64,000 nucleotides of DNA, taken from assembly GCA_050331735.1 (NCBI GenBank), contig JBHJGN010000055.1:10748-74747 (forward strand), in the 5' to 3' direction. Made by a program: the position numbers and the translations under genes. Each line of letters begins with the position of its first letter. The stretch's first letter is position 1. The stretch is from Cyanophyceae cyanobacterium. Lineage in GTDB: Bacteria > Cyanobacteriota > Cyanobacteriia > Cyanobacteriales > JBHJGN01. The notes under the pieces were generated by a model. It was not told the origin of the DNA. It ran no database searches and was given only the letters and a program-made list of their open reading frames with translations. Positions 1 through 64,000 of the stretch are shown one piece after another.

Positions 1-681
1 CTGCTGCACGTTGGCTACCGATTCATCCAAAGCTATCGGAGTTGCAAAGTCAGCATGTAACTCCATCATGGTATCAAACTGGGATGGCGCTAGCGGCTGT
101 TCGACAAATTCTACACAATCGCTGCGGTCTAGCACTTGCAGCCACTGCTGCGCTTCTTTGAGGCTCAGTCCTCCGTTCGCGTCAAGGCGCAGCTTAGCCC
201 CGGCTGGGAGGGCATCCGCAAGCTGTTTAAACACGGCTAGTTCCTCGTCAATCTCCTGCACTCCCATCTTCCACTTAAAAGTTCGTCCTCCCTGTTTCCA
301 CGGAAACTGCCATGCGGCTAAGGCGGCTTTGCCAGTGGGAAGCAACCAACTGTAGGTGATGGATGAGAATCGCTGTTTCGGAGTCTCCGTTTGTGATACC
401 TCCTCCACTGCTGACTCAAATCCAAATTGGCAAGCTGGTAAGCTATTGGGAACTTGAACGTCTCTGATGTTACTCTCTAAGCGCTGGCAAAACTCCAACG
501 CCTCCGCTAAGGTTTCCGAACCGAACCAGGGAAGCGGAGCAATTTCTCCCCATCCGACCTGACCATTCTCATCGCTTAAGCGCAGAATAATCCCTTCTCT
601 CATTTCCCAAACGCCGTGACTGGTCTGCAACGGTTGCCGAAAACGACGCTGATAGGGGCGGAAGTGGCAGTGATAACCCAT
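1..681 (-). CDS. menC: o-succinylbenzoate synthase (5' part; runs off the window edge)
   Basis: Not in the ORF track. Manual translation from ATG at 681 gives MGYHCHFRPYQRRFRQPLQTSHGVWEMREGIILRLSDENGQVGWGEIAPLPWFGSET..., then FKWKMG and LRLDANGG enolase-superfamily motifs. Lies directly downstream of menA. Confidence 0.9.
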   Translation of the reverse strand, partial: MGYHCHFRPYQRRFRQPLQTSHGVWEMREGIILRLSDENGQVGWGEIAPLPWFGSETLAEALEFCQRLESNIRDVQVPNSLPACQFGFESAVEEVSQTETPKQRFSSITYSWLLPTGKAALAAWQFPWKQGGRTFKWKMGVQEIDEELAVFKQLADALPAGAKLRLDANGGLSLKEAQQWLQVLDRSDCVEFVEQPLAPSQFDTMMELHADFATPIALDESVANVQQ

Positions 682-739
682 TGATTAAGGGGAAAAGGGG
701 AAAGGGAAAAGGGGAGCGACCACTTCCTGCTTCAAAATT

Positions 740-1642
740 TTAGATGGTGGGTAAGATGAAGCCGAGAGCAAAAAGAAGGCCGCTCCAGAAATGGAGCTTA
801 ACGGCGATGAATTTGCAGTTGCTTACCTTCTCCGGTTTGTCGTGATTTTGCTGGACGTGACGCACTAATTGGTAGCCAATCGGGACACTAGCGAAGATGA
901 GTAAGGTTCCGAAAGGAGAAATGCCGAAGGTAACTAACAGGACTGTGACGGCAAAGATGCTGGCTGTGCAGAGGGTTAATACCTGAGAACCGGTGGCTGT
1001 TCCGAGGCGCACAATCGGCGATCGCTTCCCGGCGGCGAGATCGTCTTGTACCTGATGAAAGTGGGAACAGAAGAGAATGATGGAGGTGGTGATGCCGATG
1101 ACAACCGAAGCAGCAAGGGCAACCGGGGAAATGCTTTGGGTTTGGGAGTAGTACGCAGCGGCAACGGCCAAGGGACCGAAGCAAATGAAGCAGATAATCT
1201 CTCCGAGTCCTTGATAGCCCAAGCGGAAAGGCGGTCCTTGGTAGCTGTAGCCTAAAGCGCAACAGAGGGCGATTAACCCAAGAATTGTCCAATCTTGCTG
1301 CCACCAGCTAATCAGCAGAATTTCGAGGATGCCTGCGGCTAAACAGGCATTGGCAATCCAAAAAACGAGAGTTTTGTTTCCGGTTAGGTTGACGACGGAG
1401 TGAGCTTTATTAACGTCAATTCCTGTTTCTGAATCAAAAACATCGTTACTCAAATTCAGCCAAGCAATGATCAGGATTGCCGCACTCAAAAAGGTAATGA
1501 AGATCTGCGGCTGAAACAAATCGGTTTGAGCAAAGGCCACCGCTGTTCCTACCGTAATGGGAATCACTGCCACACTGTACATCGGCGGCTTAATAGCGGC
1601 TAGCCACAGTTTCCGGTCGGAATGAGTAATCACAGTCGTCAT
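740..1642 (-). CDS. menA: 1,4-dihydroxy-2-naphthoate phytyltransferase (UbiA family)
   Basis: LWLAAIKPPMYSVA N-terminus, NDVFDSETGID and DDLAAGKRSPIVRLG motifs, multiple TM helices, men gene context. Confidence 0.93.
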   Translation of the reverse strand: MTTVITHSDRKLWLAAIKPPMYSVAVIPITVGTAVAFAQTDLFQPQIFITFLSAAILIIAWLNLSNDVFDSETGIDVNKAHSVVNLTGNKTLVFWIANACLAAGILEILLISWWQQDWTILGLIALCCALGYSYQGPPFRLGYQGLGEIICFICFGPLAVAAAYYSQTQSISPVALAASVVIGITTSIILFCSHFHQVQDDLAAGKRSPIVRLGTATGSQVLTLCTASIFAVTVLLVTFGISPFGTLLIFASVPIGYQLVRHVQQNHDKPEKVSNCKFIAVKLHFWSGLLFALGFILPTI

Positions 1643-1781
1643 AGCACTACCTTAGATGAGGATTCCCACTACTGTTTGCAAAACTACAGGTTCATTTATT
1701 ATTTCATTCCCTCTATCCCGGGAGAGGTTAAGAAAAATTTCTTTCGGTTAATAGCTGTTAGCTAGCTTTCAGCATAATTAA

Positions 1782-1878
1782 TCCCCTTTCCCCTGTCTTG
1801 GTGCGCGTTCCCTTGCGTCTTTCGCCGACGCGGGGTCGCACCGCTTCCCCGTTCCGCAGGAACTTTCCCCTTTCCCCC
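1782..1878 (-). repeat. Composite dispersed repeat, copy 1 (mini-hairpin plus ~60-bp core in a GGGGAAA tract)
   Basis: Reverse complement matches 36455-36549 and 40069-40180 almost exactly: GGGGAAGCGGTGCGACCCCGCGTCGGCG(A/C)AAGACGCAAGGGAACGCGCACCAAGACAGGGG. Confidence 0.9.
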
Positions 1879-1881
1879 ATA

Positions 1882-3207
1882 CTAATAATGCTTCCTCACC
1901 ACTAGCAATTGCGGACCTCCCGATGGCACAATCGTTATTCCCCGACGAATGGGGCGGACGGATTGTTCGCACAAGGCTAGCTGATATTGAGAAAGAATGG
2001 TCGCCAGCACTAGCTTCATCTCAAACAGCGATAATGCCTGACCGATACAGCTTCGGTAGCCGCCGCCGAAGGGAAGATATTCGTAGGGAGAAAAATTGCC
2101 TTCTAAGAAGCGTTCTGGCTCGAATTTGTGCGGTTCTGGATAGACTTCGGAACGGTGATGAGATAGATAAATACAGGGAATGAGGACGGTTCCGGGAGTA
2201 AACTGATAGTCTTCAAGCTGAAGGGGATTTTTTAGGAGACGCGGTTGAGAGATCAGGGCAATTGGATAAATTCTCAGGGTTTCAGCGCAGACGGCGTTGA
2301 GATAGGGCAGCTTTGTTGCCGCCATTGGTTCTGAAAGGCTATTGAGTTCCTGCCAGAGGCGTTTCTGCACCAAGTCATGCTTATGAATCCAGTACATCGC
2401 CCAACAGAGAGCAGAAGCGGTGGTTTCGTGTCCTAGCAGAAGCAAAGTTATGAGCTGATCTCGTAGCTGTGCGGTTGTTAGCGGCTGATTTTGTTCGTCA
2501 CGGGCAGCGATGAGCAGCGAGAGGATATCTTCGCCCGTGGCTTCTCGGCGGGATGCTATTTCTTCGTAGAGCAATCGATCGATTTGCTGCTGCTGGCCGA
2601 TAAACCGACCCCAGGGACTCCACTGGCCGCAATTTTGTTGGAGTTGGGGCAGAAAAAACTGGAGGGAGTGTAGCGGCGTACAAACGTACTCCAAAAACGC
2701 TTTCAGGAGTTGCTTAAGCTGGCTGTAGCGCGGTCCTGGCTGCAAGCCAAACACCACCCGCAGAATGACCTCAATGGAAATCTCGGACATTAATTTCCGC
2801 ATACACACAGTGCTGCCTACGGGCCAAGAGGCGATCGCCGCTTGCGTAATTTCCACGATCAGTTGGCTATAGGTATGTAGCCGTTGGCCGTGGAGAGGAG
2901 GCATGACTAGATGACGCATCTTGCGGTGCTGCTGCCCATCTAGCAAGATTAGAGACTGCGGTCCAGTAAGGGGTCGAAAAACGTAGGTCAGCTTGCCCCA
3001 CTCAAAGTTTTCCGGGTCGGCGCTCAGGATTTGGTTGATTGTCTGCGGGTGGCTAAAGCAGACAACCGGGGCAGATGTTCCCAGAAGATTTAAGGTAAAC
3101 GTATTGCCGTAACGTTCTGCACAAGTTTCTAGAAATTTGATAGGCTGAGCAATGACGGAAAAAGTCTGTAGGGCAGCGGGATCCTTTGGACCAGCAGGAA
3201 TCTTCAT
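1882..3207 (-). CDS. Cytochrome P450 (CYP110-like)
   Basis: I-helix LGHETTA, ExxR (ETLR), EPERF, heme-binding FGGGYRSCIG. Confidence 0.95.
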   Translation of the reverse strand: MKIPAGPKDPAALQTFSVIAQPIKFLETCAERYGNTFTLNLLGTSAPVVCFSHPQTINQILSADPENFEWGKLTYVFRPLTGPQSLILLDGQQHRKMRHLVMPPLHGQRLHTYSQLIVEITQAAIASWPVGSTVCMRKLMSEISIEVILRVVFGLQPGPRYSQLKQLLKAFLEYVCTPLHSLQFFLPQLQQNCGQWSPWGRFIGQQQQIDRLLYEEIASRREATGEDILSLLIAARDEQNQPLTTAQLRDQLITLLLLGHETTASALCWAMYWIHKHDLVQKRLWQELNSLSEPMAATKLPYLNAVCAETLRIYPIALISQPRLLKNPLQLEDYQFTPGTVLIPCIYLSHHRSEVYPEPHKFEPERFLEGNFSPYEYLPFGGGYRSCIGQALSLFEMKLVLATILSQYQLALCEQSVRPIRRGITIVPSGGPQLLVVRKHY

Positions 3208-3503
3208 CAGGAAGGTGTCGATGTATAATCAATTGAGTCTACGGACTATCTTTAATTGTTAATGATTGTTGTTAGCTCAACAGCAAGTATTAACGCTTTT
3301 TAATCTTAAATATTACAACTTACATCAATTGTTGATACAAGATCTATCTGGTAGCGGGTGGAACTCCTTCAGCTATTCACTGTTAACAACAAAATAATCA
3401 ATGTTATTCTAATGAATAAAGAACCATCATTTAGCAACTGCACTTTATATCAGCTTTAGCAAACGATTAGCGATGTTTGCCAATGATAAAAACCGGATAT
3501 CCT

Positions 3504-4898
3504 ATGCTAGCCACCCCGCTTGTTGCCTCTCCTGCGGAAAATTTACATCAATTACTTCTTAATTGCCAAGAGAAATTTTTGGCAAAAGATCGTGCTAAAA
3601 TTATTAGCTTTTCTCAAGAGATTGAGCCAGTCGATCCGCTGGCAGTTTTAAAAGCAGTCGAAGACGAACAACATTTTTACTGGGAAGCTCCAAGTCAAGA
3701 AGAAGCAATTATTGGCTATGGAACGACAAAAGAAATCACGATTGCCGGAAGTGAGCGGTTTGTTAAGGCACGCTCCTTTATCCAGGAATGCCTGAAGCAA
3801 ACAATTAGAATTGGAGACTTTAATTTGCTAGGTGCGGGGCCACGGTTCTTCTGTAGCTTCACGTTTGCCCCTCACAGTAATGCTCCTTTTCCGGCTGCGA
3901 CAGTTTTTTTACCGCGTTTTCAGGTAATCCGCGCCAAGCAGCGCTGCATTTTGGTGGCCAATGTGGCCATCGATCGAGGGAATATTAAATCTGTACTAGA
4001 GCAGATTAGAAAGGAAATTCAGACGGTTAATTTGTCGAAATGTCAATCATTTGCAGCTAAATTTAACGTTAACCGACAAACAAGAATTGTCGAAAAGACT
4101 CAGGCGGCGACGCATTTTAAAACAGCCGTTACTGGGGTACTAAAATCGATTCAGAAAGAAGAGTTTAGTAAAGCAGTGCTTGCTCGCGCTATCGACGTTG
4201 TTGCCAGTCAACGGTTCGATATTGCTGACTCACTAAATAATCTTCGTCGCCGCCATCCCGATTGCTATATTTTCTCGACTAGTAACGGCAGAGGACAAGC
4301 GTTTATTGGTGCTAGTCCCGAACGGTTGATTAGCATTTGCGATCGCCAACTGGTTACCGATGCCTTGGCGGGGTCTGCGCCTAGAGGCAAAACCGCTGCC
4401 GAAGACGTGCGGTTTGCCAAGGCCCTGCTTAACTCCAAGAAAGAGCAACGCGAACATCAGGCCGTAACGCAGTTCATTGTGCAACAATTGCAGCAACTCG
4501 GTTTGCATCCGCAGCGATCGCCTCGGCAACTGCTTCAGCTATCCAACATTCAGCACCTCTGGACTCCGATCCAGGCTCGCCTCCCCGACGATCTTAACCC
4601 CCTCGACATTGTGGCTAAGCTGCATCCGACACCAGCCGTGGCGGGAGTGCCCACGCCGATTGCCTGCGAACAGATCCGCCGCTACGAAGACTTCGATCGG
4701 GGGCTGTATGCGGCTCCCTTGGGCTGGATTGACTATCAGGGCAACAGTCACTTTTTGGTGGGGATTCGCTCTGCCCTCATTGAAGGCGATCGCGCTCGCC
4801 TATACGCGGGGGCGGGAATTGTGGCGGGGTCCGATCCAGAACGGGAATACGCCGAAGTGCAGCTTAAGCTGCAATCGTTGCTGAAGGCGTTAGTTTAG
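3504..4898 (+). CDS. menF: Isochorismate synthase
   Basis: Chorismate-binding motifs FIGASPERL, ALAGSAPRG, LHPTPAVAG, YAGAGIVAGS. Start uncertain (3477, 3483 or 3504). Confidence 0.92.
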   Translation: MLATPLVASPAENLHQLLLNCQEKFLAKDRAKIISFSQEIEPVDPLAVLKAVEDEQHFYWEAPSQEEAIIGYGTTKEITIAGSERFVKARSFIQECLKQTIRIGDFNLLGAGPRFFCSFTFAPHSNAPFPAATVFLPRFQVIRAKQRCILVANVAIDRGNIKSVLEQIRKEIQTVNLSKCQSFAAKFNVNRQTRIVEKTQAATHFKTAVTGVLKSIQKEEFSKAVLARAIDVVASQRFDIADSLNNLRRRHPDCYIFSTSNGRGQAFIGASPERLISICDRQLVTDALAGSAPRGKTAAEDVRFAKALLNSKKEQREHQAVTQFIVQQLQQLGLHPQRSPRQLLQLSNIQHLWTPIQARLPDDLNPLDIVAKLHPTPAVAGVPTPIACEQIRRYEDFDRGLYAAPLGWIDYQGNSHFLVGIRSALIEGDRARLYAGAGIVAGSDPEREYAEVQLKLQSLLKALV

Positions 4899-5176
4899 TG
4901 TTGATTGTTAATGGTTGATTGCTGATTGTTGGACTACTAGGCTGTTTGTGTGCTTTTGTCTGTTGCTGATTTGGCAATGCTAAATTAATTGTTTCTGATC
5001 TCTTTGACCATTGCGGTAATTTCTGCCATCGTTGGTTTATGAGCATCAGTACCTAACTCGTCGGTTTCATCTTGCTGAGCATCTGAAAGCACAAGATTTC
5101 CCTTTACCCTTTTCCCCTTGCCCTTTTCCCCACTCAACCATCTGTAGCTTTACTTATTTATGAGGTAAAATGCAGT

Positions 5177-6946
5177 ATGCTTGATTTTCGCAACGTGAAT
5201 ACGCTGTGGGCTTCTGTCGTGGCAGAAACGCTTCAGCGTCTCGGACTGACGAGCGCCGTAGTTTGTCCCGGTTCTCGCTCTACGCCTCTCGCCGTCGCCT
5301 TGGCCCAACACCCGGAAATTGAAGCCATTGCGATTCTTGACGAACGCTCCGCCGCTTTTTTTGCCTTGGGAATTGCGAAAAGAGCTGAGATTCCTCCTGT
5401 CTTAGTCTGTACCTCTGGAACGGCAGGAGCTAATTTTTATCCAGCGGTGATTGAAGCGAAAGAAAGCAACGTTCCTCTACTAATTTTAACCGCTGATCGC
5501 CCCTCGGAACTGCGCCACTGCCACGCCGGACAAACCATCGACCAGCTTAAGCTCTACGGCACGTACCCCAACTGGCAAACCGAACTGGCGACCCCAGCCG
5601 CCGACCTAGCGATGCTGCGCTACCTACGGCAAACCCTGGTGCAGGCGTGGGAGCGATCGCTCTACCCCTTGTCTGGTCCCGTTCATCTCAACCTCCCCTT
5701 CCGCGATCCCCTTGCCCCAGTCCCAGATCAGTCGCAGCTTACCTCTCTTCCAAAAAATTTCTTTTCCTTCCTCACTCCTAGCCCTTTCCCCCTTCCCCCT
5801 TCCCCTTTCCCCTCTATTAGAGGTCGAGGCATCATCATCGCAGGCGTTGCCCATTCTCATCGTCCGCAAGAATACTGTGGCGCGATCGCGCGTTTATCAA
5901 CTCAGCTTCACTATCCGGTACTTGCTGAAGCCCTGTCTCCGGTCAGGAACTGGGCAGATCTGAATCCTTATTTGGTTTCTACCTACGACCTGATTCTGCG
6001 CAATCCTCAGCTTGCCCACAAGCTAGCGCCGGAGGTGGTGATTCAAGTGGGAGAACTACCCACTAGTAAAGACCTCCGGGCTTGGCTCGGTCGTCATCAG
6101 CCGCAGCGCTGGATTATTGACCCTAGACCCGATAACTTCGATCCGCTTCACGGGAGGTCGATCCATCTGCGAACGTCTGTAGAACAGGTAACGGTCAGCG
6201 CAGGAAACGACAGTGACGATCTAGACTATCTAAAAGCGTGGTGTGTAGCTGAAAAGAGAGCAAGGCAGATCCTCGATGAGGCGATGAAGACGGCATCGTT
6301 TGAAGGCAAAGTGGCCTGGTTGCTTTCTCAGCATTTACCGACGGATACTCCTCTATTTATTGCCAACAGTATGTCGGTGCGACACGCCGAGTTTTTCTGG
6401 CAGCCGGGAAATCGAGGAATCATCCCCTATTTCAATCGAGGCGCGAACGGCATTGACGGGACGCTATCAACGGCTTTAGGGATTGCTCATGGTCAGCAAA
6501 GCGTAATGCTGACGGGGGATCTGGCTCTCCTGCACGATACTAATGGCTTCCTGATGCGGGATAGGTTTAAGGGACATTTAACGATTGTGCTGATTAACAA
6601 TAACGGAGGCGGAATCTTTGAGATGCTGCCGATTTCTCAATTTGAGCCGCCGTTTGAAGAGTACTTTGCTACGCCACAGCAAATTGATTTTGGTCGTTTG
6701 TGTGCGACTTACGGGGTTGAACATCAGCGCATTGAAAGTTGGGAGCAGTTGCAGCAGTTATTAAACCCGTTACCAGCGACGGGAATTCGGGTTTTAGAAG
6801 TTTTCACTGATAGAAAAGCCGATGCAGGATGGTTGCAACACAATTTGAAACGGTTGGCAGAGGCGATAGGCGAAGACGGTGCTGATAAAACCTTGCAGAA
6901 GGAAGGGGATGAAATCAACAAGGTTAAAAGCTTAGTTAAGGGGTAA
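5177..6946 (+). CDS. menD: SEPHCHC synthase (ThDP-dependent)
   Basis: [44 protein letters not shown] and NNNGGGIF motifs. Confidence 0.96.
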
Positions 6947-6966
6947 GTTCTTCTCTATGTTTATAT

Positions 6967-9150
6967 TTAAGGATTGCCTGGAACGGTAAGCCCTTGCTGA
7001 CGCATCATTTCGCGGGCATCTTGTCCAGGGACGTAGTTGAAGCCCAAGTTAGAATCTTCGTCCACAATTTGGGGAGTGAGCAGAACAATAACTTCTCTAC
7101 GCTCATTGTTTTTATTTGTGCTTCTAAACAAGGAACCAAGAAGGGGGATGTCTCCTAGAATTGGTACTTTACTGACGGTTGTGCGATCGGATTCTTGAAT
7201 AATTCCTGACACAATTAAAGTTTCTCCATCTCGAAGACGCAACAATCCAGAGCTGAGTTCGCGTCGATTTAGAAGATTAAGTATGTTTTCAGCTCCGCCA
7301 CCGCTATCAAATACTTGCTGTTCACCAATAGCGCTGACAACAGGACTAACAGAAAGACTAACAAATCCATTATCATCGATTCTCTCAATGTTGACTGTTA
7401 GCACTAAACCTGCTTCTGCAATGACTGGAGTAATTGTTCTAACACCACTTTCTGCATCGATATCGGTTTCGACGCTCTCAACTACATTTTGAACCAACCT
7501 CACAGAGGCTTCCTGCCCTTCCTGAACTACCAAAGTTGGATCGGTCAAAATCTTAGCGTTACCGCTCACAATTTGAGATTCTAACTGTGCAAGGAATTTA
7601 CGAGGATATTGGAAGAAGCCAGGTAATCCTGCTGTTGCTGTTCCTATCGTTCCCTGGCTGACAGATGCATTCCCCTCTTCGTCAATCGTAATGATATTAT
7701 CTTCAGCCAATTCAAAATCTGTAAAACTAGCATCAAAAGGATCGCCGGAAACTCCAGCTCTTCTGTTGAAAAATTCTAAAGCTCCTCTGCCTTCAGTTCG
7801 TCGAAAAGGAGACTGCCCAGGACGACCATCTATAATTACTGTACCTGGACTCGTTCCTGGAATTGCTGTTGTACTCTCTAAGTCTAGGAATGTATCGGCT
7901 CCAGCAAAGGGATTAGGAACAGCAGGAGGATTAGTTGTACGACCTGTTGCACTATTAAAGTCTGCACTTGTTGGAGGACTAACTTCTCCAAACCTTAGAG
8001 AGGCTGAACCATTGTCTTGAACAAAGAAAGAGTCATTTACTCCAAAGGAAAAACTAGCGTTGAAATTTTCATCGTTTAGCAGATTAACGTCAATCACTTT
8101 GACATTGATCGCAACCTGACGACGACGAGCATCAAGCTGAGTTAAAAAAGAGGTAGCGATTTGTACTTTGCTTGGTTCCCCTACTAGAGTAATGGAGTTG
8201 AGGCGATCGTCCGTGGATACTTTTAATCCATTGAGCAGTAGAGGAGCAAATGAACCTTCTGCCTGCGATATTGCTAAAGCCTGCAACTCTGGGGGTTGCT
8301 CTTCTCTACGAACGACTCTTTGAGTTTCAGGGTCAATAACTTCTTCAATCGGGGTGATAATCTGCTGAACTTCTGCGCCTTGAGTAGCCAGAAAAGTAGC
8401 AGCAGCATTTGCCTGAACTTGATTAAGGCGCAAAGTACGGCTAACCAAATTACGAGCAGCATCGGGTAAGCGAGGACTAACAAAAATTGTGTTCCCTCTC
8501 CGATTAGCCTGTAATCCAGAAAGCATTAACACAGAATTGAAAACATCCTGTACTGGCTCATTTTCCAAATCTAGAGAAATTGTTTGACCTATTGGGGCTG
8601 CTGGCGCTTCTTCGCCCTCTGGAGCCTCAGCTCCTTGCCCGCTTTGTCCCCCAGCATAAATCACGTTCAACCCAACTTGCCTTGCCAGCAACTCCAGCAC
8701 TTCTCTCACCGGAGCATCGGTGACGACCAAACGATTGACTACTGAATCTGTCTCCAAGTCAATCATGTCGGGAGTGGTATTAATATTGGAGACAGCAATA
8801 TCGCCCACCGGAGGCGCTACGGCTCTCGGCAACAGAGGTGGTGTGGGGGCAACCGGAGTAGCCGGAGTAAACGGCACTGAATTCCCATCGATGACAATTT
8901 CAGGATTGGGAACCAACACCTCTGGCTCCCCTTGCGGTTCCGAGTCTGAGCGCTGTGCTTGTTCGTCCGGCTTACCAGACTCACTATCTTCTGATTGCTT
9001 AACATCCATCGCAACAAGGGATGAATGCTCGCTCAGCTCAACCTGCACCGCCGAACTTGTCTTCTCATCTGCCAACGGAGTTGCCTGTAGCGGCTGTGCA
9101 GCAACAACTACCGCCGTCCCCAATAATATGCCTATCCAACTACTCGCCAT
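6967..9150 (-). CDS. pilQ: Type IV pilus / type II secretion secretin (PilQ-like)
   Basis: Signal peptide, LPRAVAPPVGDIAVSNI motif of cyanobacterial PilQ, N3 domain, C-terminal secretin motifs (KVPILGDIPLLGSLFR, REVIVLLTPQIV). Confidence 0.8.
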   Translation of the reverse strand: MASSWIGILLGTAVVVAAQPLQATPLADEKTSSAVQVELSEHSSLVAMDVKQSEDSESGKPDEQAQRSDSEPQGEPEVLVPNPEIVIDGNSVPFTPATPVAPTPPLLPRAVAPPVGDIAVSNINTTPDMIDLETDSVVNRLVVTDAPVREVLELLARQVGLNVIYAGGQSGQGAEAPEGEEAPAAPIGQTISLDLENEPVQDVFNSVLMLSGLQANRRGNTIFVSPRLPDAARNLVSRTLRLNQVQANAAATFLATQGAEVQQIITPIEEVIDPETQRVVRREEQPPELQALAISQAEGSFAPLLLNGLKVSTDDRLNSITLVGEPSKVQIATSFLTQLDARRRQVAINVKVIDVNLLNDENFNASFSFGVNDSFFVQDNGSASLRFGEVSPPTSADFNSATGRTTNPPAVPNPFAGADTFLDLESTTAIPGTSPGTVIIDGRPGQSPFRRTEGRGALEFFNRRAGVSGDPFDASFTDFELAEDNIITIDEEGNASVSQGTIGTATAGLPGFFQYPRKFLAQLESQIVSGNAKILTDPTLVVQEGQEASVRLVQNVVESVETDIDAESGVRTITPVIAEAGLVLTVNIERIDDNGFVSLSVSPVVSAIGEQQVFDSGGGAENILNLLNRRELSSGLLRLRDGETLIVSGIIQESDRTTVSKVPILGDIPLLGSLFRSTNKNNERREVIVLLTPQIVDEDSNLGFNYVPGQDAREMMRQQGLTVPGNP

Positions 9151-9224
9151 TGTCTTCTCATCCTGGGTTGCAGATATAACATGCCCAGTTCACAAAGAAA
9201 GTTATCAACGGCTAGGAATTTCGG

Positions 9225-9456
9225 GGGAAGGGGAAGGGGATAGCGCCATAGGCGCGGGGAAAGGGTAAAGGGTAAAGGGGGTTACTCAGCCTATTCCTTG
9301 GTTCTGTGTTCTTTTCCTGTCCCGTTCTCGTCAGAGTCTCCGAAGGAGAAGGGACAAATTTCCCTTTCCCCCTTCCCCGTTCCGCAGGAACTATTTACCC
9401 TTTCCCCGTTCCGAAGGAACTATTTCCCCCTTCTCCGTCCCGCAGGGACAATGTTC
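9225..9456. repeat. Heptamer tract with an array of mini-hairpin repeats
   Basis: GCGCC-ATA-GGCGC at 9243-9255; GTTCC/GTCCC-NNN-GGAAC/GGGAC units at 9379, 9408 and 9437 (29-bp period) in CCCCTTT tracts. Confidence 0.85.
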
Positions 9457-9457
9457 C

Positions 9458-10051
9458 CTACTCCTCAATTCTCTCAACACAAAGAGCATCCGCTTCCTGT
9501 TGACGCAGACTTAAATTAGTTCCCTGGACTTCAATTTCAACTGATTTACTCCATAAGGCATGGCGAATCACTGTCAATATTGTTCCTGGCTTTAGTCCCA
9601 TCGTCAGTAGCTTTCCGGTATAGCCCAGAAAAGCACGTTCGTAACCAACAATACAGGCTCTCGCTCCTACTGGCAGCTCTCGCAAATGAGTACTCATATT
9701 CGTGGCGCGATGCTGCTCGCTAAAACTCGGATTATTTGTTACTAGAATTTGGCGAGCCGTCATCGCCCCAAACCCCAAACAATACCCCTGACAAGAAACA
9801 ATCACTGAACCACCCGCCGTACAGCTAATGACCTCTAGTTCTGCTCCGGTAACAACGCCCAGAGAAAGCATACTGATGTCTGTACTCCTGATTGCGGTAA
9901 TCCAAACGCGATCGCCCGGTTTTGCTTGAGAGAGGGGCATTTCCTGTGGGTTCCCTGAAGCGCTCATGGCCTCGATGCCAGTTCCCCCCACAAAAGTGAA
10001 TTGCCATTGCTGACTGCGATACCCGTAATGACCGTGACCATTCTTCATCAT
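9458..10051 (-). CDS. feoA: FeoA family protein (two tandem FeoA domains)
   Basis: Two SH3-like FeoA repeats (LSQAKPGDRVWI...LGVVTGAELEV; LRELPVGARACI...LLTMGLKPGT...LSLRQQEA). Start could be further downstream. Confidence 0.85.
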   Translation of the reverse strand: MMKNGHGHYGYRSQQWQFTFVGGTGIEAMSASGNPQEMPLSQAKPGDRVWITAIRSTDISMLSLGVVTGAELEVISCTAGGSVIVSCQGYCLGFGAMTARQILVTNNPSFSEQHRATNMSTHLRELPVGARACIVGYERAFLGYTGKLLTMGLKPGTILTVIRHALWSKSVEIEVQGTNLSLRQQEADALCVERIEE

Positions 10052-10235
10052 TACACCTGGGCAACACTAACAGGGACAGCCTGAGCGCCATACGGAGGAC
10101 TCGCCTGCCGCGCTCGCTGAGCCTGCATTGAGGCGTTTTCTACCCCCAAAGTGAAACCAAAAATCATAGTCATTGCCCTCAGCTCTCATCGGTATCTGCA
10201 AGTCTTTTTAAGCAAGATACTATTTTTAGCCGCTC

Positions 10236-10256
10236 TATTGCAAGTCCTTTTCAATA
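10236..10256. promoter_or_regulatory. Putative Fur box upstream of feoA
   Basis: Imperfect palindrome TATTGCAAGTCCTTTTCAATA resembling the cyanobacterial ATTGAGAAT-N-ATTCTCAAT Fur consensus, upstream of an iron-uptake gene. Confidence 0.45.
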
Positions 10257-10567
10257 AAAACATGAGAATGCCTTTACAGAGCAACGCTGGTAAATCAATT
10301 CTCGGCTACGGGAACCAAGCTCGTCTTCATGGTCTACAAATCATACCAATTAGAAAAAGTAAGAGACTTGATGAGTTGGGGGAAAGGGAAGCACAGCAGC
10401 TCTTTGTCCTTGAACCTCCAATTGTTGGTTAGTTTGGGAACTATCTGACTACTTTCGGTAAATGGTATCAGTAAAGATTTAAGATGCTAATAATGTTTAA
10501 AAATGCCGTACTCGGACATTGGATTGGCTACCCGTGCTAAGGTTTATGCAGGTAGTAAATTAACTAT

Positions 10568-10759
10568 ATGAGTGCTTTAGCTCAAGAAATTCTGAGGGAT
10601 TTCGACAAGTTGCCCAATACAGAGCAACTTAAGATAGCGATAGAGATTCTGCGACGAACAGCAAACTTTGACTTTCCTCCCTTGACAGATGAAGATCTAT
10701 CCTTGAACGCAGAAGAACTATTTCTAGTCTTAGACCAACAAGAAGCGGAGCATGAGTAG
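10568..10759 (+). CDS. Putative antitoxin of a MazF/PemK-type type II TA pair
   Basis: 63 aa with an acidic C-terminus; its end overlaps the start of the downstream toxin gene by 8 nt. Confidence 0.75.
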   Translation: MSALAQEILRDFDKLPNTEQLKIAIEILRRTANFDFPPLTDEDLSLNAEELFLVLDQQEAEHE

Positions 10760-11068
10760 TCCTGACCGCGGCGAGGTCTGGCTTGTAGATTTAGGGTATG
10801 TCGCAAAAGTGAGACCATGTCTTGTGGTTCGCATTCCTTGTCTGATGCAAGATCGAGCTTTAGCGACGCTCGACAAGTCCAAGAGGTTCCCGCTTTGAGG
10901 TAGATGTCAAAGCCAGATTTCTGAAGCCAGGAGTTTTTGATGTACAAAACCTTATTACCATTCCTCATGCCAAGCTACTAAGAAAACTAGGCAAATTAGA
11001 CTCAGAGCAGTTATCGCGGGTTGAACAGGCTCTACTCTTCTGGCTGGGGTTTGAGGATATGAATTCTA
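10752..11068 (+). pseudogene. MazF/PemK family toxin, frameshifted and interrupted at its 3' end by the IS
   Basis: First frame MSSPDRGEVWLVDLGYVAKVRPCLVV...DRALATL stops at 10896-10898. A shifted frame continues TSPRGSRFEVDVKARFLKPGVFDVQNLITIPHAKLLRKLGKLDSEQLSRVEQALLFWLGF. RGEVWLVDL and KVRPCLVV are PemK motifs. Confidence 0.85.
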
Positions 11069-11106
11069 TTGACACTCCCTCGCGGGACACGAGGGATTCT
11101 TCTCAG

Positions 11107-12378
11107 CTATAGCCAATCGGCTAAAGAAGGAAGCGTTTTACCCTGACTGCTGCCCACAGCCAGCTTTTTGATGAGCAGAGCGCTATTATAGTCTCTGTCG
11201 CAACTCAGCTCGCATTGAGGGCATGAGTGCCAACGGTCTGAGAGAGTCTTGCTAACGCGGTTTAGACACTGGCTGCAATACTGAGAAGTGCCTTTGGGAT
11301 TGACTTTGATGACTCTTGTTCCATATTTTTGTGCTACCTGGAAGAGGATTTGCACAAAGTTAGCCACCCCATGAGCGCTCCAAGACTTGTTCAGACCCGC
11401 CTTAGCTGAGTTACCGTTGGGCACAAAGGCTCCATCCACTTTTTTTGGTTTATTCTTGCGCTTGAGGTTGCGGATTTTCAAGTCTTCAATCGCTAACACC
11501 TGACAGCTTCTAGCCAGTTGGTGAGCCTCGCTGTAGTGCCAATGCTTTCTCTGTCTAGCTATTTTCTGGTGAAGTCTGGCGCTCGCTTGCCGTATGAGTC
11601 TTTTCGCCTTCTTGCTACGGCTGCTGTCTTCTAACTTTCTTTGCAGTTTAGCTAGTTTAGATTCGGCACTTCTTAGATGTTTTTGGGGATGAGCTTGAGA
11701 GTTGTTAGAGTCTACATACAGCTTAGAGAGTCCGAGGTCAATGCCAACCGTATTTAACTCAGTTGGCACAGTATCAAACTCTGGTTCGGGAACCGACTTG
11801 TCCTCAACTGAAAAGCTAACGTAATAGCCATCAGCTTTTCGAGTAATTGAAGCAGTTTTCAGTTTGAACCCGCAGGGGATATCTCTAGACTTAACAAACT
11901 CCAAAATCCCAAGCTTCGGCAGCTTAATCGTCTTTCCGACTAGATTCTTGCCTCCGACACTCGGAAAGGTAAAAGTGCGATAGCGGCTTTTTCCTTTAAA
12001 CCGAGGTCGTCCACTCCGAGAGCCGTTACCATCGCCTTTGATAAATCTCTCAAAAGCTAGCTTGACGCGCTTGACGCAATCTTGTAGCACCTGAGAATAG
12101 ATTTCCTTGTACCAAGGTCGCTCTTGCTTAAGTTTGGATAAGCTAGCCGATTGAGAGTGCCAATCAGGGTTATCTCTCAGCTCCCCACATCCTAGTTCGC
12201 ACCAGCGCAAGCAATAGTCTCCTTGCGGTATCACTAATGCCGAGCGGTTGTATTCCCACCAGCGAAACCTGTCTGCCAACCAATAGTTGTACTGCGCTCT
12301 AAGCATATCTAGCCAGCAATTAACTTGTTGCCGCTGAGTTGCTGTGAGCTTGAGTTTGTACTGGTAGGTGAGTCTCAT
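11107..12378 (-). CDS. tnpB: RNA-guided endonuclease TnpB
   Basis: N-terminal HTH (YQYKLKLT), RuvC I GIDLG, RuvC II IEDL, zinc finger CSQC...CPQC, RuvC III DRDYNSA; all catalytic acidic residues present. Confidence 0.95.
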   Translation of the reverse strand: MRLTYQYKLKLTATQRQQVNCWLDMLRAQYNYWLADRFRWWEYNRSALVIPQGDYCLRWCELGCGELRDNPDWHSQSASLSKLKQERPWYKEIYSQVLQDCVKRVKLAFERFIKGDGNGSRSGRPRFKGKSRYRTFTFPSVGGKNLVGKTIKLPKLGILEFVKSRDIPCGFKLKTASITRKADGYYVSFSVEDKSVPEPEFDTVPTELNTVGIDLGLSKLYVDSNNSQAHPQKHLRSAESKLAKLQRKLEDSSRSKKAKRLIRQASARLHQKIARQRKHWHYSEAHQLARSCQVLAIEDLKIRNLKRKNKPKKVDGAFVPNGNSAKAGLNKSWSAHGVANFVQILFQVAQKYGTRVIKVNPKGTSQYCSQCLNRVSKTLSDRWHSCPQCELSCDRDYNSALLIKKLAVGSSQGKTLPSLADWL

Positions 12379-12418
12379 GGTAGAATCTTACCACTTACCG
12401 TACTTTTGTATCAACCCT

Positions 12419-12853
12419 TTGAACACTAGATATCGCAGTAGTCGCAGGGCAGTTTTTAATCTAACCGTACATCTAGTTCTGGTAACAAAGTATCGACGGA
12501 GTATTATGACTTCTCAGATGAAACAAGAGCTAGAGACAGTGTTTAGCTCAGTTCTATCTTCTTGGGACAGTGAGTTAGTAGAGTTCAACTGCGAAGCAGA
12601 TCATACCCACGCCATTATTTCCTATCCTCCTCACAAATTGCTTAGTTCTCTGATTGCCAATTTAAAAGCCACATCATCAAAGACAATGTGGCGCAAGTTT
12701 GAACTAGAGTTAAAAAATGTTTATCACAAACGAGTATTTTGGACAGGAGCTTACTTTGTCGCTAGTTGTGGTGGAGTGACAATAGATGTACTTAAGCAAT
12801 ATGTTCAAAGTCAAGCTAGTCCCACTGGCGATTCATCCCGTCACCGGAGGTGA
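12419..12853 (+). CDS. tnpA: IS200/IS605 Y1 (HUH) transposase TnpA
   Basis: HLVLVTKYRR, HuH motif DHTH, FWTGAYF, catalytic Tyr in KQYVQSQ. Likely TTG start at 12419 (ORF open from 12368). Confidence 0.93.
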   Translation: MNTRYRSSRRAVFNLTVHLVLVTKYRRSIMTSQMKQELETVFSSVLSSWDSELVEFNCEADHTHAIISYPPHKLLSSLIANLKATSSKTMWRKFELELKNVYHKRVFWTGAYFVASCGGVTIDVLKQYVQSQASPTGDSSRHRR

Positions 12854-12975
12854 GGGTCTTCTCGCCGCAAAAGATAAGGAGTAAACTCCCTAGTGGTAAG
12901 TTCCGCCTAGTGCTCATCCTAAACTAGAAATACGCAGTAGATGATGACTGAGCCTGAATATAAAGAACGTTTTGT

Positions 12976-15900
12976 TCAGTAATTTAAGTTATCTAATTCA
13001 TCTAATAGTAACGCTTCGGCCTCATACTCTGAAAGCTGCTGAATCTCATTCGTTGCTGAATCAATCGGGAGCAGTTTTGGGTGAGGAAACAAACTTTGCT
13101 CTAGATAATCAGCAAGAGCAGTGACGGTGGGATAATCAAAGGTAATAGGAGTAGATAGAGAACAATTTAAACTCTTTTGCAGTTGGTTTCGCAGCTCTAC
13201 AGAACTTAAGGAATCTAGTCCCAGTTCTGTAAACCCTTGCTGAAGCTCGATCTCGTCCGCCTGGAGGTCGAGGATGTTGGCGACTTGGGAGCAGAGATGA
13301 GCCACTAACAGCTCGCGGCGACGCTGGGGCATGGCGGCAGCAAGCTGCGATCGCAGATTAGGTCCGTCAGGCGATCGCTTGGCAACGAGGTCAGCAAAAA
13401 ACGGCATAGCTGGTTGCCGCTGGGACCAGTCGATAGGAATCACTCCGACTTGAGGCGCATAAGCTAACAAGGACTTTAGCCTATCTAAAGCCTGCTGAGG
13501 CTCAATTGTACCGATCCCTGGTGCAGGCTTCCAGTGGGTAGCAAGTCCGGTTTGGCTCCAGGCTCCCCAATTGATACTGAGTCCCGGCAATCCTAATCTG
13601 TGACGGTAGTGAGCTAAGGCATCGAGAAAAGCATTAGCAGCAGCATAATTCGCTTGCCCCGCAGCACCGAGAAGAGACGCAGCCGAAGAATAGAGCATGA
13701 AGAAATCCAAGTGATGGTGTTGGGTAGCCACATGCAAATTCCAGGCTCCTCGCACTTTAGGAGCCATTACCCGCTCAAACCGTTCCCAACTCTGCTGTTG
13801 CAGTACCCCGTCATCCAATACTCCAGCGGCGTGAATAAGGCCCCGAAGGGGAGGAAGCGAAGCCGTCATTTTCATTAAGTCAGCCACCTCATCAGGATTA
13901 GAAACATCAGCCTGCACCACCTGAATCTGGACCTGGTGCTTAAGCTGCTCAACGGTAACTTGAGCATCAGGGGATGGCTGGCTGCGTCCGACTAAAATGA
14001 GATGCTTGGCTCCTTGCTCAGCTAGCCACTGTGCCGTATGCAGTCCGAGTGCGCCTAACCCGCCAGTAATCAGATAGCTGCCGTCTGCTCGAATCGTTAG
14101 CTGAGGAGCGCGTTCTGGCAGAGTCACCACAATTTTGCCGATGTGCTGCGCCTGCTGCATGGTGCGGAAGGCGGTGACGGTTTCTTCCTGGGGAAAGACT
14201 TGCTGGGGAAGCGGCGTAAGCTTGCCATCCTCGATCTGCTGCATCACCTGGTTCAGGATTCCTTGAATCAGCGTCGGCTGCTGTTGCGTCACTGCTACCA
14301 AATCGACCAGGAAATAAGCCACATCCGGTCTGACCTGAGCGACTTGGCGATCGCTCCATACGCCATTTTTGCCAATTTCGACAAACCGACCTCCCGACCT
14401 TAAAACCGCTAAACTCTTGTCAATAAAGTCTCCGGCGAGAGAATTAAGCACAATATCAACTCCTTCCCCGTCGGTCAGCGCTAAAATTTCATCTGCAAAA
14501 TCCAGAGTACGGGAGTTCATCACGTATTTAACTCCCAGAGAGCGCAGCACATCCCACTTACCCGGTGAAGCAGTGGCAAATACCTCTGCTCCTGCCTGCT
14601 GAGCCATCTGAACGGCGGCTTGTCCCACTCCTCCGGCGGCTGCATGAATTAGCACTCGCTCTCCCGATCTCATTTTTGCTAGGGTATGCAGAGTGTAGAA
14701 TGCCGTCGAAAAGGCAACCGGAATCGTAGCGGCGGTGGCAAAGCTGAGCTTTGTCGGAACGACTAAAGCGGCCTTCACCGTGACCAATTCCCTAAAACAG
14801 CCAGGGGCGATCGCCACTACCGCCTCGCCAATTTCAAAACCAGCGACTCCTTGCCCGAGAGCAACAATTTCCCCGGTACACTCTAGCCCTAAAGCTCCCG
14901 GATCGCCGGGATACAGATCCAGCGCGTTCAGCACGTCGCGAAAATTCAGCCCCACTGCCCGCGCCCGAACGGTTACTTCCCCAAATCCTGGTTGAGAACG
15001 AGCTGAGGGTTGCCACTGAAGGTTATCTAACGTGCCGCGAGGGTTACTTGTTAGTTGCAGGGGTTGGAGTGACGACGCTTGCTCCCGGGGATGAACCAGT
15101 CTGGCAACGTAGCGGTTGCCGTTGCGGAAGGCGACTCGTTCTCCTTCTCCGGCACAGATTTCCGCCCATAGCTGATCTATACTTCCCGATTGGGGATCTA
15201 AATCGACCTGAACGCAGTTGAACTCAGGATGTTCTCGGGCGATCGCTCCTGCCATGCCCCACAGACAAGACTGAGCCAGTGCCACCCCTCTGCCTGCTAC
15301 TGCCTGAGCGCCTTGGGTGACTAGCCACAGGCGCGGATTTAGCCCCGTTTGAACCAACGCCTGCACGAGATGAAGAGTGCTGCCGCAGGAGTGTTTGATG
15401 TAGGTTTCTAAGCTTGACTTTTGAGAAGGCAAGAGGTTCTCCCTATCCCTCAAAGCAGGAGATTCAAGCTCGCTTGCGTCAGCGTCTAAACTCCATAGGT
15501 GAATCACTCCCTGAATTGGACCTACTGTAGTAAGCAGTCGGTAAAAATCCTCTCGGTGATCGGGATTGACGCGATCCGGTGTCTCCCTGTATTCGCCCGG
15601 ATCAACTAGTACACATGGCTGTTTAAACTTTGCCGCTAATTGCTGCGCTACGCCGCCTCGATCGGCGAAAATTAACCACTTACCCTTGGGAAGCTCTGAC
15701 GACCATTGTAAGGGCTGTCGTCGCCACTCGATCTGGTATAAATCCTGGCTGCTGGAGCCGCTCAGCCGTTCTCGACTGGCTCGCTTAGCACTGAGTCCAT
15801 CGAGTTCGGCGATCGCTCCCGCTTCATCGAATAAACGCACATCCGCCGTCACCACCGCTTCAGCTCCTTGAGAACGCAAGCGCACGTAGCTCCACAGATG

Positions 15901-18900
15901 TTGCCCTGGACGACGATAGTAGCGCAGGCGTTCTACCGCCACGGGCAGATAGAGGGGTGATTCCGGCAGGAGCGCTAAAATGACCTGACAGCAGGCATCT
16001 AATAGAGCCGGATGAAGCTGATAGGCGGTGGCGGATACATTATCGGGTCGCTCGATCCAGCCGAGCGCTTCTGACCCTCGACCCCACAGTTTCTTGATGC
16101 CGCGAAAGCTCAATCCGTAGTCGATGCCGCGTTCTTGACAGTGTCGGTAGTGTGCTGCCACGTCGATTTCCTCCAGGTGCGATCGCACTGCTAAATCAAT
16201 CGTCTGCTGAGGCGGCGGCTGCTTCACCAGATTGCCAGAACAGTGTAAGCGCCAGTCTTCATCACCTAAGCTGTAGATTTCAAACGTCTGTACTGTGCCT
16301 GAGTGCAACACCAACTGAACCGTTTGCGGACGATCTGATAGCATCAGTGGCTGCTGGATCGCCACGTTCTCCAGCATGAGGCTCGGGTTTGCTTCTCCTG
16401 CTGCTAAGGCCATTTCCAGGTAAGCCGATCCGGGCAAAATCACCTGTTGGTAAACACGGTGATCCTGAAGATAGTGCGGTTGATGACTACTCAACTCAGC
16501 CGTAAACAGCGTCTTTTTAAAAGCTGTGGGTGTCCGCTGTCCGAGCAAAGGATGAGTGGCTGGCAATGCCTTTAATTCAGTGCGAGGTGGCGGCTCGATC
16601 CAGTAGCGCTGTCGCTGAAACGGATAAGTAGGCAGCGACACCCGCGAACAGGAATAACCTCGATTGAAGCTCATCCAGTCAATCGTTGCCCCCTGCACGT
16701 AGAGTTGAGCGAGGGTTGGTAGAATAGTTTGCCAAGGCGATCGCTGCGGATGTAGACTCGGTAGCCAATGACAGTCGGGTTGCTTTATTGTTAAGCGTCC
16801 TAACTGAATGAGCGTGGGTTGGGGTCCGCATTCGAGAAAGATGGTAGTGCCTAATTGCTGAAGCGTTTTAATGCCGTCGGCAAATCGGACCGTAGAGCGA
16901 ATCTGACGACACCAATATTGGGGAGTCGCTATTTCAGCACCAATGCGATCGCCGGTTACAGTAGAAACAATCTCTAGCCGTGGCGTGGCGTACTCAATTT
17001 GGCTCGCTACCTGCTCAAACTGAGCCAGCATTGGCTCGATTAGCGGTGAGTGAAAGGCACAAGGTCCGGGCAACACTTTCTTTGGTCCGTTTAGACAAGC
17101 GATCGCCTTCTCCACTGCCTGCTGAGGACCAGAAACAACGACCCTTTTAGGAGCATTGATAGCGGCGATTGCTATCTCAGGATAAGGGGCGATCGCCTCT
17201 CTGACTTGAGCTGCGCTTGCCGCTACCGCTACCATTATTCCCCGCTGCGGTAACGCCTGCATCAAACGACCTCTCGCCGCCACCAGTTTGAGGGCTGCTT
17301 CTAAACTAAATACGCCCCCCACACAGGCAGCGACGTACTCCCCTAGGCTATGTCCGAGGACAGCACTGGGTGTAACGCCCCAACTGATCCACAGTTGAGC
17401 CAAAGCATACTCTAGGGCAAATAGGGCCGGTTGGGCATAGACGGTTTGATTTAGAAGCTCGGCAGATGAATAGATCTCAAGGAGAGGTTTGTCTAAATCA
17501 GGTTCTAAAAAAGTGGCGCAGCGCTCAAGGGTAGTGCGAAATTGGGATTGAGTTTCAGAGAGTTCCTGCCCCATGTTGAGGGACTGAGAACCTTGACCTG
17601 TAAACAGAAACGCGATTTGAGGGCGTTGACGGTTAGCAATGCCTCTCCCCGATTGGGTTGGCTGCTGAGCGAGAACCTGAAGCTGTTGGCGTAACTCGAG
17701 CTTAGATGTCGCTACTACCGCCAGCCGATGCTCAAAGGTTGCTCGTCCAGTATTGACAGTAAAGCAAATATCTGCTGTTGAGGCTTCGGTCTGCTGCAAA
17801 AATTGCCCGTACCGCGTCACTAACTCCCGCAGCGCTGGCTCACTCCGAGCCGAAAGCGCCAAAAGATGACCAGGACGCTCAATAGCCTGTTCTCTTCTTC
17901 TCACAGGAGCTTCTTCTAAAATGACGTGAGCATTCGTCCCGCCAATGCCTAGGGAATTAACGCCAGCACGACGAGGGTAATCGGTCTGCCAATCCTGTCG
18001 GGCTGTGTTGACGTAAAAGGGACTGTTGGCAAAATCGATCTGGGGATTGGGAGTATTGAAGTGCAGACTGGGAGGCAACTGTTTGTGATGCAGCGCGAGG
18101 ACAGTTTTAATGAACCCCGCAATTCCTGAAGCAATTTGCAGATGACCCACATTCGTTTTCACCGAACCGAGAGCACAGTAGCGCTTCTGCACAGCCTGAG
18201 TACCAGAGCGAAACGCCTGGGTCAGTGCTGCCACTTCAATCGGGTCTCCTAGGATCGTGCCAGTGCCGTGAGCCTCGACATAGCTGATGGTTTGGGCCTC
18301 CACTCCGGCGACAGCCAGGGCTTGGGCAACAACATTGGCCTGTCCCTCCCCGTTAGGAGCCAGATAGCCTACTTTCGTGCCGCCATCGTTGTTAATAGCT
18401 GAGCCTTTAATCACTGCATAGATGCGATCGCCATCAGCAACCGCCTCTTCCAAGCGTTTCAGCACCACCATTCCCGCCCCACTGCCGAAAATGGTTCCCT
18501 GAGCGTTAGCATCAAAGGCGCGACAGTGACCGTCCGCCGAAAAAATAGTTCCCTCCTGATACAGATAGCCGACTTGAGGAACGTGGACGGATACTCCCCC
18601 CGCTAAGGCCATGTCGCATTCTCCGGTGAGCAAGCTTTGGCTGGCCAGATGCACCGCTACTAGGGAAGTAGAGCAAGCCGTTTGGACATTCACGCTCGGA
18701 CCCGTGAGGTTCAGCTTGTAGGAAACTCGCGTGGTCAGATAGTCCTTATCGTTGGCCACCGTCGCCTGAAACCCCCCTGTGGAGCTGAGGGTAAAGACTT
18801 GTAGATCGCTGTCCGCGTCGAGGTAATGGCGGTTCGGGTAAACGTTATTTAAAAAATAGGTGTTGGCAGCCGCGCCAGCGTAGCAGGCGATCGCACCGGG

Positions 18901-21156
18901 ATAGGTCAAAGGACTGTAGCCCGCATCCTCTAAACTTTCCCAGGCACATTCAAGCAGGAGTCGCTGTTGCGGGTCAATCAGTTTAGCTTCTTTAGGGCTG
19001 TAGCCAAAAAACTCAGCGTCGAAGAACTCAATATCATCCAGGATCGGACTCGCTTTAACGTAGTGGGGGTGATTGAGCAGGGTTTGCTCAACGCTTTTGG
19101 CCAGTTCCGCATTGGTAAAAAAGGTGATTGATTCTATCCCGTTACATAAATTCTGCCAGAACTGGTCCACGGTGGCGGCTCCCGGAAACCGACAGGCCAT
19201 ACCAATAACGGCAATATCGCTACTGGTGCGAGGAAAACGCTGGCGCAGCGATCGCCTTTGGTCCAAATTCCTTGGAACCTGCTGACTGAGGTATTGAGCG
19301 AGAGCTTCGATGGTTGGATACTGAAATAACTCTACTACTGAAAGCTGCCGTTGCAGTCGTTCGTGAAGCTGGTAGAGAACCTGCATCAGCAGCAGGGAAT
19401 TGCCTCCTAGTTCAAAAAAATTGTCGGTCAATCCCGCTGCGTCAATCTTGAGCACGTTCTGCCAAATCTGGGCAATCTGACGCTCTAAGTCGTTCCGGGG
19501 CGGAAGGCGATCGCCCCCTCGCTCGAGTTCCCGAATCTGCTGTACGATTTCCTTAAACTCCCCGTGTTGAAAGCGCTGGCTAAGCTGCTGACGCTGAATT
19601 TTACCTAGGCTAGTTTTCGGAATCGCTTCTTTGGCAACCGGAATCACATAATTGGGAACCGCACCAATTTTACGGGCAACCGTTCTCCGAATCGTTTTAA
19701 TCAGGTTAATTAAAGAGTCATCCGAGCAGGTTGGATGGCAGAATAGGGCTAAACGCTCTGTGGCATCATCATCGCCTCGCACTGCACAGGCGGCAGTATA
19801 AGACACCGCTACCCCCTCCAAAGCTTCGACCACCGCTTCAATTTCGTGGCTGTAGTAGTTCGCGCTGTTGATCACGATGGTGTCTTTCTGCCGTCCGGTA
19901 ATGGTCAAGCGCCCCTGGCGCAGAAATCCCAGATCTCCGGTGTCGAACCAACCATCATCGGTAAACGGGTTGAGGTCGGGTCTACGGTAATAGCCAGAGG
20001 TGACAGTTGCTCCTCGGACCTGAAGCAGACCCACCGTTCCCGCTTCGACGAGATGACCATCGGCATCGACAATCCGCAGACACACTCCAGGAATCGGTGC
20101 ACCCACCTCCACAAACGGCTCATCCCCAGTTTGTAGTCGGGAGTGGGCAATACCGGAGCAGGTTTCAGACATGCCGTAGCCGGGACTAATTGCGCTACTC
20201 GCTAGCCCGTGGGGAGCGAGTAGCTCTGAAAACCGTCTTGCCGTTCGACCAACCACCGCTTCTGCCCCGTTCCCCATCCAGCGCACCGACGACAAGTCCC
20301 AGTGACGCTGTTGGCTGGTGGTGGCGTGGCTATTAACCAAGCCATAGGCAAAATTAGGAGCCCACGTTGCCGTGACACGATATTGCTCGATGAGGTCTAG
20401 CCATTTCAGCGGAGCCTGTAGAATGATTTCCGTTGGCACGTGGATTTGCTCACAGCCCAGATACGCGGGAGTAAAATGGAACATCACCAAACTAGCCACG
20501 TGCTCTAGAGGCATCCAGTTCAGGGTAATATCCTCCGCCGTTAATTGATTCACCGTCGCCATCCCGTAGGCACTCGCCAGCAGATTGCGAGCGCTCAGCA
20601 TCACACCTTTTGGGTTCCCGGTACTGCCGGAAGTCATCAGCATCAGCGCCACGTCGTCAAGCTGACCAACGTGATAGTTGCTGTCCGGAGTGGCTTGCCG
20701 TAACTCTTCGACGGCGACTGCTGCAAATGCGCCCAAGGAAGAAGCGTGAATAGCGTCAACTAATGCTTGTTCTGTGATGATGGGGGGGCGATCGCACAAC
20801 TGCCACGTTTGATACAGTAAACGGGCTTGAGCATCTGTGGAGCGAGAAGCCACAGGAAGCGGCACAGGCACAATGCCCCCTAATACACAGCCCCAGAATA
20901 CCGAGGTAAAGAAGTGAGCGTGAGTGGTTTGGATAATTACCCGGTCTTGGGGCTTTAGCCCTAGCGCCCTCAGTCCACCCAAGATATGCTCGGCTTGCTT
21001 GAGTAAAGCCGCATAAGGAAGGCTACCGTCAAGCTGATGGATTCCGGCTGAGGTTTGAGCCGCTCGCTGGAGAACTTTGCTCAGAGGAATAAAGGCTGCT
21101 TCAGGAACCGAGCCACCATCACTAACGGAGAGTTGGGTTCCTACACGTTCGATCAT
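12976..21156 (-). CDS. Hybrid loading-module / type I PKS: A(keto-acid-type)-T-KS-AT-DH-ER-KR-ACP, no TE
   Basis: A: TSGSTGNPKG, NWMPLEHV, YGMSET, TGDLG. T: FFELGGNSL. KS: QTACSTS, HGTGT, NVGHL. AT: GHSLGE, CAFHS. DH: HPLLG...DHRVYQQVILP. ER: LIHAAAGGVG. KR: TGGLGALG, LDD, YAAAN. ACP: LGLDSL. Confidence 0.95.
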   Translation of the reverse strand: MIERVGTQLSVSDGGSVPEAAFIPLSKVLQRAAQTSAGIHQLDGSLPYAALLKQAEHILGGLRALGLKPQDRVIIQTTHAHFFTSVFWGCVLGGIVPVPLPVASRSTDAQARLLYQTWQLCDRPPIITEQALVDAIHASSLGAFAAVAVEELRQATPDSNYHVGQLDDVALMLMTSGSTGNPKGVMLSARNLLASAYGMATVNQLTAEDITLNWMPLEHVASLVMFHFTPAYLGCEQIHVPTEIILQAPLKWLDLIEQYRVTATWAPNFAYGLVNSHATTSQQRHWDLSSVRWMGNGAEAVVGRTARRFSELLAPHGLASSAISPGYGMSETCSGIAHSRLQTGDEPFVEVGAPIPGVCLRIVDADGHLVEAGTVGLLQVRGATVTSGYYRRPDLNPFTDDGWFDTGDLGFLRQGRLTITGRQKDTIVINSANYYSHEIEAVVEALEGVAVSYTAACAVRGDDDATERLALFCHPTCSDDSLINLIKTIRRTVARKIGAVPNYVIPVAKEAIPKTSLGKIQRQQLSQRFQHGEFKEIVQQIRELERGGDRLPPRNDLERQIAQIWQNVLKIDAAGLTDNFFELGGNSLLLMQVLYQLHERLQRQLSVVELFQYPTIEALAQYLSQQVPRNLDQRRSLRQRFPRTSSDIAVIGMACRFPGAATVDQFWQNLCNGIESITFFTNAELAKSVEQTLLNHPHYVKASPILDDIEFFDAEFFGYSPKEAKLIDPQQRLLLECAWESLEDAGYSPLTYPGAIACYAGAAANTYFLNNVYPNRHYLDADSDLQVFTLSSTGGFQATVANDKDYLTTRVSYKLNLTGPSVNVQTACSTSLVAVHLASQSLLTGECDMALAGGVSVHVPQVGYLYQEGTIFSADGHCRAFDANAQGTIFGSGAGMVVLKRLEEAVADGDRIYAVIKGSAINNDGGTKVGYLAPNGEGQANVVAQALAVAGVEAQTISYVEAHGTGTILGDPIEVAALTQAFRSGTQAVQKRYCALGSVKTNVGHLQIASGIAGFIKTVLALHHKQLPPSLHFNTPNPQIDFANSPFYVNTARQDWQTDYPRRAGVNSLGIGGTNAHVILEEAPVRRREQAIERPGHLLALSARSEPALRELVTRYGQFLQQTEASTADICFTVNTGRATFEHRLAVVATSKLELRQQLQVLAQQPTQSGRGIANRQRPQIAFLFTGQGSQSLNMGQELSETQSQFRTTLERCATFLEPDLDKPLLEIYSSAELLNQTVYAQPALFALEYALAQLWISWGVTPSAVLGHSLGEYVAACVGGVFSLEAALKLVAARGRLMQALPQRGIMVAVAASAAQVREAIAPYPEIAIAAINAPKRVVVSGPQQAVEKAIACLNGPKKVLPGPCAFHSPLIEPMLAQFEQVASQIEYATPRLEIVSTVTGDRIGAEIATPQYWCRQIRSTVRFADGIKTLQQLGTTIFLECGPQPTLIQLGRLTIKQPDCHWLPSLHPQRSPWQTILPTLAQLYVQGATIDWMSFNRGYSCSRVSLPTYPFQRQRYWIEPPPRTELKALPATHPLLGQRTPTAFKKTLFTAELSSHQPHYLQDHRVYQQVILPGSAYLEMALAAGEANPSLMLENVAIQQPLMLSDRPQTVQLVLHSGTVQTFEIYSLGDEDWRLHCSGNLVKQPPPQQTIDLAVRSHLEEIDVAAHYRHCQERGIDYGLSFRGIKKLWGRGSEALGWIERPDNVSATAYQLHPALLDACCQVILALLPESPLYLPVAVERLRYYRRPGQHLWSYVRLRSQGAEAVVTADVRLFDEAGAIAELDGLSAKRASRERLSGSSSQDLYQIEWRRQPLQWSSELPKGKWLIFADRGGVAQQLAAKFKQPCVLVDPGEYRETPDRVNPDHREDFYRLLTTVGPIQGVIHLWSLDADASELESPALRDRENLLPSQKSSLETYIKHSCGSTLHLVQALVQTGLNPRLWLVTQGAQAVAGRGVALAQSCLWGMAGAIAREHPEFNCVQVDLDPQSGSIDQLWAEICAGEGERVAFRNGNRYVARLVHPREQASSLQPLQLTSNPRGTLDNLQWQPSARSQPGFGEVTVRARAVGLNFRDVLNALDLYPGDPGALGLECTGEIVALGQGVAGFEIGEAVVAIAPGCFRELVTVKAALVVPTKLSFATAATIPVAFSTAFYTLHTLAKMRSGERVLIHAAAGGVGQAAVQMAQQAGAEVFATASPGKWDVLRSLGVKYVMNSRTLDFADEILALTDGEGVDIVLNSLAGDFIDKSLAVLRSGGRFVEIGKNGVWSDRQVAQVRPDVAYFLVDLVAVTQQQPTLIQGILNQVMQQIEDGKLTPLPQQVFPQEETVTAFRTMQQAQHIGKIVVTLPERAPQLTIRADGSYLITGGLGALGLHTAQWLAEQGAKHLILVGRSQPSPDAQVTVEQLKHQVQIQVVQADVSNPDEVADLMKMTASLPPLRGLIHAAGVLDDGVLQQQSWERFERVMAPKVRGAWNLHVATQHHHLDFFMLYSSAASLLGAAGQANYAAANAFLDALAHYRHRLGLPGLSINWGAWSQTGLATHWKPAPGIGTIEPQQALDRLKSLLAYAPQVGVIPIDWSQRQPAMPFFADLVAKRSPDGPNLRSQLAAAMPQRRRELLVAHLCSQVANILDLQADEIELQQGFTELGLDSLSSVELRNQLQKSLNCSLSTPITFDYPTVTALADYLEQSLFPHPKLLPIDSATNEIQQLSEYEAEALLLDELDNLNY

Positions 21157-21343
21157 TAGTTACGTTTGAATCTTGCTCTAGCTTTGCGAAGGCTGCGTAC
21201 TTTTATATCATCGTGAGTGGTAAAACTCAACGAATTGGCTGCGCTAGGATTTAATGATAAGCTCTTGGCTTTTAGCGATTAACTCTTAGCTTCAAGAAAG
21301 CTTTTAGCTAGATTGAGGGAGATCGCTAAACAAGTGGCTCATC

Positions 21344-21377
21344 GCTAACAGCTAACGGCTAAGAGCTAGGAGCTAAT
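21344..21377. repeat. Short tandem heptamer repeat (GCTAANA-type)
   Basis: GCTAACA GCTAACG GCTAAGA GCTAGGA GCTAAT in the divergent promoter region. Confidence 0.6.
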
Positions 21378-21420
21378 TCGTTCCTTCTTCTGCGGCGAGT
21401 GATGCGTGGTCAAACAGGAC

Positions 21421-22566
21421 ATGATGAAGACGAGTCGGCTGACAATTTTTGATGAAACTCTGCGAGATGGCGCTCAGCAAGTGGGGCTGTTTTTCGAGGA
21501 TGACATGACGCGATCGCTGGCTCACCTGATTGCCCAAACGGGCGTACATCAGATCGCGTTTATGCCTGAAATTGGGGAAAGCGAGGAGCGCTTGGTACAG
21601 TCTCTGATTGCGTCAGGGTTGAGCAATCTCACTGCCTCTACCAGGATGGGGCGGCAGTTTATCGACCACTCCAAAGCCTGCGGGGTGACTCGCATCATCC
21701 TCTTTCACGCCGTCTCCGACCAGCTTCTGCTGCTGAGAGCGGAACCTTCTCAGAAAGCCGAACCTGACCTGACTCGCCTTCGTCAGCAGACCATTGACAA
21801 AATTCTGGCCAATTTGCACTACGCAGCCCAGGCTGGCTTGAAAATTGCTTTTGCCGCCGAAGATGCTAGTCGAGCAGATTTTGGCTTTTTAGTGGAGTGC
21901 ATTGAGGCGTTTAGTCCGTATCTGGAACACTTTTTACTCTGCGATACCGTTGGAGTGCTAACCCCAGAAAAAAGCTATATTTGGGTTCACGATCTGCTGC
22001 AAACCACCCAAGCATCCTTAGCCGTTCATTTTCACAACGATATGGGGTTAGCCTTGGAAAATACGATTCAGGCGGTCTTAGCTGGAGCCACAGGCGTTTC
22101 GGGGACGTTTGGCGGTATTGGAGAACGAGCGGGAAATGTGGCCCTGGAGCAGGTTTTAAACGGTTTACGGCTGCGCTTTGGCTGGAAGGTGGCAGGCATT
22201 GATTACGCCGCCCTGGCGGAAGTCACCAACTGTCTAGAGCAATGGGGAATCCGAGCCAATGCTCCCTACTCTGCGCAGGCGCAGCGCTACGAAGCCGGAA
22301 TTCACGTCAATTCCCTGCTGCGCGATCGCACCAGCTACTCTATTTTTCCCTATGGAAAACCGGAAATTTGGTTTGGCAAGTGCAGTGGAGCGAGCAATTT
22401 TCAGTACCTCTTTGAACAGCTTCAGCAACCGCTTAAAAAAGAGCAGTACGAGCAACTGCGATCGCAGATCAAAACCCTAGCCATCCAGGAAAAACGCTCG
22501 TTTTCAACCCAGGAAATTTTGGCAATGTTGCAGCAGGGAGTTCTTAAGATTGAGGGAGAGCAATAA
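21421..22566 (+). CDS. DRE-TIM metallolyase, LeuA/CimA/homocitrate-synthase-like, without a regulatory domain
   Basis: IFDETLRDGAQQ, AEDASRAD, LCDTVG, HFHNDMGLA, GGIGERAGN; about 380 aa, too short for the leucine-binding C-terminal domain. Confidence 0.88.
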   Translation: MMKTSRLTIFDETLRDGAQQVGLFFEDDMTRSLAHLIAQTGVHQIAFMPEIGESEERLVQSLIASGLSNLTASTRMGRQFIDHSKACGVTRIILFHAVSDQLLLLRAEPSQKAEPDLTRLRQQTIDKILANLHYAAQAGLKIAFAAEDASRADFGFLVECIEAFSPYLEHFLLCDTVGVLTPEKSYIWVHDLLQTTQASLAVHFHNDMGLALENTIQAVLAGATGVSGTFGGIGERAGNVALEQVLNGLRLRFGWKVAGIDYAALAEVTNCLEQWGIRANAPYSAQAQRYEAGIHVNSLLRDRTSYSIFPYGKPEIWFGKCSGASNFQYLFEQLQQPLKKEQYEQLRSQIKTLAIQEKRSFSTQEILAMLQQGVLKIEGEQ

Positions 22567-23038
22567 TTAAGGGGAATAGATGTTAGTCGTTCACGGTTAC
22601 TGCTAATCTGGTTTAGTTTAGACTAACACTATAATAAGCAGCCATGCCAGGAGCTTAATCCGTTAAGCGCTTTCGCAAATCACAAATTAATTTGACTCTT
22701 TCCTAGCTCTGGCAGGCTTGTCAAGACTTTAAAATATTATTGCTAATTATTACTAAAGTAATCATTGCTGCAAAATTTGCCAATTGCTGAAATATTTAGG
22801 TTGCCAGAGAAATACGGTGTCAGCAATAGTATTTCCAAAAAACATGGCAATACTACTTACCTAAATTCGAGCAAATTTGTTGATTATTTAGTACATAGAG
22901 ATTATAGTTCAACTGTCCGAACAAAATTATTTCGACTAACAAAAAATCTTGGTAGCACATACCTCAGTTTCGATTTGGCGTGAGAAATGAACGGTCATTG
23001 ATGTCTCCCAACAAAAATTGAGACTCAGGGATAACCAA

Positions 23039-23995
23039 ATGAATCTTTCACTACCGTTAGCATTAGTGGTGTCTGCGGCAGCTATCACCAGTTTCTCCCC
23101 CCCGGCAAGGGCACAAGCATCATCTTTTGGCGAACAAGAAGTCGAGCGAGAGCGCTTTGTCGCAGTAGCCGCGCCTTATCGTCATGGCTATAACCTGATG
23201 ATTATCGAACAGATTCCAGGCCAAAGAAAATGCTGGAACGAACTCGGAGCTTATCCTACTGTTGTCGAGCCTTTGCTGCTTAATTTCGATTTTACGAATG
23301 CTTGTCGAAGAAGCTCTAGCAGTAATAATTATTCTATTCGTCTAGGCGATCAAGATTTAGGTATGGATTATTTGCCTGAGATTGTCAAAAAAAATGGAGA
23401 ATTGCAGTTAATTGCGACTCCTCGCGCTCCGCATCTGCCAGAATTACAGATTGGGAGAACCTATGGCTTTAGTTCTGGTGCGCTCAAAATTCACTTCAAT
23501 CCAGGGTGGCGTATAACCAAGCGGACCTATGAAGGAGAGACAACACAACATATCTATCTCAGCAGCAACTCTAGCGGGGAACCGTTGCTCAGTCAAACAG
23601 CCCCATCAGCCGCTGATGGCGAGCAACAAGTCCCCAACATTTATTTAGATGTAGCTCCCGCAACCAATTCCGATGTCTCCTATCAACAACCTAATCGTCC
23701 TCCAGCCCCTACAGGCAGTGCTGGCTATCCCTATCAACAGCCCCCTAATGTCTACCTAGTCCCCGCAGGCAGTGCTGGCTATCCCTATCAACAGCCCCCC
23801 AATATCTACCTAGTCCCCGCAGGCAGTGCTGGCTATCCCTATCAACAACCTCCTAACCTCTATCCAGCCCCGGCAGCTAATCCTGACTCCACCTATCAAC
23901 AACCTCCCAATGTCTATTTCGTATTGCCAGCGAATCCTGGTTACCCACAGCAGCCTAGCCCCGCGATCGCACCACCTGTGAATTCCTATGAATAA
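23039..23995 (+). CDS. Secreted DUF3747-like protein with a Pro/Gln-rich repeat tail
   Basis: Signal peptide ending ARA; FGEQEV...FVAVAAPY...IIEQIPGQRKCW...VEPLLLNFDFT..CRRS motif. Confidence 0.8.
   Translation: MNLSLPLALVVSAAAITSFSPPARAQASSFGEQEVERERFVAVAAPYRHGYNLMIIEQIPGQRKCWNELGAYPTVVEPLLLNFDFTNACRRSSSSNNYSIRLGDQDLGMDYLPEIVKKNGELQLIATPRAPHLPELQIGRTYGFSSGALKIHFNPGWRITKRTYEGETTQHIYLSSNSSGEPLLSQTAPSAADGEQQVPNIYLDVAPATNSDVSYQQPNRPPAPTGSAGYPYQQPPNVYLVPAGSAGYPYQQPPNIYLVPAGSAGYPYQQPPNLYPAPAANPDSTYQQPPNVYFVLPANPGYPQQPSPAIAPPVNSYE
23712..23873 (+). repeat. 54-bp coding tandem repeat (about 3 copies plus degenerate flanking copies)
   Basis: Units start at 23712, 23766 and 23820 and encode GSAGYPYQQPPN(V/I/L)Y(L/P)(V/A)PA. 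Confidence 0.9.
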
Positions 23996-24013
23996 GTCAA
24001 CATAATCTCCAGT

Positions 24014-24066
24014 GGCGTTGCTGAAGCACGATCGCTCGAGACCATTTGTGCTCTGACAGCAACGCC
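24014..24066. repeat. Small inverted-repeat element (GGCGTTGCTG...CAGCAACGCC) between convergent genes
   Basis: Perfect 10-bp terminal IR with inner AGCAC/GTGCT pairing; a lone left end GGCGTTGCTGAA recurs at 42079-42090. Confidence 0.6.
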
Positions 24067-24101
24067 CAATTCGCTTCCTTTCCCGCGCCTCGCAGGAGTA
24101 A

Positions 24102-24917
24102 TTATTCTTCCCGCAGTAACCAAAACCCGCTGTAGGTTACGCCTGAACCATCGGGCTGGATTAGTAAAAAATGCAAGCCCTGAGCAGCTTGTTTGCGCTG
24201 TTCGTAAAAAGGAGCCGCTTTCGCGACTTCTGGATCTTCAAACGTCGCCACGATCCAGCGATCGACTAGTCCGGCTTCTAACACTAATCCTCCAGACACG
24301 CCAACGGCAGTGGGAATATAGTTTAACGCAACAGGCTTGGCTTCTTCCAGCCAGCGGGCTAACTGCATCGATTTTCTGCCTCCGTAGATCACCACTCCCG
24401 GCACAGGAACGGTGGAAGCGATGCCGAGATGGAAAGGCAGGAGAATTTCTGGCATAGACAGAATCGGAATGGGGCGATCGCCAAACACCTCGATATCTCC
24501 CGCAGGAAGGCTGCCAAAACGCCACTCATCGCCCCACAGCTCATCTGGGAGAGCCTGCGGTGGTGGCTGTTCCAGCTTCACGGGGTCATAGGCTTTCCCG
24601 GTATTGCTATATTGAGCACTCCGTTGGCGTAACTCATCTTTTAAAGCTGCCGTCCGTCTGGTCGCTTCTACGTCAATACCCAGGTTCTGGGCAGCCGCCC
24701 TAAATAAGCCGAGGGACTGGGGACGAAACACCTGAATGGAGTCGGGTTTACCCTCAGCGGCTTGCTGAAGCTGGGAGGCTAACCAGTCAGAAGTAGCTTG
24801 AGACTGAGGACAGCAAGCACTATAGACGCTACCATTGTCACGACAGATCACCAGTTCCCACAGGGGGTTGCCCTGTTCATTTGAGGGACGCTTGTAAAAA
24901 TCAGCCTGCCAAATCAT
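24102..24917 (-). CDS. Tab2/Atab2 family RNA-binding protein (DUF1092)
   Basis: IWQADFYKRP...PLWELVIC, QPPPQALPDELWG, GLVLEAGLVDRW, GLHFLLIQPD...GFWLL. Confidence 0.87.
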   Translation of the reverse strand: MIWQADFYKRPSNEQGNPLWELVICRDNGSVYSACCPQSQATSDWLASQLQQAAEGKPDSIQVFRPQSLGLFRAAAQNLGIDVEATRRTAALKDELRQRSAQYSNTGKAYDPVKLEQPPPQALPDELWGDEWRFGSLPAGDIEVFGDRPIPILSMPEILLPFHLGIASTVPVPGVVIYGGRKSMQLARWLEEAKPVALNYIPTAVGVSGGLVLEAGLVDRWIVATFEDPEVAKAAPFYEQRKQAAQGLHFLLIQPDGSGVTYSGFWLLREE

Positions 24918-25046
24918 ATTGACCTCTAACTAAGTAAACTAGGAAAGATAGGTTGCCGTCACTACACCCTAAGTCGATGCTGATGACTGGTAATGGCTCA
25001 TTGTTCACTGAGCGCTAACAACACGATTATGAATTAACGGCTATCG

Positions 25047-25613
25047 ATGGAGAATCTTGATTTAGAACAACGGCTGGAAATTGGAACCGTTGTTGCTCCT
25101 CAAGGACTGAGAGGGGAACTCCGAGTCTATCCTAATTCTGACTTTCCCGAAAGATTTGAACAACCAGGGAAGCGTTGGCTACAGTCCCCGAAAAGCGATC
25201 GCCTTCAGGTCGTCGAATTACTCTCCGGACGCTATTTGCCGGGGAAAAAACTTTATGTCGTTAAACTAGCTGGCGTTAACACCAGAACCGACGCAGAGGC
25301 GCTACGAGGATATAAGCTGTTAGTAGACAGGCGCGATCGCCCTCACCTCGAAGAAGATGAATACCACGTTTCTGATTTGCTCGGTCTCGAAGTATACAAT
25401 CAGTTGACCAGAGAAACGATTGGCGTAGTCACAGACGTTTTTGGGGCTGGTAACGATCTGTTAGCCGTGAAGCTGTCCCCCCTCGATACTCCTCAGCACA
25501 AGTCAGCAACAGTCCTAATTCCATTTGTCAAAGAAATCGTTCCCGTTGTCGATATCCAAAGAGGACGGTTAGAAATTACTCCTCCATTAGGGCTGCTAGA
25601 AGTAAATCAGTAG
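25047..25613 (+). CDS. rimM: Ribosome maturation factor RimM
   Basis: IGTVVAPQGLRGELRV, EDEYHVSDLLGLEV, LIPFVKEIVPVVD. Confidence 0.96.
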   Translation: MENLDLEQRLEIGTVVAPQGLRGELRVYPNSDFPERFEQPGKRWLQSPKSDRLQVVELLSGRYLPGKKLYVVKLAGVNTRTDAEALRGYKLLVDRRDRPHLEEDEYHVSDLLGLEVYNQLTRETIGVVTDVFGAGNDLLAVKLSPLDTPQHKSATVLIPFVKEIVPVVDIQRGRLEITPPLGLLEVNQ

Positions 25614-25712
25614 TTTTTTTGTTCGCAGAAGTCAGCAGTCAGAAGCAGTGCGATCACCCTAATTCTCTCATTCCCTTTCCCCCTTCCCCCTTCCCCTTTC
25701 CCCTCACTAATA

Positions 25713-27491
25713 TCAAAGTCCATACAGCCACACAATCAATAGCGGTGTCACAACGGCTAGCAGCAAGTTTAGAGGACCGCCGACGCGAGTAAAATCTAGA
25801 AACTTATAGCCTCCAGGACCATAGACCATTGTGTTTGTTTGATACCCAATCGGAGTCATAAAGCTATTCGAGGCGGCAAACGTGACGGCAAACATAAACG
25901 CAAACGGATTGAGTCCTAACGTTTGCGCTACCTCAGCCGCCACCGGAATCATCAGCACCACCGCCGCATTGTTGGAAATAATTTCTGTTAGTAACGAAGT
26001 AATCACGTAGAAAAAGGTCAGTATCCAGTAGCTGGAGAACTCTCCTCCCATTGCGACTAAATTGTTGGCTAACCAGGCAGTGGTGCCAGAATTATCCATC
26101 GCAATCCCCAGGGGGATCAGTCCAGCTAAGAGAAAGATAATGTCCCACCGCACTGCACCGTAAATTTCCCCAGGCTTAAGACAGCCTGTCACCACCATCA
26201 GGACGACTCCGGCTAAAGCACTAACCAAAATCGGCAGCCAGTCCAACGCCGCCACGACAACAACCCCAATAGCAATAGCGACCGCGATCCCAGCTTTATC
26301 CTGCCGCAGCGTCTCTAACTCTCGCTGTTCTAGTACCAGCAGTTCCCGCGTTGTTTGCAAACCAATGAAACTCTGCTGCGGTCCCTGCACCAGCAGCACG
26401 TCACCAAAGCGCAGCGGCACTTTACCGAGGCGATCGCGCACCAGTTCTTGACCGCGCCGGATGGCTAACACAGTCGCGTTATAGCGCTGTCGAAACCGCA
26501 GATCTTTGAGAGTAGAACCGATTAGACGAGAGTTGGACAGGATCAGAACCTCGGCCACTCTTTCCTCTCCTGAAGTCAACTGGTCAATACTGCCAAATTG
26601 AGCATCTGCCAGAATTTCTAGCCCTTTTTCATCTTTAATTTTTAATAAATCTTCCCGACTGACTCGCACTAACAAGACATCTCCGGCTGCAAAGGTTTTA
26701 TCAGCTAACGGCTGCGGGAAATGAATCTCATTGCGAATTAGTTCCAGCACGTCGAGATCGAACTTGCGCTGGAGCTGGCTTTGGCGTAGGGTTTGATCAA
26801 TCAGGCTAGAGCGAGGGGTAATTACCACTTCGCCGACGTACTCCCTCAGATCGTAATCGGCTCCTACCAGGTCGCCAATGGGTTTTCTATTCGGCAGCAG
26901 TCGCGGGGCTACGAGCGCTAAATAAACTAAACCAACGGCAAAAGACAATAGACCCAGAGCGGTAAATTGAAATAAACCAAACTCTCCATAACCCAACTGT
27001 GCCGAGATGCCGCTAGCGAGAAGATTGGTTGATGTACCAATGAGCGTAATCATGCCGCCTAATATAGCCACGTAAGAGAGGGGCATCAGCAGCTTAGAAA
27101 CAGAAATGCCGCCTTTTTTGCCCCACTCCTCGACCAGCGGCAGAAACACAGCCACCACTGCTGTATTGTTAATCAACGCTGAGATCGGACCAACAATCGC
27201 CCCTAGCACCACAATCTGCTGAGAAGTGCGATCGCCTCCCCACTTCAGTAACCAGTCCCGCACCACCTGAATCACTCCAGTGCGCGTAATGCCAGCACTG
27301 AGGATAAACATTGCGAGTACCGTCACGGTCGCTGAGTTACTGAATCCAGACACGCCCTCTTCTGGCGTAACCAATCCCAGCAGCATTAAAACAACGGCAA
27401 CAATAATCGCAATCAGGTCGGCAGGCAGCCATTCCGTCACAAAGCCAATCAAAGCCAGGGCGACAACGCCAAGAGTCAGAATGATATCCAT
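25713..27491 (-). CDS. SLC13/CitMHS family permease with TrkA-C domains
   Basis: TM blocks at both ends, TLIGTSTNL, two RCK-C repeats, SFMTPIGYQTN. Confidence 0.9.
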   Translation of the reverse strand: MDIILTLGVVALALIGFVTEWLPADLIAIIVAVVLMLLGLVTPEEGVSGFSNSATVTVLAMFILSAGITRTGVIQVVRDWLLKWGGDRTSQQIVVLGAIVGPISALINNTAVVAVFLPLVEEWGKKGGISVSKLLMPLSYVAILGGMITLIGTSTNLLASGISAQLGYGEFGLFQFTALGLLSFAVGLVYLALVAPRLLPNRKPIGDLVGADYDLREYVGEVVITPRSSLIDQTLRQSQLQRKFDLDVLELIRNEIHFPQPLADKTFAAGDVLLVRVSREDLLKIKDEKGLEILADAQFGSIDQLTSGEERVAEVLILSNSRLIGSTLKDLRFRQRYNATVLAIRRGQELVRDRLGKVPLRFGDVLLVQGPQQSFIGLQTTRELLVLEQRELETLRQDKAGIAVAIAIGVVVVAALDWLPILVSALAGVVLMVVTGCLKPGEIYGAVRWDIIFLLAGLIPLGIAMDNSGTTAWLANNLVAMGGEFSSYWILTFFYVITSLLTEIISNNAAVVLMIPVAAEVAQTLGLNPFAFMFAVTFAASNSFMTPIGYQTNTMVYGPGGYKFLDFTRVGGPLNLLLAVVTPLLIVWLYGL

Positions 27492-27510
27492 ACGAATCTT
27501 ATGTCAAGAA

Positions 27511-27675
27511 ATGTCCCTTCGGGACGGGAAAATAGTTTCTGCGAAACGGGGAAAGGGAAATCTGTCCAGTGCAGGACGGGGAAAGAACACAGGAATAGGA
27601 AACAGACTTGCTCACCACTCCCTTTCCCCCTTACCCTTTATCCTTTTCCCGCGCCAGCGGCGCTTCCCCTTTTCC
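27511..27675. repeat. Mini-hairpin / heptamer repeat cluster, overlapping the end of the P-type ATPase gene
   Basis: GTCCC-TTC-GGGAC at 27513, GTTTC-TGC-GAAAC at 27535, GCGCC-AGC-GGCGC at 27651, each next to a GGG(G)AAA tract. Confidence 0.85.
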
Positions 27676-30454
27676 CGTGCCTCTGGCGTTGATACCATTG
27701 AGCGATCAGCTTTTCTAGCTCGATCCACACAAACATCAAGGCACTAAAGCCACAGCAAATTGCCAGCTCTAGCGGGCTGAGCCAGTGAGTGCCGAAAAAG
27801 TTCCGCAGGGGAGCTACGTAAATCAGCATTAGCTGTAAGAGGGTGGTGATGGTGACGGCAGCAAGCAGATAGAGATTGGAAGCGGGATTAAGCTTGAGGG
27901 TTAGCTGCGTATCCGAGCGAATGGCGATCGCATGTCCCATTTGGGCTAAACAGAGGGTGGTAAACACCATCGTTTTCCAGCGGTCTAATTCTCCACCGAC
28001 GCTGTGGGTATAGCTATAGGCCCACACCATCAGCGCAATGGTTAACACAGCAAAAATAATTCCAATCCGCACCATATACAGCCCCAAGCCGCGAGCAAAA
28101 ATGCTCTCGCGGGGTTCGTAGGGAGGGCGCTTCATGGTGTTGGGCTGGGCAGGCTCCATGGCCAGGGCTAAAGCCGGCAAGCCGTCAGTCACCAGGTTCA
28201 TCCACAGAATTTGCAGCGGCACCAGGGGCACACCCCCTAATCCAATCAGCGGGGCAGCGGCAATGGTGAGGACTTCGCCGATATTGCTGCCCAAAATGTA
28301 TTTGATGAAGCGACGAATGTTGCCATAAACCACTCGACCTTCCTCCACGGCGCGGACAATCGTGGCAAAGTTGTCGTCGAGCAGAATCATGTCGCTGGCT
28401 TCTTTACTCACGTCCGTTCCGGTAATGCCCATAGCGATGCCGATATCTGCCTGCTTCAGGGCCGGAGCATCATTCACGCCGTCCCCCGTCATCGCCACAA
28501 ATTCCCCCCGCTTCTGAAGCGCCTGGACAATGCGCAGCTTGTGTTCGGGAGAAACGCGGGCGTACACGCTGACCCGGTGTACCTGCTGCTCAAGCTCAAG
28601 CTGACTCAGGCGTTCGAGTTCCTGACCTACCAAGACCGCATCCCCCTTCTGAGCAATGCCTAAGTCGTGGGCGATCGCTTCTGCGGTCAGCCGATGGTCG
28701 CCAGTAATCATGACCGGACGAATCCCGGCCCCGCGACACTGCATCACCGCATTCCTCACTTCCGGGCGCGGCGCGTCGAGCATGCCTACCAGTCCTAGCC
28801 AGACAAGCTGCTGCTCTGCCGCTTCTAAGGCATCGGCTGCGGGTAAGGAGAGAAGCTGCTGATGGGCTAACCCCAACACCCGCAGTCCGCGTCCCGCCAT
28901 CTCGTCGTTTGTCCGCAGAATCTGATTCCGCACCTCCTGAGATAGCGGGATGGCTTCCTCCCCCACCTGATAGGATTGACAGCGCTCCAGCACCAGCTCT
29001 GGCGAGCCTTTCGTGTACATTTGTAGGGTGCTGTTTTGGCAGATAACGCTCATGCGCTTGCGTTCCGAGGAAAACGGAATTTCGGCCACGCGCTGCCACT
29101 GCTGGTCTAACGGCTCCTTAAACACCCCCGCTTTCCCGGCTAACGTCAGCAGCGCTCCTTCAGTGGGGTCTCCGATAATCGTCCACTCCTCTTGCTGCTG
29201 AAGCTGAGCGTCGTTGCAAAGAACGCAGGCGAACAGCAGAGTTTGCAGATCCGCGTAGTCTGCTAGCTGCTGGCGCTTTTCTAAATGCGGCAGGTGGAAT
29301 TCCCCAACGGGGGCGTATCCTCTCCCGGTTACTTTAAAGGTGTGGCTTCCCGTGGAGACAGTTTGCACCACCATCTTGTTTTGAGTCAGCGTTCCCGTCT
29401 TGTCCGAGCAGATTGTCGTCACCGACCCCAGGGTTTCTACCGCTGGCAGTCGGCGAATCAGGGCTTGGCGGCGCACCATGCGCTGAGTGCCAATGGCGAG
29501 AGTAACCGTGACAACGGCTGGCAATCCTTCGGGGACCACCGCCACTGCCATACTCAAGGACACCTCCAGCAGTTCGTCGAAAAAGGCGAGGCGACCCGTG
29601 CGCAGAATGCCTCCCACCACCACCAACACCACCAGCACGAGCGAACTACTCACTAAAACGTTCCCTAGCTGCGTCATCCGCTGCTGAAGAGGAGTCGGTT
29701 CGCTTTCTACCGACTGAATCATGGCGGCAATGCGTCCTAGTTCCGTTTCCATGCCGATATTGGTCACCAGGACTTTGCCGCGTCCCTGTAATACCTCTGT
29801 CCCCTGATAGACGGAGTTGATGCGCTCTCCTAACGGGACTCCTTCATCGAGCTGCACATGCGGCTGTTTGACAACGGCTTCGGCTTCGCCTGTCAGGGCA
29901 GCTTCGCGCACCTGGAGGTTGTACGCCTCCAGCAGACGACCATCGGCGGCAATCTGCACTCCGGCTTCAAGCCGCATCACGTCTCCCGGCACTAATTCTT
30001 TCCCCGTCACTTCCCTCGTTATGCCGTCTCGGATCACCCGCACCCGGGGAGAAGACAGACGCTTGAGGGCAGCTAGGGCTTTCTCCGCGCGGCTTTCTTG
30101 CCAGTATCCCAATACGCCATTGAGAATCACAATTGCCATAATTGCGATCGCATCTTTTGGAAATACCCTCTCTTGGAGATCCAGCACCGCCGACACCACA
30201 GCCACCGCGATCAGCATCACCAGCATAATGTTGGTAAACTGATCCCACAGAATGACTAAGGGATGACGACCCGTTTTTTCGATGATTTCGTTGGCACCGT
30301 AGTACTGTTGCCGTTGATTGACCTGCTGAGTGGTTAACCCCTCCTCAGCATCGCTTTGTAGCCCCTGTAACGCTTGCTCAACCTCAGTTGTCTGCCATGC
30401 CCTCGCCGTTTCTGGTGGAGTTTGAGCAGGCATAGATGAAGTGGTGGGAGCCAT
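27638..30454 (-). CDS. Cation-transporting P-type ATPase (type IIA, Ca2+/PacL-like)
   Basis: LTGEA, PEGLP, phosphorylation motif [35 protein letters not shown]. Confidence 0.93.
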
Positions 30455-30583
30455 AGTGTCCAGTCATTCCTTTTTAAACTATTGTTGTCAGCATAAAAGG
30501 CGTGAGGTTAAAACAGCTTAAGGATACTGCTCTTTTTCCTCGGCCCGTTCTCAAAAGACTTAACTAAAGGCAGATAATAAAAA

Positions 30584-30607
30584 GCTGCCTGCGATTGTGA
30601 CAGGCAG
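30584..30607 (-). terminator. Probable intrinsic terminator of the small lipoprotein gene
   Basis: CTGCCTG...CAGGCAG stem followed on the minus strand by a T-run. Confidence 0.55.
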
Positions 30608-30633
30608 ATTTATCTCAATACAGTAATAGAGAC

Positions 30634-30792
30634 TTACTCAGCTTCTTCGGTTTCCGGGGTCACGGGTTCCGATTCGGGCGCGACTTCTGTTTCAGGGGTT
30701 TCAGCGGGGTCTTCGGTTCCTGTTTCAGAGCAGGCACCGATACTAAGAGAAAGAGCGATCACTAGGGCGGGAATCAGGGCAAGACGTTTCAT
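30634..30792 (-). CDS. Small acidic lipoprotein (52 aa), below the ORF-track cutoff
   Basis: MKRLALIPALVIALSLSIGA-C-SETGTEDPAETPETEVAPESEPVTPETEEAE*; basic N-terminus, hydrophobic core, lipobox IGAC, GGAG ribosome-binding site upstream. Confidence 0.8.
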   Translation of the reverse strand: MKRLALIPALVIALSLSIGACSETGTEDPAETPETEVAPESEPVTPETEEAE

Positions 30793-31264
30793 GGTTAATC
30801 TCCAAAATAAATAGATTTAAAAATTTACTGGTCCGTATTCCCCCAGCTCCAGTTGAAGCTAAAGGAAACGGAACCGTAAGCAGTTCCTAGCCCCTGGCTT
30901 CCAAAGCCCTGACTCAGCAGAACTTCAGAACCTGACAACTAGTACTCAAACTTTCCTATGGCTTAGGCTTGCAGACAGCGTAGAGGTTGCAACCTGGCTG
31001 TACTCTCTCGGACGGCTGGAAGAAAGTACTGAGCTATAAAAGACTAGAGATGACAGATCATATGCGACAAATCCGCCTCCTGCGGGGGAAGATGACAAGA
31101 ATAACTTCCTAGCCGATAATCATAGCTCAAAAAAATATTTTCAGCGCGATCAATTTGTCCTGCGCTGTTAGGCCCCGATAGGAAACGCCCAGGGATACAG
31201 GGGGAAGAAAAACCCATTCCCCTTTTCCCTTTCCCCCTTACCCTTTCCCCGTCGCGGAGCGACC

Positions 31265-33253
31265 TTACTTAAGGTCGGCGATCGCATTCTTGGTCATGGC
31301 GGCGATCGCCTGATCGGTAGCTTTAGGTAGCTGATAGTACTTGCCTCCGGCTTGCTGAGCCAGTTCTTTGCCAAACCCGGTAGACACAAACTTGCGCTCG
31401 GTATCGATGACCAGCAGGCTCATGCCTAGTCCGCGAATGCGAGCGGCAATGTCGAGCAGTTCGGCTTTGATGTCTGGCTTTTCGCCTTCGCTCAGTTCCC
31501 CTAAAGAACGGGCCAGGGGAATATTTCCCCGTCCATCGGTAATCGCCACAATCACCACCTGACCAATATCCCCAGACATCTTCGCATTCATGCCAACGTG
31601 AACGGCCTGCGTTAAGCCATGAGCGAGGGGAGAACCGCCGCCACAGGGCAGCGTTTCTAAACGACTTCGCGCTAATGAAATCGAGCGCGTCGGCGGCAGC
31701 AGCACGTCGGCTCGTTCTCCCCGAAAGGGAATCAGCGCCACCTGATCTCGGTTTTCATAGGCTTCGGTGAGCAGCCGCAGTACTGCGCCTTTGGCTGACT
31801 GCATTCGATTCAGCGCCATCGAGCCAGAGGCATCGACCACAAACACAATCAGCGCTCCGGCTTTGCGGGCTAATCGCTTCGAGCGTAAGTCCGACTGTTC
31901 CACCACTACCCGTCGCTGGGGCTGTCGCTGTCGCCGGGACTTTTGGTAGGGAGCCGCCGCTCGTAGGGTGGCATCGACCGCAATGCGTTTGACTTTTCCG
32001 CGCGGCAGCATGGGCTTGACGTAGCGTCCGCGATCCTCAGAAAAGATCGTGCTGCGGCTGCCGCTTTTGCCCTGTCGCTGCGCCATCTGCGCAAAGTACA
32101 GTACGGTTGGATCGAGCACGACCCCTTCTGAGTCGAACACAAATTCTTCCGGGATACCGGGAGGTTCTTGCTCCGACTCCTCTTCCTCTTGCTCTTCTTG
32201 TTCTGGTTCCTGCTGGGATGGCTCCTGGGGCGGTTCCGGCGGCGGTGGCGGCGGTGGCGGCTCTGGGGGAGTTTGAATTTGGGTCGAGCGCGGCACGATG
32301 ACTAGCTCCACCGCTCGCCGCAGATCTTCTGCCACCACGTGATCGCGTCCTTCGAGGGCAGCGGCGGCTTTGGCAACCCGCACCGCAAAAATTTCGGCCC
32401 GGTGGCCCTCAACCCCTCCCCGAATCGCTTCTTCTACCAAGTAGGCGATCTGGTCGTGGCTAATCTGCACGTCTTTGAGCCATTCCCGCGCCAGCACGAT
32501 TTCAGTTTTAAGGTCGTCGGTTCCTGCGCTGTACTGCTCTAAAAACTGTCCGGCAGAGTTAGCGTAAGCTACTACCCGCTCCACCGCCTCCACGCGCTGA
32601 TCGAGGGCCAGTACCCCGTCTGCCGAAAGCGTAATGGCGATACGGTCGAGGAGATGCTCCCGCAGCGGTCCGGCTTCCGGGTTATAGGTGGCGATCAGAA
32701 TCGGTTTGCATGGATGCTCAACGCTAATGCCTTCCCGCTCGATTTGGTTCCGTCCAGCAGTGAGTACGGCCAGCAGTTGGTTCGCAATCTGATCGTCGAG
32801 GAGGTTGATATCGTCGATGTAGAGGACGCCTCGGTGGGCCTGGGCCAGCAGTCCGGGCTGGAACACGGGTTCTCCGCGCTTCACCGACTGTTCCACATCT
32901 ACAGACCCCAGCAGGCGGTCTTCGGTTACGCCGAGGGGAACCTGCACAAACGGAGCCGGAATCACTTCGGTCTGTGCCTTTTGATGGTATAGTTCCCGCG
33001 TCTGCTCGTCCCACTCTTCCGGTGCTGCCGGATCGCCGTTGCAGTAGGAACCCTTCACGACTTCAATGGGGGGGAGTAGAGTATGAATGGCTCGCGCCAT
33101 CACGGATTTTGCCGTACCGCGACGACCGGCGATCGCCACACCCCCCAACCCCGGATCGACAGCAGCAAGCAGCAGGGCAAGCTTAATCGCTTCTTGCCCC
33201 ACAATAGCGGTAAGGGGAAAACTAGTATTGGCAGGAATAGAAACGACAGGCAT
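31265..33253 (-). CDS. chlD: Magnesium chelatase subunit D
   Basis: AAA+ domain (GRRGTAKS), Pro/acidic linker, vWA domain ([16 protein letters not shown]). Confidence 0.97.
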
Positions 33254-33346
33254 AGTTATTTGATCGCTGTTGATTGTTAATTGTCGGAGCGCGTTCCGAG
33301 GTCTTTTGAAACCGCTAGAATACCCGATCTTTATTGTTACTAAAGA

Positions 33347-34540
33347 TCACACTTCTCCGGCAACCTGGACTCGCAGCGGCAGAGTAATAGTGAAGGTCGT
33401 GCCTTCGCCCACCTGCGAGACAAGCTGAATGTCGCCCTGGAGTAGCTTGACTAGTTGCGAAACGATGGTTAATCCTAAACCAGTACTGTCTGGAGCATGA
33501 TGACCATTAGACCTCGCTCGATAAAACGGAGCGAAAATTTTCTGCTGTTCTGCTGGCTCAATGCCAATTCCCGTATCGGAAATGGTAATGGATAGTTGGT
33601 TGTCTGTCAGCACTTCGCAGACCACTTTGACAAGGCCTGTCTCAGTGTAGCGAATGGCGTTACTAATTAAATTAGTCAACACCTGCTGGAGTCGCAGAGC
33701 ATCCGTGATCACTAACTTCGAGCTTAGAGCACAGGCAATACTAAGCTGCAAGCCTTTCTTTTCGGCGATTGGTTCTAATACCTCAATCACGCTGTTGATC
33801 ACGGCACAGATATCTGTAGGAGCTGGTCGCAGCTTCATCTGTCCTGATTTGTAGCGGGAGACTTCAAGCGTATCATTGATCAGATGAAGGATTTGCCGAC
33901 CATTCTGCATGACCTTCTCAATGTGCTTAAGATCAGCACAGGGTTTTCCTTCAATCTGCTTCTTCTGCTGACGTAAAAACAGCTCTGAGTAGCCAATAAT
34001 GGAAGTCAGTGGATTTTTCAGTTCGTGAGCGAGGTGGGAGAGATTGTCTTGGTGTGACTCGACAAAGCGCGTTAGCTCCTGATTAGTCAACTCTAGCTGA
34101 TTTGATAGCTCTTCTAGATCCTGCAAGCGTTTTTGGGTGTAGTACTTAAAGCAAATGGCAATAATTTCATCAACTGTTGTATCAATAACTCGCACCGCTT
34201 CTAAGACTCCTGACACTGTTCCCGTCAGTAACTGAGGTTCAAGGTGAGAAAAAATTGTCTGACGCAGAATGCGGTATTCTCTGGCCACTTCTTCAGGATC
34301 GTATCCCTGTTGCGCTCGCAAAGCACCGTGCTTGATGCTGCTCTGCACTAGCTCGCCAATATTACTCTCTTTCGATGAGAGGATGTTTGATAAGGTTTCA
34401 AGTACGCTGGGCAAACTATTGCGGACTGCTTCATAGGTAAGGTTGTTAGGAGACTTAAGCCCACTATTTTGACGAACAGCTTCAACCCAATCTTGGATGA
34501 TGAGGTCGGTCCTGTCTTTAAGTACTTGACTAAGATTCAT
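33347..34540 (-). CDS. Cytoplasmic sensor histidine kinase (RsbRD-N-like input domain, HisKA, HATPase)
   Basis: HGALRAQQGY helical input domain, AHELKNPL H-box, NLISNAIRY N-box, DTGIG and GLGL G-boxes; no TM segments. Confidence 0.9.
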   Translation of the reverse strand: MNLSQVLKDRTDLIIQDWVEAVRQNSGLKSPNNLTYEAVRNSLPSVLETLSNILSSKESNIGELVQSSIKHGALRAQQGYDPEEVAREYRILRQTIFSHLEPQLLTGTVSGVLEAVRVIDTTVDEIIAICFKYYTQKRLQDLEELSNQLELTNQELTRFVESHQDNLSHLAHELKNPLTSIIGYSELFLRQQKKQIEGKPCADLKHIEKVMQNGRQILHLINDTLEVSRYKSGQMKLRPAPTDICAVINSVIEVLEPIAEKKGLQLSIACALSSKLVITDALRLQQVLTNLISNAIRYTETGLVKVVCEVLTDNQLSITISDTGIGIEPAEQQKIFAPFYRARSNGHHAPDSTGLGLTIVSQLVKLLQGDIQLVSQVGEGTTFTITLPLRVQVAGEV

Positions 34541-34837
34541 AGACGACTTGGCTGGCGAGTACACTAATTCTGAACTCCGTTGAAACGAGTATCGTTGACA
34601 ACAACTGGCAGCAGTGAAGACTTTCCCTCACAAAATACTGGGAAAAGCCTTTAAATTCTTGTCATTGTCATAACTTTTAAAAAAACTGAGTCATTCCTAC
34701 TGCTTAATAACAGATCGTCAGGGTAGCAACTCAACTTCACATTGGCTTGATAATTCTTCTCGTTAGCTATTAGCGATCGCGCTCTTGTCCTCCCTAAATT
34801 GTATAGTGGTATTCAAAGTGTCGTTTTTGAGAAGTGA

Positions 34838-35455
34838 ATGAACGATGGTGTAGCCGCCCAGTTTTTGAAGCAGGCTGACCCTATTTTAGGACAACTGATT
34901 GAAGGGAAACTGGCTAACGCTGAACGACCCCGCTCAGATTTACTGCCAGAACTAGCTAGGGCCATTATTGCTCAACAAATTTCGACCGCTGCTGCTGCCA
35001 GTATCTATCGCAGATTCATCCAGTTTTACGCTGATGCTCACGCGCCCCTCACGGCTGAGATGCTGCTGGCAACGCCACCGGAAAAGCTTCGCAGCTTAGG
35101 CATTTCTCGACCCAAGGTCAACTATTTATTGGATCTCGCCCAAAAAGTTCATCAGGGTTTACCGACTTTAGAAACTCTGGAGGCAATGGACGACGAAGAC
35201 ATCATTAAGACGCTTACCCAGGTCAAAGGCGTGGGACGCTGGACGGTACAGATGCTGCTGATTTTTCGTCTTCAGCGACCCGATGTACTACCGGTAGATG
35301 ATTTGGGCATTCGCAAAGCGGTACAAAAACTTTATCAGCTTGACGAACTACCTAGCCGCAAAACTTTAGAGCAGTTGGGACACAAGTGGAAACCCTATCG
35401 CAGTACCGCTAGCCGATATTTGTGGCAAAGCCTAAAAATAGTGAACAGTGACTAG
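34838..35455 (+). CDS. DNA-3-methyladenine glycosylase II (AlkA family)
   Basis: IIAQQIS, HhH LTQVKGVGRWT, DVLPVDDLG, WKPYRS. Confidence 0.9.
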   Translation: MNDGVAAQFLKQADPILGQLIEGKLANAERPRSDLLPELARAIIAQQISTAAAASIYRRFIQFYADAHAPLTAEMLLATPPEKLRSLGISRPKVNYLLDLAQKVHQGLPTLETLEAMDDEDIIKTLTQVKGVGRWTVQMLLIFRLQRPDVLPVDDLGIRKAVQKLYQLDELPSRKTLEQLGHKWKPYRSTASRYLWQSLKIVNSD

Positions 35456-35613
35456 TAATCAGGGGAAGTCCCGACGGGACGGGGAAAGGGGAAGGGGAAA
35501 TGCTGGCTGTTTTCTACCGTCTTTATTGCAGTAGAGCTTGGCAAATGGGGAGATAGCGGTAGAATCTGTTAACAGATTCTTTGCCTATTGCGATCGCCTC
35601 TAACTGACTTGCC

Positions 35614-37368
35614 ATGACCATGAGTGAAGCCTTATTTCGCGTTGACAATTTGCGGGTTGCTTACCCTAGTCACTCTCCTCAAAAGCTTTGGGCTGTGGAT
35701 GATGTGTCTTTTACGCTTAACCCTGGCGAACGGCTAGGGCTGGTGGGAGAATCGGGATGCGGTAAGTCAACGCTGGGGCGGGCAGCGATGCGGCTGCTGC
35801 CGCCTGGGAGCCAAATGGAAGGCAAAGTTTGGTATCAAGGGCAGTCGGTTTTTGCCCTCAGTCCTGCCCAGATGCGTCTGTTTCGCGGGGAAGTGGTGGC
35901 TTTGATCTTTCAAGATCCGATGACGCGCTTAGACCCGCTGATGACCATTGGAGCGCACTGCGTGGAAACCTTAAGGGCGCATCAGCCTCAGTTATCGCGT
36001 CGTCAGGCCAAGGAGAAAGCGATTGAAACCCTTGCCGCCGTGAAGATTCCGGCGAATCGCTGGGGTCAGTATCCCCACGAGTTTAGCGGCGGAATGCGAC
36101 AGCGAGTGGCAATTGCGCTGGCTTTGCTGCTCAATCCAAAGCTGATCGTCGCCGATGAGCCTACCACTAGCCTTGATGTCACCATCGCTTCAGAAATTTT
36201 ACAGGAACTGACGCGGCTGTGTCGCGAGCGTTCGCTGGCGCTGCTGCTGATTTCTCACGATTTGGCGATGGTAGGGGAATACTGCGATCGCCTTGCGGTG
36301 ATGTACCAAGGCAAAGTGGTAGAAACGGGTACGACCCGCTCTATTTTCGACGCTCCTCAGCACGACTACACGAAGTCGCTGTTGCAGGCGGCACTACATA
36401 TTCAAGTAACGGGGGATAGCGCCTGCGGCGCGGGGAAAGGGGAAAGGGGAAACTGTCCCTCCGGGACGGGGAAGCGGTGCGACCCCGCGTCGGCGCAAGA
36501 CGCAAGGGAACGCGCACCAAGACAGGGGGAAGGGGAAAAGGGGAAGGGATCTGCTCCGATTCTCCGGGTAGACAGGGTGCAGCAGTACTATACGTTAGAG
36601 GGCAATTTTGTTAAGCAACTGTTTGGAGGCGAGAAAACGGTTATTAAAGCCGTGGATGGCGTTAGTTTTGAGCTGCATCGCGGGGAGATTCTTGGATTAG
36701 TGGGAGAGTCGGGCTGCGGCAAAAGTACGCTCTCTCGCACAATATTACAGCTCGTTCGTCCCACGGCGGGTCGGGTCGAGTTTCTGGGACAGGAGATCGC
36801 GGCGCTGTCAGGAGCGCAACTTCGTCATCTGCGGCGACAGATGCAGATGGTGTTTCAAGATCCCCATGCCTGCCTCAATCCATTAATGAAGGTGGGGGAT
36901 GGCATTGCCGATCCGCTGTTTATTCATGGTTTAGCAACTCCTGCTGAAGCGAAAAGCCAGGTTGAACAGATGCTAGAGCGAGTGGGGCTCACTCCTGTCG
37001 CTGACTACTATCGTCGCTATCCAGCGGATCTATCGGGGGGGCAGCAGCAGCGCGTGGCGATCGCCCGAGCTTTAATTACTCAGCCGCAACTCTTGATTTG
37101 TGATGAACCTGTCAGCATGCTGGATGCGAGCGTACAGACGCAGGTGTTAGAGCTGATGCTGGAATTAAAGAGGGAATTTGACCTCACCTACCTGTTTATT
37201 ACCCACGATCTCTGGGTGGCTCGGTTCTTCTGCGATCGCATTGCCGTGATGAATGCCGGCAAGATTGTTGAGCTTGACGCTACGGAGAGAATTTTTTCCA
37301 ATCCACAGCATCCTTACACTCAAAAGCTCCTCGGGGCTGCCCCTCTCCTCTCTCAAAAAAGCTTATAA
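35614..37368 (+). CDS. Peptide/nickel ABC transporter ATP-binding protein (two fused ATPase domains)
   Basis: Two GESGCGKST Walker A motifs, FSGGM and LSGGQ signatures, two Walker B (ADEP, CDEP); repeat-derived insertion in the linker. Confidence 0.93.
   Translation: MTMSEALFRVDNLRVAYPSHSPQKLWAVDDVSFTLNPGERLGLVGESGCGKSTLGRAAMRLLPPGSQMEGKVWYQGQSVFALSPAQMRLFRGEVVALIFQDPMTRLDPLMTIGAHCVETLRAHQPQLSRRQAKEKAIETLAAVKIPANRWGQYPHEFSGGMRQRVAIALALLLNPKLIVADEPTTSLDVTIASEILQELTRLCRERSLALLLISHDLAMVGEYCDRLAVMYQGKVVETGTTRSIFDAPQHDYTKSLLQAALHIQVTGDSACGAGKGERGNCPSGTGKRCDPASAQDARERAPRQGEGEKGKGSAPILRVDRVQQYYTLEGNFVKQLFGGEKTVIKAVDGVSFELHRGEILGLVGESGCGKSTLSRTILQLVRPTAGRVEFLGQEIAALSGAQLRHLRRQMQMVFQDPHACLNPLMKVGDGIADPLFIHGLATPAEAKSQVEQMLERVGLTPVADYYRRYPADLSGGQQQRVAIARALITQPQLLICDEPVSMLDASVQTQVLELMLELKREFDLTYLFITHDLWVARFFCDRIAVMNAGKIVELDATERIFSNPQHPYTQKLLGAAPLLSQKSL
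36411..36549 (+). repeat. Composite dispersed repeat, copy 2, in frame inside the ABC ATPase gene
   Basis: Two mini-hairpins (36419, 36455) plus the ~60-bp core shared with 1793-1851 and ~40098-40160. Confidence 0.9.
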
Positions 37369-37536
37369 AAGACTATTTGGGGGCGTTTTTTAAAGCTGAG
37401 ATTAACTAGCTCTCGTTCTGTGTGAATTATCGATGAATTTGAAAGTTTGCTAGAGACATTCGCTCAAGCTCTGCCTATATTGAGATTAAGCAAAAGCGAT
37501 GTCTAACTGATGCAAACACCAAGGAGCCAATCCAAA

Positions 37537-38274
37537 ATGAACACTAAGACTATTTTACTACACGCTACTCTCGCTACCGCCACCGTTCTCGCTGTTTCTC
37601 CAGCTTACGCCTTTACCTTAAGCAAGGGTAGCGTCTTGTCCCTATCTGGTGATGGGTCTGTAATAGAACACTATGGCAATGGCCCTCAAACTCCAACATC
37701 TGCCAATATATCCTTCCATGACATTCCTAATGAAGGACAAGGAAACTCAGTTTACGCCTTCAAAATTGGAGCAGGAGGAGATTTTCAAAAGCTCTTCGAC
37801 AGTAAATCTTTTTCTGATTCTGATGATGCAATTGCTGATTTACTACTAACATTCGCTAATCAGCATGATAACAATAACGATCCTATCTATAGTTTCTCTA
37901 AAACAGTACCTTTCATTGATTTTGGAGACGAAACCTTTAACGACGGCAATACATCCGAAACCGGAAAATTAGTCTTTAATCTCAATCCCGGTCAATTTAC
38001 CAGAACCGAGGAAAACGGAAATGTTGATTACGATACAGTCTCAATGAGCGGAGATTTCGTGTTTACACCGACAGGTCAGCCTTCCTCGGCCTTTGCTGTA
38101 GGAACTGCCAGCGTAAACTTTGAAGAGGTAGATCCTGAAGTTGGCAGCTTTAACATCGTTCTGAGAGTGGAAGAAGACACTCCGACCCAACCAGTTCCTG
38201 AACCTGGCGCACTACTCGGATTAGCTGCTACTTTTGGCTTCTTACCCTTTGCTAGAAAGAAGACGGTCGCTTAA
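37537..38274 (+). CDS. PEP-CTERM sorting-domain protein
   Basis: Signal peptide ending AYA; C-terminal VPEPGALLGLAATFGFLPFARKK; AGGAG upstream of ATG 37537. Confidence 0.9.
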   Translation: MNTKTILLHATLATATVLAVSPAYAFTLSKGSVLSLSGDGSVIEHYGNGPQTPTSANISFHDIPNEGQGNSVYAFKIGAGGDFQKLFDSKSFSDSDDAIADLLLTFANQHDNNNDPIYSFSKTVPFIDFGDETFNDGNTSETGKLVFNLNPGQFTRTEENGNVDYDTVSMSGDFVFTPTGQPSSAFAVGTASVNFEEVDPEVGSFNIVLRVEEDTPTQPVPEPGALLGLAATFGFLPFARKKTVA

Positions 38275-38354
38275 GCCAAGCTCCTGCAAAATAGCTCGTG
38301 ACCCAAAGCACCGTCAGATTTTTCTAAATAGCTTGAAAAGATCGTACCGCATAA

Positions 38355-38381
38355 GAGCAGTAGATGGATAGTCTACTGCTC
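38355..38381. terminator. Hairpin downstream of the PEP-CTERM gene
   Basis: GAGCAGTAGA...TCTACTGCTC inverted repeat. Confidence 0.55.
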
Positions 38382-38509
38382 CTTATATATGTAATCATGC
38401 CTCCCTTTTCCCTTTCCCCCTTCCTCTTTCCCCGTCGCGGAGCGACTTGCTGTCTGCAGCCACTTTGTGGTGATAATGACAGGATAGGCAATGGTAAGAG
38501 GAAAAATTC

Positions 38510-40036
38510 ATGTCACGTCTAGCGCTGCTGAGCGTCTTTGATAAAACCGGGATTGTAGATTTAGCGCGTCGGCTTGTCGAGGAGTTTGAGTTTGAGATCC
38601 TCAGCAGCGGCGGTACGGCTAAAGCACTCCAGTCAGCAGGAGTACCAGTCACGAAGGTCAGCGACTACACGGGCGCACCGGAAATTTTAGGAGGCAGAGT
38701 AAAAACCCTGCACCCTCGCATTCATGGCGGCATTCTGGGACGCAGAGATGTGCCTCAAGACCGGGCAGACATGGAGGCAAACCAAATTCGTCCCCTCGAG
38801 CTCGTCGTCGTTAATCTTTATCCGTTTGAGCAAACTATTGCTCAGCCAGGAGTAACGGTTGCCGAAGCAATTGAGCAAATTGATATTGGGGGACCAGCGA
38901 TGCTGCGAGCCGCCGCCAAGAACTTTGCTCACCTAACGGTTTTGTGTCACCCCAATCAGTACGAGGGCTACCTGCAAGAATTACGACACGGAACGCCATC
39001 GCTAGAGTTTCGGCAGGCGCAAGCCCAAGCCGCCTTTGCACTCACTGCCGCTTACGATAGTGCGATCGCCGATTATTTTGCCTCGCGCACAGAATCCTTG
39101 CCAAACCGCTATACTCTCTCTGGCACTCAGCGACAGCCGCTGCGCTACGGCGAAAATCCCCATCAGCAGGCCGCGTGGTATCAAACCGGAGCACCGAGGG
39201 GCTGGACGACTGCTCGGAAGCTTCAGGGAAAAGAACTGAGCTATAACAATTTGGTTGATTTAGAAGCGGCGCGGCGCATTATTGCTGAATTTGATTCTGA
39301 ACCCGCCGCTGCTGTACTCAAGCACACTAATCCCTGCGGGGTAGCAGTGGGAACCAGCCTAGTAGAGGCGTATGAAAAAGCCTTTAATGCCGATTCCACC
39401 TCGGCGTTTGGGGGCATCGTTGCGCTCAATCAGCCCATCGATGCAGAGACAGCCCAAGCGTTGACCAAAACCTTTTTAGAATGCGTCGTTGCTCCAGACT
39501 GTACGTCAGCAGCCGAGGAAATTTTGGCCAAGAAAGCGAAGGTGAGGGTGCTGATCTTACCAGAGATCCACTCAGGACCGCAGCATACCGTTAAGGCGAT
39601 CGCTGGTGGTTTTCTAGTACAGTCGAGCGATGACAGGAGAGAAAACGCTCAAGCGTGGCAGGTAGTTACCGATAAGCAGCCCACTCCCAGTCAGCAAGCA
39701 GAACTGCTGTTTGCTCAGAAAGTTGTCAAGCACGTTAAATCGAACGCGATTGTTGTGACGGGAAACCGGACCACCCTTGGGATCGGAGCCGGACAGATGA
39801 ACCGTGTTGGGGCGGTAAAAATTGCCCTAGAGCAGGCGGAATCGGGGGCACAAGGGGCCATTCTGGCTAGCGATGGCTTTTTTCCCTTCGATGATTCGGT
39901 ACGCGCCGCTGCCGCTGCTGGAGTGACTGCGATTATTCAGCCGGGGGGATCGATGCGAGACCAAGCCTCGATTGCGGCGGCCAATGAATTGGGTTTAGTG
40001 ATGGTGTTCAGTGGAGTGCGGCATTTTCTTCACTAA
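38510..40036 (+). CDS. purH: Bifunctional AICAR formyltransferase / IMP cyclohydrolase
   Basis: GRVKTLHP, IDIGGPAMLRAAAKN, LRYGENPHQ, KHTNPCG, ASDGFFPF, terminal RHFLH. Confidence 0.98.
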   Translation: MSRLALLSVFDKTGIVDLARRLVEEFEFEILSSGGTAKALQSAGVPVTKVSDYTGAPEILGGRVKTLHPRIHGGILGRRDVPQDRADMEANQIRPLELVVVNLYPFEQTIAQPGVTVAEAIEQIDIGGPAMLRAAAKNFAHLTVLCHPNQYEGYLQELRHGTPSLEFRQAQAQAAFALTAAYDSAIADYFASRTESLPNRYTLSGTQRQPLRYGENPHQQAAWYQTGAPRGWTTARKLQGKELSYNNLVDLEAARRIIAEFDSEPAAAVLKHTNPCGVAVGTSLVEAYEKAFNADSTSAFGGIVALNQPIDAETAQALTKTFLECVVAPDCTSAAEEILAKKAKVRVLILPEIHSGPQHTVKAIAGGFLVQSSDDRRENAQAWQVVTDKQPTPSQQAELLFAQKVVKHVKSNAIVVTGNRTTLGIGAGQMNRVGAVKIALEQAESGAQGAILASDGFFPFDDSVRAAAAAGVTAIIQPGGSMRDQASIAAANELGLVMVFSGVRHFLH

Positions 40037-40068
40037 CTGCCCTGCCTGCGGAAAGAAGCGCGAGTATC

Positions 40069-40180
40069 GGGGGAAGGGGGAAAGAGTTCCTCCGGAACGG
40101 GGAAGCGGTGCAACCCCGCGTCGGCGCAAGACGCAAGGGAACGCGCACCAAGACAGGGGAAAAGGGAAAGGGGAAAGGAG
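40069..40180 (+). repeat. Composite dispersed repeat, copy 3
   Basis: GTTCC-TCC-GGAAC at 40086 followed by the shared core and a GGGAAA tract. Confidence 0.9.
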
Positions 40181-40303
40181 AAGACACTTAATGGGCTGAA
40201 TCTAGAGGGAAAGCCTTCCGGCGAGCAGAACAAGCGAAACTGTAGCAAGCGCTACGGTTTTTGTGAGCCAATGCCGATATTTTCCTTCTGTTGAGTGTGG
40301 GGA

Positions 40304-42073
40304 ATGCCAAGTTTGCCAAAGTTCAAACAAACGGTTGTTTATTTAACGGCACAGGCGGCAGCGATCACCGTTTTGCCAGCCGCTGAAGCCGCCGTGTTTC
40401 GTCTGGAAGAAGCGACTGTAGCCGACATTAATCAGGCTTTTGAAGCGGAGGCTTTAACGTCTGAACAGCTCGTTCAGCTCTATCTAAATCGCATCGAAGC
40501 CTATGACCAGCAAGGTCCGGCAATTAACTCTCTGATTAATATCAACTCCAACGCTTTAGCAAGAGCGAGAGAGCTAGATCGGGAGCGTCCAGCAGATCCG
40601 GCTAGCCCGCTCTATGGGATTCCGATTATTCTTAAAGATAATTTTGATACGGCGGACCTGCCAACAACGGGAGGATCTGATGTGCTAGCTGGTTCGCTTC
40701 CTCCCGACGATGCTTTTACGGTCGAGCAGTTTCGAGATGCTGGAGCCGTTATTCTTGGTAAAGCCAACATGAGCGAGCTGGCCTTGTCTTCTGGTAGACT
40801 TGGCTATAGCTCTCGCGGAGGACTAACCCTCAACCCCTATAATCTTCAGCGAGACGCTTCTGGATCGAGTAGCGGTACGGCAGCGGCGATCGCCGCCAAT
40901 TTTGCCGTTCTGGGAACGGGAACCGATACAGCCGGATCGATTCGCGGTCCTTCTTCCTTTACCGGACTGGTCGGCATTAAACCGACTTTGGGGTTAACCA
41001 GTCGTGATGGCATTATTCCCCTGGCTCTATCGGTAGATGTTGGCGGACCGATGGCGAGGACAGTGACAGATGCCGCAATTGCTCTAGGCGTCATGGCAGA
41101 AGACGATCCGAGCGATCCGGCTACCTTAGAGGAAGGTCAGTTTGAAGACTATACCCAGTTCCTTGATGAGTCAGCGCTGGCAGGAGCGCGGGTAGGAATT
41201 AGCCGCGACTTTCTAGGCGGTAATCCAGAGGTGGATCGGATTGTTGAGGAAGTCTTAGCTACCGTCGAAGAGCTAGGCGCAACCGTCGTCGATGCCGATT
41301 TTCCCCAAAGCGTGATTGAGGCAGCTAGCTACGGCACTCTTCTCGATCCGATCGTCCAGTCCGAGTTTCTGCCGCAGATCGAATCCTATCTGCAAACTCT
41401 AGACGACGAGTATCCGCAAACTTTAGAGGGACTGATCGAGGCTAGCTTGGCTCCAGAGATCGCTAACTCGGAAACTCCCGTTAATCCGAACCGCATTGCC
41501 GTTTATCAAGATTCTTTGGAAACCGGAGGATTATCCAATCCCGAATATCTAGAGGCGATCGCGCAGCTTCCTGAGCTAAGAGCAGACATTCTCAGCGTCT
41601 TCGCGGCGAACAGTCTTGATGCTATCGTTTATCCGACCGTAGCTTGTCCGCCCTCACCGATCACAGCCGCCGACGGCAGCACCATCGACGATCCGACCTA
41701 TTTTTGCGACTTAGATAATATTGAGGGCGATCCCTATCGAGCTGGTTATTTAGCGAACCTGACGGGCTTCCCTGATATTACCGTCCCCGCCGGATTTACA
41801 GACCAAGGTTTGCCCATCGGTCTTTCCTTCTTTGGAACGGCCTACAGCGAACCAACCCTGCTCGGTTTGGGTTACTCCTTTGAGCAAGCCACCCAGGTTC
41901 GCCGTCCCCCGGCTACGACTCCTCCCCTACCCGGTGAGGAATTTGAGTTCGACCCAGTGGCGGAAACGGTCCCTGAACCAGGGACAATTCCTGCTTTAAC
42001 TCTAATTGGCTTAGGAGCGCTGAGCGTGAAGTTGACAAGGCGGGACAGAGTAAGTAGCAAGATGAATGAGTGA
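40304..42073 (+). CDS. Amidase-signature family enzyme with a C-terminal PEP-CTERM anchor
   Basis: Triad motifs ILKDN, GSSSG and GTDTAGSIRGP; N-terminal signal-like segment ending AEA; C-terminal VPEP, TM helix and basic tail. Confidence 0.9.
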   Translation: MPSLPKFKQTVVYLTAQAAAITVLPAAEAAVFRLEEATVADINQAFEAEALTSEQLVQLYLNRIEAYDQQGPAINSLININSNALARARELDRERPADPASPLYGIPIILKDNFDTADLPTTGGSDVLAGSLPPDDAFTVEQFRDAGAVILGKANMSELALSSGRLGYSSRGGLTLNPYNLQRDASGSSSGTAAAIAANFAVLGTGTDTAGSIRGPSSFTGLVGIKPTLGLTSRDGIIPLALSVDVGGPMARTVTDAAIALGVMAEDDPSDPATLEEGQFEDYTQFLDESALAGARVGISRDFLGGNPEVDRIVEEVLATVEELGATVVDADFPQSVIEAASYGTLLDPIVQSEFLPQIESYLQTLDDEYPQTLEGLIEASLAPEIANSETPVNPNRIAVYQDSLETGGLSNPEYLEAIAQLPELRADILSVFAANSLDAIVYPTVACPPSPITAADGSTIDDPTYFCDLDNIEGDPYRAGYLANLTGFPDITVPAGFTDQGLPIGLSFFGTAYSEPTLLGLGYSFEQATQVRRPPATTPPLPGEEFEFDPVAETVPEPGTIPALTLIGLGALSVKLTRRDRVSSKMNE

Positions 42074-42400
42074 CTGTGGGCGTTGCTGAATCGGGAATGA
42101 TGGGGCAGTTAACTATTAGCGGTTAGCTGGGAGACATCGCCTGTGAGCGAGCTGAGGTTGTCCTGTCTCAGCCCGCCATGCCTGACTCTGTGAGGCTGAA
42201 CCTGCTCGTTGAGCAATTTTGATAATCTTAGGAGATTGGAATAAAAAGCTGACACCATTTACCGAAAGGAGTGAGATAGTTCTCCTCACTAACAAAGAGT
42301 TGGCTCTTAAAAGGGAAAGGCTTGCTGTGTTTACCTTTCCCCCTGACCCTTTCCCCTTTTCCCCAACGGCTCAAGTCTCTCATGTCTTTTTCTAATTGGT

Positions 42401-43174
42401 ATGACCTTGTTCTCTCTTGTGGTTATGAGTCGCTTGTGCGTTGCCGTTCTTGCCATGATTCTTCTGGCGGGGTGCGATCGCCCCTCAAATCCCGTCTCGA
42501 CTGCGCCACCACCGCCGCCGATTCCCGCCGCCCCGTCGCCGGAACCGCAACCGACTGCGGAGGATATCAAGATGGCGCAGTCACTCCGACAGCAGGGGTT
42601 GGAGTATCGCCAGCAGGGACGCTATGCCGAGGCGATCGCGGCTCTTAAACAATCAACAGAGCTAGAGCCACAAAACCTGTCAGGGCGGGTCATTTTAGGA
42701 TGGACGCTTCATTTAAACAAGCAGCACGAGGAAGCAGTACAGGAGCTACAGGCAGCACTGGAGAGCGATCCGGACGATGTTCCGGCGCTCAATGCCCTTG
42801 GAATTGTCTATTTAGTCAGTGGCGATCTCCCCGCCGCCGTTGAAACTCATACGCGAGCCACCGAACTCGAAGCCAATAACGATATTGCCCACTACAACCT
42901 CAGCTTAGCCTACCATCGCCTTCAGCAATACGACCAGGCGATCGCCCAGGGTCAACGCTCTGCTACTCTTGCCCCCAATAATCCTCACCATTGGGTAGCG
43001 CTGGCAATCGCTCAGTGGGATCGCGGAGACCAGGAAGCGGCAGTGCAGGCGTATCAACAAGCGATCAATCTAGATGCTCGCTACCGCACCAGCGAGTTCT
43101 TGGCTCACCTAGAGCAAGCCGGATTCAGCCAAGAGCAAATCCAAACAACCGAGCAGGTGCGGCAAGCAATTTAA
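42401..43174 (+). CDS. TPR-repeat lipoprotein
   Basis: Lipobox LAGC, Pro-rich linker, about 5 TPR motifs. Confidence 0.85.
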   Translation: MTLFSLVVMSRLCVAVLAMILLAGCDRPSNPVSTAPPPPPIPAAPSPEPQPTAEDIKMAQSLRQQGLEYRQQGRYAEAIAALKQSTELEPQNLSGRVILGWTLHLNKQHEEAVQELQAALESDPDDVPALNALGIVYLVSGDLPAAVETHTRATELEANNDIAHYNLSLAYHRLQQYDQAIAQGQRSATLAPNNPHHWVALAIAQWDRGDQEAAVQAYQQAINLDARYRTSEFLAHLEQAGFSQEQIQTTEQVRQAI

Positions 43175-43326
43175 TAAATCGCTGCGCGATTGGGAAAAGG
43201 GAAAGGGGTCAGGGGAAAAGGAGAGCAATTAGTGCTTTGTTCAGGTCTTTTGCGTCTGACTGCTAGCCGTGATTCTCGCTGCTTGCAACATCAATGGACT
43301 TAACATTACTTCATATAATAGAGGAA

Positions 43327-43815
43327 ATGACTAACACCTTGCTCATGACCACCACAAACCAACAAAATACAGCTTCCTTATCGTCCGACCCTTCTTGGCA
43401 GATCGAGCTACTGTACGATGGCGAGTGTCCGCTGTGTCTGCGAGAGGTAAACTTTTTGCAGAAGCGGGACGCTGGACGAGGCATTGTTAAATTTGTCGAT
43501 ATTGCCGATCCAAACTACGATCCTCAGCAGCATGGAGGAGTAGATTTTGCTACAGCGATGGGCCGAATCCATGCCGTACTGCCAGACGGAACGGTGATTA
43601 AAAACGTGGAGGTGTTTCGGCGAGTTTACGAAGCGTTGGGCATGGGGTGGGTTTATGCTGCAACAAAGCTGCCGATCATTGGCCCAATTGTTGACAAAAT
43701 CTACGATATTTGGGCAGATTGGCGACTAGTGCTGACGGGACGACCGAATTTAGAGACTATTATCGCTGAGCGGCAGCAGCAGCTTGAGGGATCGGGGCGA
43801 TGTCGGTTAAATTAG
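43327..43815 (+). CDS. DCC-family thiol-disulfide oxidoreductase (DUF393)
   Basis: LLYDGECPLC motif; GAGGA upstream of ATG 43327. Confidence 0.9.
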   Translation: MTNTLLMTTTNQQNTASLSSDPSWQIELLYDGECPLCLREVNFLQKRDAGRGIVKFVDIADPNYDPQQHGGVDFATAMGRIHAVLPDGTVIKNVEVFRRVYEALGMGWVYAATKLPIIGPIVDKIYDIWADWRLVLTGRPNLETIIAERQQQLEGSGRCRLN

Positions 43816-43965
43816 CTGTCCCTCCGGGACGGGGAAAGCCGGCGGCTTGGGAAAGGGGAAAATAGTTCCTGCGGAACGGGGAAAAAACACAGGTTTCAGG
43901 AACAAGCCGAATAATTATTCCCTTTCCCCCTTCCCCTTGGCCTTTTTCCCGCCGCGAACGCGGCT
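43816..43965. repeat. Mini-hairpin / heptamer repeat cluster
   Basis: GTCCC-TCC-GGGAC at 43818 and GTTCC-TGC-GGAAC at 43865, ending in AACACAGG as at ~27585. Confidence 0.8.
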
Positions 43966-43967
43966 TT

Positions 43968-44429
43968 CTATAATCGGTTATTCTCGTTCCAAAAGTCTTG
44001 ATGGACTTTAACCGCTTCCTCTTCCTGGACTGGACCAATGACTTCGGTGTTTCTGGCTCCGCGAGCGAACACTTCTCGACAGGAGAGGGAAATGGCGGGT
44101 CCAGCGATTTCGCCGAGGGTGTGGTTGGAACAGCCGAAGATGACGGTGGGAATGCCTGCCCAGTAGATGGCTCCAGCGCACATGGCACAGGGTTCAGTAC
44201 TGGTGTAGAGAATGCTTTCTTGGAGAACATCGGGGGGGAAAAGGCGAGCCGCTTTCCGGACTAGATTCGTTTCTGCGTGTCCAGTGGGGTCGTTGTCTGT
44301 ATTGACCGTATTTTCGGCGGTGAGAATAATTTTGCCGTCTCTAACTAAGCAAGCTCCAAAGGGCATGTTGCTTTTATAGACAGCCTGTCGAGAAAGTTCA
44401 ATACTTTTTTGGATAAATGGCTCGTGCAT
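43968..44429 (-). CDS. Nucleoside deaminase (cytidine/guanine deaminase family)
   Basis: PFGA, HAE and EPCAMC zinc-binding motifs. Confidence 0.9.
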   Translation of the reverse strand: MHEPFIQKSIELSRQAVYKSNMPFGACLVRDGKIILTAENTVNTDNDPTGHAETNLVRKAARLFPPDVLQESILYTSTEPCAMCAGAIYWAGIPTVIFGCSNHTLGEIAGPAISLSCREVFARGARNTEVIGPVQEEEAVKVHQDFWNENNRL

Positions 44430-44847
44430 GGTCTTGCGATCGCGCCGTCGGCGCGGGGTAAGGGGGATGAGTTCTTGATCAGTCCGAACAATTTCTAAAA
44501 TCTGATAATACTAAATTTCTTCCCGATGTTGACTCTTTAATTTGCTTTTGCTAGCAACACCTTAAAATCAAGTAGGGAGGCGGAATAAAGAGTAGAACCT
44601 AAGAAAGCAAAAAGAAGTAGGAAAAGCTAAGAGCTAGTTTGCTTTTATTTTCGGGTTAATTCTACCCACATAATTACGAAGTTCGCTCTTAGAGGAACAA
44701 AATGGTTAGTTTGGTATTGAATTTAACACTTTATTGCTGAGCGATCGCCTGCATCTCAAACCGATTGCTCATTGCTCTGTCTTCTAACAGGTTTCTCGAC
44801 TGAATATTCTTGCTTAACTAGAGTTAGTAAAACTTTCTGCATAGTTT

Positions 44848-45711
44848 ATGGTGAGGATACGAGCCACAATTTGGCTATTTGTGCTCAGTCTAGCGGCAGT
44901 AGTCTTGACAGCATTGATATACAGTAGCTGGAATTGGCGCTCCCAAACTTCACAGACCGAAGTTGTTCTAGAAGAGCCAGTCATCGTCGAAGATTCTCCA
45001 TCTCCAGAGGTCTTATCTCAGGCTGGACTAGCACCACAGCCTTCAGAGAATATGCAGCGCTGTTTGGCGAGCGTTCGCAGTTGGAGTTCTGCTTTTGCGC
45101 CACCGCGAGAGACGGCTCCGGCAGATTCTACCAACTACGGTCAGCGCTTTCTCAAAGACATTGACAATAATCCGATTACTTATCCGCTGTTGGTGGTTCT
45201 GCACGAAACGACGAACTCAGCCAATAGCGCCATTAATACTTTTCAAACTCCTCACACTAGCGACAGCAAACAGGTCAGCTATCACGATCTAATTCGGCGT
45301 GATGGCACGGTGGTTCATATTGTCCCCCTCGAAATGCGAGCGTTTGGGGCCGGAAATTCGGCGTTTGAAGGTAAAGATGGCACAGAAACGGTCAAAACCA
45401 ACGCTGCTCTTCCTCCTTCGGTAAATAACTTTGCTTACCATATTTCCTTTGAGTCTCCTCCTGGTGCTGGGAAAGCAGCTACCCATAGCGGCTACACGCA
45501 AGCTCAGTATCAATCTCTGGCCTGGTTGATCGCTCGGACCTGTACTCCTGAGTGGCGGATTACGACTCACAAAGAGATAGATCGCTCGGGTTCGAGGAGT
45601 GACCCGAGAAGCTATGAGCCGGAAAGACTGCTATTCTGGCTAGAGCAGTACCCAAATTGGAGAATTGTCAATCAAGAAGATAGTGTGACAACGACAGGAG
45701 CCGCGCAGTGA
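44848..45711 (+). CDS. Membrane-anchored N-acetylmuramoyl-L-alanine amidase (Amidase_2/PGRP-like)
   Basis: N-terminal TM, LVVLHET, VSYH, RAFGAGNS, ITTHKEID...DPRS. Confidence 0.85.
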   Translation: MVRIRATIWLFVLSLAAVVLTALIYSSWNWRSQTSQTEVVLEEPVIVEDSPSPEVLSQAGLAPQPSENMQRCLASVRSWSSAFAPPRETAPADSTNYGQRFLKDIDNNPITYPLLVVLHETTNSANSAINTFQTPHTSDSKQVSYHDLIRRDGTVVHIVPLEMRAFGAGNSAFEGKDGTETVKTNAALPPSVNNFAYHISFESPPGAGKAATHSGYTQAQYQSLAWLIARTCTPEWRITTHKEIDRSGSRSDPRSYEPERLLFWLEQYPNWRIVNQEDSVTTTGAAQ

Positions 45712-46625
45712 CTCAGAAAATTGCGATCGCCATTATTCACGGGATTGGAGAAGGAGGCAGCTTCGACGACCAGACTAGCCCCAAGTATGCCAACGGCATG
45801 GCGCAGGCTCTCAAGCTCAAGTTTGCTGAATTTTTGGGCTGTTTTGGCAGTGAGGCGGAGCGGCTCGCGTTTGCAGATAGAAGACTGGCGATCGTTCCCA
45901 TTTACTGGGCTGGCATTATTCTAGAAGCCCAGCAATCTTTGTGGAAGCGACTCAACATCGAAAATCTGAATAGCTTTTTCGGTCTGCGAGAGTTTGTGTT
46001 TCGCGCTCTAGCCGACAGCATTGCCTACCAGGTAACGTCAGCGGACACCTCCAACCGCTGGACTTACGACGGCATCCACCGCTGCGTAGCGCAAGGCTTG
46101 CAGAAGCTAGCTCAGCCAGAACAGGCTGGTTCTGATGCACCGCTATGCATCATCGCTCACAGCCTCGGCACTATTATTATCAACAACTATCTCTACGACC
46201 TGCAAACCAACAAATATCAAATCGAAATTGGCAACACGCCTTTAGAGCAAGGAGAAACTTTCACCTCCCTCTACACCCTGGGCAGTCAAATCGCCTTTTG
46301 GTCGCTGCGGCACCAAGACTTTGGCGCACCAATTTCCGTTCCTGCCCCTCAGCTTTCCCAGTATCACCCCCAGTTAGAGGGGGAATGGATTAACTTTTTC
46401 GATCGAGACGATCTCCTCGGCTATCCGCTCAAGTCCCTCAACGAGAAGTACCACAAAGCTGTGACTCAGGAGCGAGAAGTTAATGCTGGCACAATTGTCG
46501 AGTCGTGGAACCCAACTTCCCATGACGGCTACTGGACAGATGAAGAGGTAATCCATCCGATTGCTGATGATATCGCTCGTTTATGGCGACAGGTAGGGAA
46601 AGTGGATGAGCAGTCAGGAGGTTAA
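45708..46625 (+). CDS. Alpha/beta-hydrolase-fold hypothetical protein
   Basis: IIHGIG, nucleophile elbow IAHSLG, DRDD, SHDGYW; GTGA overlap with the upstream gene. Confidence 0.7.
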   Translation: MTQKIAIAIIHGIGEGGSFDDQTSPKYANGMAQALKLKFAEFLGCFGSEAERLAFADRRLAIVPIYWAGIILEAQQSLWKRLNIENLNSFFGLREFVFRALADSIAYQVTSADTSNRWTYDGIHRCVAQGLQKLAQPEQAGSDAPLCIIAHSLGTIIINNYLYDLQTNKYQIEIGNTPLEQGETFTSLYTLGSQIAFWSLRHQDFGAPISVPAPQLSQYHPQLEGEWINFFDRDDLLGYPLKSLNEKYHKAVTQEREVNAGTIVESWNPTSHDGYWTDEEVIHPIADDIARLWRQVGKVDEQSGG

Positions 46626-46785
46626 TTTAGCTGTGGTCGTTAGCTGTTAGCTTCCAGCTTTCAGCTTTTGAATTTTTGCTTTTTAAATTTTGAATTCCGA
46701 TTCTCCGAACGGCAACCCTACCCCAAAACTGATTACCGTCATTAAATGAAAGCGATAGCATAGGAAACAGGTCTTTAAAATCTTA

Positions 46786-48330
46786 ATGCTGATGCATCCC
46801 GATATTGTGCTGCTGGTTCTCGATACTCAACGAGTCGATCGTCTTTCCTGCTACGGCTACCCGAAGGAAATTTCGCCGCATTTGGATGCCCTAGCCGCCG
46901 ATGCCACCCGCTTCAATAACGCCGTTGCTGCTGCCCAGTGGACTATTCCCTCCCACGCTTCGATGTTTACTGGGGTTTACCCCTCACTCCACAACACCGT
47001 CCAGTCCTACTCCACTTTACCAGCTACCCTTCCTACTTTAGCTGAACGGCTGCGGGATGCCGGCTACTATACAGCCGCTTTTTGTAATAATCCTCTCGTT
47101 GGCGTGGTCAATAATGGACTGCGACGCGGCTTCACCAGCTTTTTGAACTACAGCGGTTTATTGACCTCGCGTCCCAACCAGGCTGGAGTGTCTTCCAATT
47201 TGATTGACCGCTATCGTCAGCAATTTAAGCGTCTTCTGGCAGGAGCTTTAAATCAGATTCAGGATGCTTTTGCCCATTCCGAGGCGCTGCTGTCGCTGTC
47301 CTTTTCTCCGCTAATGGTTCCGCTGTGGCAAACAGCGTTGAGCTTTAAGGGCAATACGGCAAAATCCTTGTCCGATGCGGCTCAACTGCTGAGCGATCGC
47401 CGCGGGTTGGCGGACGGACAGCCAGTGTTTAGCTTCATCAATCTGATGGGAACGCACATGCCCTATCATCCGCCCCGGAAATATATCGAACGCTTTGCTC
47501 CCCACGTTCTGCAAGATCGAGAAGCCCAGCGCTATCTCAACCAGTTCAACAGCGATATCTATGGCTGGCTAGCGCCTCTGAGCGATCCGCTCAGCGATCT
47601 CGATAAAGCAACCCTAGACGGCATGTATAATGCCGAAGTGGCCGCCCAGGATGAGCAGGTCGGGAAGTTTATCCAGAAACTCCAGGAAAGCGGGGCGCTA
47701 GAGAACACTTTACTAATTATCTGTGCTGACCACGGAGAACATTTAGGCGAGAAACAGCTCGTCGGCCACACTAATGCCCTCTACAATGAGCTGGCGCGGG
47801 TTCCTCTTATCATTCGCGACCCGAGCGGTAATTTTTCCCGGGGAACGGTGCGAGATGACGTAATTTCTACTCGCCGTCTCTTTCATACGGCTCTAGCCGC
47901 CGCCGGAATTGCTAACGAGTACGAAGAAGCCTTGGATTTAGCCTCTGTAACCAGTTCAGTAGAAGATACGGTCTTTGCTGAAGCGATCCCGCCCCAAAAC
48001 GTCCTCAATCTGCTGTTGCAGCGTCAGCCCGAACTGGTACGCGATCGCCGCTGCGATCAGCCCACCGTAGCTGTCTGGAACGGCAACTACAAGCTACTCA
48101 CCACCGGAAGCAGCCCCAACCTCCCGCACCAGGAACTCTATCACGTCTTCGACGACCCTCAAGAGGCTCTCAACCTCTGCGATTTGTTGCCAGAAGCCGT
48201 TGAAACCCTCGACGACCATCTCCAATCCTACATGAATCAAGTCCCCACCACAGTCAGTGCCGAACCAGCAGACAACTACAACGATCCGCAAGTCTACCGC
48301 CGCCTCCGCGATCTCGGCTACCTAGAATAG
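46786..48330 (+). CDS. Sulfatase / alkaline-phosphatase superfamily hydrolase
   Basis: DIVLLVLDTQRVD, WTIPSHASMFTG, ADHGE, C-terminal RLRDLGYLE. Confidence 0.88.
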   Translation: MLMHPDIVLLVLDTQRVDRLSCYGYPKEISPHLDALAADATRFNNAVAAAQWTIPSHASMFTGVYPSLHNTVQSYSTLPATLPTLAERLRDAGYYTAAFCNNPLVGVVNNGLRRGFTSFLNYSGLLTSRPNQAGVSSNLIDRYRQQFKRLLAGALNQIQDAFAHSEALLSLSFSPLMVPLWQTALSFKGNTAKSLSDAAQLLSDRRGLADGQPVFSFINLMGTHMPYHPPRKYIERFAPHVLQDREAQRYLNQFNSDIYGWLAPLSDPLSDLDKATLDGMYNAEVAAQDEQVGKFIQKLQESGALENTLLIICADHGEHLGEKQLVGHTNALYNELARVPLIIRDPSGNFSRGTVRDDVISTRRLFHTALAAAGIANEYEEALDLASVTSSVEDTVFAEAIPPQNVLNLLLQRQPELVRDRRCDQPTVAVWNGNYKLLTTGSSPNLPHQELYHVFDDPQEALNLCDLLPEAVETLDDHLQSYMNQVPTTVSAEPADNYNDPQVYRRLRDLGYLE

Positions 48331-48392
48331 CAGTGACCAGTGAACCATCAACCCAACAACCAATTCCCAATCGTTGCTAACTAATAACTACC

Positions 48393-49235
48393 ATGTATCC
48401 CCCTGTTGACCCGATTATTGTTGAGATTGGACCGCTAACGCTGCGCTGGTACGGACTGTTAATGATGACGGCTATTCTGGTGGGGGCTTGGGTAGCGAGT
48501 CAACAAGTAAAACGGCAGGGCGACAATCCTGATAAGCTGTGGGATATGCTGCTGTGGGTGCTGATTCCGGCGCTGATTGGCGCCAGACTCTACTATGTAT
48601 TTATTCAGTCGCCGCGCACCGACCAGGGAATTGGGCGCTATTTGTCGAACCCGGCGGAAATCCTGCAAATTTGGGGCGGCGGGATTCATATTTTTGGAGC
48701 GTTTATCGCTGGCAGCGTGGCGCTGCTTCTCTATGCTCGCTGGCAACGTCTTCCCGCCCTGAAATTTTTGGATGCGATCGCTCTGGCCCTGCCCCTAGCT
48801 CAGGCGATCGGTCGCTGGGGTAACTTTATTAATCAGGAACTCTACGGACCACCGACTACTCTACCCTGGGGCTTACGCATCGATCCGCAACATCGGCTTC
48901 CTCCCTACAACAATCTTGCTGCCTATCCAGAGTCCACTCGCTTTCATCCCCTATTTCTCTACGAATCGCTGTGGAATTTCATCGGTTTTGCTCTCCTATT
49001 TTGGATCTCCCGGCGGTTTGAATCACAGCTTAAAGAGGGAGATATTTTGCTGCTGTACCTGATCTGGTATCCCTTGGGGCGCTTTTTTATTGAGTTTCTG
49101 CGTACTGATTCCTGGTTTTTTCCCGGAACTCCTTTTAATGTGGTACATATTCTCTGTTTTGCGGCTGTCGTCAGTGCCGTCACTATTCTCTACCTCCGTC
49201 ACCGCCGCAATAGCCAACTACAGCGCAAAGGCTGA
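48393..49235 (+). CDS. lgt: Prolipoprotein diacylglyceryl transferase
   Basis: RWYGL, IGARLYYV, QAIGRWGNFINQELYG, HPLFLYES, RFFIEFLR. Confidence 0.95.
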   Translation: MYPPVDPIIVEIGPLTLRWYGLLMMTAILVGAWVASQQVKRQGDNPDKLWDMLLWVLIPALIGARLYYVFIQSPRTDQGIGRYLSNPAEILQIWGGGIHIFGAFIAGSVALLLYARWQRLPALKFLDAIALALPLAQAIGRWGNFINQELYGPPTTLPWGLRIDPQHRLPPYNNLAAYPESTRFHPLFLYESLWNFIGFALLFWISRRFESQLKEGDILLLYLIWYPLGRFFIEFLRTDSWFFPGTPFNVVHILCFAAVVSAVTILYLRHRRNSQLQRKG

Positions 49236-49544
49236 TATCAAGCTGAAAAACGGCAAATGTCACCTTTTTAGTCACTAAATCTAGCTGGAAGCACTATTGA
49301 CTCTGCAATCAGAGAAATTGTTAGAAATTTTACGTGACTAGTTTCGATGATCTCGAACCACGACGAGAAACCTTGTTTAAGCACTACGGCTCTGCATTGC
49401 CTGCAAGTTCACTAGTCCCAGTCAGCCGTCTATTCTCAAAAGTCCTCAAGATGGAGGTTGAGGCAATCATAGCAGTGTCAAGTCATCGGTGCTTAGGATT
49501 AGCTGACCTCCGCTAGTTCAGAATGCCATAAATCTGACTCCTCT

Positions 49545-49760
49545 TCAACGGCTTTGTAAGAAAACATCTTTGGGAAACGCGAGCATTAGCCCTAAAGTTA
49601 GCAGCGAAAACAAGTATCCGACTGTTGCTATTAGCTGGAGAGAAGCATTAAGCAGCAACGAGAAGCAGAGAATATCAACAATTAGTGGAAAAACTACCCA
49701 CCAGTTCCATCCTCTTTTGGTAGCAGCAAAATAAGCAAATAGCACTTCAACGAAAATCAT
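49545..49760 (-). CDS. Small hypothetical membrane protein
   Basis: 71-aa ORF with 2-3 hydrophobic segments. Confidence 0.45.
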   Translation of the reverse strand: MIFVEVLFAYFAATKRGWNWWVVFPLIVDILCFSLLLNASLQLIATVGYLFSLLTLGLMLAFPKDVFLQSR

Positions 49761-49847
49761 TAGTCTTCAATTGTAAAAATTGTTTTCAACTCGTAAAATA
49801 AGCTTGCTTATTATTCTAATTGAGAGCTATTCAAGCCGGAGTAGACA

Positions 49848-50498
49848 ATGAAGCGAGCTGTATTCTGCGATTTTGACGGCACGATTACCGCCACAGATAC
49901 TTTTGCTGGCATGAGCCAAGAGTTTGCTCCTGATTTAGCGGCTCAATTAATTCCGCAAATGTATGCGCGAACGCTAACGCTGCGGGAGGGAGTCCAACAG
50001 TTGTTGGCTTCGATTCCCTCGCAACGATATGCAGAGGTCATTGCCTATGCGGACAATAAGCCGATCCGTCCTGGTTTAGATGAACTGCTAGATTTTCTAG
50101 AGTCTCAGCAGGTTCCCTTTGTGGTCGTCTCGGGAGGACTGCTAGACATGGTTAAAAGAGTATTAAGTCGGTCTAGCAACGGGAGAACACCAATTATCAA
50201 CCGAGTAAGCGCCATTGCTGCGGTAAAAATCGACTCTCGTGAAGAATATCTGCGCGTCCTCTCGGACTTTGAGAGCAATACAGAATTAATCGCGAAGGTG
50301 CAGGTCATGGACAAGTACCCCGCCGATGAAACGGTTGCCATTGGCGACTCCGTGACCGATATTAACATGGCTCTCAGAGCCGACCTCGTGTTCGCCCGCG
50401 ATCGCCTGGTGCAGTACATGGCAGCAGAAGATAAACCTACCATTCCCTGGAACGATTTCTATGACGTTCTCGGATACTTGCAGCAGCGCTGGCAGTAG
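49848..50498 (+). CDS. HAD-IB family phosphatase (MtnX-like)
   Basis: FCDFDGTIT, VSGG and IGDSVTD motifs. Confidence 0.88.
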   Translation: MKRAVFCDFDGTITATDTFAGMSQEFAPDLAAQLIPQMYARTLTLREGVQQLLASIPSQRYAEVIAYADNKPIRPGLDELLDFLESQQVPFVVVSGGLLDMVKRVLSRSSNGRTPIINRVSAIAAVKIDSREEYLRVLSDFESNTELIAKVQVMDKYPADETVAIGDSVTDINMALRADLVFARDRLVQYMAAEDKPTIPWNDFYDVLGYLQQRWQ

Positions 50499-50572
50499 CA
50501 TGGCTCTCTCTTATTCCCAAAAGACGACTTGGTTAGCTACGCTCGCTGAGAAAAAAGAGTGTACAATAATAG

Positions 50573-52255
<1,683 letters not shown>

Positions 52256-52284
52256 ACATAGCTGTTTGTGATTAACAGCTATGT
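52256..52284. terminator. Hairpin immediately after the pyrG stop
   Basis: ACATAGCTGTT...AACAGCTATGT 11-bp inverted repeat. Confidence 0.6.
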
Positions 52285-52336
52285 CTAGTCCTACAGCTTG
52301 GCTTGTTGACTGTATAGTTTACGGCTAGACAAACAA

Positions 52337-52415
52337 AGTCCGTCCCTGCCGGATAGAGCCTAGTGCAGAACCGGCATCTATACTAGGTACTGTTTTCCCG
52401 GACTACGGAAAAACA
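52337..52415. ncRNA. Putative structured RNA element (double-pseudoknot-like), family unknown
   Basis: Four interleaved complementary pairs (see findings). Confidence 0.35.
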
Positions 52416-52459
52416 AGGATTTAAGGAATCTGCGCAGGCCGATTTTGTTAGCAGCGGGT

Positions 52460-53131
52460 TCAACCGCCAACATCACAGTAGTCTTGATAGAGGGAAATAT
52501 AGTCCATCACAATTTCCACTGCTTCCTCGCGCATATTCCGTTCGCCTACAAAATTGTCGTTGACGGCGGCGACAAGCTGATAAACATCGCACCAGCGCTC
52601 AAAGTCTCTCATCAATAATTGTGCCTGGGCCAAACTATGAATAAGCGCCACTGAAAAATTATTCGGATTTTTGAGTACGGCTGCCCTGAGCACCGAAATA
52701 GCGTCCAACTTCTCCAAAGGACGACTTCCACCGATAGCAGACAGGCGAAAGTAATCATCCATCGCCAGCAAATAGCCAAACGAAAACGCCTCTTCGGGAG
52801 TCAATTCATCGATCGTCAGTGTCGATTCGTTACGCCCGCTAAGATACTCTAAATACTCGCTTGCGTGGTTCTGCCCTTCGACAGACCATCCCAGGGCATT
52901 GACAATTGCAGCACGAACATCATCGGGAACCTCTGGGTCACTCAACGCCGCTAGCACGTCATCCGTCAGTCCTTGTCCAGAAGCTTCTTTCACCACCTCA
53001 ACGTCTTGATAAGCATCAGCAAAGGGCGTACTGGTTAAAGGGCTATCTGCCTTCGCTACACGGGGATGCCACACAAACAGAGAAGCAGCGATCGCTAAAA
53101 CAGCTTGACCCAATTTCTTCACTCTGGTCAT
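52460..53131 (-). CDS. Secreted hypothetical protein
   Basis: Signal peptide ending AKA, mature start DSPLTST; acidic, predicted helical. Confidence 0.75.
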   Translation of the reverse strand: MTRVKKLGQAVLAIAASLFVWHPRVAKADSPLTSTPFADAYQDVEVVKEASGQGLTDDVLAALSDPEVPDDVRAAIVNALGWSVEGQNHASEYLEYLSGRNESTLTIDELTPEEAFSFGYLLAMDDYFRLSAIGGSRPLEKLDAISVLRAAVLKNPNNFSVALIHSLAQAQLLMRDFERWCDVYQLVAAVNDNFVGERNMREEAVEIVMDYISLYQDYCDVGG

Positions 53132-53334
53132 AAATTCATCAATGACTATTAGTTGATGGTTTATGGGGCATTCCTTTTGGCTTTTTGTTGATTGTTGACG
53201 GTTAATTGTCTATTTTTCTCTCGTTCTATTTCCTAATGTAGATGATACACAAGTAGAGAGCTTTGGTTCCTTTCCCCCTTCCCCTTTCCCCTTTTCCCCT
53301 CTCTACTTAGTTCTGCATAGTACTAGAAAAAGAG

Positions 53335-54582
53335 TTAAATCGCCGATTCTGGACCTACAATCGAGATGTAGGGCGACATTAACGTTCGCTCTGTCGTCTC
53401 TTGAACCGCCGCTAGCGTCACCTGCGCGACTTTTTCTTGAAAATGAGTGTCAAAATCAATCCCTAGCCCTAGGGTCTCGTACCAGCCGTACACTTGAGCA
53501 ATTTCAGCATTCGTCTGTTTCCCCAGGGCATACTGTCCCAGCAGCTTATTCTTGGCTATCTGAAGTTCTTCAGCACTGAGCTGCCGACAGCGCTCAACTT
53601 CAGCACGGAGTCCTTCCACGGCGATTGCCGTATTCTGAGGCGCTGTGCCCATATACGCCACAAACTGAGATGGATCTAGACGAGTTGGATAGAACGAAGA
53701 CACATCATAAGCTAAGCCGCGCTTCTCCCGCAGTTCCACAAACAGACGACTAGAAAGCCCACTGCCCAAGTAGGTGTTGAGCAGCTTCAGAATCGGATAG
53801 TCGTCACTCTGCACCGCCGCTGCTAAATAGCCCAACATCACGATCGCCTGTTGGGTCTCCTGGGGCCGTCTTTTTTCAGTTGGGGGCGGATACTGAGAAG
53901 CAACCGGGACCGGAGTTGTTGCCCTCGGCTGCCAGTCGCCAAAAACTGCTTCTACCAGCCTCACGGCCTCTTCAATTCTGATGCGTCCAGAGAGGCTAAT
54001 CACTAAGCGATCGGGATGAAAATGCGTGCGATAGTAGTGCTGCAAATCAGCCTGACTCAATGCCGCCACCGTTGCTTGCGTTCCCAAAATTGAGGTTCCG
54101 TAGGGATGCTCTCCATACATGATCTCCCGTAGCTGCTGAAAGGCCAGGTTAAACGGTTGTTCGAGCTGAGACCGAATGCTTTGCTGCGCCAGACGCTTCT
54201 CTAACGCTACTTCCGCCTCTGGAAAGGTTGGCGTTCTTAAAATCTCTGCTGCTAGTTTTAAGAGATCGGGAAAATCCGCCGTAATCGTTTTTGTCGCTAA
54301 CAAAAAGTAATCCGCCGCTGCATCTGTTCCTAAACTAGCGCCAACCGATTCCACTCTCTCCGCAATGTCTAGAGCCGACGATCGCTCGGTGCCTTTTGTC
54401 ATCACCGCTGCCAAGAGGTGAGCGACCCCGGCTCGCTCCCTCGGTTCCCATCTAGCCCCAGCGTGTTTAAAAAATAGTCTTGCGGCGATCGCATCCGTTG
54501 CTTGGTTTTCTACCACAATTAACGTGATACCGTTGTCTAAAACCAAGCGATGAACCGGTTGGCTCCTCTGTGTTGCCTGCAT
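53335..54582 (-). CDS. M16B zinc peptidase, non-catalytic subunit
   Basis: M16 fold; HxxEH replaced by HLLAAV; SSRLFVELREKRGLAY. Confidence 0.9.
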   Translation of the reverse strand: MQATQRSQPVHRLVLDNGITLIVVENQATDAIAARLFFKHAGARWEPRERAGVAHLLAAVMTKGTERSSALDIAERVESVGASLGTDAAADYFLLATKTITADFPDLLKLAAEILRTPTFPEAEVALEKRLAQQSIRSQLEQPFNLAFQQLREIMYGEHPYGTSILGTQATVAALSQADLQHYYRTHFHPDRLVISLSGRIRIEEAVRLVEAVFGDWQPRATTPVPVASQYPPPTEKRRPQETQQAIVMLGYLAAAVQSDDYPILKLLNTYLGSGLSSRLFVELREKRGLAYDVSSFYPTRLDPSQFVAYMGTAPQNTAIAVEGLRAEVERCRQLSAEELQIAKNKLLGQYALGKQTNAEIAQVYGWYETLGLGIDFDTHFQEKVAQVTLAAVQETTERTLMSPYISIVGPESAI

Positions 54583-54640
54583 CTAATCCTTACCTAGCGT
54601 TATTCACTTATTATCAGCCCCATCTTAAATCTGTCGAGCG

Positions 54641-55909
54641 CTAACGCGGACTCAATACCGTCACTGCGTAGCGATCGCTGAGCAGATATTGGCTAGCCAG
54701 TCGCTGAAGGTCCGATACCTGTAGCTGAGCGATCTGCTCAGCATAGGTCACCGATAGCTCCGCCTGGGCAATGGTTTGGTAATATCCGTACAGTCCTGCT
54801 AGTTGACCAGGAGTTTCTGTAGAAAACGTATAGTCGTTGCACAGCAGGCGCTGAGCGCGACCCACTTCTGCTGTTGTCAATGTGGTTGGCAGCTTGGCCA
54901 TCTGATGACAAATTGCTTCTTCAACTGGCTCTAAATAGTCGGGATCCAGCAAAGCACTGATAGTAAATAAACTAGAATCTTGCTGAAGGGAAAAATCGCT
55001 GCTGATATCTAGCACCCACTGCTTCTCTTCGCGCAGTTCCCGCACCAAGCGGGACGAGCGACCACTCGCGAGAATCACTGACAGCACGTCTAAGCCAAAG
55101 GCATCCGGCAACTGCGCCACACCCGGTCCCATCCAGGCTAGAGAAAGACGCGCCGCCTCTAACCTGGGTAAGTAGATTTGAGTCCGGCGTACGCTGGTGA
55201 GCGGGGGTTCTGCTTCAGCAGTATAGGGTGGACACTCAGAACGAACCTTAAATTGACTAAAGGAGCGCTCAACCAGCGAGACAGCAACTTCCTGTTTAAC
55301 TCCACCCACGATCACAACGGTAATATTTTCTGGCTGGTAGAAGGTTTGATGAAAACAGCGCAGTTGATGAGGAGTGTAGCTCAGCAACTGCGCCTCGCTG
55401 CCGAGAATGGAGCGTCCGTAAGCATGGCGTTGGTATAGGGTTTCGCACAGACTTTGAAAAGCAATCCAGTCGGGATCGTCTGTGCAGGAACGCAGTTCTT
55501 CTAAAATGACTTCCCGTTCTTTAAAAAACTCCTCTTCTGGAAGCGACGGATGCAGCAGAATTTCGGCTAAATGAGGTAGAGCGTCGGACAAATACTGAGC
55601 GGCGGTGGTGAGAAAAAAATGGGCATAGTCGTGACTTGTGGCTGCATTAGTAAAGCCGCCGTAGTTCTCAATTAACTGGTCGAACTGCCCTACTCCTAGG
55701 CGCTGAGAGCCTTTAAAAACCATGTGTTCGAGGAAGTGAGCTATGCCCGTCCACTCATCCGGTTCGGCGATCGCTCCGGCACGTACCCAAATATCGGCAA
55801 CGACTACTGGTGTAGCGGGCAGATATTGATGGATTAGGGTCAGTCCCCGATTCAACTCAAAGATGCTAGCGGGGAAGATTTGATTGAGACGCTCTGTTAG
55901 TTGTATCAA
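54641..55909 (-). CDS. M16B zinc peptidase, catalytic subunit
   Basis: GIAHFLEHMVFKG, NAATS, SSRLVRELRE. Confidence 0.92.
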   Translation of the reverse strand: MIQLTERLNQIFPASIFELNRGLTLIHQYLPATPVVVADIWVRAGAIAEPDEWTGIAHFLEHMVFKGSQRLGVGQFDQLIENYGGFTNAATSHDYAHFFLTTAAQYLSDALPHLAEILLHPSLPEEEFFKEREVILEELRSCTDDPDWIAFQSLCETLYQRHAYGRSILGSEAQLLSYTPHQLRCFHQTFYQPENITVVIVGGVKQEVAVSLVERSFSQFKVRSECPPYTAEAEPPLTSVRRTQIYLPRLEAARLSLAWMGPGVAQLPDAFGLDVLSVILASGRSSRLVRELREEKQWVLDISSDFSLQQDSSLFTISALLDPDYLEPVEEAICHQMAKLPTTLTTAEVGRAQRLLCNDYTFSTETPGQLAGLYGYYQTIAQAELSVTYAEQIAQLQVSDLQRLASQYLLSDRYAVTVLSPR

Positions 55910-56048
55910 TCTAGAAATGTGTTGGGTTATACAATAAACACTATACTAGCGCGCTCAAATCACCCTTTTGATAGATTATGTCTAGACTTCCTGACAATTG
56001 CCCCAAAAAAATCCTCTGATGCAGAAACCAGAGGCAAGATGGGGGAAT

Positions 56049-56243
56049 GTTAGCCCACCGCTGCGCCGTCTTACCTCAGTTTCTGACCTGGATAAATCCA
56101 GGTGGGTACCGACGCGTCTTGTTTAAAGTTTCCGAGTACTAAGCTCGGTCTACTGCCACAAATGCTGTTGGTTCCCTCGTAACATGAGCATAGATCAACA
56201 AACTTTATTGGCAGTCACCAACGCAGCAGTGAATCTAACTTTT
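56049..56243 (-). ncRNA. ssrS: 6S RNA
   Basis: About 190-nt rod whose ends pair (GTTAGATTCACTGCTGCG...CGCAGCGGTGGGCTAAC), with GGTGACTGCCAA...GTGGCAGT and CCCACCTGG...CCAGGTC blocks typical of cyanobacterial 6S; lies downstream of purK, the usual cyanobacterial position. Confidence 0.85.
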
Positions 56244-56264
56244 CCTATTCTAATCGGTTTTTTC

Positions 56265-56474
56265 CAAGGCGCAAGCGCCATCGGCGCGGGAAAATAGTGG
56301 CTGCGCAACGGGAAAAGGGGAAGCGCCACAGGCGCAGGGAAAAGGGGAAAAGATCTAGTTGATTCCTTCGCTCTGTGTTCTTTCCCGTCCCGGAGGGACA
56401 ATTTTCCCTTTCCCCGTTCCGGAGGAACTATTTCCCCTTTACCCGTTTTTACCCGTTCCCCGTCGCGGAGCGAC
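56265..56474. repeat. Mini-hairpin / heptamer repeat cluster between purK and 6S RNA
   Basis: Hairpins at 56275, 56323, 56387, 56416 and 56462. Confidence 0.85.
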
Positions 56475-56477
56475 AAC

Positions 56478-57599
56478 TCACGACGACGATCCGTACCAGA
56501 TCAATTCAATGTGTTTAGCGGTGGCTAACGCCGTCTGTCGCTCCGCTTGCTCTAGTAACACGGTGACGTGACCGAGCTTTCTGCCGGGGCGAGATTCGGT
56601 TTTGCCGTACCAGTGAACGGTAGCCTGAGGCAAGGATGCAAGCTGCGATCGCTTGTGGTGATAGTCGTCCTCGGAGTGTTCGTAGCCCAACAAATTCACC
56701 ATCACGGCTCCCGCCGATTTCAGAGCCGTAGAGCCGAGAGGCAGACCCGCCACAGCACGAAGCTGCATTTCAAACTGAGATACGTTGCAGGCATCGAGGG
56801 TGTAGTGTCCTGAGTTGTGGGTGCGGGGAGCAATTTCGTTAACCAAAACGGTTCCTGCTCTTGTCAGAAATAGTTCAATGCCAAACACTCCGACAACCTG
56901 TAGCTGGTTGAGGAGCCTGGTGGCAATTTTGTCTACCTGGACTTTGACGGGGGCAGATACCTCCGCTGGCACAATGACGCGACGGCAGACCTGAGCTTCT
57001 TGCTGCGTTTCAACAACAGGATAAACAGCGACCTCGCCCGTCTCGCTGCGGGCGGCTATTACCGCTAATTCCTGCTCAAAAGGCACATACTCTTCCAACA
57101 TAACTGGCGTACCTTGAAGAGCCTGCCAGGCTGCGGCTAAAGCCTGTTGCTCTGGCAAAATGTAGGTGCCTTGGCCATCGTAGCCGTGACGGCGCACCTT
57201 GAGGACAACCGGAAACCCAAATTCTGAGACAGGTTGCTCCATAAGGGCAAAACGAGGGACTGGGAGAGCAATTTGTTGAAGGTAGCAGCGCTGTTGATAC
57301 TTGTCGAGCAAAGAAGACAGCGAGGCCAAACGAGGTCGAAACTTGATCCCCTGCTGTGCTAAAGGCTGTAAAGCGGCCAGATCGATAAATTCATTTTCAA
57401 ACGTAATTAGGTCGCAGAGAGTTGCCAGTTTAGCGGTCGCGGCGGCATCGTCTATTTCTGCTAAGACAGTATCGGTCGCCAAACTAACGGCAGGATCGTC
57501 GGTGCTGGGAGTTTGGACAATCAGTTCTATTCCCAGATTTCGAGCAGCCTGTGCCATCATCCCGGCTAACTGCCCCCCGCCAAGCACACCGATCCGCAT
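56478..57599 (-). CDS. purK: N5-carboxyaminoimidazole ribonucleotide synthase
   Basis: IGVLGGGQL, TFENE, GYDGQG, NEIAPRTHNSGH, RPGRKLGHV. Confidence 0.97.
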   Translation of the reverse strand: MRIGVLGGGQLAGMMAQAARNLGIELIVQTPSTDDPAVSLATDTVLAEIDDAAATAKLATLCDLITFENEFIDLAALQPLAQQGIKFRPRLASLSSLLDKYQQRCYLQQIALPVPRFALMEQPVSEFGFPVVLKVRRHGYDGQGTYILPEQQALAAAWQALQGTPVMLEEYVPFEQELAVIAARSETGEVAVYPVVETQQEAQVCRRVIVPAEVSAPVKVQVDKIATRLLNQLQVVGVFGIELFLTRAGTVLVNEIAPRTHNSGHYTLDACNVSQFEMQLRAVAGLPLGSTALKSAGAVMVNLLGYEHSEDDYHHKRSQLASLPQATVHWYGKTESRPGRKLGHVTVLLEQAERQTALATAKHIELIWYGSSS

Positions 57600-57650
57600 A
57601 CCGATAACTAGCTGATTACTTTCATTATTAACAAAGTCATGGGTTACTGC

Positions 57651-58160
57651 TCACTGGCACAGCAGAGAATCACGGGTGGCAACTCCTGTTTGAGAGTTGA
57701 TTCCTGTCGCTTTAGCACACAGTTTTTTCACCTGGTCGCCGTCTAAAATAGCGCTTGTGAAATCAGCCCCCGTAATATTGGCATCTTCAAAAGTCGAGCG
57801 CAACATAATTGTTTCAACAAAGACCGCATCGCTGAGATCGGCGCCCGTAAAATCTATCTGGTCAGCCATGCCGTAGGAAAGATCAGCTCCATGAAAATTT
57901 GCCTTGGTCGCTACAGAGGCACTCAAAATCGAGCCTCGCAAATCCGTTCGGCTGAAATTGGCTAGCTCCAAATTAGCGTTAGAAAATTCTGCCGCTCGTA
58001 ACGTATCTCCTGAAAAATCTCTGCCGCTCAGTTCGGCGTTGCTATAGGAAGGAGGCGGATCGTAATACTTAGTCGCCTGAGCCTGGGCAGGCAGAGGCAG
58101 GAAAAGCACCAAACTAAGCACCAGTCCTGCCAGTTTAACAATTATTTTGCTCGCAATCAC
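57651..58160 (-). CDS. Pentapeptide repeat protein (exported / thylakoid-lumen type)
   Basis: Signal peptide ending AQA, A(D/N)LxX repeats, C-terminal LC...TGVATRDSLLC. Confidence 0.9.
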   Translation of the reverse strand: MIASKIIVKLAGLVLSLVLFLPLPAQAQATKYYDPPPSYSNAELSGRDFSGDTLRAAEFSNANLELANFSRTDLRGSILSASVATKANFHGADLSYGMADQIDFTGADLSDAVFVETIMLRSTFEDANITGADFTSAILDGDQVKKLCAKATGINSQTGVATRDSLLCQ

Positions 58161-58206
58161 TGTTTGAAAATCCTTGTCTATTGGAATTCAAGCTCCCAGT
58201 TTATTC

Positions 58207-58701
58207 CTACCGACATCCTAAAGAGTCGCGGGTAGCAACGCCTGTTTTAGAATTAATTCCCGAAGCCACCTCACAAAGTTGAGCCACCTGATCCCGGTCT
58301 AGGATGGCCAAACTAAAATCAGCTCCGGTAATATCGACATTTTTAAAGGTGGAGCGCATCATAATCGCTTCGGTAAAAACGGCATCGGACAGGTCCGCTC
58401 CGGTGAAGCTAGTTAAGTAGGCCAGTCCGTTGGTTAGGTCGGCCCCGTGTAGGTTGACTTCATTGAGGGCTGAAGCGTTAAAGACAGCTCCTCTTAAGTC
58501 GGCATCGCTGAAATTAGCTCCTGTCAGGTCTACTTTGGCAAACTCAACGGTTTGTAGATTTTGGCCGGAAAAGTCTTTGCCGCTGAGGTTGGTATTGTCG
58601 AAGGTGGAGGTGACGGCGGTTGAACTAGCGGCTAAGGCTGGCGAGGAAAAGATCAACGCCAAGAGCAGTAGGCATGCCATCAACTTCAAAAGATACTTCA
58701 T
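58207..58701 (-). CDS. Pentapeptide repeat protein (paralog of the neighbouring gene)
   Basis: Signal peptide ending ALA, pentapeptide repeats, LC...TGVATRDSLGC. Confidence 0.9.
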   Translation of the reverse strand: MKYLLKLMACLLLLALIFSSPALAASSTAVTSTFDNTNLSGKDFSGQNLQTVEFAKVDLTGANFSDADLRGAVFNASALNEVNLHGADLTNGLAYLTSFTGADLSDAVFTEAIMMRSTFKNVDITGADFSLAILDRDQVAQLCEVASGINSKTGVATRDSLGCR

Positions 58702-58796
58702 CGAGTTCAAGTCAGTGAAAGGGGTCATCTGCTACAGTACATCATTGATCGGATGGGAAGGCGATCGCAAGTGTTCCTCCATCGAGTGACTTCAAA

Positions 58797-60110
58797 TTAG
58801 CTGTATTGTCGGTGCGACACGAGCACCGATGCTGCGGCGTCGGGAACTTCCTCTTCCACTCGGCGCAGGCGAGGCTCCTGTGCCGCGATCGCGGTAGCGA
58901 CAATGTTAAAGATGCCGAGCAAACACAACAGTAAACTGATGCCTCGTCCTGGTCCTACCCCAATAAACACGCCAATGCTGGTAGCCAGTAACCCGTCTGC
59001 TGCCATCATCGGCTCTAACACCCGATCTACTAAAGGACCAACCAGAACGTAGGCAACAATTGACAAAGACCGTTCTAGCATCACCTGGACCGCGAAAACC
59101 CGCCCCTGGAGACTTACAGGGACTTTGCTCTGCCAGATAGCCTGATTGCAGCTCACGATGATCGGTTGAGCAAACAGATAGCCAAAAACTCCCACTCCAG
59201 CCATCATTAATGAGGAACTAGCGCCGCTCAGAAAGACCAGTACGCCCTGGAGAGGAACGAAACTGAGAATGGCATAAACTCGGCGTTTTGGTCCTCCCCA
59301 AGCACTCATGACCAGGCTACCAAACAGCATGCCAGAGCCACCAATCGAAAGCACCAGTCCAAGCTCTGTACTCGATGCCATATTCAGAACAAAGGGCCAG
59401 AACAGCACTTCCAAAGTCCCCACCGTAAAGTAGGTAACGGCAATGAACGTGAGTAACTTGACTAGTCCAGGGCGTTTGGAAATATAGTGCCAGCTAGAGA
59501 GAGTTTCTCGGAGCAGATGACTCGCCTTGACGGCTCGACTCCGTTTGTGCCTGGTGCGGGGAAAGCGAACCGCGAGGAGCGTTGTCAGCGCAAACACAAA
59601 AGAACCGACATCCAGCAGCAGAATCCCCTCAAGCGCAATGAGCTTAATCAGAAAACCCGCTAGCAGGGGCGCAGTTAGCTTAGCCGTGGCCTTGGAAATT
59701 TGCACCATGCCGTTGGCCCGACTCAGATGCCGTTTGGGAACAAGCTGGGTAGTGGCGGCGGTATAGGCTGGTAGCTGAAAGGCATTGAAGATCGAGCTTA
59801 CTGTGATCGCCACATAGACGTGCCAGAGTTCTAAACGATCCCAGTAGACTAGAGCGAAGATTGCCAACGTGCTGATTCCCGCAACAGAATCGCTCAGCAT
59901 CATCGCCCAGCGGCGATTCCAGCGATCGACCAGGGCGCCTGCCACCGGAGAAATCAGCACGTTCGGCAGGTAAATTAATAAAACAGTTAGAGCGAACTGC
60001 GTAATTGACCCTGTTTTTTGGTAAACCCAGACTCCAAGGGCAAATTCTGTTAACTTTGACCCGAGTAAAGAAATTACCTGTCCAAACCAGACGGTCAGAA
60101 AAATCCGCAT
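58797..60110 (-). CDS. MFS transporter (DHA3 / macrolide-efflux-like)
   Basis: WFGQVISLLGS, GALVDRWNRR, QSKVP..LQGRVF, about 12 TM. Confidence 0.9.
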   Translation of the reverse strand: MRIFLTVWFGQVISLLGSKLTEFALGVWVYQKTGSITQFALTVLLIYLPNVLISPVAGALVDRWNRRWAMMLSDSVAGISTLAIFALVYWDRLELWHVYVAITVSSIFNAFQLPAYTAATTQLVPKRHLSRANGMVQISKATAKLTAPLLAGFLIKLIALEGILLLDVGSFVFALTTLLAVRFPRTRHKRSRAVKASHLLRETLSSWHYISKRPGLVKLLTFIAVTYFTVGTLEVLFWPFVLNMASSTELGLVLSIGGSGMLFGSLVMSAWGGPKRRVYAILSFVPLQGVLVFLSGASSSLMMAGVGVFGYLFAQPIIVSCNQAIWQSKVPVSLQGRVFAVQVMLERSLSIVAYVLVGPLVDRVLEPMMAADGLLATSIGVFIGVGPGRGISLLLCLLGIFNIVATAIAAQEPRLRRVEEEVPDAAASVLVSHRQYS

Positions 60111-60171
60111 ATTTGCCTCATTAATGACTGTTTTCAGAGACTATTTTTTTATCTCGGTGTTCTCTAGTCTA

Positions 60172-60191
60172 TATTAAGTTTTATTAAGTTT
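60172..60191. promoter_or_regulatory. Direct repeat, possible HLR1/RpaB-type site upstream of psaC
   Basis: TATTAAGTTT twice with 10-bp period; RpaB binds such tandem repeats at PSI promoters, but the match to consensus is loose. Confidence 0.3.
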
Positions 60192-60377
60192 GCAGATGTT
60201 CTTCCTATTTATGCCGTAGGGGGGAAAAACTGAGCTCTTTGTTCCACTTTACAACAGTTGTGTAACAGAATTTGAAGTTCTATCACCATTTAGGGAGGAG
60301 GGCTGTAACGCTGCGGTAAACTGATTTTGAGAAAAATCCATAAATTTTAGGAGAACCTTTCGGTAAGGAGCCGATAG

Positions 60378-60626
<249 letters not shown>

Positions 60627-60756
60627 CAAACACCAATTTAAGGTGCTTTGAAAAACGCTTACTAAGAATCCTAGGCTTTAAAAAAGGAACTATTTTCTTT
60701 AAGTTTGGCAGTTTGTCCCGAGATATGCTGCCAAAATTTTTTGTCTCAAAAAATAT

Positions 60757-61551
60757 TTAGTCTCTATTCCTAATTTTAGTAGCAGTACGAAGAATTTGCC
60801 CGGCTAAAATTGCCGCCCCAAATCCGTTGTCGATGTTGACAACGCCAATCCCCGCTGCACAGGAATTGAGCATTGTCAGTAGAGGCGCCACGCCGCCAAA
60901 ACTCGCTCCATAGCCGACTGATGTGGGAACGCCAATCACTGGACAGTCGGCCAACCCCGCCACCACGCTTGGTAATGCTCCCTCCATTCCCGCCACCACA
61001 ATCAGCACGTCCGCTTCCTCAATAAGCTGACGATGGCTGAGGAGACGATGAATTCCGGCTACCCCAACATCCCAAAGGCGCTGGACTTTGAAGCCGCAGA
61101 GTTCAGCAGTGACAGCGGCTTCTTCAGCCACGGCGAGATCGGCAGTTCCGGCACTCAGAACGGTAATTTTCCCCTCCTCTTCCCTCAACTGCGGTTCTCC
61201 TAAAGCACAGATGCGCGCAATCGGATAGTACCGTAAACCAATAACTTGTTCTTCAATTTCCTCATAAACAGCCGCTTCAATGCGAGTGGCCATAATCGCG
61301 GTAGGGTGAGCGAGGGTTTGATGTTGCTTTCTCATCGCCGTTATGATGTGAGCAATTTGCTCTGGCGTTTTTCCTGGTCCCCAAATTACTTCGGGAAACC
61401 CCGTTCTTAACTGGCGATGATGGTCGATTTTGGCAAAATCCGCAACGGGTTCAAACGACAGGTATTTTAGTTTGTGAAGGGCAGCGGCAGGAGCGAGGTC
61501 TCCTGTGGCCACCGCTTCGAGGAGCGATTGCAGAGCTTCAGGCTGAGTCAT
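60757..61551 (-). CDS. larB: LarB / CpmA family (PurE-like) protein
   Basis: FAKIDHHRQLRTGFPEVIWG, AGTADL, DVGVAGIHR, AGMEGALPSV, NIDNGFGAA. Confidence 0.9.
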   Translation of the reverse strand: MTQPEALQSLLEAVATGDLAPAAALHKLKYLSFEPVADFAKIDHHRQLRTGFPEVIWGPGKTPEQIAHIITAMRKQHQTLAHPTAIMATRIEAAVYEEIEEQVIGLRYYPIARICALGEPQLREEEGKITVLSAGTADLAVAEEAAVTAELCGFKVQRLWDVGVAGIHRLLSHRQLIEEADVLIVVAGMEGALPSVVAGLADCPVIGVPTSVGYGASFGGVAPLLTMLNSCAAGIGVVNIDNGFGAAILAGQILRTATKIRNRD

Positions 61552-61741
61552 CAAGATACGATTGCTTACTTTCATCTCTATCTTTCCACTGATGACTCAG
61601 AAGTGACCACTTCTCCTCAACTCCTATCCAAGGACGGAGCAAGATTTCCTCTCAGCTTGGTAAAATTCTAAAGTCGCTGGTTCTAGAGCCAAGCTCCGGG
61701 GTACAGCATGTCTATATCAATAGAAATTTAGGAAGAAAGCC

Positions 61742-62224
61742 TTGCTAGACGAACAAGCCAAAAAAACAATACTGCGGAAAATTCCTCATGGTCTTTATAT
61801 CTGTGGGGTCAAAGATGAAGATGAAATGAATGGCTTCACGATTAGCTGGTTGATGCAGTCTTCGTTTAAGCCACCGATGGTTGTTAACTGCGTCAAGCAA
61901 GATTCTGGTTCCCACGAGATGATTAAGAAGAGCGGAGTCTATGCCGTAAGCTTCCTCGATAACAGCCAAAAGGAGATCGCGGCACAGTTTTTTAAGCCCA
62001 AGCGTCGCGTTGGCAACAAGTTTGAAGAGATCGAGTTTTATGAAGGGCAAGAAACAGGCTGCCCGATTATTTCTGACTCTCTAGGATACATCGAATGTAA
62101 AGTTGTTGGTGCAGTAGAAGACGGCGATCATACCGTGTTTGTCGGCGAGGTCGTAGGCGCAGGCGTTCACCGCGAAGGTAAACAGCTTTCCTTAGAGGAC
62201 ACCGAGTGGCAGTACGGTGGATAG
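61742..62224 (+). CDS. Flavin reductase family protein
   Basis: LRKIPHGLYI, SWLMQSSFKPP, GDHTVFVGEV; TTG start after GGAAG. Confidence 0.9.
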   Translation: MLDEQAKKTILRKIPHGLYICGVKDEDEMNGFTISWLMQSSFKPPMVVNCVKQDSGSHEMIKKSGVYAVSFLDNSQKEIAAQFFKPKRRVGNKFEEIEFYEGQETGCPIISDSLGYIECKVVGAVEDGDHTVFVGEVVGAGVHREGKQLSLEDTEWQYGG

Positions 62225-62268
62225 CCCTGACCCAATCTTAATGAAGTCGTTACTCCGAAAGTTACAAC

Positions 62269-62622
62269 ATGCCTTTAATTAGAGTGCAATCTTCCGTATC
62301 TGCGCCAGATTCGATAGCAGTGGAGGACTTACTCAAACAGCTCTCTGCAAAATTAGCGCAGCATTTAGGTAAGCCTGAGTCTTATGTCATGACGGCTTTT
62401 GAATCAAATGTAGCCATGAGCTTTGCTGGCACCTTTGAGCCAGTCTGCTTGATCGAAATTAAGAGCCTTGGCAAGATGAAGCCGGAACAAACCAAGGCCA
62501 TGAGCCAGGATTTTTGCCAGCAGGTGGAAGAGAAGTTGGGAGTTGCGCAGAATCGCATCTATATTGATTTTGCTGATGCCGAAAGAGCCATGTGGGGCTG
62601 GAACGGCTCTACCTTTGCCTAA
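62269..62622 (+). CDS. MIF / phenylpyruvate tautomerase family protein
   Basis: N-terminal catalytic Pro (MPLI), GKPESYVM, WGWNGSTF. Confidence 0.92.
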   Translation: MPLIRVQSSVSAPDSIAVEDLLKQLSAKLAQHLGKPESYVMTAFESNVAMSFAGTFEPVCLIEIKSLGKMKPEQTKAMSQDFCQQVEEKLGVAQNRIYIDFADAERAMWGWNGSTFA

Positions 62623-62669
62623 GCGACAGCATGAAGCTACTGCGGTAAGAGGAGGAAAATTCTTGACTC

Positions 62670-63263
62670 ATGAGAGAAGCGCCACCAGTCGAAGTGAACA
62701 AAATAGCTTTAGGAGACAGTACTGAAGCTGCCGACCTCGCTGTGCGAGCTTACCGGAAGCTTTCTCAGCTTTACGAACAGCAGCAGAAGATTGCCTTTAG
62801 TGAATTTCTCGTCAAGTTGGGAGTCATTCGTACAGGACAGTGGAAAAGTTACCCCTCCGGGTATCGACGAGTGACGATGCGCCTCCTCAACGATGTTTTG
62901 GTGCTTCAATCAATGTACGCTGATTGCCGTGATATTCACGCTGCTGTTCAGCAAACTAAGGTTCCGGCCTACTGGCGTAGAGAACAGCGCTGCTGGCTGA
63001 TGAGAATTATCGATAAGGTGCGACAGGCATTACCCACTCGTTATGGCAGTCGCAGCCGCGAACAGGCGGGCGATCGCCTGAGAACGTTGCTCCAAGATGA
63101 TTTACTCACCTATAGCTTTGAGGAAGTGGTTGATTATGTCGGACGCTACCTTGAAGCCAAGGCGCAAGGAGCCGAAGCGATTGGGGATGAGAAAGCCTAT
63201 CAGTGGCGGGATGCTCATCGCTACTTCGTTCTCCTGCAAGCCTCTCTGGACTCAGTGACTTGA
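62670..63263 (+). CDS. Hypothetical protein
   Basis: 197-aa ORF, GAGGAGG upstream, co-oriented with its neighbours. Confidence 0.7.
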   Translation: MREAPPVEVNKIALGDSTEAADLAVRAYRKLSQLYEQQQKIAFSEFLVKLGVIRTGQWKSYPSGYRRVTMRLLNDVLVLQSMYADCRDIHAAVQQTKVPAYWRREQRCWLMRIIDKVRQALPTRYGSRSREQAGDRLRTLLQDDLLTYSFEEVVDYVGRYLEAKAQGAEAIGDEKAYQWRDAHRYFVLLQASLDSVT

Positions 63264-63370
63264 CAAGAATCGGATCTAAGTTGACTTCAGCTTGGTCGGT
63301 TGAGTTTGCTAACGCTATGATGACAACGAACAGCGCCAGCAGGTCAGGCGGAACTGCTTTGATGTTAACT

Positions 63371-63625
63371 ATGGATTTTGTTACTGTTTTGGGACTCTTA
63401 GCAGGTTCTTTGACAACAATGGCTTTCCTCCCACAAGTCATTCAAACTTGGACAACCAAATCGACGAAAGACATCTCCCTCGGAATGTTTTTGACTTTCT
63501 GCACTGGAGTTCTGCTATGGCTGATTTACGGGATTGCCATTCGTGATTTACCTGTCATTGCCGCCAATGCCGTCACTTTAATTCTCGCCTCTACAATTTT
63601 GGGTTTCAAGCTCAAATACAAATAA
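63371..63625 (+). CDS. SemiSWEET / PQ-loop sugar transporter
   Basis: LTTMAFLPQV...KSTKDIS, LLWLIYG, AN motif; 3 TM; likely start ATG 63371. Confidence 0.92.
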   Translation: MDFVTVLGLLAGSLTTMAFLPQVIQTWTTKSTKDISLGMFLTFCTGVLLWLIYGIAIRDLPVIAANAVTLILASTILGFKLKYK

Positions 63626-63642
63626 CCAAGCTATGGCGATGG

Positions 63643-64000
63643 ACGGTAATTGAGGGTATTTTTTCATCCCTGTTAATGGCGAGGAAAAACAACCAGAACC
63701 TCGTCAGCATTAGGTGAGGATTGAGATTGATATAAAGCACAGAACACTTCCGTGTTTAAAATAGTCATCAAATAAGCACTCATGATGATTTCCCACTACT
63801 TCTCAAAGTTTCGCCGGAAGAGGTTCCGGCGGCTGCCTTGAGCAAGCTCAATTTGCTCGAATTTGGTGAAGCGATAGTCAGCCCAACCTAATTTTTGTTC
63901 ACACTGTCGGAAGCTATATTCAACCCACGTTCTTAACCGATAAAGATTCCCCAAACTCTTTTTAATTTGGTGAGTTTTACCTCTAAGATTGGTCATCACG
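63643..64000 (-). pseudogene. IS701-family transposase remnant
   Basis: LYRLRTWVEYSFRQCEQKLGWADYRFT..QIE[insert]K*WEIIMSAYLM...RH*QG*KNTLN; several in-frame stops. Confidence 0.8.

Follow-up and report, generated by a model that had tools for sequence, protein, structure and literature searches.

A divergent polyketide synthase–condensing enzyme gene pair as part of a candidate dispersed amino-ketone pathway in a cyanobacterium

The stretch of DNA analysed here (64 kb, hereafter the window) carries a gene for a polyketide synthase, PKS1, which is divergently paired with a gene for an HphA-family condensing enzyme, HphA′. On balance, the two appear to be members of a larger pathway, with five or more genes scattered over this genome, in which a homologated 2-oxo acid would be passed to PKS1, then to a second synthase (PKS2), and would leave as an amino ketone. 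This reading is built on which genes are present, how their domains are ordered and to which families they belong, and on conserved linkage and co-occurrence at the genome level, all of which were directly observed. The initial annotation had described a two-gene system; the number of genes is in fact higher, and the release step is assigned to PKS2, which is encoded elsewhere and carries an alpha-oxoamine synthase (AOS) domain. The open reading frames themselves are as originally proposed, with a 2726 aa synthase, a divergent enzyme of 386 aa and a spacer, given as about 260 bp, that measures 249 bp (to GTG) or 267 bp (to ATG) because HphA′ has two candidate starts; the database copy of the enzyme begins at ATG 21424 and is 380 aa long. 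One DNA sequencing run contains this region and may be the one from which the assembly was made. The features are as follows:

12976–21156, minus strand: PKS1 synthase, 2726 aa, A-ACP-KS-AT-DH-ER-KR-ACP, without release domain (ORF, translation, Pfam, catalytic motifs)
19522–21156, minus strand: PKS1 loading adenylation (A) domain, aa 1–545, V220 at the Asp235 position, G328-M329 in core A5 (alignment to 6ulw/6ulx and 4r0m, tree, motif table)
19288–19479, minus strand: PKS1 carrier domain 1 (ACP1), aa 560–623, GGNS (Pfam PP-binding, motif)
18058–19221, minus strand: PKS1 ketosynthase (KS), aa 646–1033, TACS / HGTGT / NVGH (Pfam, motifs)
16696–17610, minus strand: PKS1 acyltransferase (AT), aa 1183–1487, GHSLG / CAFH (Pfam, motifs)
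15763–16554, minus strand: PKS1 dehydratase (DH), aa 1535–1798 (Pfam PKS_DH_N and PS-DH, DACCQ motif)
14125–14982, minus strand: PKS1 enoylreductase (ER), aa 2059–2344, GGVG (Pfam ADH_N and ADH_zinc_N, motif)
13555–14082, minus strand: PKS1 ketoreductase (KR), aa 2359–2534, LDD motif (Pfam KR, motif)
13093–13299, minus strand: PKS1 carrier domain 2, aa 2620–2688, LDSL (Pfam, motif)
12979–13092, minus strand: PKS1 C-terminal docking-like tail, ending in ...LSEYEAEALLLDELDNLNY (motif conserved in orthologues; putative docking function)
21157–21423, no strand: intergenic region between the divergent PKS1 and HphA′ genes (ORF positions)
21406–22566, plus strand: HphA-family condensing enzyme HphA′, 386 aa from GTG or 380 aa from ATG 21424 (ORF, Pfam, tree)

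A Pfam search of PKS1 returned AMP-binding, PP-binding, KS, AT, DH, ER, KR and PP-binding domains and no thioesterase, and a motif check of the translation found every domain with its catalytic motifs. The acyltransferase contains the xAFH motif, a sign of malonyl specificity. At the C-terminus, the tail motif LS(D/E)xEAEALLLxEL is kept in all nine full-length orthologues of the alignment. In line with the frequent HIP1 sites noted earlier in the synthase gene, HIP1 (GCGATCGC) occurs 16 times in PKS1 (a density of 1.96 per kb, compared with 1.06 per kb over the whole window), and 68 copies were counted in the 64-kb window where 1.2 are expected.

Both loading-domain motifs quoted in the initial annotation (LNWMPLEHVASLVMFH and PGYGMSET) are present in the PKS1 translation, and the pocket, made up of LEHVASLVMFH, WMGNGAEA and SPGYGMSET, is nearly invariant according to the motif table. 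Judged by its sequence, and in agreement with the initial annotation, the domain is not a fatty-acyl-AMP ligase (FAAL): the FAAL motif PYHDMGL is absent from it, with LEHVASL in the place of the (P/L)(Y/F)HDMGL of the FAALs of the same genome, and its match to FAAL structures (E 1e-42) is far weaker than those of the A-ACP didomain to the McyG structure 4r0m, the best solved match (E 3.9e-146), and of the A domain to the 2-oxo-acid module 6ulw/6ulx (E 3e-138). In a quick tree of 47 A-domain rows with SH-aLRT support only, the 30 PKS1 A domains formed one clade (SH-aLRT 97) that adjoins 11 A-KR-T loaders (the StsA/cereulide type, 6ulw/6ulx), the two being joined through short branches of 0.14 and 0.056 under their common node, and branches of 1.12 set this whole group apart from three FAAL-type domains; the order of the PKS1, A-KR-T, McyG-like and G207 clades in this tree is a polytomy.

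The marks of a 2-oxo-acid-activating domain that had been claimed for PKS1 are partly borne out. V220 aligns with I306 and G328-M329 with G414-M415 of StsA, a 2-oxo-acid domain for which a hydrophobic residue instead of Asp235 and a G-M pair instead of Gly-Pro in core A5 are reported (review PMC11253843, the source of the residue roles), and the nearest clade, the A-KR-T loaders, beside which the PKS1 domains fall, likewise has G-M and, in place of Asp235, a hydrophobic residue. The G-M pair by itself is not diagnostic, since it is also found in the FAALs of this genome (as YGMAE) and in McyG, which has the hydrophobic residue as well and was crystallised with Phe-AMP (PMC11253843); the two marks do not prove a 2-oxo-acid substrate. 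As stated in the initial annotation, Pfam found no KR between the A domain and ACP1, whereas 11/11 of the nearest A-KR-T relatives have one, and PKS1 would therefore, unlike these loaders, make no 2-hydroxy acid. PKS1 further differs from them in that a KS, and not a condensation domain, comes after its carrier domain, and in its pocket (LEHVAS versus LDHVGG). Genes of the LeuA/LeuCD/LeuB type lie beside such loaders in cyanobacteria, including the proposed floridanemamide loader, and a local supply of 2-oxo acid has been proposed there (preprint PMC13252402).

The absence of a KR, unusual for a 2-oxo-acid loader, could also mean that the domain works in the manner of McyG and takes an aromatic starter other than a 2-oxo acid, such as an arylpropanoid or a 2-hydroxy acid made from the Hph-type product, or else loads the 2-oxo acid with loss of C1, so that the chain would carry no extra oxo group. 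The loading didomain of microcystin synthetase McyG (4r0m), the top structural match, is fused as A-ACP to the first PKS module as in PKS1, an A-ACP-KS fusion also seen at the McyG-like locus L151, and both have Val at the Asp235 position and a conserved Trp (W265, corresponding to McyG W272). We nevertheless consider this reading unlikely: the McyG-like domain is only 39–41% identical to that of PKS1 and lies on a long separate branch, while the A-KR-T loaders are nearer in the tree and 47–51% identical, and no acid-reducing or acid-shortening enzyme is conserved in the loci examined. The McyG-like module also differs from PKS1 in having a methyltransferase after the AT and no ER in the first 2035 residues scanned. 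For PKS1 as a 2-oxo-acid loader, the starter chemistry may be of the 4-oxo-acyl or the C1-truncated kind.

HphA′, which had been described as LeuA-like, contains HMGL-like (PF00682) and HCS_D2 (PF22617) domains within its 386 aa, lacks the LeuA C-terminal regulatory domain in the Pfam search and scores below the cutoffs of all NifV, LeuA and CimA equivalog models. Its identity is 55–62% to members from Nostoc/Nostocales and Microcystis versus 28–32% to the other LeuA paralogues of the same genome, and homologues at 62–68% identity carry the JGI label 'benzylmalate synthase'. The enzyme is accordingly assigned, from these comparisons, to the HphA (benzylmalate synthase) family of 2-oxo-acid homologation. 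The best solved relative is 6ktq, which is also given as the best solved relative of HphA in PMC12961565. In the tree, which was built without the characterised N. punctiforme HphA and in which the canonical HphA clade (61 rows) was recognised from the Nostoc and Microcystis sequences in it and from matching residue numbering, the HphA′ clade (36 rows) is sister to that clade (SH-aLRT 100) and not inside it.

The Nostoc punctiforme HphA/HphB/HphCD system, as described in PMC12961565, belongs to the same family, likewise has no regulatory domain, shares A159 and S242 and comprises the same trio, including a fused small-plus-large-subunit isomerase. The active-site signature given there for HphA is A73, D157, A159, M186 and S242. 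A159, S242 and L186 of HphA′ fit this signature, whereas position 73 is Ser, which is fixed in the HphA′ clade and present in 14/61 canonical members, and Asp157, found in 52/61 canonical members, is replaced by Ala (within the HphA′ clade Cys 26, Tyr 4, Ser 4, Trp 1, Ala 1). Enzymes of the HphA family join acetyl-CoA to phenylpyruvate or 4-hydroxyphenylpyruvate; with Asp157 lost, the substrate of HphA′ may differ from phenylpyruvate. Neither the IPMS nor the homocitrate-synthase signature was found in the residue check; a role in biotin (pimeloyl/KAPA) synthesis was rejected, as the genes go with the HphA family and HphA′ lacks the residues of homocitrate synthase. The system here also differs from HphA/HphB/HphCD in being linked to a polyketide synthase and not to peptide synthetases, and its product is presumably used as a 2-oxo acid and not as an amino acid.

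The pairing of PKS1 with HphA′ does not reflect chance, given that the same divergent arrangement recurs at 28 distinct loci in other cyanobacteria; 28 of the 36 sequences of the HphA′ clade adjoin a PKS1-type synthase, and the linkage of the two genes is conserved elsewhere. The spacer contains one sigma-70-like site on the plus strand (21184–21211, consensus match only), and all hits of the promoter and terminator scan of the region are consensus matches only. A comparison of k-mers of 9–10 with shuffles gave no credible regulatory motif shared upstream of the three dispersed loci: a 10-mer match between R1 and R4 was rejected because it falls within a small repeat-coding ORF, and the R2/R3 matches because they are low-complexity G/A-rich runs.

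The remaining candidate genes of this genome were found on other contigs, so that the pathway genes are spread over three. An HphB-like dehydrogenase (71% identity) and a fused HphCD-like isomerase (68%) are encoded side by side on contig C61, and PKS2 (KS-AT-DH-ER-KR-ACP-AOS) is encoded on contig C66. The C-terminal AOS of PKS2 (Aminotran_1_2) has the catalytic Lys and contains the GTLSKS and DEAHS motifs; its closest solved structure is the serine palmitoyltransferase (SPT) 3a2b, with SPT 8guh also near, and its nearest enzyme types are SPT, KBL and BioF, users of Ser, Gly or Ala. Only about 20 residues precede the KS of PKS2, fewer than would be expected of a classical docking partner.

Among the relatives, the pathway genes are adjacent in varied combinations and, at locus L006, all gene types occur together. 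PKS2 lies directly downstream of HphA′ at four loci (L002, L012, L042 and L122); a PKS2-like KS follows PKS1 at L001 and L003 (59.8–65.4% identity), and a more distant one (48.6–51.7%) at L014, L015 and L042; an HphCD-like gene is adjacent at L014, L015 and L116. In a sample of 401 genomes from the phylum, an HphA-family gene is present in 14, and a fused HphCD-like gene (65–74% identity) in exactly the same 14. Only G000, G163 and G022, the three genomes with an HphA′ of the PKS clade, have an AOS that is fused to a PKS and reaches 66% identity or more. Where HphA′ is not beside a PKS, 5/5 such genomes hold a PKS1 orthologue, a PKS-fused AOS and an HphCD-like gene elsewhere. A search of the 401 genomes with the A-ACP didomain returned the best three candidates per genome, with orthologues and paralogues both about 50% identical, and is for these reasons unusable for PKS1 co-occurrence, which rests instead on gene neighbourhoods and genome-by-genome searches. 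The system is widespread, and its cultured carriers include Pleurocapsa PCC 7327, Stanieria PCC 7437, Xenococcus PCC 7305 and Hydrococcus rivularis NIES-593.

The perfect co-occurrence of the HphA family with the isomerase in 14/14 carriers, together with the presence of the dehydrogenase, agrees with the homologation role first suggested for the LeuA-like enzyme. It also bears on a different function, in which this enzyme would act late and join a 2-oxo acid to the polyketide thioester at its alpha-carbon, hydrolysis then giving an alkyl-malate-type release from PKS1. LeuA-type enzymes couple Claisen condensation with thioester hydrolysis, and PKS1 has no release domain of its own. Such late action is very improbable, however, since the co-occurrence with the isomerase and the linkage of the dehydrogenase, which is adjacent in several loci and also present in this genome, point to a full homologation cycle, the enzyme falls in the acetyl-CoA-using HphA family, PKS1 has a conserved docking-like tail, and a release step is available from PKS2.

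The position of HphA′ directly upstream of PKS2 in four loci would fit a further possibility, namely that the Hph-like trio makes a homologated amino acid (after transamination) for the AOS of PKS2 while the A domain loads another, non-amino acid from general metabolism. The canonical Hph genes of Nostocales provide homo-amino acids for peptide synthetases (PMC12961565), and residue 157 of HphA′ varies while the A pocket is nearly constant, with no co-variation visible between the two. We judge this quite improbable, as HphA′ lies beside PKS1 in 28 loci against four for PKS2, the AOS is closest to users of Ser, Gly or Ala, and the loci examined have no dedicated aminotransferase in common. Moreover, G207 and G019 have a PKS-AOS (59% identity) without any Hph genes; the A-PKS and PKS-AOS cluster of G207 differs in its A domain, which has a different pocket and forms a long separate branch.

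According to the favoured reading, HphA′, the HphB-like dehydrogenase and the fused HphCD-like isomerase would extend a 2-oxo acid, hydrophobic and probably aromatic, by one carbon, using the chemistry of the homophenylalanine/homotyrosine pathway. The A domain of PKS1 would adenylate the lengthened acid and load it onto ACP1, where its oxo group would be kept, as no ketoreductase is present there, and PKS1 would then add one malonyl unit and fully reduce the new beta-position. Linkage and co-occurrence suggest that PKS1 feeds PKS2: the chain would be handed over via the conserved C-terminal tail, PKS2 would add a second fully reduced C2 unit, and its PLP-dependent, SPT-like AOS would condense the chain decarboxylatively with a small amino acid and so release it. 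What results is probably an oxo-functionalised amino ketone, that is, an oxo-substituted alpha-amino ketone resembling a sphingoid lipid; enzyme substrates, hand-over and product are all predictions from sequence.

Taken singly, the components are all of familiar types: homologation as in the Hph pathway, an A domain of the 2-oxo-acid type, PKS modules that reduce fully, and release by an AOS. In PfSgaAB of Pseudomonas fluorescens MYb115, which makes sphinganines (PMC12134224), the chain of a fully reducing type I PKS is likewise freed by an SPT-like AOS as an amino ketone or sphingoid base; SgaA is, however, one iterative PKS with a stand-alone AOS, whereas here a pair of non-iterative modules, the second of which bears the AOS as a fused domain, would be combined with an A-domain loader and a homologation trio. 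No description of the Hph trio together with PKS1 and PKS2-AOS was found in the literature searched, in line with the original remark that the two-gene combination was not recognised as a characterised pathway.

With its genes on three separate contigs, the pathway would be seen by cluster-based tools as an incomplete 'cluster' of two genes that lacks a release step, a warning for genome mining that a scattered pathway may be misread as a two-gene cluster. More tentatively, the genes may represent an unstudied pathway, clustered or scattered, that is common to many non-heterocystous cyanobacteria and combines a custom 2-oxo acid from a branch of the HphA family, oxo-keeping priming by a KR-less A domain and SPT-like release of an aryl- or oxo-functionalised sphingoid-like amino ketone, perhaps a membrane lipid or a CAI-1-like signal. 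If true, KR-less loading with the oxo group kept would be a new mode of priming, of a kind that has yet to be shown for a PKS, and the products, cyanobacterial lipids of the amino-ketone or sphingoid-like type, would constitute a new class.

An ORF call confirmed the gene pair and the divergent layout described in the initial annotation, with a polyketide synthase gene (PKS1) and a short LeuA-like gene on opposite strands. The features of this region of the window are:

11107-12378, minus strand, tnpB/Cas12f-like gene of an IS200/IS605 element (whole element 11107-12853) adjoining the 3' end of PKS1
12368-12853, plus strand, tnpA of the same element
12892-12875, minus strand, terminator-like hairpin between the element and PKS1
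12976-21156, minus strand, PKS1 ORF, 2726 aa
21406-22566, plus strand, LeuA-like ORF, 386 aa, GTG start

As the database copy of the LeuA-like protein has 380 aa and an ATG start at 21424, the spacer between the two genes measures 249-267 bp, depending on the start chosen. Pfam assigned to PKS1 the order AMP-binding, PP-binding, KS, AT, DH, ER, KR, PP-binding, with catalytic motifs in all domains (SGSTGNPK, GGNS, TACS/HGTGT/NVGH, GHSLG/CAFH, DACCQ, GGVG, LDD and LDSL), and to the LeuA-like protein HMGL-like and HCS_D2 domains. The flanking genes were unrelated to the pair by Pfam: tnpA and tnpB directly 3' of PKS1, with FeoA and a secretin farther out, and DUF3747, Tab2 and RimM on the LeuA-like side. 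The abundance of HIP1 sites reported earlier was also seen (68 in the window vs 1.2 expected, 16 of them inside the PKS1 gene), which is consistent with the DNA having long been part of a cyanobacterial genome.

The initial annotation had read the loading adenylation (A) domain of PKS1 as specific for 2-oxo acids rather than as a fatty acyl-AMP ligase (FAAL), and the motifs that it cited were found in the PKS1 translation. Among solved structures, the A-ACP didomain matched McyG best (PDB 4r0m, E = 3.9e-146), followed by 6ulw/6ulx (E = 3e-138 and 7e-129), with FAAL structures at E about 1e-42. A review (PMC11253843) describes 6ulw/6ulx as StsA, the sole crystallised 2-oxo-acid A domain, in which the relevant contacts come from the G414-M415 backbone and from I306, the residue at the Asp235 position; for McyG it gives V227 there. 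Alignments matched I306 and G414-M415 of StsA to V220 and G328-M329 of PKS1, so the hydrophobic residue and Gly-Met pair proposed as marks of 2-oxo-acid activation are present, but the Gly-Met pair is unspecific, occurring also in McyG and, as YGMAE, in two FAAL-type domains of the genome from which the window comes (G000). The best 14 A-domain relatives fetched from a 401-genome sample comprised 11 loaders of the A-KR-T type, one McyG-like protein (A-ACP-KS-AT-MT), one A-PKS of genome G207 and one A-ACP protein. A tree of 47 rows (IQ-TREE quick search, LG+G4, SH-aLRT support only) placed the A domains from 30 PKS1 orthologues in a single clade (SH-aLRT 97) and the 11 A-KR-T loaders in a separate one (SH-aLRT 89), 0.14 and 0.056 below their common node, respectively. 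Three FAAL-type domains were set apart by branches of 1.12; the domain thus stood apart from FAALs and near the A-KR-T loaders, but the order of the clades was left as a polytomy. Pocket motifs were almost invariant in the 30 PKS1 orthologues (LEHVASLVMFH, WMGNGAEA and SPGYGM(S/T)ET), and the same positions were variable among the A-KR-T loaders. McyG-like loading, in which the oxo group is not kept, would agree with the best structural match; the McyG-like, G207 and A-ACP-only rows were long single branches of the tree (0.93-1.27), and we regard such loading as unlikely. Judged by structure matches, tree and pocket motifs, the PKS1 A domain is not a FAAL; its nearest relatives appear to be loaders that, by their architecture, take 2-oxo acids, and such an acid is its predicted substrate.

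The LeuA-like enzyme scored below the cutoffs of every NifV, LeuA and CimA equivalog model, and its best solved relative was the homocitrate synthase 6ktq. A search of 5.8 billion proteins gave close homologues of 59-69% identity, all cyanobacterial where the organism was named, and many carried the JGI label 'benzylmalate synthase', the name of HphA. The HphA paper (PMC12961565) likewise reports 6ktq as the nearest structure to that enzyme. A tree of 97 distinct family members, taken from named genomes and genome handles, split into two halves (SH-aLRT 100 each). None of the 61 rows of the canonical half, which includes Nostoc, Microcystis and Floridaenema, adjoins a PKS1-type synthase; in the PKS half, 28 of 36 rows (window counted) are divergent to a PKS1 orthologue, so the proposed linkage is conserved. 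That paper lists five HphA pocket residues (A73, D157, A159, M186 and S242), which we matched by the numbering of one Nostocaceae member. At position 157, 52 of 61 canonical rows have Asp; the PKS half never does, having Cys in 26 rows, Tyr in 4, Ser in 4, Trp in 1 and Ala in 1, the window gene. A159 and S242 are invariant throughout the tree, all 36 rows of the PKS half have Ser at position 73, and position 186 is Leu or Ile. None of the residues given there for homocitrate synthase (His, Arg, Thr, Ser, His) or isopropylmalate synthase (Leu, Glu, Ser, Asn, Glu) stood at the listed positions. A housekeeping LeuA identity was rejected because G000 encodes three further LeuA-family paralogues, 28-32% identical to the LeuA-like enzyme.

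Related loci revealed further partners. In L002, L012, L042 and L122, the HphA-like gene is directly followed by a second synthase (PKS2) of the order KS-AT-DH-ER-KR-ACP-Aminotran_1_2, and PKS1 is followed by a PKS2-like KS in L001 and L003 (59.8-65.4% identity) and by a more distant one in L014, L015 and L042 (48.6-51.7%). A fused LeuD-LeuC-type aconitase adjoins the pair in L014, L015 and L116, and L006, a Spirulina version of the cluster, combines the HphA-like gene with the fused aconitase, an isopropylmalate-dehydrogenase-type gene, a stand-alone AMP-binding enzyme and a PKS with a terminal aminotransferase-fold domain. Counterparts in G000 are scattered. PKS2 (2511 aa, contig C66, unrelated neighbours) has a C-terminal alpha-oxoamine synthase (AOS) domain with the PLP-lysine motif GTLSKS, nearest to bacterial serine palmitoyltransferase (3a2b, 8guh) and then to KBL/BioF enzymes. 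Contig C61 carries adjacent dehydrogenase-type (HphB-like) and fused aconitase-type (HphCD-like) genes, 71% and 68% identical to those of a relative and matching the LeuB and homoaconitase/IPM-isomerase families of NCBIfam, the LeuB match below its equivalog cutoff. The initial interpretation holds in outline but falls short: the pair belongs to a larger set, whose other members lie on C61 and C66. A TnpB gene near the Hph-like genes of C61 and the IS200/IS605 element abutting PKS1 fit a possible scattering of a once compact cluster, and the latter element may have caused the separation of PKS1 from its partner. Between the HphB-like and HphCD-like genes lies a small ORF (L060:7392-7757, minus strand) with tandem repeats of ~11 residues.

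Among the 401 genomes, 14 carried an HphA-family gene (E <= 1e-92), and the remainder had zero matches at E <= 1e-60. The fused aconitase-type gene (65-74% identity) occurred in exactly these 14; ten more matches (41-43%), all from small genomes belonging to a different family, were unfused. A PKS-fused AOS of at least 66% identity was found only in G000, G163 and G022, the three sampled genomes with an HphA-like gene of the PKS half; G019 and G207 had a 59% identical PKS-fused AOS without Hph genes, and 17 other genomes had only shorter AOS forms, their open frames spanning 441-1157 aa. No PKS lay within 10 kb of the HphA-like gene in five genomes (L008-L011, L018); elsewhere, each of these held a PKS1 orthologue (A-ACP 60-64% identical; open-frame lengths 579 to 3049 aa, at least 2868 aa in three), a PKS-fused AOS (68-73%) and a fused aconitase-type gene (72-75%). 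These are counts and not statistics, as kin are not independent.

On our reading, the Hph-like trio (HphA-like, HphB-like and fused HphCD-like) would elongate a 2-oxo acid that is hydrophobic and probably aromatic, and the lengthened acid would be loaded by the KR-less A domain; PKS1 and then PKS2 would each extend the chain by a single, fully reduced C2 unit, and the AOS domain would release it as an oxo-substituted alpha-amino ketone; from sequence comparison we hold this whole pathway to be somewhat more probable than its negation. The PKS1 C-terminal tail, LS(D/E)xEAEALLLxEL, was kept in 9/9 aligned full-length orthologues, and by analogy with cyanobacterial PKS docking domains we presume it to be a docking element; PKS2 has merely ~20 residues before its KS. 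Pfam found neither a thioesterase nor a reductase release domain in PKS1, which leaves room for a late role of the LeuA-like enzyme in release; with an AOS domain ending PKS2, this is very improbable. An alternative in which the trio would supply a homo-amino acid to the AOS domain seems quite unlikely. Genome G207 retains the PKS-AOS part, with the Hph genes missing and a different A pocket; this contrast gives some support to our reading. At the G207 locus (L150, C213:38416-53742), an A-ACP-KS-AT-DH-ER synthase with a divergent A domain (43% identity) precedes an AOS-terminated PKS on one contig; we regard it as a natural variant of the pathway that would use another starter.

Several other loci were recorded. 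Following the HphA-like gene in three Elainellaceae loci (L001:11262-15769, L003:11267-15555, L016:697-4668) are a Rieske/PaO-type oxygenase, an FAD (DAO) oxidoreductase and a class III aminotransferase, which may be tailoring genes. HlyD/FtsX/ABC (DevBCA-like) sets closely downstream of it in related genomes (L005:3137-7619, L007:12562-17043) may export the product, and the Spirulina cluster includes a PagL-like lipid A deacylase homologue (L006:7188-7955). Within G000, contig C4 carries a pair of FAAL-like genes and, after them, an ACP-AOS fusion of 549 aa that shares 61% identity with the PKS2 AOS (L030:2788-8868), apparently another and simpler system for an amino-ketone lipid; proteins resembling this fusion (about 540-560 aa) occur in G002-G005. 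Contig C61 also encodes a 2713-aa FAAL-ACP-KS-AT-KR-ACP-sulfotransferase-hydrolase protein, an olefin synthase architecture (Ols/CurM type), followed by DUF6208 (L061:2903-11044), and contig C68 a classical A-KR-T-C-A peptide synthetase (L153, 3800-13847) whose loading A domain is 50% identical to that of PKS1.

No description of this gene combination was found in the literature searched. A 2026 preprint (PMC13252402) proposes, on gene adjacency only, that the A-KR-T loaders of Floridanema clusters are supplied with 2-oxoisocaproate by LeuA/LeuCD/LeuB-type genes, and another paper (PMC12134224) shows experimentally that PfSgaAB of Pseudomonas fluorescens, a PKS with an SPT-like AOS, makes sphinganines. 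Source names of PKS1 homologues are generic, yet they reveal cultured carriers. The system is a new combination of known kinds of parts, and the pathway is widespread and uncharacterised.
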